Positions 1-64,000 of a stretch of DNA of 64,000 nt are shown here, piece after piece. The notes under the pieces were generated by a model, which ran no database searches, was not told the DNA's origin, and saw nothing but the letters and a program-made list of their open reading frames with translations. The translations under genes and the position numbers were made by a program. Position 1 is the stretch's first letter, and the number at the start of each line of letters is the position of its first letter. Origin of the DNA: Eledone cirrhosa. Its lineage: Eukaryota. Location of the stretch: the NCBI GenBank assembly GCA_964016885.1, contig OZ024742.1:354888001-354952000 (forward strand), in the 5' to 3' direction.

Positions 1-685
1 TGTTTAAGATGTGGTCTTTGGCGTAGGGTATTTCCAGGGCCTCAGCGGCGTAGAGGTCACTTGTTCTTTTATTTCCGTTATACGATCTAGCCTTAGCTAG
101 GATCTCCCAGTGCAACTTATCTTTTGTGTGGTTGTCTTTTAGACTCCAGCTATTAGCTGAAAGTGACATCATATTCCTTCTTAAAGGGTTAAGAAAAGAA
201 CGGGTATGCATGTAAAGACACTGCTTGATTTTATTGCCGGTTAACCCTATGTAGGCCCTACAGGACGTGAGTGTTTCAACCTTACATTTGTAGACAATGT
301 TACTAGAGAAGCATTTCCCGGATAGGGGGCAGTCAACACGATTCCTGCAATTACAGTTAGTACTACTTACAGGGTTGCCCGTTTTCCTACGACTAGGTAA
401 TTTAGGTAATTTTGAAGCTGTGATGTTATGTGCAAGGTTAAGAGTCGTAGTGTAAGATATTTTAATGGTATTCCTATTAAAAAGTGTACTATATTTATGT
501 GGTTGGGGGAAATGCTTCATAATAAGGGAGAGAAAGATCTTAGCTAATGGTGGGTTATCCCATGTAATACATCGGGATCTATTTTTCCTAGGTCTATTCT
601 CGTACTCTGTATATGCTACCTTAATGACAAATCCACTCCGAGCAAGTGCTTCATTGTAATATGTGGAATGGTCGTTGAAAAAATA
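1..685 (-). mobile_element. Naiad-type Penelope-like element fragment (RT thumb, Cys linker, GIY-YIG), 5'-truncated and running off the window start
   Basis: Manual minus-strand translation gives FNDHSTYYNEALARSGF...KHFPQPHKYSTLFNRNTIKISYT...NCNCRNRVDCPLSGKC..NIVYKCKVET..RAYIGLTGN, homologous to the 45356-46905 ORF. Absent from the ORF track. Confidence 0.9.
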
Positions 686-770
686 TTCGGTCTATGTTTC
701 TTATATATTTGATATACAATTATCCTTATCGAGCCCTCATTGAATTTTCGTTTTCAAATGTTATTATTAC
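686..770 (+). repeat. Short dispersed repeat ending at (TA)n, probably an inverted pLTR terminus; reverse-complement copy at 8147-8230
   Basis: 686-770 is the diverged reverse complement of 8147-8230 (gagggctcgataa..tatatcaaatatataagaa); both abut TA runs. Confidence 0.6.
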
Positions 771-1043
771 TATATATATATATATTTGGGTCCCAAAACA
801 CATATATTTCCGTGACTTTGTTTAATCGGTGTATGTGTAAATATTTAAATTTAATAATCTCCCTTAAGATTGAGATACAATTTGGGCGATATTGGGCTGC
901 GCTTTCTAGCAACCAACCCACTCGCCGTAAGCAATCAATCACACTCTTTCTGACTTGACCACTGCCACGTCACAGATCTCAGCCATTTTGAATTCGTGTT
1001 TGGCGGGGGCCACTTCAGAAAATAATTTGTCCTAGCGAGTTTG

Positions 1044-1120
1044 TCACCTGAAGAGCTCTAAACTTGAGATTTATCATTAATAGGATATCTCAAAATGAGA
1101 GCGAAACCCATGAGTCGGGA
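1044..1120 (+). ncRNA. Type I hammerhead ribozyme motif with extended stem II
   Basis: CTGAAGA (1048-1054), GCTCT..TTGAGAT...ATCTCAA..AGAGC stem II, GAAAC (1103-1107), near-palindromic stem III ACCCATGAGT, GTC site at 1114-1116. Confidence 0.7.
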
Positions 1121-1466
1121 TTTAGTGATTTAATCCTGGTATGTATATACGCATTTCTAACTTTAATTGTATACCTAATTGTGTATGGTCGACCGTATAT
1201 TTAATTAATTTCCACGTGCTCTTGAAATGTTAGGTAAATATTCTATACGCTGTCGTTTATTTATTTACTGTTTCTTCGTAGGTGCCTTTTAATCTTAAAG
1301 CCTGGTCTAATTGATTTTGTGTGTGGTTAATTATGCTAATTGGGAGAAGAAATGATGTATATATATTATTAAATAATTCTCTGGACATGCTTTACTTTAT
1401 AGTATTTCGCTCTGATTATTTAATTCATTAATTCTTCATTGAGCCACATCGTGAATGGGTGCCAAA

Positions 1467-1668
<202 letters not shown>

Positions 1669-2130
1669 TAATGTGTGTATAGTGTATTTGGCAATATACT
1701 GTATGTTTCATTAAGCACATTTAAAAAGCCATTCACTATGAGTTTTAAAGTAGTAACTATGTCATACTTATTCTCTGCAAAAAACAACAGAGAGTGGGCG
1801 AAAGACAGTCTGTTTTTCGCTTGTGAACGTTTAACAAGACCACACACTCAGTTGCCTTTGTTGAGAATTATCGAGGCTGGCTTCTGATATATACTATAAT
1901 ATATATACATTAATGTATACATCCCTATTTCAGAGAACCAATACTTATATATATATATGAATGTATATATAGTATGTTTGGCAATTTACCGTATGTTTAA
2001 TTAAAAACATTTAGAATACCATACGATATCTGTTTTAAAGTAATAATTATGTCAATAATTTCATTCCGGCGAAAGAATGAGAGAGGCTGATAGTGTGTTT
2101 CACGCTGGTTGGCGTTCATCAGAGCCACTA
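1669..2130 (+). repeat. Diverged direct duplication (~1669-1845 vs ~1960-2130)
   Basis: Both units begin aatgt.t.tatag..t.tttggcaat.tac.gtatgttt.attaa..acattta and continue ..ttttaaagta.taa.tatgtca. Confidence 0.7.
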
Positions 2131-2146
2131 TTCCTCTCTCTCTCTC

Positions 2147-4014
<1,868 letters not shown>

Positions 4015-4309
4015 TTCTTAAGAAGAGGTTTCAACTTACTTGAAACTGCGAGTCTCAAATGTAGAAATAATGCAATAACTGCCTATCATTGTATATAACA
4101 ATTGAGAAAATTATGTAAAATTACATTAAAGAAATAAATAGCCTCTGTCAACGTTTTCGTCTCGTAAAGTAATTTATCTAATTTCGTTAACTATTATCTC
4201 TTGTCTCTATTATATCTCTATGTTTGGGAGACTCACAGCTTCACATTTCAAACAATCGCATCCCTTTCATTACTATGTTGTTTCTTGTTCGCCTACTTTT
4301 TTCTGAGAG

Positions 4310-4890
4310 GTTCAAAGGTGCAGAGTCTTGAAACAATAATTGCAGCGGTTCCCGTCTGAAACAACCGTCACCTATTGATTCGGCTGGATCACCAAGCTAG
4401 AGTAGATGAGCCCCTGGATGTTATCCAACCATCTTGCTTTGTGTCTACTCTTGGGTCTACTGCCAGTTTGTTTTAGAGACATTCTATCGAAATTCCCATT
4501 GTAACAGTTTTATGACCTCTTAATTTGAATAAGTAGCGGCTCTGCCTGGAGAAACTTTCTGATCCCCAATCTATGCATTATTGAGTAAGGTTACTCCAAA
4601 GACGATTCAGTCACTTGCAATCGGGATCGCATTCTTTTAGTCCTTACTCAAGATTCATTACCATAGGTAAGGGTAAGCAGGATTACCGAATTGAAGATAG
4701 AGGGTTTGGCATTTACACCTCTCTCCCTGCTTTTGATTACCGAATACTGAAGTTTGTGCATTACTGCACCCAACTCCTGCAATACTTGCACTTAATTCAG
4801 CCACATGCCTTCCATCACACGTGAACACGACCACGAGATACTTAAACCAATCCACCTGCTTCAGTGAAACTCCATTTAACTGAGTGAGCA
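4310..4890 (-). mobile_element. Degenerate RTE-like LINE 3' fragment
   Basis: LNGVSLKQVDWFKYLVVVFTCDGR (4658-4891 ORF) and C-terminal GSRPKSRHKARWLDNI, matching the RTE GxRxRGRPxxRWxD tail. Confidence 0.7.
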
Positions 4891-6199
4891 CTGTAAGCGA
4901 TTGCCTTTACAGTTATCTTCGACATTTGGGAGCCTCAAATGTTCATATTTTGAACGCAAGCAGTGCTTTGATATCTCCTATTTTAAAATGATAATGGGAT
5001 GTTTGACATTCATGTTTCCCCACCGATATTAGTTATGTAGGAGTGACGGAATCTGATTGCTTTAATAATCGATTAGCTGACTCAGTAATAGATTATCTCT
5101 TATTCTTCACTTCTTGTCATATGTGTTTGACATATTGAATCTGATTTAACAAAGAACGTTGCTGCTGTAAAGCTGTAAATATTGTCATCGTGTGGTTAGT
5201 TAATAGTTATTAAGACGGTCATTGTCATAGCAGATGAGACCTGAAGCACGTCCACCTGCCGTCATACCAGATTCGATCGTCTTGCTCATGGCATCTGGCT
5301 CAGCTCTCGCTTGATGTTGCGAGAGAAGGGCTTTTATTAAACAGATATTCTAAACACATGTCCTTAATACCAGTGCTGTGATATATCGATGATAAGATGG
5401 CAGCACTATCTGGGGCGAATGTCTCCTATGCTGAGAATTGATTTATTATTATAGAGCTTCCAATCTTTAAGAGAAAGAACTTGATGTGGGGCGAATGACA
5501 GACTGTAAAATGGCGCACTTCAACAAAACATTCGATAAAAGATGAAAATGAGTTAATCAATAAATTCAATCATAATCGGATGCTTAATCGTTGTATCAAA
5601 TCTGAAACTAGCTGCATACAGGTCTTGCTAATACAACAACTATTGATAATCTAGTTGCTGTTTTATAGAAAAATACAAATAAAATAATTTACTGAATTAT
5701 TTCCTTGAAAATCTTGTTCTAAATGAGGTCATCCCACATAGTTAATTAATATGTCGTTTATATCTATGAATTATATAATATATGTAAATACAACGATAGA
5801 TATGAATGAAAGATAACATTAATTATGTTAAGATATTTGATTATTTTAAATTGAATCGAGAAAAGTTTTATGGGCTTATTTGAGTCTAAGGCTTAACATT
5901 TACAGCAGCGATTTTATTCGTGGCATTTAGATAAATAATGAATACTGTTTAAATAGACGTGGTCTTCACATACCATAACTAGTGAGAGGAGGTGAAGTGA
6001 CATGACCTAGTACAAGATTGAGCCTGCAAATAATTTTAAAATTCCTAAAATTGAGTATGTTTATACTTTGAGATCGTTACGGTGTTCTCATGTTTTGTAG
6101 GAATCTCACATCTACATATAGTAATACTTGTGTGGGTGTATACAATCACATTCCCACAACTTGCTCAGCCATCGTTGGGGTGGAATTCTAGATGTGCAA

Positions 6200-6905
6200 C
6201 AGGTGTAGCCAGTCTTTGGGTCGCTACTCTAGACGCTTACGTAGTCAGCCATAGCAACTGGTCTCTATTCTTCATCAGACGTAGACGGGTCTCGGCGCTA
6301 TGCCGTGTCGTGTCTTTGATGTTGTCGGATCAGGATTTATCTGTTTCTTCTTCACCCTCCTTCGGCCGTGCCTTGAAGGATGGTTTAGACATTGAGTTGT
6401 GGTGGTCTCCATGACCATACCTGGGAAGCTTCATTTTTCACCATTGCAAGGAGTGGTTACTATCTGTCAACATATTTGTTAACTTGCTGTCGCACAAATC
6501 TGTTTGTTTTGTGTTCCCTATACGAGAAGTGTAGCAGCCTTCTGAACAACTGTAAGAGTCCAACACTCACACCCGTACAAAATGATCGAAGTCACAAATG
6601 ACGAGTGGGATTTATTTTTCGATGCTTTAAAATATGATATTCAGCTTTACTATAGCAGAAGGCCAGATCGAGTTTTATCGGTGACTCCTTTTGCAATCTG
6701 CTGTCTTTGGTCAGATTAGATCCAAGGTATTTGAAAGTATCCATTTATTCGAGTCACTCCGCCCAGCATGATGTTGGCTGCTGTATTCTTATTGTGACAA
6801 TTAACTAGAACATTTCTATATTCTCTGCTGATCTCCATTCCATATGCTTTTGTTACTTTTCCGGTCTGGTAGTGAACTCCAGGAGTTATGCTTCACTGAT
6901 GTTTA
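6200..6905 (-). mobile_element. Degenerate RTE-like LINE fragment (RT C-terminal region)
   Basis: MDTFKYLGSNLTKD at ~6700-6745 on the minus strand, followed by frameshifted RTE-like C-terminal sequence. Confidence 0.6.
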
Positions 6906-7548
6906 ACAGGAAATGTATTAATGTTCTGTGTTCTATTGTTTGTGTTTCTGTTTAATACATGCGCTAGGTTTTAGGTTTTAGTACAATTCCAATAATTATT
7001 ACCGTTTTCTCTCATTCCTGCTAGCGTTTCGCTGCTTTTAAAATATTGTATGTATAGTTTTACATTCTAGCTAATATGAAGGCAAGACAACTCCCCAATC
7101 GATTTTCTAGAAATTTCTATTAGATTATGAAATAAATGATCTACAACTGTGTACACGAATTATTACAAATATGCCACAAAAGAACCAATAATAAAAATAA
7201 TAAAAAATTTCAATTGAAATTACAAACAAAAAGAAAAAAATTAAATGAAGTAGATCTTTGTGAAAGCAAATTGCGGAAATTTGATTAATCTTTGACTATC
7301 AGAGAGAACAATGGAATACAATTCTAATAAGTTGAAAATTAAGTTATATTGTTTCAAATCTAAGGCAACGATCGTTTCAAATAGAAAATTTGCCCTGAGT
7401 AACATTTCGGCAATTTATGTAGTTTATAGAAAAATTACCGAAAGAATAAATTTTATATATTTTTATTCAACAGATATGAAATTAAGATAGGATATGATGG
7501 AATGAGTGTTAAAGGAATTGCACATATACATATAATCAAACAAACTGA

Positions 7549-7593
7549 CACACACACCCATACATATACACAAAACACACACACACGCACGCA

Positions 7594-7692
<99 letters not shown>
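7549..7692. repeat. (CA)n(TA)n microsatellite
   Basis: Direct reading. Confidence 0.97.
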
Positions 7693-7839
7693 TCAGAATA
7701 ATAATAAATGAAGACACACATGATCATTTAATATTGTTCTGAACAATAATAACTCCAGAAAACTTTCCTGTAGAGCACTTTTAATCTATTGTAAATCTAT
7801 ATTCATTGAGTAATTAATGAATCATATTAATATTTGGTC

Positions 7840-7900
<61 letters not shown>

Positions 7901-7901
<1 letters not shown>

Positions 7902-8034
7902 GTGGTTACACAACAGTTAGTTCACCATACCGAGAACAATTGTTTCACCTTCGCGGATCTTCAGGTCGGGATGAAGATCCGCGAAGGTGAAACAATTGTT
8001 CTCGGTATGGTGAACTAACTGTTGTGCAACCACT
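7901..8034. repeat. Fold-back inverted repeat (63-nt arms, 8-nt loop) carrying a hammerhead core, inserted in (TA)n
   Basis: 7901-7963 is the reverse complement of 7972-8034 (one mismatch). The minus arm reads CTGAAGATCCGCGAAGGTGAAACAATTGTT with palindromic stem III. Confidence 0.85.
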
Positions 8035-8109
8035 GCTACCTAACTCGTCCATTGGACTGAGTGCTCTACCACTACGGATATTACCTTCCAGTGTTCCACC
8101 ACTATATCT

Positions 8110-8149
<40 letters not shown>

Positions 8150-8633
8150 ATAATAATAAATGTGAAGACTAAAATCCAAAGAGGGCTCGATAAATATATA
8201 TCAAATATATAAGAACCGTAGAGCAAATATATACATATATATATATATATATATATTGTTATACATGGGGAGGGTCATATTGTTGTAATAATATTCCCAG
8301 TAATAATAATAGAACACACTCACTGGCTGGTTGGTTTTCACTTCTGAATCTTTTTATATCTCCACATTTTATTAATTTGGTCCTCAATGTTTACCATTGA
8401 GTGGCCAACGGTCAACAAATACAGATATAATATAGATATGAACACATATATATAGTCTAACAAAGTTCATTCGTTGCACATCTGCAACATCATCAGTGGT
8501 AATATTATGTTGCTCCTGTTTTATTGTCAATCTTCGCCATTTTTATTTTGTCTATTTATTTATTAATTTATTTATGTTTGTCTTCTTCAGTCCGACTCTC
8601 TACAGATACTACCAATTCCCCGCCGTAACAAAT

Positions 8634-8822
8634 AATTGTTTCTACTTTTGGCACAAGGCCAGCAATCAATTAACCAGTACATTACCGGTACTTTATTTTA
8701 TCGACTCCGTAAGGATGAAAGGCAAAGTGAACCGCGGCAGGATTTGAACTCAGACCGTAAAGGGACGTAACTATGCTGGAAAGTATGGCGTCCGACTCTC
8801 TACCGATACTGCCAATCCACCG
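8634..8822 (-). mobile_element. tRNA-derived SINE with Meta/MESC-like core
   Basis: A-box TGGCAGTATCGG, B-box GAGTTCAAATCC, core ctttgcctttcatccttacggagtcgataaaataaagtacc; further copies at 11280, 56480 and 63898. Confidence 0.85.
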
Positions 8823-9397
8823 AAACAAATAATAGCGAGCATTTTGTCAGTATTGTGATGTCAATCCACTTCCCTTCTATAGTTTGATAGGACATAGCAG
8901 GGCCATAATCTGAATATTAAACAGAATATGAATACGGATGCATTAGAACGATAAAAATAACATGATTGAAGAAAATAAGCAATGTCTAAAATTAATTTCC
9001 TTTAAATTAATTTAGAGATTGATAGACATGACTCATGTTTGTTTTCTGGTGATCCAAGGCGGACTGAAGGGTACAAGGAAGGAATCTTCAAACCAGAAGC
9101 TGGGTCCAAATACTTGCCTCAGATTATACTTTGTTAAAAACAACCAAAGATAACCGATTAATTATTTTAACTAAATAGGTGAGAGTGTGATTTGAACCCA
9201 GACTACAAAGGAGCGATAACAAACAAGGAAAGACATCTTGTGAGCCACATTAAGACTACAACCAATGGGTCTCGCCAGACAAGTTATCTTCTCTAATAAC
9301 ATTGTCAAGATGTTAGATGCCAATATTTTACACATCAAATATTACCGGAGGGAAGGAAAGAAAATGCTAGAAAGAAAAAGGAAAGAAGAGAGAAATG

Positions 9398-9710
<313 letters not shown>

Positions 9711-10138
9711 GTAGATAAATCTACCAAGAGTTTACGGTAGTGTCCAATCCGTATGAAGAACTCAATGTAATCCGGATATCATGGAAAGAAGAGATGCAAT
9801 GAAAAATCACTTTCGGTGAAAGATAAACGGAATGCAGAGTCAAGATAAAATATAAAAAAAAAATACAGAGTCAAGATAAAATATTAAAAAAATAATAAAA
9901 AATAAAAAAAATATTTCTGAAGACGGCATATATATGTGTTGGTATGTATATTTAATTTTGATAGTTTGTATAATTTTGTATAATTTTGTACATAGATCTG
10001 TTGAATATGCATGCCAATTCTAACACATATATATCCTAGAGACGATCGTTAAATAATGAACTTTTTTTGTTTAATATAAGGAACTCTTTCATTGTTTTAT
10101 TCATTATTTTTTTAATATCTTATTTTTTTTATATTTTA
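9711..10138. mobile_element. Solo Naiad pLTR terminus with inverted second segment
   Basis: 9711-9870 matches 41224-41370 directly; 9915-10120 is the reverse complement of 41360-41565 and includes CTGAAGA...GAGACGATCGTT. Microsatellites flank both sides. Confidence 0.85.
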
Positions 10139-10226
<88 letters not shown>

Positions 10227-11279
10227 GAGAGAGAGAGAGAGTGAGCGAGAGAAAGAGAAAGAGAGAGAGGGAGGGTTACATAGATAGATAGATAAAGAGA
10301 TATATTGTTAAAAGTATAGATATATATAAAAGCAGGTTTGTTTCAGTATACTTTGTAGCAGTTGTGATTTTCCTTTCAAATCTTTATGAATTGCGATACA
10401 AAATGTAAGAGTGAATCAGAAATAAGTTCTTTCTTACATCTACATATAATAAATTCACCCAAGTAAAACGGGAAATAAAACGTAAATACAACAATTCAGC
10501 CATTATAACTACTATTTTACGCGCCATGAATTAGGCAGTATATCGGATTTTTATTGAATTTTGAGATATGAGCAAAGCTTCTTTTCCTTTTAACCAAAAA
10601 CGTAGGCCTTTATATTGAAAGGAGGTTGTCTCTTTTATTCTCACCTCGCATATAGAAATCTTTCTCCTATTCTCTTCTCTGTACAATTGCATCTGTGCCA
10701 AATATAGTTTTAATCCTACTTACTCTTTATAATCTTTCATTTTAATAGATATTTCTGACCGGAAAGGTCACTACAGTTCATCTGGAGTATCGTTTTCTTT
10801 TCTATATACAACTCTTCTATTCCGCTTTCGACAAATACAGATTTATCAAAGACATCTCCAAGGCAACAGAAATCACTGAGATTCTGATTAATTTGCCACA
10901 ATGATTCAGGAAGATATTTGGATTTGATGTAGAAGATAGAGAGCAACAACTATGGAAGATTTTATAGTATTTAGCTTGGAAACAAAAGTTTCAGATTTGA
11001 AATAATTCTCGGATCAACTTTCAGTTTTCATTCAACTCGAGGCCAATATAACGAACATGTAACAATCTTATCTTCATTTTCCTACGTATCCTGACCTTTA
11101 AAATATCAAAACAAATTATTATTATAATCATTATTATTATTGTACTTATTGTTATTACTATAATTGCAGAGTTTCGTTGGGGTTGTTGAATTAAAGTACC
11201 AGTAATTTATTGACTTCCCCTCCCCTTCAAATTGCTGTCTTTGAGCCCAACAATTAATATTATTATTATCATTGTTAGA

Positions 11280-11460
11280 GAGTCGAACAACATACTTTGC
11301 ACAATGGAATTATGGCCTTTTACTTTCTGAGTTCAACTCCCGCCAAGTTTTGCTTTGCATTTCATGATTATGGGGTCGATAAAATAAAGTACCATTAACG
11401 CAGTAGGGTTGTTTAATTGATATTCCGCTATCCCAAATTAGTGTCCTTGAGCGTATAGTA
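11280..11460 (+). mobile_element. Degenerate tRNA-derived SINE copy
   Basis: ctgagttcaactcccgcc B-box and ggggtcgataaaataaagtacc core. Confidence 0.7.
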
Positions 11461-12299
11461 AAATGTCTTTGTTATTCTTCTTGTTAATATGATTGATCGT
11501 TTCTACAGTAAAAATGATCATTTCCGATCTTCTAGTGCCTGTCGAGTCTCAACAAAGACCTTAGAGAGAAAATAAATTCATGCGTGCAGAGCAAAAAAAT
11601 GTAAGGCCATTGTAGGGGAGTAAATTGTGATTCGAGGACTACTTGATTAAGATACCACCCAGTGCTAGTGGTATCTGGCTTAAAGCATCATTAAACACTG
11701 GAATTATATTGATGTTTCTTCGGTGGTATTCGTTATATTCGTGTAATTTCAAGTAAATATATTAACAAAAGGACATATATTTTACAATTACAGCCTAGAT
11801 TTTCAGAATTCAACAGAAAAGATTCGTCTCTTTTCAGAGTTCTTTGATACCGGATTGACAGGGCGTAATACGTTCTATCTCAACATAGCCTATGGTGACT
11901 CTTAAGTAACCTGGCAGTCCAGCATTTATATTCCAAATTATAATATTCACTAAAATTGTTGTCATACAGTAGGGAATTATGAATACATCCAAAAAGAATA
12001 GATAAAAAATATAATTAAAGTATGTGTTCAAAAAGCTAACCCCATCCTTCAATACATATTATATTGTTTAAAAATCATTTGTGAACCTTGCAATGGAAAT
12101 GCATGACTGCCTGAATAATCTTAAGACACACTGTATGGTGTTCGAGGAACAACGTTTTTAAAATCTGAGTTCTGGATTCCTATGTTATCGACTATATATA
12201 CCTAAGGATGATGTTAGATTTGGTGAAATGACAGAATAAAAGTAGCTTCCTGTGACATTTATTACCGGTGTTTTTCATTCTCCGCTCAAACCTCATGAT

Positions 12300-12800
12300 T
12301 ACCAACGTTGGTGGGGCTTGACCGAGAGAGGGCAACAGGCCGGACGGTATGGCCGTCTTCTCGTTCACGGTGGAGCAAACCCCTCGTCTGGGATGCCACT
12401 TGCAGCGACACATTCTCCAGCCGCAAGCTGGTGCAGTCTGTGACTAACCCAGGTTCTGCTGTACGTCGGGCTGAGGAGGCCAAACTCTCCAAATACCGGT
12501 CGCTCTCCGAAAGGTTCGTGGACGTGCCCTTGCCAGTGGAGACTTCTAGTGTTTTGTGCCCTAGGGCTACCTCCCTGTTACCCACCATAGGCGCTGTGCT
12601 AGCCAGCCGCAGGTGTCAGCCTCGCGAGTTGGAATGGATCTTCTAGCGCATCCACCTTACCATCCTCCGGGGAAACGCCTTCTCCATCCTGTCCGCCGGG
12701 GCTGTGTGGAGGCCAGCACGTTGAACCCCATCTGCTCACCACATTGATTAATAGGCAAAGTTATACAAAGTTATAAACTATTGTAAATAAATAATTTTCA
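12300..12800 (+). mobile_element. CRE-clade-like non-LTR retrotransposon 3' fragment (restriction-like endonuclease domain)
   Basis: GNRPDGM (frameshift) KPLVWDATCSDT...AEEAKLSKY...VPLPVETS..L...RELEWIF*RIHLTILRGNAFSIL is the typical PD-(D/E)xK RLE C-terminus; AT-rich tail; local GC island. Confidence 0.75.
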
Positions 12801-13282
12801 TTCTTCCTGTGTTGATAAATGTAGCAGTAAAATAACGAGGCTGATTTAATGAACAGATTCAACTGTTTCGACGCCTCACTCAAGTAAGGTTGAATATCTC
12901 GAACGGATATTCTTAGTACGTCATGTCTAATATAAGTGGTGAGCTTGTAAACTCCAACAGTATATGTAGTACTGTGAGTGAGGTGCAGGGACTTAATACT
13001 TTCTTATCTGATTGACATGTGCCCAATGAAATTCAGAATTGTAATCAACAGACATAAAACAATTTGAAAAATATTAGTGTAAGATTAGTAGGCTTTCTAA
13101 GGAAATATTTGGAACAAGATCTTAGCATGCTTGTAAGACGAAATAGGTTTTCAAGATTGAAATACGATTATACGTAACGAAATATGTACATCTGTTTTCA
13201 CCAGATGTTAATTCCATCAAGAATATTAAATTGTAATTACCGAAAAGGCTGTTTCTACAAAAAAAAAAAAAATATATATATA

Positions 13283-15873
13283 TCACCACCTCGATCTCCA
13301 CCACCCACGTCCACTTCTTAGACATCTCCGTCGCCTTCGACCCTTCCCACCACTCCCTCGTCACCTCCGCCTTCTTCAAACCCATCGACTCCCACTCCTA
13401 CATCGACTTCACCTATTCCCACCCCACACACACTAAACACTCTATTCCCTACTCCCAACGCCTCAGGATCCGCCGCCTCTGTAGACGAGATGCTGACTTT
13501 GAGTCCCAGGCCCTTTCCCTAGTCAGCCATTTCATCCGCAGAGGTTACTCCCCCTCTCTCGTCCTAACCGCTCTCACCCGCGCCCGTGCTGTCCACCGCT
13601 CCACCACCCTCACCCCACGCCACCGCACAACAACCCACCGTCTCCCCTTCCCCATCACCTACCACCCCTCCACCTACCCCTCCACCGCACCATCCTCCGC
13701 CTCTTCCGACGCCTCCAGTCCGACCACTCCACCTCCCACATCATCCCAGCCCCACCACTCCCCTCCTTCAAACGCGCACGGAATCTCCGCACCCTCCTCG
13801 TCCACAGCTCCCTACCCCCCAACCCACGCTCTCTTCCGCCACCCCCGGTTCCTTTCCCTGTTCTAGGCCCCGCTGCAACACCTGTCCCCACATCACCAAC
13901 ACCACCACCTTCCAGGGTCCCAACGGCCACTCTCTAACTGTCCGGCATGCCTTCCGCTGCACCTCCTCCAACCAAGTCTACGGACTTCGCTGCACTCCGT
14001 GCAGCGCGACTTACGTCGGGTAGAGTAGACGTCGCCTGGCGGACAGAATTACTGAGCACCTCCGCGATATTCGTCTCGATGGTAGTTCCCCCATCGCCCG
14101 CCACTTTGGTGCCCCTGGACATTCCGCACACCATCTCACAGACTGTGGCCTACTCCAATGCCACGGAACACCTGCCACTCTCCTAAGGGTCGAACAACGA
14201 ACCATCTTCACCCTACAGACCCACACTCCCCCGGGTCTGAACTCCCCACACTTATTCCTTTAGCCTTCCATCGCCGCCCTCCCCCCACACATATCCCCCA
14301 CTAACACCACTAACACACCCCTCCTTTTCTCCGCCCACCCCACAACTAACAATACTAACACCTCCACACCACATCCGACTACCCTTCCCCAACTAACATA
14401 CTAATATCCCTCCCTTCTTTTCCTCCACCCCTTCCTTATCACACGCACACACCCACCGGTACATATATACACGCGCTCACACTAAACAAACACCCTGCTA
14501 CCACCACTAACCTTCACCCCCACATATCCACCCCACCACCCCGCAACTAACATCACAAACACCCCCTGACCCCAAGCACACGAACACTCACACCCACTTA
14601 CACCACTCACTCTACACGCAACTAACATCACTAACACCCCCAACCCTACGCACACGAACACACACACCCTCTTACACCACCCACTCTACACACCCTACCA
14701 CCACTGACCCCCACTCACACTCAACCCTTTCACCACCTCCAGTATACTAACACCCACTAACACCCCCTTCACCACACACACACTCATCCAAACACGCACA
14801 CACACACCAGTACACTACACTCCCTCCATCGGGCCCCACATCCTTCTCTCCCCGCTCCACCCACACCCTTTCTCAAACACACATACTTCCCGCTAACACC
14901 TCTACTAATACACACACACCCTCTCCTCACTCCAACTTTCACACCTACCCATCCTCTCCCCTGTCCACAGCACCTCCGCACACACTGACACACCGACTTT
15001 CTTCACTTACCATTCCACCCTACTGCTGCTATATCTCTCTGACCACCTCCCCGCACACACAGACACACAACCCTCCTCCTGCCTTGACCCTCTGACCACT
15101 TCCTGTAGCGCGCGCACCCCACATCTCCCCTTTCCGACCAATTTCTTCACGGATTACACATATGTGAACCTTGATCCCGAGAATCTACCGCATCCCAAGG
15201 ATTTTACTCAGCATTCCACCACATCCTTTTACGGAATTACCTTTAGGACTCTCCCCCGGACATACACCCAAAAACATATTTTTCCCACACGCCACCTACA
15301 TCCACAACACGCATAAACACCACACACACACATGCGTACCACCACATATTTACACATTCAGCCTCCGAAATCCTCTCCCCTTACCCCTCTATCCACACAC
15401 TCACACACATTCCGACCTACACCCCACCCACACACACCTCTTCCTGAACATGCAACCCTGTTCTTCCCCCAACCCTTGCCTTCACATACACACACACACG
15501 TACATCTACACACACACACCACGTTCAGCCCTCCCCGCTCGGACACCCCGTCTCCCTCTCCCATTCAACCCGCCACCACCCCTACACGCCCCACACTCTC
15601 CCACCACCTGTTTTACTCCATTTTAATTTTATTTTGATCATGCCTTTATTTTTAATTTCATTTGCACCGTTTCCTCTCACTCCCCCTCCCTGTTTGCTAT
15701 ATGTCTCTCCAACACTCCCATACACACCCTTGGAACTCTCTTCCCACACACTGTTCACCTGAAGAAGGGCTTATGCCCGAAACGTCGTTCCCCACCACCA
15801 CCCCACTCTCAAGAGCGTGAAACTAATAAACCTTTGTTCGTACTGCCTCTATGTTTTGTTCCCGTTCAATTTT

Positions 15874-15877
<4 letters not shown>
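13283..15877 (+). mobile_element. C-rich Neptune-type PLE, 5'-truncated; same family as 48085-54505
   Basis: VHFLDISV..LVTSAFFKP..., GSFPCSRPRCNTCPHI...VYGLRCTPCSATYVG..RRLADRITEH with stops and frameshifts; C/A-rich 3' UTR; both ends abut (TA)n. Confidence 0.93.
15755..15790 (+). ncRNA. Minimal type I hammerhead ribozyme in pLTR
   Basis: CTGAAGA-A-GGGC TTAT GCCC-GAAAC-GTC; same motif at 48176-48204 and 52956-52983 on the minus strand. Confidence 0.8.
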
Positions 15878-15924
<47 letters not shown>

Positions 15925-15939
15925 ATATATATATATATA

Positions 15940-34493: not shown

Positions 34494-34563
<70 letters not shown>

Positions 34564-34567
<4 letters not shown>

Positions 34568-35062
34568 TAAAAGGAAAATAAAATGCTGACAAACTGTTCC
34601 CAGTGAAAAATAGTTTAATTAGGAATAAGTAAAAATTAGTAATTGTATTGGTTAGTATTCAGTTTTGCTTTTAAGTTTTACCGGTTGCGCATTTCTAAAC
34701 CTTTTCAAAAATAATTTTGAGATAGATCGACCGTGATGTTTGCTCCAATCTGATTAGTTTTGGAAAATCTACCTGTTTTATGTAAAAAAAGTGGCTCCAG
34801 ATGTATGAAAAAATTCTTGTGTTCAAAACAATTTTGATTGATATGTAGAGGTCATGTGAATGTTAAAAATTGATTTTGCGCCAAGTGTAGGTTTGTCTCG
34901 GCTGATTGAGAAGTCACTGAAAAATAAGTCGTTCAAGACAAATATGTGTGTGTGTGTGTAGTAGTAGTATTAGTAGTAAAGAGGTTCGTTGTTGTGATAA
35001 TGATCAGCAGGGATGTGTGTGCGAACCGCAGCCTGTTGACAGTTCAAGTGCCTATTAAGACA

Positions 35063-35155
<93 letters not shown>

Positions 35156-36248
35156 CAGAGTAATTCGTGGTAGAGTGATGGTAGTAGGAATGTGTCTGTA
35201 CGTGTGTGGGGGTTATTTTAACATGTTAAAGCATATTTTTCAGCTCTTGTCTTATACGCAGAAGTGTGTGTGTGTATGTGTGCGTATATGTCTCTTTGTA
35301 TTTTAATGTACGCGCGTGCATGTGTGTGTGTGTATATATGTGTGTTTGTGTGTGAATGTGTGTGTGTGGGTGGACCAGTACTTTTGTGATACTGGTAAAA
35401 ATGTTGTACATTATTCGATATTTTCAGTAAAAACGATTCTCTCAATAGAACATCAAAAACCTTAATAATAAAAGGTGTGAAATGATATATAGTATTGGCA
35501 TAATACCAAGGTGTGTGTGAGAGTGTTCAGATTGTACGTACTGCAAGGGGAATCCATTAGGCCTTGCCGTATTGGAATACTTGTGTACAAATATGTATGT
35601 GCCCATCAGTGTGCAATGCATGTGTGCGTATATGTATGTATGTGTGTCGGCACGTTTATATCTATAGACATCAAAAGGTATGCACATTTGTGTATATTTG
35701 TGTTGCACCATAGAACATGTGTGTTTACGTATGTCATTGTGTTTATATGTGGATAGAGATGTATGCTGATGTAGGTATGTATGTTGACGTGTGTATGTTG
35801 TGGGTTCGTCTTAGGGAGAAGTGTTTAGATGGGGTCCGTATTTGTTAATAAAGTGAGATTCTTTGCTGATGCGCTGGGTTTGGGTGGCATTATCTTTAAA
35901 TGTGTAGAGGGGACAGATTCTGAAGTTGGGATGGTTTTGGGCGGCACAGGTATCAATGTGTTCACTCAGTGGTATTTTCCTGTATTCCTGTATTTTAATT
36001 TGGGATCTATGGACAGTCATGCTTTGGCGGAGGCTGTTTTTTGTCTGGCCTATGTATTGTACTCGACATCCTGAGCAAGTTAATACATATATTACATTTT
36101 CTGATGCGCGTGTGAAATTGTGTTTTACTATAAACCGTTTTTCTTCTTTGAAATAGAATTCCGAACCCTCTATTAGGTTGATGCATATGCCACAGTTGGG
36201 ACTATCGCACTTTTTTTACTGTGGGTTTCGTTGTTGTGGTTGGCATGT
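34564..36248 (-). mobile_element. Neptune-type PLE fragment (GIY-YIG + 3' UTR/pLTR), flanked by (TA)n
   Basis: KCDSPNCGICINL...NVIYVLTCSGCRVQYIGQT..LRQSMTVHRSQI...IPLSEHIDTC (35811-36230); related to 2201-3863. Confidence 0.88.
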
Positions 36249-36249
36249 G

Positions 36250-36317
<68 letters not shown>

Positions 36318-36318
<1 letters not shown>

Positions 36319-36465
36319 GGGAAAAAAGATGAAATCAAAAATGCAACTGGAGACTTATTTTAAAAGAAATATATATATTTATTTGGTTCCTTTACCGGTT
36401 TTGCATCTCTTCTGCCTTTCAAAAGTAGGGTAGAGATGGAGGGTTTGTGGTTTTTCTCACATAAT
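36318..36465 (-). mobile_element. Solo pLTR end of the 2201-3863 family
   Basis: Matches 2270-2412 (aaaaaagatgaaatc..aaatgc.actggag.cttatt...ttcctttaccggttt). Confidence 0.8.
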
Positions 36466-36469
36466 GAGA

Positions 36470-36796
36470 AACATTATTTCTGAAAACGGCGGGTAGTGAA
36501 GACGTATGTATATTTTCTTACTATAATATTTCGTAGAGATATTTTCCATAGATCAATAATAGAATGGATATACGCGGAACTATCCCCCAGAAACGATCGT
36601 AAATTAATGAACTTTACTATGAATTAACCGTATTTTTTTAATTTCATTGTTTTAATATTTCTATTTTTGACTCTGAATCCAATTAATTATATCGTTGAAA
36701 ATGTATTTTAAAATTTGCTTCATGACATCTTGTACATACGGTTTACATTTAGTTCGTCATACGGCTTAGACCCTACCATTGATAGGTAGATTTATC

Positions 36797-36798
<2 letters not shown>
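36470..36798 (+). mobile_element. Solo Naiad pLTR end with expanded hammerhead
   Basis: CATTATTT-CTGAAAA (36480) ... GAAACGATCGTA-AATTAATG (36590-36609); terminus ggtagatttatct matches the reverse complement of the 41224 end. Confidence 0.75.
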
Positions 36799-36869
<71 letters not shown>

Positions 36870-36961
36870 CTGTGGGTATATATTCATATATAGAGAGTTT
36901 TTGATTACACATACGTGGTCACGTGCACCCACAAATATGTACATTCCACGCAGTCACATCC

Positions 36962-37007
<46 letters not shown>

Positions 37008-37012
<5 letters not shown>

Positions 37013-37215
37013 AACAAGTAAGACCCCGACGGCTGAGCTCAAGCCGTTTCGACGGTTAATTCTGTACTCAATTAGTACAGAATTAGCCGTCGAAACGGCT
37101 TGAGCTCAGCCGTCGGTGTCTTACTTGTTCCTATTACCCACTATACTACCCTAAGTATTGAGTACTTTGGTGCGTTATGGTCCACCTGGTTGCTTACCAC
37201 ATATCCTTCGTTATA
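37008..37215. repeat. Fold-back palindrome (37008-37134) plus tail; family also at ~60006-60172 and ~60466-60545
   Basis: Arms contain GAAACGGCTTGAGCTCAGCCGTC; the tail cctattacccact.tactac.ctaagtattgagtacttt is shared with 60090-60170. Confidence 0.8.
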
Positions 37216-37232
37216 TATATATATATATATAC

Positions 37233-37293
<61 letters not shown>

Positions 37294-37473
37294 AATATAT
37301 ATATATATATTGTTATACTTTGGGAGGGTCATGTTGCCAATAAGAAACACACGCACCAGTTGCTTTCACTTCAGTTTATTATATATTTATAAATTTACAA
37401 ATCTACAAACTTGTAAATTATAAATTTCTGGTTGGTTGGTTGGTTCCACAACCAGATAGTTGTTTATATATAT

Positions 37474-37518
37474 AGTCATAGTTCTTTCGTCACACACTCT
37501 GTGACCTCTTCAGTGACT
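37474..37518 (-). ncRNA. Type I hammerhead ribozyme in a short element (37310-37584; related piece at 8257-8455)
   Basis: Stem I AGTCA/TGACT; CTGAAGA; stem II GTCAC/GTGAC; GAAAG AA CTA. Confidence 0.8.
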
Positions 37519-37582
37519 GGGGATTCCTTCTTCGTTTCTGTGCCTTTTCTTTCTTCTATCCTATGCTAAACAAATTCAGAAA

Positions 37583-39660
<2,078 letters not shown>

Positions 39661-40180
39661 TTGCGCGTAAGTGTGTGAGTGAGTATGTGTGTTTTTTTGT
39701 TTTTTTGTGAATGTGTCTGTTGATTTTTGGCATATAGTTGATTAGTTTAAGAGAAGTTCGAAGATAATAGTAAGATATGCACTCAGTATTTTGAATCTGT
39801 CTGCAGAATTCTCTAGACCTTTGTCACTTAGTAGAACCTTAATGACTTTAGCTTTTAAAGAATCTCCCTTTTCTTTAATTCTATCGACCATGACTGACCC
39901 CCCACTGATTTTATAGACATCTGTTAGCTTAAGAGAAACTTATTGACAAGGAATGGTATGCCATCCGGAACCTGTTTATAGAATTATGTCTGCCCTTGTT
40001 ACTCTAAAAACATAAATAAATAAAAATAAAAATAAAAATAAAAATAAACTATAGCTTTGTAGAATTAGCTTTTAATGAATTCCCTTTTCTATCAACCAAT
40101 GACCTGCACCCATCCCACTCCCCACCCTCTCCTACCACTTGTAGAGACCTATAAATACCATATTTATTTTTTGATACCCA

Positions 40181-40313
40181 GATTCCTGATGATTTCTAAT
40201 GAATGAAACAGTTCTAGTCCTGTAGAATCTCATCTATATTAAAACTGTTATACTCTGCTATGTATTGAGTACCTTACTTACTGTGGTAACCTCCGATTCA
40301 ACCCGGAATAACG

Positions 40314-40318
<5 letters not shown>
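40181..40318 (+). mobile_element. Short HHR-bearing pLTR-like family; copies at 40510-40590, 47573-47702, 60653-60840, 61509-61565
   Basis: CTGA(T/A)GA-TTTC....GAA-TGAAACAGT(T/A)CTAGTC plus shared tail tattgagtaccttacttactgtgg..caacccgg ending in (TA)n. Confidence 0.82.
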
Positions 40319-40374
<56 letters not shown>

Positions 40375-40682
40375 TTGTGTGAATGTGTGTGTGCTTTGTG
40401 TTAGTCCCGATTTCAAGAAAGGGTAACCACATTAAGTTTGGGACTCATTACTTTAGTAGAATGAAACATCAAGTTTAACATATAGATGCTTTCTTCAGGA
40501 TTAGAATTATTTCATTCAAAAGAAATCATCAGCGTTCCCTGATGATTTCTTTTGAATGAAAAAGTTACAATCTTCTACAACCTATTTAGGTTCTTGTGTT
40601 CTTCAGTAAGTCTTTTCAAGACTTCAAAAGCCTTGCTAAACATAGACACCGAAACCTCTTGGCACAGCGTTGGGTATTGTAG

Positions 40683-40736
<54 letters not shown>

Positions 40737-40789
40737 CTCACTTTCTCTCTCTTTCTCTCTATTTCTTTCTTTCTCTCTCTGTATATATA

Positions 40790-41200
40790 AACATCAGCAT
40801 AGAGAGAGAAGTACACATAGAGATATGTGTTCAAACATAGGAGATCAAAAACCACCAGAGTAATGAACATTGTCTCCGAAAGAAAAGGTGAATACAAATC
40901 AATAAAAAGGATAAATTAAAGTGTGCTAACCACGCAATTATAACAATAATACCCGACCCGACATGCTAAGTGTATGTTACGGCAGTCAGTTTAATATGTA
41001 TTCTTCACTTTTTGTGCCATACTCTAATGTAAGCATGTCCGTGTGTTATAGTTATTATTGGATGGTTAGTACACTTTAATTTCTTATCTTAATTGATTTG
41101 AATTCACCTTCCATTTCGTAAAAAAATAAGTTCATTACTGGTCGTTTTTGATCCCCTATGATTGATCACATATATCTACGTGTACATCTTTCTAAATGCT
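40790..41200. repeat. Diverged inverted repeat (~180-nt arms) between microsatellites
   Basis: gatcaaaaacc../..tttttgatc; aaggtgaat.caaatcaat/attgatttgaattcacctt; ttaaagtgtgctaacca/tggttagtacactttaa; gacatgct/agcatgtc. Confidence 0.75.
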
Positions 41201-41419
41201 TATATATATATATATATATATATGTAGATAAATCTACCAAGAGTTTACGGTAGTGTCCAATCCGTATGAAGAACTCAATGTATTCCCGATATCATGGAAA
41301 GAAGAGATGTAATGAAAAATCACTTTCGGTGAAAGATAAACGGTATACAGAGTCAAGATAAAATATTAAACAAATAATGAATAAACAATGAAACAGTTCC
41401 TTATATTAAACAAAAAAAG

Positions 41420-41573
41420 TTCATTATTTAACGATCGTTTCTAGGATATATATGTGTTAGAATTGGCATGCATATTCAACAGATCTATGTACAAAATTAT
41501 ACAAAATTATACAAACTATCAAGATTAAATATACATACCAACACATATATACGCCGTCTTCAGAAATAATGAA
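41420..41573 (-). ncRNA. Hammerhead ribozyme with ~115-nt stem II hairpin
   Basis: Perfect 10-bp stem I TTCATTATTT/AAATAATGAA; CTGAAGA; internal hairpin TATATATGTGTT/AACACATATATA; GAAAC GATC GTT. Confidence 0.72.
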
Positions 41574-42201
41574 ATATATTTATTGATAATAACAACAATT
41601 CAAAATTTCAGGTCCGTTTGGGAACAAAATTGACCAATGAAAATACAAAAGGTTTAATGCAGTTCGGTGTGTGTATATACATGTAACTACCCTTACACAT
41701 ATTTTACAAAAATGTATGCACAACTTGTATACGCATACCAAAAGGATGGATGCAAATACAAAATTTCAAGGTTAATGTCTCTGTAAGTTTATAATGCACA
41801 GATAAGATGCGTATAGACACATAAATATGAAATAAGTGTATACACATATTTTCATACTCACACATATCCGTACAATCACACACACACGCGCGTATATGCA
41901 TAAACATACACATAAACTACGAACATACAAACACACACACACCCCCACTCACATATATATATGTGGATATAAAATCCTAAGCACATGGATATTAATTCAC
42001 TCACATAAACACTGGCACACACATTTAGATCAAGATACAGAAATTAGGTGGGAGGGGGGGGAGAGGTCAGTATTCAACGGTTTGGGCAGACTGCTTAATA
42101 TAGATGTATCTATAAACTAAGAAAATAAAAAATAATAAATAATAAATAAACATTAAAAAGGAAAGAAAAGAAAAAGAAAAAGAAAAAAGAAATATATCAA
42201 G

Positions 42202-42204
<3 letters not shown>

Positions 42205-42261
<57 letters not shown>

Positions 42262-42407
42262 CACATACATACACACATATATAGACATATACATATACAA
42301 ACACATACATACATATACACACATCCACACTTAGAACATACATACACACACATATATAAACATATACATATACACACATATATACATATACACACATACA
42401 TATAAAT

Positions 42408-42472
<65 letters not shown>

Positions 42473-42767
42473 CATACATACACACATACATACACATATA
42501 ATCACACATACTATATAGACACACATATATATACACACATACACGCACATATACATACACTTACATACTTATATATATACAGATATACACATACATACCT
42601 ATATATACACACAACTACATACAGACATACATACATACATACAGACAAATACTTACGCATCTATATATCGGTATATACATACAAACACCACTACACTCTC
42701 ACACAACTCAGACATACAAAGAAAAAGGTATATACCTATACACATATACATATACAAATAGAGAAAC

Positions 42768-42850
<83 letters not shown>

Positions 42851-43052
42851 CACATATACACACATACACATACATACACATACATACATGTACACACACA
42901 TAGATATATATACACATACACACATACACACATACATATATAGTCATACACACACATACACCTACACGAACATACACATACACATATATAAAGATATATA
43001 TACACACACACACACACACATACACACACACACATATATATAAAAAATAAAG

Positions 43053-43089
<37 letters not shown>

Positions 43090-43182
43090 ATATACATACA
43101 TATACATACACACATACATAGACATATATGTACATACATACACATACATAGATACATACACACACATATATATAAAAAATAA

Positions 43183-43231
<49 letters not shown>

Positions 43232-43992
43232 GACATATACATACATACACTCACAACATACATACACACATATATACTCATACATAGAATTAGATATATA
43301 ATCATACATACATACGCACTTACATATACTCATATATACAAATACATACGCATCCATATATGCGTATATACATAGAAACACCACTACACCCTCACCCAAC
43401 TCAGACATACAAAGAAAAAGGCATATACATATACATATATACACGCATTAATAGAGATATATATACACATATATATATATATATATATACACACATACAC
43501 TTATATATATATACCCACACACACATACAACCATAAATACACATACAAACACCCACATATACATATATATACACATATATATATATACACACACATAAAA
43601 AACAGACATGCACATATATATTTTTTTACACATATATATACATATATATATACATATACACACCCTCACATATACACACATACACATAAGTTATATTATA
43701 ATAATAAATAATATATATATATACATATATATATACACATACGAACATAGACATATATACACACATAGATATATAAATATATATATATACACATACATAT
43801 ACACACACACATATACACACTCACATATATATGTGTGTGCACACACACATATATACACATACACACATATACACATAAACACATATATGTGTATACATGC
43901 ACACACACACATATATCCACATAGATACGAAGATAGACATATAAATAGAGAGACATACATATATATACACACACACATATACATACATACAT

Positions 43993-44041
<49 letters not shown>

Positions 44042-44118
44042 TACACATACACATATATATACACATGCATATATACACATATACACATACATACACACAT
44101 ATATATATACACACACAA
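42205..44118. repeat. Compound (CA)/(TA)/(TACA) low-complexity tract with internal duplications
   Basis: Direct reading; e.g. 42655-42735 is repeated at 43347-43425. Confidence 0.9.
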
Positions 44119-45355
44119 TCTTACATTCTTATTTGCATGCGCATATATGTATTTTTATATTCAGATATAAATACCCAAACATATATACACCTACCTACAT
44201 ATATATTCATACATACACGCTTACAAACACAGATGATAATAGTATGGGACAAGGGGGGGGGGGGGTGATGAAGGGGATTATAGTAAATATATGTTTCAAG
44301 AAACATAGAATATTATCCGTATCTGGATCCAATGTATGTTTTTACATAGTTTCAGTGTTAGGAAATACAATAAACAAGAAATAAGGCAAAATTTATGCAT
44401 TTCAAAATAAATAAGTATACCATTAATTATATGTTAACTAAACTAAAGATAGTTAACATATTGATTTATAAGGTGTAAATTAGTTAGGTTTATAATATTT
44501 GAAGCAGAATTTTGAAGTTAAATAGTAGTAGAGTATTAATTATAGTATAACTAAATTAAAGTTAATAACGTTATGGTATCAATATTAGGAAATGAATTTA
44601 GTAATAGGGAAAAAACAAATAAAGTATTACATCGGTAGTAGAATATAAATTATAGGTTAACTAAATTAAAAGTGATATATTTATTTCTATAGTATATGTT
44701 AATTAGGTATATAATAAATAAAACAGATATTGTATTTTATCAATAGCAGAATATAATTATATGCAAATAGAAATCAAAATTAATACATATACATATACAT
44801 ATACATACACATATATATATACATATATATACATATATATATACATATATACACATATACACACACACACACATACACATACACATATACATATACATAT
44901 TTTTTCAAAAATTGCAAAGAATATATTAACTAGGTATATATCCAAAACACATCCCATTCTATGATTACATGACATTCTGCAATTCGTCTGTATAAGGATA
45001 CTAATTTTAAGCCAATTAAATTAAATTTTTAGGTTGATTAAAATTAAAACCAAATTATAAATATATTTCTAAAATGTATATTAATTAGGTCTATAATACT
45101 AAAAATTATTTCTCTGTCATTGGATACACGATATTTTGTTATATTTTATCTGTAAAAGAATTATAATAAAAGGTTTAAATAAATTAAAATTAATCTATAA
45201 ATTAAATTACTAAGTATATATTAGTAATATTTAAAGGTTTTTCACAATTTATGATTACATAATATTTTATATTCTCATCTGTAATAGAATTTTAATTAAA
45301 TTAAATTTATAGGTTAACTAACATTTAAATTAAATTAATTTCTAAAATAATGTTA

Positions 45356-46905
45356 TTAATTAGGTTTATAATATTTAAATGTTTTTTTTAGTTTATGATT
45401 ACACGATATAATTAATTCCTGTCGTTTATTTAATAGGATATCCTTAGATTTCATTATTTCAAATAGTTCTTGGGAACATAATCTACATTCATTTCTATTA
45501 TTTTGATAAGGGGTGGCTCTTTTGAGCACACTCCAGGTCAAATCATATTCTATATTCTTATTTTTATAACTATTGATTTTTTCTGCTAGAGATGTTGTAT
45601 TAGCCAGTGCGGCATTTTTAAAACTATGCTTGTGGGTATTAAACCTTGTCTTAAAATTGTTAGAGGTAGCTCCTATATATGAGCAAATAGAATATTTAGT
45701 TTTAACATTACATTTATAGACTATGTTGTTAACAAGACAATTCCCTTTTAATGGGCAGTTTGCTTTGTTTCTACAGTTACAACCTTTCGTTAATTCTGTA
45801 TTTGAGGAGATATTATGGTTAATTTGATGTACTGGTGGTATACTTATGGTTTTCTTACATTTATATGCATTATAGGCACTTATATTTTGTTTTATGTTAT
45901 TTGTTGTAGAGTATGAGAATTTAACTGTAGACCTATTTAAGATTTGATGGTATTTGTGGTTTGGCGGGAAGTTTTTCTCTAGGATATAAAAAAAATTTTT
46001 AGCAATATTATCCTTAATTTGTAAATTAAATGGAGCATTATACCAAGTAACCCGTCTATTACGGTTTCTATGTTGTTTATTATTTTTATTATTTTTATAG
46101 GTTGTATCGTGATTTTTACTAGGAGGATTAATGTTAATGATCTCACCACAACCATTTTTAGTTATATTTGTAGATTTAGGTGTTTTATCCTTTTTATTAG
46201 GAGTTTTATTATTAATATTTATTAGAGTTGTATGATGAGTAGTTTTTTGAGAGTTACTATACTTTATATTAGAAGATTTGGTATTTTGGGGTATAGTGTG
46301 GGTGGCATTTAGGTGTGTACTTTTCATTTGGTGTTTGTTGGTAATATTAGGTTGTATGCTTTCAGTATTTTTAGTAGAAGGTATATATTCTAATCTATTT
46401 TTGTGGCCACTTCTATCTAGAGCTTCGTTATAGAAGGTCGCATTTTTATCAAATACATCTTGGTTAGAAGAAAGGTTAGAAATTCTAAGTGATATATTAT
46501 ATGCAAGGTTTTTAAGGATAGATTTAGGGTGATTAGATTGTGAGTGTATGTAATGTAAGTTTTGGTTTGGTTTATGGTAAGGTTGGTAGATACCCGTAGC
46601 TAAATCTAAAGTTATATCTAGGAAATTTACTACTTTACTTGTTTTTTCAAAAGTAATATTAAGATTATAATAGTCTTTAAGGAAAGTTCTAATATGTTTT
46701 TTGTTTTTTTCAATTTCTGAAAGGCTAAGGTTGTTAGAAAGAAGAAGACAGTCATCACGATATAAACCACCTTTGAAGTGGGGAAAGGAGGCATTTATGT
46801 TGAAAAGGAGAAAGAGGCCCACAAGATCAGTAATTTGGGCGGAATCGCTTGAACCCATAGTAATATCAAATAGATTACTATATGTGTTTCTGGTCCAGTA
46901 TTCAT
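45356..46905 (-). CDS. Naiad-type PLE polyprotein, C-terminal ~515 aa (RT palm/thumb, Cys linker, GIY-YIG), uninterrupted but lacking its N-terminus
   Basis: FDITMGSSDSAQITDLVG, GGLYRDDCL, VNFLDITLDL, SNHP, GCNCRNKANCPLKGNC, IVYKC..SYIGAT..FKTRFNTH, ECRLC, LLNKRQEL..CNH. Confidence 0.9.
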
Positions 46906-47262
46906 TCAGACAACGGACAACCTGATTTATGCCGTACGGTGTTAAGACAAGCACGTCACCTTTTTGTTCAACACTGACACATGAAGGATGTACTAGTTTC
47001 AAGCTTCTTAGCTATCATCAGCACCGTATACCCTTCTGCCAGATGGTTGAACGTTCGAAAGTATATACTTCCTTATGAAAATTAACGGCTGAGCAGCCTA
47101 ATTTGCATATCGAGTGAGTTCAGTCGACCAGGCGTACCGAAAACGATAAGTTGTATAGAATGAAACGAAATTTCATATCTCACTCTTAGTACGGCACTTA
47201 CTTAAATGTAAGCATGTATGTATACGTACATATATATATGTATACAGACGTACAGTAGCATG

Positions 47263-47330
<68 letters not shown>

Positions 47331-47510
47331 CAGGTACACATATATATATGTACGTATCAGTTTAGCGGACATTTATTATAACGCCCGCTTTGTCCGTTTG
47401 TAAACAAACGTACAGCCTGATTTATGCCGTACGTTGTTAAAGCAACCACGCCACCTTTTTGTAAGTGCCGTACTAAGAGTGAGAAATGATATTTCGTTTC
47501 ATTCTACTAC
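46906..47510 (-). mobile_element. Retrozyme-like repeat of the 24565 family (>1 unit plus inverted tail), abutting the Naiad 5' truncation
   Basis: Intact HHR GGTG-CTGATGA-TAGCTAAGAAGCTT-GAAACTAGTA-CATC at 46987-47025; unit restarts near 47410; 47460-47507 is inverted. Confidence 0.85.
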
Positions 47511-47512
47511 AA

Positions 47513-47575
<63 letters not shown>

Positions 47576-47696
47576 GTAGGTCCCGGGTTGAGTCGGGGAT
47601 AACCACAGTAAGTAAGGTACTCAATACATGGTAGAGTAAAATGAGCTTCCTGAAGGTTTCATCTTAATGAAACAGTACTAGTCCTGCAGAAGCTCC

Positions 47697-47746
<50 letters not shown>

Positions 47747-47996
47747 ATAATTGATGAAAGTTTAAGCAAAGAATCGTTGCTTTCAACCCTAACTTCTAAA
47801 ACTTCTAAAACTAAAAAAGTCAATCTATGAACGCAGAAGTAAATATTTCAAAAAACTTTCAAACGAAGGAAGACAGGAAGACGATACGTTGGTTCGTGTA
47901 AAAGTTCTCTGGCAAAGAACGGAAACAAAACTGAGATAATACGTCATTATTTGGTGCGGTGAAAACAATTATACGCAAAGACAAAACCACGTTTTG

Positions 47997-48086
<90 letters not shown>

Positions 48087-49038
48087 ATGAAAAATTGAAC
48101 AGGGACAGAACAGAGAGGCAGTACGATAAATGTTTATTAAATTCACGCTCAGGAGAGTGGGGGGTAGGTGGGGGACGACGTTTCGGGCATAAGCCCTTCT
48201 TCAGGTGAGAGTTCAAAAGATGTGTAGGGGAGTGGTGGAGAGACATGTAGCGAAAGGAAACGGTGCGAATGAAAAATTAACAAATAAAGACAAAAATATA
48301 ATAAATAATAAATAAAAATAAAGCATGATCAAAATACAAGGAATGAGAACATTTAAAAATAAAGGCATGATCAAAATAAACTGAAATTAAAAGGGGGGTA
48401 AACAGGTGGTGGAAGGGTGTGGGGTGAGTAGAGGTGGTGGCGGGTGGAGTGGGGAGAGGGAGACGGGGTGTCCGAGCGGGGAGGGCTGAAGGTGGTGTGT
48501 GTGGTTAGGTGTGCGTGTGTGTGTGCGTGTGTATGTGAAAGTGAGGGTTGGGGGAAGAACGGGGTTGTATGTTCAGGAAGGTATGTGTGGGGGCTGTTTT
48601 TGTGGGTCGGAGGATCTGTGCGTGTGTGGATAGGGGGGGTGGGGGGAGAGGAATCAGGGGGCTGAGGGTGTAAATATGTGGTGGGAAGCACGTGTGTGTG
48701 GTTTAAGCGTGTTGTGGGTGTGGGTGGCGTGTGGTTAAAAAAAATGTTTGGGGTGTGTGTGTGGGTGAGTTATATAGGTGATGGTGTAAGAGGATGGTTG
48801 AAAAGTGGTAAGTTACACGGATGTATGGTGATTTTGGTTGGATGTCAATAACGCGTGTGGGTAATCGAAGAAGCGGTGGTCGGAAGAGGAGAGATGTGGG
48901 GTGCGCGCGCAACAGGAAGTGGTCAGCAGTGGAAGTGCTGTGGTCAGTTGGTGCTGAGACAGTGGTCGGAAGGGCATAGCAGCAGTCGGTGGAATGGTAG
49001 GGAGGCGAGGATGGGTAGTTGTGAGAGTTGGAGTGAGG

Positions 49039-49075
<37 letters not shown>

Positions 49076-49549
49076 GTAGGGGTGTTAGTGGGATGAGTGA
49101 GTGTGGAGCGGGGAGAGAAGGGTGTGTGTGGTTCTATGGAGGGAGTGTGGTGTACTGGTGTGTGTGTAGTTTGGTGAAGAGGTGTTAGTGGGTGTTAGTA
49201 TACGGGAGGTGGGGAGGAGTGGAATGCAGGTGTGAGTGGGGGTTAGTGGGGGTAGGGTGTGTAGAGTTGGTGGTGTACGAGGGTGTGTGGGTACGTATGC
49301 GTGCGGTTGGAGGGTGTTAGTGATGTTAGTTGCGTGTGGGGTGGGTGGTGTAAGTGGGTGCGTGTGATAAGGAGGGAGAGGAGGAGAAGAGGGGAGGGAA
49401 GGGATGTTAGTATGTTAGTTGGGGAAGGGTGGTCAGATGAGGGGTGGAGTGGAGGTGTTAGTATTGTTAGTGTGGGGTGGGCGGTGAAAAGGAGGGGTGT
49501 GTTAGTGGTGTTAGTGGGGGATAAGTGTGGGGGAGGGGGTCGGTCGAAC

Positions 49550-52343
49550 GCTGAAGGAATAAGGGTGGGGAGTTCAGGCCGGGGGGAGTGTGGGTCTGTA
49601 AGATGAAGACAGTACGTTGTTCGACCGTAAGGCGATGGGCGGGTGTTCCGTGGCACTGGAGTAGGCCACAGACTGTGAGATGGCGTGCGGAGTGTCCAGG
49701 GCCACCAAAGTGGCGGGCGATGGGGGAACTGCCCCCGAGACGAATGTCCCGGAGGTGCTCCGTGACTCGGTCCGCCAGGCGACGTCCCGTCCGTCCAACA
49801 TAAGTCGCGCTGCACTCCGTGCAACGAAGCCCGTAGACTAGGTTGGAGGAGGTGCAGCGGAAGGTATGCCGGACCGAGAGAGGGTGGCCGTTGGGACCCT
49901 GGAAGGTGGTGGTGTTGGTGATGTGGGGACAGGTGTTGCAGCGGGGCCTAGAACAGGGGAAGGAACCGGGGGGGAAACGGAGCGTGGGTTGGGGGGTAGG
50001 GAGCTGTAGACGAGGAGGGTGCGGAGATTGCGTGCGCGTTTGAAGGAGGGGAGAGGTGGGGTTGGTAAGATGTGGGAGGTGGAGGGGTCGGACTGGAGGC
50101 GTCGGAAGAGGCGGCGGATGGTGCGGTGGAGGGGTAAGGTTGAGGGGTGGTAGGTGATGGGGAAGGGGAGACGATGGGTGGGTCTGCGGTCGCATGGGGT
50201 GAGGGTGGTGGAGCGGGGGATAGCACGGGCGCGGGTGAGAGCGGTGTGGACGAGAGAGGGGGGGGGTAACCTCTGCGGATGAAATGGCTGACTAGGGAAA
50301 GGGCCTGGGACTCGAAGTCAGCATCTCGGCTACAGAGGCGGCGGATACTGACAAGTTGGGAGTAGGGAAACGAGAGTTTAGTGTGTGTGGGGTGGGAAGA
50401 GGTGAAGTCGAGGTAAGAGTGGGAGTCGGTGTGGTTTGAAGAAGGCGGAGGTGACGAGGGAGTGGTGGGAGGGGTCGAAGGCGACGGAGATGTCCAAGAA
50501 GTTGACGTGGGTGGTGGAGATAGAGGTGGTGAAGTGGAGGGAGGGGTGGAAGGAGCAGAAGAAGGAGAGAAAGGAGTCGAGCTGTACTCGGGTGAGGATC
50601 ATGGCTCCGATACAGTCGTCAATGTAACGACCGTACAGTTCGGGCGTGGGGCCGGTGTACTGGGCAAATATTTGGGCCTCAACATGGCCAACAAAAAATT
50701 GGCATAGTTCGGGCCCATTCGTGTGACCATGGCTACCCCCGTGACCTGTTGGTAAAACTCTCCCGAGAAGGAGAAACAATTTAGGGTGAGGACCAGCTCG
50801 GCGAGGCGAAGGAGGGTGGGGGTGACTGGCATGGTCGAGGGGCAAAGGTCGAGGTAGTGTTTGAGGGCGCGAAGGCCGTCGGCGTGGGGGATGACGGTAT
50901 AGAGGGACTTGATGTCTAGGGTGAAGAGGAATGGCTGAGGGCCGGGTAGGTAGGTGAAGGAGTCGAAAAGGCGTAGGGCGTGGTTGGTGTCAGAGATGTG
51001 GGAGGGGAGGGTGGTGACAAGGGGGGCGAGGAGGGCGTCGAGAAAGGCGGAGATGAGTTCGTTGGGGCAGTTGCAAGCGGAGACGATGGGGCGGCCGGGG
51101 TTGTCGGGTTTGTGGAGTTTGGGGAGGAAGTAGATGGTGGAGGTGCGGGGGGTGCGGACGATGAGGTGGGAAGCGGTGGGGGGAGGAGGGAGGAGGCGAT
51201 AAGGTCTTTGATGGTGGAGGAGACTTGTTGTTGGTAGAGGGGGGTGGGATCGGAGGGTAGAGGGCGGTAAAAGAGGGGATTACAGAGCTGCCTGAGGGCT
51301 TCGGCCGTGTAGAGGTCCGTGCGCCATACCACCACGGCGCCTCCCTTGTCCGCCGGTTTGATGACGATGTCATCTCGGCTACGGAGGGAGCGGAGAGCGA
51401 GGTGTTCGCCCCGTGAGATATTGTGCCGTTTGGAACGGTGGCGGAAGTCGAAACGATTTACTGCGCTACGGCTGGCATCGACGAAGGCGTCCAGGGTGCT
51501 AAATTGCTCTGGGGCCGGCGTCCAAGATGATGGTCGTCGGCCCAGGGCGAGAAACGGGTCTGGGGCGTCCGGAGCCGGTGGCGTTCGGCTGAAATGTGCC
51601 TGTAGCTTAGTGCGTCGCACGAATCGCTCGACTTCCGTTCGGGTTCGGGACTCGTCGCTGAGCGGAGTGTGGGGTATGAAGCGAAGGCCTCTACTAAGGA
51701 GTGAGCGCTCAGGTGCGGAGAGGGGGAGGTCAGGGGGTATGGTGACAACAAGGGGTGGGGTTTGGGTGTTTGGGGACGGAAGGGAGGGTGTGGTGAGGGG
51801 TGGAGATTGGGTGGGGATGGGGGTCGGGGGAGAGTTGGGGAGTGGTGGGCGTATGGGGGTGGGCGGGTGGTGGTGGATGAGGGGGGAGTGAGTGTAGCTT
51901 GCGGGCTTTGGTGGAGCTGAGGAACGAGAAGAGGTTGTGGTTGAGGTTGTGGATGAAGGAGAGGATGGCTTGGGCGAGGAGGGGGTGACAGGTGGAGTAA
52001 AGGCGGAGGAGGGTGGGGGTCAGTTGGTGGTCAAGTAGGCGGAGGGTGGAACGGGAGGCGCGGATGGAGTTGCGCATCAGAAGGCGTGTGGATCGGGTGA
52101 GGATACGTTGCGCGGAGGGGGAAGCAGCGGGGGAGGGGTGGAAGTGTAGACGGAAGCCAAGGGGGATAAGGTGGTGGCGGAGGCAGTGGCTGAGGAAATG
52201 GATGTGGCTGGAGTGCCGGGTTTTGGCGAAGAGAAGGTAGGAGAGTTGAAGGGCGGAGGGGAGATAGCAGGGTGGAAGGAGGGGGTGAGGAAAAGTTTGA
52301 GGCGATTGTGGAGTTGGTGGAGAAAGGATCTCAGGTTGGCCAT
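49550..52343 (-). pseudogene. Frameshifted PLE polyprotein ORF (RT + GIY-YIG)
   Basis: MANLRSFLHQL; SHIHFLSHCLRHHLIPLGF; IKPADKGGAVVVW; FLPKLHK..PGRPIVS; TLDIKSLYT; QQVTGVAM.TRMGPNYAN; RYIDD; CSRPRCNTC; LVYGLRCTECSATYVGRTGRRL. Spread over several frames. Confidence 0.92.
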
Positions 52344-52504
52344 GATGGGCGTTGGGTGAAAGCAGGGTGAGGGATGAGAGGGCGGGGGTGTGAAGCGGGT
52401 GGAGTGAACGAAGGGGTGAGTGCGAAGGATAGGCAGAGACGGGGAAGGGAAAAAGAAACAGAAACACGTAGGGAGGGGGGAGTAAACACCGGAAAATTAA
52501 AGAC

Positions 52505-52652
52505 AAAAAATCATAAAGGTAATAACACAGGCGATCGTGAACAAAAAAATCACAGACATATCATAAAGGTAATGACACAGGCGATCGTGAACAAAAAAAT
52601 CACAGAAATATCATAAAGGTAATGACACAGGCGATCGTGAACAAAAAATCAT
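52505..52652. repeat. ~50-nt tandem repeat (x3) in the PLE 5' leader
   Basis: atcataaaggtaat(a/g)acacaggcgatcgtgaacaaaaaa occurs three times. Confidence 0.92.
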
Positions 52653-54619
52653 AGAAATACGATTGTAAGAACACAGGCAAAGAATCATATACGGAAAAAA
52701 AGGCGTACGGTAACAAAATCAAACAGAGGTAATGCGTGGAAGGAAAGACGAAGTGTGGGAAGGTGTGTAAAGTTCGGAGAAAAGTCACGGCGGATTAGAT
52801 CGGGGTTGAGCCGGTTGTTAAGTTAAGTTCCAAGGATGGAGGCCGTGTGAGCGTGTGTTATGTATAATGAAAAATTGAACAGGGACAGAACAGAGAGGCA
52901 GTACGATAAATGTTTATTAAATTCACGCTCAGGAGAGTGGGGGGGTAGGGGGGGGGACGTTTCGGGCATAATCCCTTCTTCAGGTGAGAGTTCTAAAGAT
53001 GTGTAGGTGAGTGGTGGAGAGACATGTAGCGAAAGGAAACGGTGCGAATGAAAAATTAACAAATAAAGACAAAAATATAATAAATAATAAATAAAAATAA
53101 AGCATGATCAAAATACAAGGAATGAGAAAATTTAAAAATAAAGGCATGATCAAAATAAACTGAAATTAAAAGGGGGGTAAACAGGTGGTGGAAGGGTGTG
53201 GGGTGAGTAGAGGTGGTGCCGGGTGGAGTGGGGAGAGGGAGACAGGGTGTCATGTGGGGAGGGCTGAAGGTGGTGTGTGTGGTTAGGTGTGCGTGTGCGT
53301 GTGTGTGTATGTGAAAGTGAGGGTTGGGGGAAGAACAGGGTTGCATGTTCAGGAAGGTGTGTGTGGGGGGTGTTTTTGTGGGTCGGAGGGTCTGTGCGTG
53401 TGTGGATAGGGGGTGGGGGGAGAGGAATCAGGGGGCTGAGGGTGTAAATATGTGGTGGGAAGCACGTGTGTGTGGTTTAAGCGTGTTGGGGTGTAGGTGG
53501 CGTGTGGATAAAAAAAATTTGTTTGGGGTGTGTGTGTGTGGGTGAGTTATATAGGTGATGGTGTAAGAGGGTGGTTGAAAGTGGTAAGTTATACGGATGT
53601 ATGGAGATTTTGGTTGGAAGTCAAAACGCGTGTGGGTAATCCAAGAAGCGGTGGTCGGGAGAGGAGAGATGTGGGGTGCGCGCGCAACAGGAAGTGGTCA
53701 GCAGTGGAAGTGCTGTGGTCAGTTGGTGCTGAGTCAGTGGTCGGAAGGGCATAGCAGCAGTCGGCGGAATGTTAGGGAGGCGAGGATGGGTAGGTGTGAG
53801 AGTTGGAGTGAGGAGGGTGTGTGTGTGTGTGTGTGTGTATTAGTAGGGGTGTTAGTGGGATGAGTGAGTGTGGAGCGGGGAGAGAAGGGTGTGTGTGGTT
53901 CTATGGAGGGAGTGTGGTGTACTGGTGTGTGTGTAGTTTGGTGAAGAGGTGTTAGTGGGTGTTAGTATACGGGAGGTGGGGAGGGGTGGAATGCAGGTGT
54001 GAGTGGGGGTTAGTGGGGGTAGGGTGTGTAGAGTTGGTGGTGTACGAGGGTGTGTGGGTACGTGTGCGTGGGGTTGGAGGGTGTTAGTGATGTTAGTTGC
54101 GTGTGGGGTGGGTGGTGTAAGTGGGTGCGAGTGATAAGGAGGGGGGAGGAGGAGAAGAGGGGAGGGAAGGGATGTTAGTCTGTTAGTTGGGGAAGGGTGG
54201 TCAGATGAGGGGTGGAGTGGAGGTGTTAGTATGGTTAGTGTGGGGTGGGCGGTGAAAAGGAGGGGTGTGTTAGTGGTGTTAGTGGGGAATAAGTGTGGGG
54301 GAGGGGGCGGTCGAACGCTAAAGGAATAAGGGTAGGGAGTTCAGGCCGGGGGGAGTGTGGGTCTGTAAGATGAAGATAGTACGTTGTTCGACCGTAAGGC
54401 GATGGGCGGGTGTTCCGTGGCACTGGAGTAGGCCACAGACTGTGTGATGGCGGGCGGAGTGTCCAGGGCCACCAAAGTGGCGGGCGATGGGGGAACTGCC
54501 TCCGGGATAAATGATATTAATAAAAGGAAACTATATTTATAAAACCATATTTATTATTTTATATATAGTTCAAGGGTATTGGTGCTTCTATAACTCTCTC
54601 GGCAGAAGCGAAGGGATAT

Positions 54620-54664
54620 GTAATTTGACAACCGCTCATGAGCGGGGAAACGGCCGTCGATTAC
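54620..54664 (+). ncRNA. Hammerhead-like motif (U3-A8 type, one-nt register deviation)
   Basis: GTAAT-TTGACAA-CCGCTC AT GAGCGG-G-GAAAC GGCC GTC-GATTAC. Confidence 0.6.
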
Positions 54665-54791
54665 TTCACTTTGCGTTTTAAGAGTCCAAGTAAGTGACGC
54701 AATCACTACTTTAAAATTCATAGCGAATCATTTTCAAATTGAATTTAAATAAATATACAGTATATTATGAAATATACTATACGTACATTCA

Positions 54792-54822
<31 letters not shown>

Positions 54823-54824
54823 GC

Positions 54825-56123
54825 AGGAGGGCCACGCACTAACCATGACCCACCATAACACTAACCACATCTGCTCCGTATCACCATTGCCCATCTCAAC
54901 GAATTTTAATTCTAATCTTACTTTACTTTATCTTATTTTATTGTATTGCATTTAACCATACGTAAGCCCGTATTTTGTATATCATGCCGCATACATAACC
55001 CACACCAAAAATCACATTAACCATGACACACCGCATTAATAACCGTCTCACCATCGCCCATCTCAATGAACTTATTGTATTATACTCCATGTAACCATTT
55101 CTAAGCCCGCATTTGTATATCATGCCGCACACATCACCATCACCACCACCAAAATTCACATCATCATACACACCTCGTCGTTGCAACATCGTATTAAATC
55201 GGTATCCTATGATACGTTTTACCTTGCAATCCACAATGACAAGGGACCTTGTAAATACAATGTCGATCATATCACACCATCGCCACCACCACCACACCAC
55301 CCATCGGCATATGTCTACCATACACACCTACAACCTCCTCCCCCCATGTTCCCTCTGTCTACACTAACCTACAACCCCACGCTAAATTCGACCCTGTAAC
55401 TGTACTGTCGCACGCACACACAACCACAGCCACCACTAGATACATCCATATACTTCAACAAACATTATCATTAACATCATCAACACATATCATCCCTCGC
55501 TCCCAGATCGATTGTATTATATATCCCCACTCCCCGTCTGCCTTACCCTATAACACACCGTAACCTCTGATCATGTAATCATCTTCTCGAACATATCACC
55601 CCCGCACCACCACCATCACCATGTCCACAACACACATCGCCGTACGTCCATAAACGCTTCTCCCCCGCGTTCCCTATGTCACCTTTTAACCAGTATTCGA
55701 TCCGGTATATATATTTTTGTCCCTCACAACTCCACCACCACCACCACAAAACACAACTCCATACTACATCAACACCGACAACACATACCTCCACTCCCCA
55801 ACCAACAATAGAGTGTGTGTGTCTGTGTGTAAGTATTTTTACACATACGGGAGTATAAGTGTGCGTGCGTGTACGCATATTTATATGTATGTGTGTGTAT
55901 GTAAACACATGTGTATACATATATGTATGTGTGTGTATATATATATATCTGTATATATATGTGAATGTGTATGCGTATGTGTATGTGTGTGTGTATATGT
56001 ATGTGTAAGTATGTGTGTGTACGTCTACATATATGTATATGGGTGAATCTGACTGTACGTGTAGGTGAGCTTATATATGTGCATGTATGTGTATATGTGC
56101 GTGTATGTGTGTGTTGTATGTAC

Positions 56124-56155
<32 letters not shown>

Positions 56156-57290
56156 GTGTGAGTATACGTGTGTGTGAGTGTGTATGTGTATATTTTGTAT
56201 ACGTGAGTTTGAGTCCCTGTGCCCATACCCATATGTGTGTATGGGTATATGTATGTGTATGTATATATGTAAAACACCTTCTACATTGCCTCTCACCTTC
56301 CCCTCATCTCTGTCGTTCGCCACCCCCACCGATACTCCCCCAATCTCCATATTCGTGTCTGCATGCGCGCATGCACATACAAGTGTGTACATATACATAT
56401 GGCTGTGTATGAGAGTGTGTCGATATGTGTGGGCAAGGATGAGCGTATGTTTTTTGTGCTGTGTGTGTTTATACAACAATATTGGATTGGCAGTATCGGG
56501 AGAGGGTCGGACGCCATGCTTTCCAGCATAGTTACGTCCCTTTACGATCTGAGTTGAAATCCCGCCGAGGTTGACTTTGCCTTTCATCCTTACGGGGTCG
56601 ATAAAATAAAGTACCAGTAATGAACTGGAAAATTGCTGGCCTTGTGCTTAAAGTAGAAACAATATATGTGCACATATATACATATATGTGTGCGTATACG
56701 TATATACAAAGTATCTGTCAGACGAAGAGCGTCTAGCTATGTGTCTATGTAAGGACCTGGATGCCACCAATACATCCACTACACCACCACAAACGCCGCT
56801 ATCACACCGACGGCACCACTACCACACCCCCACACACACGCCAACCCGTCTACTGAAAATCCACTAACCTCATACCACAGCCCATCCCACTAAGCAACCA
56901 TAACCACCACCATATCATCACATCCTCCCCCACATCTCTACACGCCAAGGCCAACCCACCACCACCACACCGCAGCCCATCTCATCCACGGACCGTCACC
57001 AATATCTCACCATCACACCCACCTCCATATACACTACAGGCCAGTACATCGCCTTGATCCTTCCCACCAATCAAAACATCTCTTTTTGTCAAACTCTTGA
57101 AACTCTGACTTTACCACATAGCATGTATTTCATTTTCTTATAGCATTTCAAGAGGGTCCGTCGAGCTGCCGATTATTGAGTCGGGTAGGATCGACATAGA
57201 TCTAACCTTGAGCTGATCAGTGGCGAAACGCGGGTCACCTATCAATAAATGCAATGAAGGAATAATCAATCGTCTTTTTTATCCTTTCTC
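54825..57290 (+). repeat. C/A-rich low-complexity tract with degenerate tandem units, possibly a PLE 3' UTR/pLTR
   Basis: Repeated gcccg.atttgtat.atcatgccgca and cacc.t.gcccatctcaa.gaa motifs; ends GAAACGCGGGTC..aataaa before (TC)(TA)n. Confidence 0.45.
56480..56663 (+). mobile_element. tRNA-derived SINE
   Basis: ggattggcagtatcgg..gtcggacg...gagttgaaatcccgccgaggttgactttgcctttcatccttacggggtcgataaaataaagtacc. Confidence 0.88.
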
Positions 57291-57309
57291 TCTCTCTCTA
57301 TATATATAT

Positions 57310-57682
57310 ATAAATGTAAGTATGTATGTATACGTACATACATATATGTATACAGACGTACAGTACTATGTATATATATACATACATGCACACATATATA
57401 TATGCACATATCGTTCCTGTGTCAGTGGTGAACAAAAAGGTGACGTGGTTGCGTAAACACTGCACGGCGTAATTCAGGCTGTTTGTTTGTTTACAAACAA
57501 ACAAACCGAGCATTATAATAAATGTTCGGCAAACCGATATATATGTATGCATGTATGTATATATACACATGCTACTGTACGTCTGTATACATATATGTAT
57601 GTACGTATACATACATACATACTTACATTTAAATAAGTGCCGTACTAAGAGTGAGAAATGAAATTTCGTTTCATTCTATTCC

Positions 57683-57686
<4 letters not shown>
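57310..57686. mobile_element. Partial, internally inverted copy of the 24565 retrozyme-like family (no HHR core retained)
   Basis: gtgccgtactaagagtgagaaatgaaatttcgtttcatt and gagcattataataaatgttcgg are shared with 24565-26125; 57312-57408 is inverted relative to 57540-57631. Confidence 0.8.
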
Positions 57687-57749
<63 letters not shown>

Positions 57750-57805
57750 GATAGATAGAGAAATACAGAGAGGCAGAGCTGTACAATACCGACTGTGGAG
57801 CCAAG

Positions 57806-57845
57806 CTGAAGACACAGGAAGGCACTGCTCGAAACCGCAGTCGCC
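57806..57845 (+). ncRNA. Hammerhead-like core
   Basis: CTGAAGA-CACAGGAAGGCACTGCTC-GAAAC CGCA GTC; weak stems. Confidence 0.45.
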
Positions 57846-58094
57846 AGTTTACATATATTTATACCCACTTTCAAATCCCCAGGCACTGAAGAGTGCTCTG
57901 ATTAGTGGTCACCTTGTATCAGAAACGAACACACACACCCTCTCTTTCTCTCTCCCTTTCACATTATACACCCATACATATCCCCCCGCCTATATATATA
58001 TATATATATCACGATAAATTAACGGAGCCATAGACTCTCGCTATTCTCTGTCAATAATGTGTTCAAAGAAAAGGAATCTTCAACTCTTTGAAAT

Positions 58095-58686
58095 ACAATA
58101 TGTTGAAAAGGTAACACACCAGAGAAACATAGTGTGCCATCAATAAAACATGGAAAAATCACCAGTGTATGGAATCTATAACCTATAAAAGGCAGGGTAA
58201 ACACACAATAATTAAAAAATATAAATTAAAATGTATATACGCACCCCTATAACTATATAACCCACGCGTACAAATCCAAAGAGATCTGTTTCACCAGGAA
58301 GTTGTTGACTGAAATGGAATAGCCTATGATTCATCAGCGCGTGCAAGGCTATACGCGGGAGAGAGATGTCGACAGCTCTCTCCCGTATGTAGATGGACAT
58401 TCCCTTTAGATTCTCTTAGAGTTGTCTGAAATGTATAGCCTTGCACGCGCTGATGAACTATAGGCTATTCCATTTCAGTCAACAATTTCCTGTCGAAACA
58501 TATCTCATTGGATTTGTACGCGTGTGTTTTATAGTTATAGAGGTGCGTATATACAATTTAATTTATATTTTTAATTATTGTGTCTCCTGCCTTTCATATT
58601 TTATAGATTCCATACGCTGGTGGTGTTTCCCTGTTTTATTGATGGCGCACTATCTCTCTCTAGTGTGTTACCTTTTCAACATATTG

Positions 58687-58688
<2 letters not shown>
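58095..58688. repeat. Inverted repeat (~255-nt arms) with a hammerhead-like core in each arm
   Basis: 58095-58354 is the reverse complement of 58433-58688; CTGATGA at 58450 and GAAAC at 58495. Confidence 0.82.
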
Positions 58689-58726
<38 letters not shown>

Positions 58727-59521
58727 CGCACAACGTACAGTATTGTCGATAATGAATACTAATTGCAAGGTTAGTTTAAAATAAACAATCATTTAACCTT
58801 ATAAATTCAGCGCAATGCTATTAAAATAATCTGAAGAAAGCAGAGGATAACAAGAGAAAAATGTTTCGATATATATATATGTCCTCGTTTTTTTAGACCT
58901 CAAAAACAAAATAATATCCTGTTCATGGGGAACTTATTTTCCATGACACGATACATTGTCGGTAACATATTAATTATACGCTTAAAACGATTCACAACGT
59001 TCATAAAATAGAAAAATTACACCATATGTTTATTTCACTCTGGGATTAGAAACTTTATGGTAAAACTTTCATTGCAGAACAAATCCCATCTTCCTTACAA
59101 GAGCAGATTATTAATGTAATGATATTTATAATGTATCTATACTGTGACATAGGCGAAAACACTCGTCATAGATTCATAAGGACATGTTTATGGTTATTTC
59201 AGTATATGAGGACGATAAACCTTTCATTAGAAGCTTTACTTGTTAATAGCTGCCCCGTTGTATTTTCTTTGTCGAAATGTGTCCCTATATCTATTCATTT
59301 TCCACTATTCTTATTATATTGTACTTTGTCTCACATATGAATGTCTGATTAAAAGGCAAGCCTGAAGGGTAAAATGACTCAGTTTTTAGCCGTGATGAAA
59401 TGAATATTAAAACTCTACTTCGGCATATAGTACACTTTTTGCCGCCAATCAAACAGATACACACACACAGCAAACACAAACACACACACAGACACACACA
59501 CACACACGCACACACACACAC

Positions 59522-59599
<78 letters not shown>

Positions 59600-59841
59600 T
59601 GTTTCTGTAATTATTCAGGCAAGATGTAGAAACGGATGTGTTAACTTGGGTGAAAATTAAAGGGAAATAGAATGAACTATAGATAATGTTAACTTTGAAA
59701 TATTATTTAGTCCCTATATTTCGGATGTATTATTAATTCCCAAGGAAGTTCGAATTCTCTGTCTCCGTGTGGTTAGCTCGAAGACACACGCACACCCAAA
59801 CACAGAAACACACAGAGACTTCCTCACACGCACACGTACGT

Positions 59842-60009
<168 letters not shown>

Positions 60010-60623
60010 GGAAAATGTATGACCCGACGGCACAGCTCAAGCTGTTTCGACGGCTATTTCAGTCCACAAATGTATGGGGTCATACATTTTCCTATTACCC
60101 ACTCTACTACTCTAAGTATTGAGTACTTTGATGCGTTATCGTCCATATGGTTGCTTACCTCAACTCCTTAGTTATATATATATATATATGTGTGTGTGTG
60201 TGCATATATAACAAACGGTCACCATTATATTTTGCAAATATTCAAAAGAAACTACAATCGTCATCTCCTCTCTGCTTTGTTTAGTTTCTTTCTGTTTTGT
60301 CATTTCTCCATTTGAATACCTGTTTCGTTCAATAGGTTTTACTGCCTTGCTTGTGCAAGTAAAATATATACATACATAAAACACTCCACATGTAAATACG
60401 TATATAAATACATACATACATACATATATACATACAGTATATAAATATATATATATATATATATATAGGAACAAGTATGACCCGACGGCAGAGCTCAAAC
60501 CGTTTCAACGGCTAATTCTGAACTGCCGCCAATCAAACAGATACACACACACAACACACACAAACACACACGCACGCACACACATACACACACACACACA
60601 CACACATACACACAGACACACAG

Positions 60624-60654
<31 letters not shown>

Positions 60655-60844
60655 CGTAGGTCCCGGGTTGAGTCGGGGATAACCACAGTAAGTAAGGTAC
60701 TCAATACATGGCAAAGTAAAAAAAAAAATGATTTTATAGAAGGAGCTTCTACAGGACTAGTACTGTTTCATTCAGATGAAATCTTCCTGAAGATTTCATC
60801 TGAATGAAACAGTACTAGTCCTGTAGAATCTCCTTCTATAAAAT

Positions 60845-60881
<37 letters not shown>

Positions 60882-61420
60882 AAAATAGGGAGAAGAATAC
60901 TGCAGGTTGCACATGGATAACATGTTATAAAATGAGTCCCTCATCAGTGATTTGCCAACGATCATAGATATTTCATTGCATTAAAAATCATATACCTCAC
61001 GTTTGTACCATAATAACTAAATTAAGTTATTAGGACAATTAAAACGCGTAAAGCGAGTGAGACAAGTAAACAACAAAGATAAAAGCTAACCGTAGATAGG
61101 AAGAGGCACAAGCTACATAGTTATTCTATCAGCATAAGCTGGGTGAATATATGAGCGCGTAGAAAATAGACCTTTCGAGATGAATCCAATGTAAGAAAGA
61201 AGGAAATTGTTTTCCAATGTAAGAAAGAAGGAAATTGTTTTCGTTACTTTGGTATGTTATGTGTTAGATTTTGCCTACCACAATGTTCAATTTGTCAAGT
61301 TATTTAAACGTATTTTATTACTCTAAGGACCTACCTTGTCGAGTGCTTTGCTAAGTCATTCATATAGAGGCCGAATTTGCGTGCACACCGCCAGAGATTC
61401 GATTTCACTAAGTATCAAAT

Positions 61421-61455
<35 letters not shown>

Positions 61456-62256
61456 TTTGTTCCTTACCAAATTTCCTTCGTTATATATATATATAGAGAG
61501 AGAGAGAGATTCCTGATGATTTCTAAAGAATGAAACAGTTCTAGTCCAGTAGAATCTCATCTATATATATTTATATATTTTAAAAAAATTGATGTAATTC
61601 ATGTCATGAAATCAACGTGCATTTTCCTTACAGGAGTAAGGGAACATTTTTAGAATAAGGAAATACAAATTTAGACGATAAAGCCCTTTATTGATAAGGC
61701 AGTTATACATGTTTCAAGGACGACATTGATTATGCAATACAGCGAAGAAATTAGTGCCATACTCTCTTCAGACAGCGTCTTACATAATAAAGTTACCGTC
61801 AAGGAGGTAATCCAAAATTGAAGTGACAAAGGGATTGGATAAACAGCGGTGTTCATTAATCAAATTTCCGTTCCCGTGTGAAGTTCAATTCATGCCAACA
61901 GGTCTGCGCAAGCGTAAAGGTAGGGTATATATAGCTTGTTACTAATGTAAATTATACAGCGATGATCATCCCCTCCTCGCTTATAGTAGCATAGTGGCAG
62001 TCAGCCAATCCCGAATCCAGCCGATATTGTGCTCGCCGAAGGACAGAATGCTGTGGTAAAGTGATATTATGAGTTATATTTGCGTTAATACTACCCACTT
62101 ATCTGCCTAATTTGGGGTCAATATATAATGGTATCCTAATGAAGGTAAATAGGCAAAATTAACAGTTATTAATTGTAGCAAATTAAAGAATACAAGGTAT
62201 ATAATGTGATAACTTAGACAAAAACTAGTAAATATAATCCTCCATCGAATGAATTA

Positions 62257-62311
<55 letters not shown>

Positions 62312-62326
62312 TACACACACACACAC

Positions 62327-62380
<54 letters not shown>

Positions 62381-62384
<4 letters not shown>

Positions 62385-63500
62385 TGATGGTTAGCGGAAA
62401 TTATAATATTTCCTCTGTCTCAAATTTTGAATGACCCGCCAAAAACCGGGGGTTATTTCCCTTGCTGGAAATAACACGTGACAACTAAATACACAATACG
62501 CTGCAGCTAGCGGCAACATTTAGCTTCTCGCCCCGTTCTTTGGTAGAACGAAAACCTGTTGATGAACTGAATCCTCTGTTAGATCACGAATACCACGAGC
62601 TTGCCAGTTACGTAAGTCTATATTTGATTTCGGATTCATAGAAACACTTTAAACGCATAACGTTTATTTGTCCAGGTGTATTTTTCTCAACCTGTTAGTT
62701 CTTTCGTTACTTTGGTATATTGTGTGTTAGATTTTACCTACCACAATGTTCAATTTGTCAAGTTATTTAAACGTATGTGATTACTCTAAGGACCTACCGT
62801 GTCGAGTGCTTTGCTAACTCATTCATATAGTAGGCCGAATTTGCTTACACACCGCCAGAGATTCGATTTTACTAAGTATCCAATTATATTATTCTCTCCT
62901 AGATTTAATAATTAACTAATTAATTTAATTAGACAATTCTGTTGATTGGTAAATTGTTTGTATTTGTTTAATAACATCTGGTCGAGACCTTATTCTGATG
63001 GTTAGCTGAAATTATAATATTCCCTTTGTATAACATGTTGAATGACCCGCCAAAAACCGGGGTTTATTTCCATTGCTGGAAATAACACGTGACAACTAAA
63101 TAACGATACGCTGCAGCTAGCGGCGACACTTAGCTTTTCGCCCCGTTCTTTGGTAGAGCGAAAAGCTGTTGATGAACTGAATCCTCTGTTCGATCATGAA
63201 TACCACGAACTTGCCAGTTACGTAAGTCTGATATTTGATTTCGGATTCATAGAAGCACTTTAAACGTATAACGTTTGATTTGTCCAGGTGTATTTTTCTC
63301 AACATGTTAGTCATTTCGTTACTTTGGTATATTATGTGTTACATTTTGCCTACCACAATGTTCAATTTGTCAAGTTATTTAAACGTATTTTATTACTCTA
63401 AGGACCTACCTTGTCGAGTGCTTTGCTAAGTCATTCATATAGAGGCCGAATTTGCTTGCACACCGCCAGAGATTCGATTTCACTAAGTATCCAATTATAT
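62381..63500 (+). repeat. Non-coding tandem repeat, ~611-nt unit (about 1.8 copies); partial copy at 61240-61425
   Basis: 62382.. and 62993.. both start ttctgatggttagc.gaaattataatatt and stay colinear; flanked by (TA)n. Confidence 0.9.
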
Positions 63501-63897
63501 ATATATATATGTATATATATTTTTTTGTTCACATGAAATAGGTTTAATACTAGGCTTAATTCACTTAGACAATAGAGTTGACTACCCCCCGCAAATAGAA
63601 TTACTTCATGGTCTTGATATTATGTTTTGGTAATGGAAATTATAGTTATCAATACGAATGAAAAGTAGGAATTGAAACCCTGATTTTAAGTAAATAAGGA
63701 ATACATCGTAAAAAGTGGAGCGTTAACATTTAAAAAGCCAATAAGTTAATATCATCCTTCATCACTTGAAATTAGCAACGAAAAGCAATAAAATGTATGA
63801 AAACATTGATAAATCAATGAAAGTAACAAAGAAAAAACCTAATAATAACATAGTGATAGAGGAAAGAGATTAAAAAAATATACACAAAAATACATAA

Positions 63898-64000
63898 CTG
63901 TTTCTACTGTGGGACAAGGCCAGCAATTATCCAGTGCATTACTGGTACTTTATTTTATCGACCCCGTAAGGATGAAAGGCAAAGTTAACCTCGGCAGGAT
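63898..64000 (-). mobile_element. tRNA-derived SINE, truncated by the window end
   Basis: Matches 8638-8742. Confidence 0.85.

Follow-up and report, generated by a model that had tools for sequence, protein, structure and literature searches.

Penelope-like elements (PLEs) carry hammerhead motifs in their pseudo-LTRs. The minimal forms (Cervera and de la Pena, 2014; PMC4209133) combine a helix I of 2-5 bp with a helix II of 6-8 bp that is closed by G10.1-C11.1 and contains a bulged base; their palindromic stem III is suited to dimers, and U3-A8 cores occur naturally among them. The Hydra-clade motifs printed in File S2 of Craig et al. (2021; PMC8557442) are type I hammerheads with a short, near-palindromic stem III, a frequent mismatch at the base of stem II and loops II of 3-10 nt. 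Their host elements are mostly below 3 kb, target (TA)n and have tails of 30-40 nt. Enlarged stem-loops II are found in PLE-X1_sMoe and PLE-X1_sTam, plant elements of the EN-minus type in which about 50 nt separate the core halves, the longest printed PLE hammerhead spacers that we found (PMC8557442, File S2).

Other PLEs illustrate how transcription and reverse transcription meet in the pseudo-LTR. Drosophila virilis Penelope (PMC2377424) and Chlamys-3_cRei (PMC8557442) have an internal pseudo-LTR promoter and start site, a DPE-like motif (RGACGTGY in Penelope; PMC2377424, section 15) and a retained 5′ UTR intron that overlaps the promoter. In the D. virilis element the hammerhead comes after the intron, whose end lies at helix I. 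For the Anolis Poseidon element PAc, from another PLE clade, two start sites of the reverse transcriptase (RT) define the tail, both strands are extended and the template is uncut; its hammerhead overlaps the ORF start, and its activity is demonstrated and protein-dependent (Frangieh et al., 2024; PMC11167929).

The window analysed here, 64,000 nt of the Eledone cirrhosa assembly (contig OZ024742.1, positions 354,888,001 to 354,952,000), holds a motif at 41573-41420 on the minus strand that shares the type I layout, the pseudo-LTR location, the short palindromic stem III, the mismatched stem II base, the host protein motifs and the (TA)n target of the Hydra-clade hammerheads, and the dimer-suited stem III and U3-A8 variants of the minimal ones. 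It differs in scale. A paired spacer of mostly 98-116 nt stands in place of a small loop II, giving a helix II of about 40 bp with C.A at 10.1/11.1; stem I has 9-10 bp, the repeat unit measures about 6.6 kb (family A) or 4.1 kb (family B), and the tail about 137 nt. PLE hammerheads as such, mismatched pairs at 10.1/11.1 and introns in the 5′ UTR are already known, as is the U3-A8 core, which a first-pass annotation of this DNA had noted and which was published in 2014 (PMC4209133). A covarying stem II of 100-115 nt is new, as are sharp starts of genomic copies 7 nt before C3, often with an extra G. Searches of mostly open-access literature found no report of a stem II above 100 nt or of a hammerhead overlapping a start site, though the supplements of PMC4209133 may show longer variants.

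The motif comprises a full type I core with a 115-nt hairpin between its halves and a 10-bp stem I that closes it. All of the following features lie on the minus strand. The 5′ strand of stem I (41573-41564), which is backed by covariation and of which only the last 7 of 10 nt would belong to the inferred transcript, leads into the 5′ half of the catalytic core, C3-A9 (CUGAAGA, 41563-41557). The giant stem II (41556-41442) has C.A at pair 1, C.C at pair 4, a covarying basal helix, a middle helix and an invariant apical motif. It is followed at 41441-41430 by GAAAC-GAUC-GUU, that is, the 3′ half of the core (G12-A15.1), stem III and the GUU triplet; the predicted cut falls between 41430 and 41429, and the 3′ strand of stem I occupies 41429-41420. 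Stem III, ACGATCGT, is a palindrome in the consensus, as the first-pass annotation had stated, with a self-duplex energy of -10 kcal/mol. The same annotation had described both core halves, the 115-nt spacer, the perfect 10-bp stem I and a long-hairpin insert, and all are present: the region has a folding energy of -46.3 kcal/mol (z -6.3), a stability equalled in 0 of 200 shuffles. Its expectation that short-stem descriptors would miss the motif is likewise borne out, as the Rfam covariance models give no hammerhead match here even at E≤10. The long-stem hammerhead motif is confirmed as real.

Each of eight subfamily consensuses keeps the core C3 U4 G5 A6 N7 G8 A9 / G12 A13 A14 A15.1 / U16.1 H17 (or its U3-A8 form), with variation confined to N7, H17 and the 3-8 pair, and no consensus has G at H17. 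Stem II is irregular throughout at its base, a feature on which the first-pass annotation did not remark. G10.1-C11.1 is the usual, though not obligatory, closing pair of hammerhead stem II; it is absent here, pair 1 (10.1/11.1) being C.A in seven of the eight subfamilies and U-A in C3, while pair 4 is C.C or C.U in every one. No canonical loops for a loop I-loop II contact are evident in the long-stem motif, and, as speculation, a tertiary contact might be made by the conserved C.C/C.U of pair 4. A C.C mismatch at pair 4 is also common to several hammerhead families of this genome with 26-31-nt spacers.

The first-pass annotation saw the same layout at 23061-23200, 36472-36609 and 9917-10060. 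Sites do exist there, but none is intact. The subfamily A1 copy at 9912-10060 (plus strand), accompanied by an inverted tail arm at about 9711-9861, carries A13G (GAGAC), retains only 5 bp of stem I and starts at -5. The subfamily B1 copy at 23059-23202 (plus), which goes with a B-family ORF whose 3′ end lies at about 19550-21894, does have the U3-A8 core that had been described, with a 107-nt spacer, but its stem III is mutated (GATCAT). The subfamily C1 copy at 36472-36609 (plus) begins at -7/-8; its 3-8 pair is a C3.A8 mismatch and its stem I is broken. A fifth, damaged copy had been overlooked: a second B1 copy with mutated stem III, at about 16260-16119 (minus), lies on the inverted arm of the same B insertion as the copy at 23059-23202. 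The window also contains short-stem hammerheads of other repeat families at 25091-25121 (+), about 47021 (-), 29077 (+) and about 38168 (-), with spacers of 14, 14, 31 and 36 nt respectively. Weak Rfam HH9 matches below the gathering threshold, with degenerate cores, lie at 32964-33035 (-, 31 bits), 33093-33133 (+, 22) and 33397-33467 (+, 28) within an inverted repeat that adjoins an assembly gap.

The motif is abundant. Counted with exact sequence patterns, one subfamily matches 8,616 times in the 3.0-Gb genome, and two further group patterns, which overlap slightly, match 1,973 and 1,496 times; all controls gave 0, and together the three patterns put the copy number well above ten thousand. 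A descriptor applied to 1.14 Mb, motif-enriched through targeted choice of loci rather than a random sample, found 174 distinct motifs against one each in the reversed and complemented controls. Hammerhead-type spacers in this sequence form a series of 12-14, 20-36, 46-61, 74-75, 82 and 98-116 nt. Recurring motifs of the same type with a stem II of 46-82 nt that are not linked to ORFs occur, for example, at L165:3230, L077:100, L109, L160:6464 and L176:915.

Covariation across subfamilies indicates what is maintained. The eight subfamilies were built from 89 distinct copies with spacers of 98-116 nt, except one of 126. Copies were chosen by the 3′ core, a 5′ core in which a single mismatch was allowed, and then YRGC, so that these anchor positions are not independent evidence. 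RNAalifold missed basal stem II because MAFFT misaligned it; pairing was scored in core-anchored, ungapped registers over nine pairs of stem I and nine of basal stem II (2, 3 and 5-11). In both helices all 72 of 72 pairs form across the eight consensuses. Swapping 3′ strands among subfamilies matches this full pairing in only 288 (stem I) and 8 (basal stem II) of 40,320 permutations, and no shifted register exceeds 36 of 56. Parsimony on the endonuclease tree, with one open fork resolved arbitrarily, requires at least 11 double changes, and G-U occurs 10 times against 0 for A-C, which marks the sense RNA strand. The 3-8 pair also swaps between C3-G8 and U3-A8, so the covariation in stem I and at 3-8 on which the first-pass annotation had staked its claim is found in both places. 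In a 34-row MAFFT alignment, 97.9% of cells pair and 44 cells show a double change against 10.3 in shuffles (0/500), whereas counting pairs instead of cells gives 5 with a double change, no more than shuffles yield (83/500). Stem III is invariant and therefore shows no covariation. The apical GAU..UGUA/UACA..AUC motif of stem II is nearly invariant without covariation as well, which leaves its pairing unsupported and implies that its sequence matters. Selection maintains the fold of the sense-strand RNA, in which the hammerhead core is intact.

The host could be identified from its protein. Between tandem motifs spaced about 6.6 kb apart lies an intact 813-aa ORF, unrecognised by Pfam, with an RT followed by a GIY-YIG endonuclease at the C-terminus and with RWR at 37, DKT at 115, CxCx5C at 673, SYIG at 706, CxxC at 771 and CxH at 799. 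The Hydra clade is diagnosed by a C-terminal GIY-YIG, RWK-like and DKT motifs, a CxCx5C linker, and CxxC and CxH close to the C-terminal end (PMC8557442, section 11), and Naiads by an N-terminal endonuclease, DKA and a CX2-5CxxC finger (PMC8557442, sections 5-6). A search of the ORF for DKA/DKG and the CX2-5CxxC finger gave no match, nor is there an N-terminal endonuclease; by eye, the N-terminus resembles published Hydra proteins. Insertion in (TA)n and the presence of pseudo-LTR and inverted copies are further Hydra-clade traits that this element displays. By these sequence diagnostics the host is a Hydra-clade PLE. The first-pass reading of a giant, covarying stem II hammerhead-type fold in PLE pseudo-LTRs thus stands, but its assignment to Naiad does not, being ruled out by the C-terminal endonuclease, DKT and CxCx5C together with the missing DKA and CX2-5CxxC. 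With a Hydra-clade host, the finding is silent on the missing hammerheads of Naiads.

The copy at 41573-41420 is the 3′ pseudo-LTR of a 5′-truncated element spanning about 46910-41221 (minus). Its truncated ORF (46910-45356; C-terminal part of the RT plus GIY-YIG) is 94% identical to the intact one, and is followed by a long, microsatellite-rich 3′ UTR with the upstream part of the pseudo-LTR (45355-41574) and, beyond the motif, by a tail of about 137 nt (41358-41221) that lies between two preferred insertion 3′ ends and finishes in (TA)n. The 3′ UTR of family A measures 3.2-3.8 kb, compared with 0.6-1.3 kb in related families, and consists largely of microsatellites that move with the element (41574-45355; L031:4423-8170). 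Motifs of A, B and D are linked to ORF starts, and ORF ends are linked to those of A, B, C1, C2, C3, E and D. In an endonuclease tree of local and database sequences, the 12 rows of the giant-stem group, one of which (L103) lacks a motif linkage of its own, form a single clade (96/95) apart from family D. Family D (L127-L154) is a Hydra family with a 75-nt stem II, U3-A8, U.U at 10.1/11.1 and a 4-bp stem I. The host ORF has 118 homologues at the protein level; two metagenome scans returned no relatives, and near-identical low-depth contigs from two other organisms were left out as support.

Remnants of other PLEs are also present. Stop-terminated GIY-YIG fragments with a CX2-5CxxC finger at 3041-3553 (-) and 35811-36215 (-) come from another clade, Neptune-like or Naiad; they were rejected as motif hosts as the motifs near them are on the other strand, with microsatellite in between. 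A fragmented, C-rich PLE with RT, C-terminal GIY-YIG and a CxxxxCxxC linker occupies 13237-14275 and 49300-52560.

Where genomic copies begin proved informative. Genome-wide patterns found a non-native base at -8 in 1,730 matches versus 134 at -9 and 340 at -7, the three patterns differing in their allowed letter sets. Among the first 100 matches at -8, 29 have G as that base, compared with 6/100 and 5/100 in the other two (Fisher p 8e-8, pooled). At 20 inspected sites, the extra G is inexplicable by the opposite arm in 9 and possibly templated by it in 11. Among 30 C/E-type copies, 28 are true junctions at -7, 12 of them with G (5 unexplained by the opposite arm); 23 examined copies of subfamily B show no clear -7 pile-up. 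Of 103 copies, 25 reach past the 300 nt examined and at least 21 begin 5-7 nt ahead of the core, a minimum since AT-rich flanks over-extend the alignment; none begins at the predicted cut. The 30 of 568 non-U17 matches that were inspected show no pile-up at the cut: 27 were A17 subfamily members or point variants, two were fold-back inversions and one was a junction near the cut. At five loci (L202, L220, L325-L327) the hammerhead interior is inverted between the paired strands, consistent with fold-back switching by the RT.

Copies end at two places. In 30 downstream-anchored copies, 16 ends lie at +59 to +67 from the cut and 10 at +201/202, while three alignments run into microsatellite and one into the ORF. 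Inverted pairs often carry one arm of each kind, as two RT start sites would lead one to expect (PMC11167929), and the absence of starts at the cut, together with 3′ ends at about +64 and +201, matches the two-start, uncut-template model of that study. The RNAs copied into the genome were uncut, and the RT started about 64 or 201 nt past the cut.

Reverse transcriptases add a base opposite the RNA cap. The simplest reading of the copy starts would be that transcripts are capped, begin with the A of TCA and serve as template uncut; the equivalent position in the window copy is 41570 (minus), 7 nt before C3. Initiation there by RNA polymerase II, with the RT running off the end and often adding a G opposite the cap, is in our judgement probable. 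Neither an alternative hammerhead cut nor a 3′ splice site accounts for the -7 end, the first for want of a complementary arm and the second for want of a preceding AG.

The region past this start contains promoter- and splice-like signals. Subfamily C1 has AGACGT at +28 to +33 from the inferred start, resembling the Penelope DPE; the match is exact only in C1 and weaker in other subfamilies. Within stem II, the segment 41538-41485 (minus) is intron-like, with a donor-like GTATGT that is predicted to be buried, a branch-like TTGAT and an acceptor-like ACATAG. A donor-like GTA[ATG]GT lies at +32 to +34 in all eight consensuses, predicted base-paired, and E has another at +29. The ACATAG site (+74 to +87) is present in 8/8 and the branch-like site in 7/8; GTATGT is common in this microsatellite-rich genome. 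This short putative intron would span just 42-54 nt. Further acceptor-like sites lie nearer the ATG: ATTTAG about 36 nt before it, conserved in A and B, and a strong one in family D, 40-45 nt before it and just past the tail end. The A2 5′ UTR has nine upstream AUGs, eight of them past the donor-like site. Regex searches of the examined loci for spliced genomic copies gave 0, and three genomic matches to the short splice junction were all inversion junctions; as PLEs retain introns, the absence of spliced copies is weak evidence either way. Unlike in D. virilis, the start site here would lie in stem I and the donor-like site of a putative intron inside stem II. The first-pass annotation suggested RT binding as a role for the insert; the data point rather to an overlap with promoter and splice signals.

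Folding predictions further suggest that the motif is held off. A decoy 35-50 nt past the cut (41393-41372, minus, in the window copy), complementary to the 3′ strand of stem I, is predicted to capture that strand in all eight subfamilies. In RNA starting at -7, predicted stem I has P≤0.05 in A, C and E and forms in B; with upstream sequence included, its probability just after the cut is 0.67-0.99. The active fold of the monomer is predicted to cost 1.2-3.2 kcal/mol.

From these observations we narrowly favour a normally-off, conditional hammerhead at the capped 5′ end of a Hydra-clade PLE RNA, whose stem II would also hold promoter elements and a buried donor. Stem I would be unstable in RNA from -7 in A, C and E, and the decoy would displace it once about 60 nt had been made. 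Cutting would then be possible only within a brief window, in dimers joined by the palindromic stem III ACGAUCGU, or in RNA bound by protein as in PAc; on these predictions, the motif has an even chance of cutting at all. By hiding the donor, a folded stem II may favour RNA that stays unspliced and can be copied. The mRNA would come from splicing to the acceptor close to the ATG, which would take out the cut site along with the two RT start sites and the majority of upstream AUGs; we hold this tentative proposal, donor hiding included, at somewhat less than even strength. A full three-way cap switch, in which folded unspliced RNA serves as RT template, spliced RNA as mRNA and cutting removes the capped leader, is rather unlikely as a whole.

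Three other accounts compete with the conditional hammerhead. The motif may be catalytically dead or negligibly active, serving as a structural signal for RT-endonuclease binding or packaging with no cleavage role. The C.A at the base of stem II, replacing the most conserved pair of that stem, fits this account, as do the lack of copies starting at the cut and the predicted off state through decoy and short stem I; moreover, insertion in vitro was unaffected by ribozyme mutants of the anole element (PMC11167929). A pure binding site would nevertheless have no need for variation that obeys catalytic rules, with N7 and H17 free, 3-8 compensated and H17 never G. Mismatched 10.1/11.1 pairs also occur in published Hydra motifs, and U-U at 10.1/11.1 supports activity. 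This account seems unlikely. A constitutive processing ribozyme that reduces multimeric or read-through RNA to unit length, with a long stem II tolerated and paired only for core folding, is the standard proposal for PLE hammerheads and agrees with the high predicted stem I probability when upstream sequence is present and with spacers that span 12 to 116 nt in this genome. Against it, genomic copies neither begin nor finish at the cut, the apical motif and the donor-like site are conserved in sequence in 8/8 subfamilies, and the decoy is conserved too, which makes it decidedly improbable. Least probable is that the hairpin and its compensations are by-products of palindrome correction through RT fold-back template switching, with the -7 pile-up a snap-back stop of the cDNA: inversions at stem I do exist (2/30 non-U17 matches and 3/3 splice-junction matches) and shifted registers still allow partial pairing of the AT-alternating helix (up to 36/56), yet pairs 1 and 4 keep their fixed mismatches without any correction, the G-U excess marks the sense RNA strand, and the stop is one base sharp and carries the extra G.

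Rfam misses a motif with more than ten thousand copies, and hammerhead censuses consequently undercount; 'half-core' cases in other PLEs merit a renewed search that allows long spacers. PLE start sites could be mapped from DNA alone by means of the extra-G pile-up. The Eledone family provides a covariation-backed natural test case, with start site, ribozyme motif, donor-like site and RT starts within about 350 nt and in eight natural variants. The role of PLE hammerheads and the reason for intron retention in PLEs are both called unresolved in PMC8557442; the three-way switch, if true, would explain both.

Follow-up and report, generated by a model that had tools for sequence, protein, structure and literature searches.

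P1, a decayed Penelope-like element (PLE), ends against a (TA)n microsatellite at the point where its own internal copy reads TATA, which raises the question of whether such elements begin copying inside their RNA by pairing with the cut target. We addressed this within a 64-kb window, the whole stretch of 64,000 nucleotides that was analysed. P1 occupies 54513-48087 on the minus strand and retains an RT, a CX4CxxC linker and, at the C-terminus, a GIY-YIG endonuclease (EN) in a partial tandem. The features of P1 and its relative P2 are:

52867..54513, minus strand: upstream unit of P1, 5'-truncated, beginning within the GIY-YIG region; the 5' pseudo-LTR (pLTR)
52863..52866, minus strand: internal TATA, then CATA, at the junction of pLTR and next unit; the tail-less 3' end site
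52344..52862, minus strand: read-through past the TATA; putatively the full unit's tail region and 5' UTR
49554..52343, minus strand: decayed ORF in five frame pieces (N-terminus, DKG, RT, linker, GIY-YIG)
48087..49746, minus strand: 3' pLTR, with the ORF end and a C-rich 3' UTR
48177..48204, minus strand: hammerhead-like core (CUGAAGA, 4-bp stem II, GAAA) from a motif scan; second copy at 52983-52956
48064..48086, no strand: (TA)n target adjoining the P1 3' end
13284..15877, plus strand: P2, a diverged, 5'-truncated relative with the same end site as P1, in (TA)n at 15878

The pLTRs form a 1.65-kb direct repeat, the upstream unit matching 49746-48079 with 95.7% identity (53 substitutions over 1642 aligned columns), which identifies P1 as a partial tandem. 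In tblastn the ORF region spans residues 22-904 of P0001; the RT piece has 437 homologous proteins at E ≤ 1e-10, and the EN piece is 44% identical to the C-terminus of P0098, a PF01541 carrier. Pfam matched no family in the broken ORF pieces of P1 and, over 13 ORF pieces, gave one weak GIY-YIG match, at 21205-21771 in element M. The PLE-type RT with DKG (ADKG at 51362, RYIDD at 50629) and the C-terminal GIY-YIG domain with CCHH (VYG-CxxC-YVG at 49838, His residues downstream) make P1 a C-terminal EN+ PLE, and its linker between RT and EN (CX4CxxC at 49955; also in P2, at 13859) has the CX2-5CxxC form of Neptune and Nematis; judged from these motifs, "Neptune-like" is offered as a lead. Naiad and Chlamys (N-terminal EN, DKA, no hammerhead) and the Hydra clade (DKT, CxCX5C linker, no CCHH) were ruled out because P1 has a C-terminal EN and DKG, along with CX4CxxC and a CxxC inside GIY-YIG. 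The Hydra traits were compared for P1; further elements lie at 45356-47011 and 16071-23253. The hammerhead-like core with stem II was found by motif scan in both P1 pLTRs and in P2; Rfam gave no match at E ≤ 10 over 48090-48400, and stem I does not form in MFE folds. In P1 and P2 an AATAAA (48138-48133 in P1) precedes the 3' end by ∼45 nt.

The internal copy of the P1 end reads caatttttcat followed by TATAcataac (TATA = 52866-52863, minus strand), while the terminal copy reads caatttttcat followed by TATATATA, from 48086. The junction shows 4 nt of microhomology, with seven of the first eight bases in TA phase. No tailed P1 end was found within the window; the two-arm insertions of other families have tails. 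The putative P1 tail shows weak similarity to one of the five tails tested at p < 0.01, that of family C (shuffle p 0.007). At 54514, the junction of X and P1 carries a degenerate TA-like hexamer.

Among 14 loci retrieved, the TA-junction test could be applied to two, a near-intact PLE from another genome (L008; 1005-aa ORF, pLTRs 99% alike) and a solo copy at L001. The L008 element ends at ATAT with a 4-nt match and seven of eight bases in phase (local P 0.068), the solo copy ends at the same base, and the young L008 copy is already without a tail. The family comprising L001, L002, L004 and L005 has two 3' end sites ∼100 nt apart, in non-microsatellite flanks, and no read-through of its downstream site was found.

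Other families in the window supply further junctions:

32543..33576, two opposed arms: family H (316-nt unit), inverted; (AT)5 at 33261-33270; plus arm ends at a TA run at 33577, minus arm at 32542
62383..63495, plus strand: family I (611-nt unit), partial tandem with TATAT inside it at 62885, ending at 63496; a solo 3' fragment, 61239-61420, ends at 61421
24566..26122, two arms: family G (434-nt hammerhead unit); minus arm ends at 24565 (downstream site), plus arm at 26123, on the internal ATATAT; further copies at 46912-47514 and 57313-57685
40180..40313, plus strand: read-through copy of family C; internal TATAT at 40235, 79-nt tail; further copies at 47575-47699, 60655-60847 and 61507-61561
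37011..37211, two arms: family D; internal TAT at 37132, 80-nt tail; also 60007-60172 and an end at 60467
15940..23248, two opposed arms: M, a large inverted PLE pair; plus arm ends at 23249, minus arm passes TATAT at 16075 and ends at 15939, 136 nt beyond it
28729..29174, two arms: family X; internal ATA at 28828, 100-nt tail; solo copy at 33938-34058
7899..8103, two arms: family E; microhomology 2 nt, 66-nt tail
34082..34493, two arms: family F; microhomology 1 nt, tail ∼160 nt; a counter-example
58010..58689, two arms: family J; microhomology 1 nt, 83-nt tail; a counter-example

The four junctions cited in an earlier note on this DNA (P1 and the 316-, 611- and 434-nt units) exist, with microhomology of 4, 10, 5 and 6 nt. 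Its statement that 3' ends fall precisely at an internal TATA is borne out at one of two end sites, the second being the tail end already described for PLEs. In 15 inverted two-arm insertions the second arm passes the tail-less site and ends 15-161 nt further on (13 by direct alignment, two inferred from family copies); none has the same end on both arms. A masked scan of the window gave 11 TA-flanked inverted pairs, ten of them clearly asymmetric and one, K, near-symmetric, and neither set contains an insertion tailed on both arms. Several single-arm copies lack a partner and stop at the tail-less site: P1, P2 and those ending at 34059, 61562 and 60467. The second, downstream 3' end of the two-arm insertions is the PLE "tail" already described, for which RT has two internal starts. 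At the downstream site some TA match also occurs: 1-3 nt at the G ends 24565, 47515 and 57686, and 2 nt at the H end 32542, 34 nt beyond the start of the internal TA run. Tails of families C, D and X carry the motif T(A/G)TYGAGTRC, with a stem-loop fold in C and D; MAFFT gave a sensible alignment of nine tails for C, D and E only. For family H, fold-back self-priming was rejected, each arm having sequence that the other cannot supply by fold-back; comparison of the H arms did not demonstrate an origin from the same RNA (differences 3-4-3 and 4-2-4).

Over 14 families in the window, which are not independent trials since tail motifs are common to families, TA-phase microhomology at tail-less 3' ends adds up to 46 nt, where a local-composition null leads one to expect 15.4 (p 2.3e-5). 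The ten families absent from the earlier note's list give 25 against 11.0 (p 0.009, same null), and a conservative best-phase null gives p 0.005 for the 14 and 0.18 for the ten. Microhomology is at least 2 nt in 11 of 14 families (3.6 expected) and 0-3 nt in nine of 14. Family O (ends at 771, 8146 and 37310) was omitted, its read-through copy being ambiguous, as was P2, which is not independent of P1; the F and L anchors were set from inspected junctions, and shifting them by 1 and 6 nt lowers the sum to 42 with p 0.039 for the unlisted families. Given that 5' truncation ends adjoining (TA)n also match (1, 3 and 4 nt), generic end-joining may supply some microhomology. The enrichment for which the note proposed a test is present over the window families and is not significant in the unlisted ones under the stricter null, and junction at internal TA runs stands as a tendency, with exceptions at H 32542, at the three downstream G ends, in F, J and K (1, 1 and 0 nt) and at the C end 60848 (0 nt).

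Internal initiation, (TA)n targeting and hidden target-site duplications (TSDs) are already published and most of the architecture is known. To our knowledge, a single in vitro study of PLE priming exists. It concerns PAc (Poseidon_Ac, Poseidon clade), for which RT was reported to start at RNA sites non-homologous to the cut DNA (Frangieh et al. 2024, PMC11167929). As described there, RT initiates within the RNA at two positions that lie downstream of the hammerhead and bracket the tail, the target is AT-rich, and both target strands are cut and extended, a scheme that the present elements probably share; unlike PAc, they have a tail-less site enriched for TA-phase bases matching (TA)n, tails of 15-161 nt and, in P1, a Zn-finger-like linker. 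Neptune and Nematis (C-terminal EN+, CX2-5CxxC) and the (TA)n-targeting Naiad and Hydra share the pLTR partial tandems, inverted 5'-truncated arms and one-end tail, as well as (TA)n preference, undetectable TSDs and the linker motif (Craig et al. 2021, PMC8557442). That account credits the (TA)n bias to the EN and its linker and the tail to EN resolution; the term "microhomology" does not occur in its text. A literature search found no prior report of TA microhomology at PLE ends. This microhomology is at odds with the homology-free priming claimed in vitro; the effect is modest.

Precedents for short pairing come from several directions. In EN-less PLEs, short reverse-complement telomeric repeats adjoin the ribozyme and are used at telomeres (PMC8557442). 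In Athena and Coprina, as is proposed here, a short internal match to the target repeat beside the hammerhead aids attachment; by analogy these are the closest precedent for the priming mechanism of the earlier note, although they lack EN and use telomeric overhangs, whereas here EN is present, the (TA)n target is interstitial and the match is 1-5 nt. For L1, 4 matching nt are reported to suffice to prime TPRT, with mismatches tolerated (Monot et al. 2013, PMC3649969), and SART1Bm is able to initiate within the 3' UTR when its target is a repeat (PMC7265360), but both have an unrelated RT and an APE endonuclease and normally prime at a 3' poly(A) instead of using one fixed position inside a tandem RNA.

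On balance we lean towards a reading in which (TA)n-targeting PLEs and their short hammerhead partners insert by TPRT begun inside the RNA, with the protein doing the targeting and pairing as an accessory. The template would be a tandem or circular RNA carrying ribozyme, site A, tail and site B, the layout seen in the DNA. As the literature indicates, the GIY-YIG endonuclease with its Zn-finger-like linker would select and nick (TA)n on one or both strands, and RT would start at either of two positions bracketing the tail, set by protein and RNA structure, in keeping with the two end sites observed in the window and the in vitro starts of another PLE. The nicked end in TA may then pair, where RT starts, with 1-5 (up to 10) bases in UA phase, as the enrichment suggests; this would set the register, and selection would retain UA there. 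Should both strands prime, one per site, the cDNAs would join head to head as inverted arms with a one-sided tail; should one strand prime and run beyond a full unit, a partial tandem such as P1 would result.

The results suggest that brief TA pairing helps start the copying of (TA)n-inserting PLEs, and initiation inside the RNA with short pairing, as the note proposed, fits the enrichment, L008 and the ends that shift between neighbouring TA sites inside families (D 37010 against 60006, G 57312 against 26123). Most likely, the EN picks (TA)n and pairing only sets the priming register. Contrary to the note, pairing is too short to account for the targeting itself, and ends with a 0-2 nt match still lie in (TA)n, a preference that PMC8557442 credits to endonuclease and linker. 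Nor is pairing needed to explain the absent TSDs, since insertion into a microsatellite already explains them in that account.

The same junctions are predicted if RT begins at the downstream, tail site with no need of homology and the element's DNA copy is afterwards cut at its internal TA by a TA-specific EN, which joins that end to the target, the TA being a cut site and not a primer-binding site; junction sequences alone cannot tell the two apart. We regard such resolution as the chief rival, though an unlikely one. Craig et al. (PMC8557442) call it the most likely origin of the tail, Frangieh et al. (PMC11167929) report cuts in the element's own pLTR beside homology-free priming and cite a previous finding that EN recognition requires the tail, and it accounts for 1-2 nt matches and the one-sided tail. 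However, RT starts at both tail ends in vitro (PMC11167929), and the single-arm copies without a partner and the TA matches at downstream ends of G and H speak against it.

Because (TA)n lies directly 3' of P1, a donor transcript could continue into the flank and the target prime on its long (UA)n, junctions being inherited and the short internal TA a relic of tandem formation. The 10-nt internal run of H and the hexamer at 54514 would agree with this rather improbable route, but it predicts arms that often share an end, as none of the 15 two-arm insertions does (the near-symmetric K comes closest), the internal runs are short and near-constant within families (H 10 and 10; C 5, 4 and, read by eye, 5), and the AATAAA ahead of the P1 and P2 ends argues against read-through. 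We give still less credence to chance, that is, to a fixed, homology-free RT start falling on TA in an AT-rich, microsatellite-laden genome: perfect TA runs make up 9174 of 64000 bases, the families are related and the unlisted ones lose significance under the best-phase null, but the local-composition null is rejected for all families and for the unlisted ones, the P1 junction has P 0.013 in surroundings of 51% AT, and L008 replicates it. Later loss of the tail by deletion or slippage between internal TA and flanking (TA)n, all ends having first lain at the tail end, is very improbable, for although microhomology-mediated deletions are described in PLE copies (PMC3846280) and one G unit has an internal deletion adjoining TA-rich sequence, random loss would leave many two-tailed insertions, and the L008 copy is already tail-less.

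Returning to TPRT begun inside the RNA with accessory pairing, a more specific form is possible, and we put it forward tentatively: EN+ PLEs of microsatellites may have a telomerase-like mini-template in which a conserved UA-phase site, lying upstream of a stem-loop, matches the repeat cut by EN, with twin priming on one RNA, one strand at the aligned site and the other at the tail end. Such a template would account for the long-unexplained one-sided tail and inverted arms, would unify EN+ PLEs with telomeric Athena and Coprina priming, and predicts that, from family to family, the alignment site changes together with the target repeat. PLEs form the sister group to telomerase RTs. Should the (TA)n-targeting elements maintain, where RT begins, a short site that matches their target, then homology-free priming is clade-specific, and priming by PLEs is similar to the alignment step of telomerase and of Athena. 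With a (TA)n target the sequence before insertion is known, so that priming can be read from genomes alone, and such a target gives a precise mutation test of pairing; the end-site layout also helps place element boundaries in repeat curation.

The short families resemble non-LTR retrozymes, which are small hammerhead repeats, tandem or inverted, considered to be non-autonomous partners of PLEs (Cervera and De la Pena 2014, PMC4209133; Li et al. 2026, preprint 10.64898/2026.07.22.740005); neither "tail" nor "microhomology" occurs in the text of the preprint. Retrozymes are marked by a type I hammerhead in every tandem unit, the lack of an ORF, self-cleavage and circular RNA. Family G has hammerhead cores at 25091 and 25525 by motif scan, H has an Rfam HH9 hammerhead match (E 8e-4, 31.1 bits, below the gathering score of 52), and a motif scan gave no intact core in I. 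Over the whole window, the 150 of 194 Rfam matches listed were mostly microsatellite-driven miRNA, with one sub-threshold hammerhead. Families G, H, C, E, F, J and X are probably short hammerhead-bearing non-autonomous PLE partners, and they differ from retrozymes as described in having the two-end-site layout of autonomous PLEs.

P1, a decayed Penelope-like retrotransposon (PLE), contains a long repeat at 95.7% identity (53 substitutions in 1642 columns).

54513-48087, minus strand: P1, partial tandem
54513-52860, minus strand: upstream copy of the repeat
49746-48079, minus strand: downstream copy of the repeat
52866-52863, minus strand: TATA after the shared end, upstream copy
48086-48064: TA run entered by the downstream copy

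Past the shared end the upstream copy reads ...caatttttcat/TATAcataac and the downstream copy ...caatttttcat/TATATATA, so that 4 nt in TA phase are common to both and 7/8 bases are in phase; this confirms the claim of the earlier note that the internal copy reads TATA where the terminal copy joins (TA)n. By the features listed in the available text of PMC8557442, the P1 sequence is that of a PLE whose GIY-YIG endonuclease is C-terminal (EN+), with the Neptune/Nematis linker, the clade placement itself being only putative. By motif scan, both pseudo-LTRs (pLTRs, the repeated end units) carry a hammerhead-like core ∼120 nt short of the junction; Rfam gave this core no score. AATAAA precedes the 3′ junction by ∼45 nt in P1 (48133-48138) and in P2 (15825-15830 region), a diverged relative ending at 15878; in L008, a PLE locus from another genome, it lies within the loop of hammerhead stem II (about 63-68). 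Polyadenylation at these sites would take the junction off the mRNA 3′ end. At 54514-54822, P1's 5′ truncation point adjoins an X-family fragment at that fragment's 3′ end via a degenerate TA-like hexamer. Beyond this comes an inverted piece akin to the 316-nt family and terminating in (TA)n at 54791; the arrangement is a composite or nested insertion.

The cases of the 316-, 611- and 434-nt units were also as described, matching 10, 5 and 6 nt. The window is eukaryotic DNA rich in AT microsatellites (perfect TA runs of at least 8 nt cover 9174 of 64,000 bases), and matches were compared with random junctions drawn from the surrounding sequence of each element. Fourteen families were assembled by inspection (among the matches listed) with one junction each, ten supplied by read-through arms; where a family had several ends, one well-anchored end was used.

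Microhomology (TA-phase bases at the 3′ end matching the target) per family
P1: 4 nt
H (316-nt unit): 10 nt
I (611-nt unit): 5 nt
G (434-nt unit): 2 nt; other end, 6 nt at 26123
C: 5 nt; other ends, 4 nt at 47700 and 0 nt at 60848
D: 3 nt; other end, 2 nt at 60006
E: 2 nt
F: 1 nt
J: 1 nt
K: 0 nt
M: 5 nt
L: 3 nt
X: 3 nt
N: 2 nt

Under this local null the summed microhomology was 46 against 15.4 expected (p = 2.3e-5), with matches of at least 2 nt in 11/14 families (3.6 expected), although the families are not fully independent because tail motifs are common across them. The ten families unlisted in the earlier note gave 25 against 11.0 (p = 0.009), and a conservative null always taking the better phase gave p = 0.005 for all and 0.18 for these ten. 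Three 5′ truncation ends adjoining (TA)n match by 1, 3 and 4 nt, and generic end-joining may therefore contribute. The microhomology is real and statistically supported, but it is short and non-universal; PLEs have two known 3′ end sites, and it lies at one of them. The proposal that elements end at an internal TA holds as an excess over chance and is not borne out as a general rule, given downstream ends with 1 to 3 nt and K with none.

In many insertions of the window, two arms in inverted orientation face outward into (TA)n, one arm halting at an upstream, tail-less site and the other passing through it to end after the tail. Among insertions of this kind, 15 were chosen by eye; on the shared sequence their paired 3′ ends lie 15 to 161 nt apart, as direct alignment shows for 13 and family copies imply for N and C1. 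Of the 11 TA-flanked inverted pairs that a masked, unselected scan returned, 10 are clearly asymmetric and the remaining old pair, K (72% identity), is nearly symmetric. The minus arm of the 316-nt family ends at 32542, 34 nt beyond where the internal TA run begins, and matches by 2 nt; three 434-nt-family ends lie at a downstream site with 1 to 3 nt. The motif T(A/G)TYGAGTRC occurs in the tails of C, D and X, with a predicted stem-loop fold in C and D; it also lies 85 nt before the 611-nt-family end cited in the earlier note, which may therefore be of the downstream type. This asymmetry is the PLE tail already described in print, which occurs at just one end (PMC8557442, PMC3846280), and tail ends correspond to two internal reverse transcriptase (RT) start sites in vitro (PMC11167929), each as given in the available text. 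Several inversion centers fall at a hammerhead CUGA core (60787, 7964-7970), which suggests that RT stalls at the ribozyme. Single TA runs at 15878-15939 and 1946-1958 each have an insertion's 3′ end on either side, the two insertions being different; the same target is used repeatedly.

We lean, by a modest margin over even chances, toward a mechanism in which protein would direct (TA)n nicking, RT would begin at two internal sites defined by structure, and pairing of 1 to 5 nt would fix the register, mainly at the tail-less site. The inverted arms would come from priming on both strands of the target, and the P1 partial tandem from RT continuing beyond one unit of an RNA that is tandem or circular. 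Each H arm holds sequence that fold-back of the other could not supply, which favors two priming events. Four matching bases are enough in L1 priming (PMC3649969), and EN-less PLEs make use of short stretches of telomeric repeat next to the ribozyme (PMC8557442), according to the sections available. Cutting by the endonuclease at the element's own TA, the main rival, predicts the same DNA junctions as pairing, and we regard it as unlikely. Read-through from the flank is less probable still, since it predicts frequent same-end pairs and none was seen in the 15 insertions or the masked scan, K being near-symmetric; later deletion of the tail, which predicts the same, is very improbable. Two further proposals of the earlier note either fail or are not needed. 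Pairing is not the source of (TA)n targeting, because ends with 0 to 2 nt still lie in (TA)n, nor is it needed for the missing target-site duplications, as hidden ones follow simply from a microsatellite target (PMC8557442, available text).

Published work already describes internal initiation and tails, as well as inverted arms, a preference for (TA)n and retrozyme partners. The literature searched on PLEs, retrozymes and L1/SART1Bm priming contained no report of the TA match at the tail-less end (available text of PMC11167929, PMC8557442, PMC3846280, PMC9977147, PMC4209133, a 2026 retrozyme preprint, PMC3649969 and PMC7265360; Arkhipova 2006, Pyatkov 2004, Repbase and work on Athena may also be relevant), and the match contrasts with the statement of homology-free priming as a PLE hallmark.

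A scan of a genome-contig collection gave 14 loci, apparently eukaryotic DNA within bacterial assemblies; the PLE-bearing contigs L001-L012 are of this kind. L008 carries an unbroken 1005-aa PLE ORF together with pLTRs 99% identical, and its 3′ end in (TA)n reads ...ttttttga/ATAT where the internal copy reads ATATTTAT (4 nt match, 7/8 in phase; local P = 0.068). A solo copy in L001 ends at the same base. A close RT relative from another genome (L001 2662, L002 about 2215, L004 about 2485, L005 about 2146) has two 3′ end sites ∼100 nt apart and inserts in AT-rich, non-microsatellite DNA, a useful control family.

Most short repeats of the window also carry hammerhead-like cores by motif scan and resemble non-LTR retrozymes. 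At 45356-47514 a 5′-truncated PLE ORF on the minus strand directly abuts roughly one complete 434-nt-family unit, followed by an inverted arm ending at 47515; the whole may reflect a template switch between autonomous and non-autonomous RNA within one insertion. At 32604-32959 the 200-N gap has an exact 78-nt overlap on its flanks, so that it is probably spurious, a scaffolding artifact, or else marks a tandem unit that was collapsed. A perfect 28-bp tandem duplication (61185-61242) lies directly 5′ of the solo 611-nt-family fragment. The fragment at 29585-30212 (minus strand), inserted in a long (TA)n array, has a translation that appears to resemble a LINE reverse transcriptase in its C-terminal portion. 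A dispersed repeat with a B-box-like motif and no (TA)n flanks (8632-8819, 11277-11398, 56483-56669, 63892-64000) is possibly a tRNA-derived SINE.
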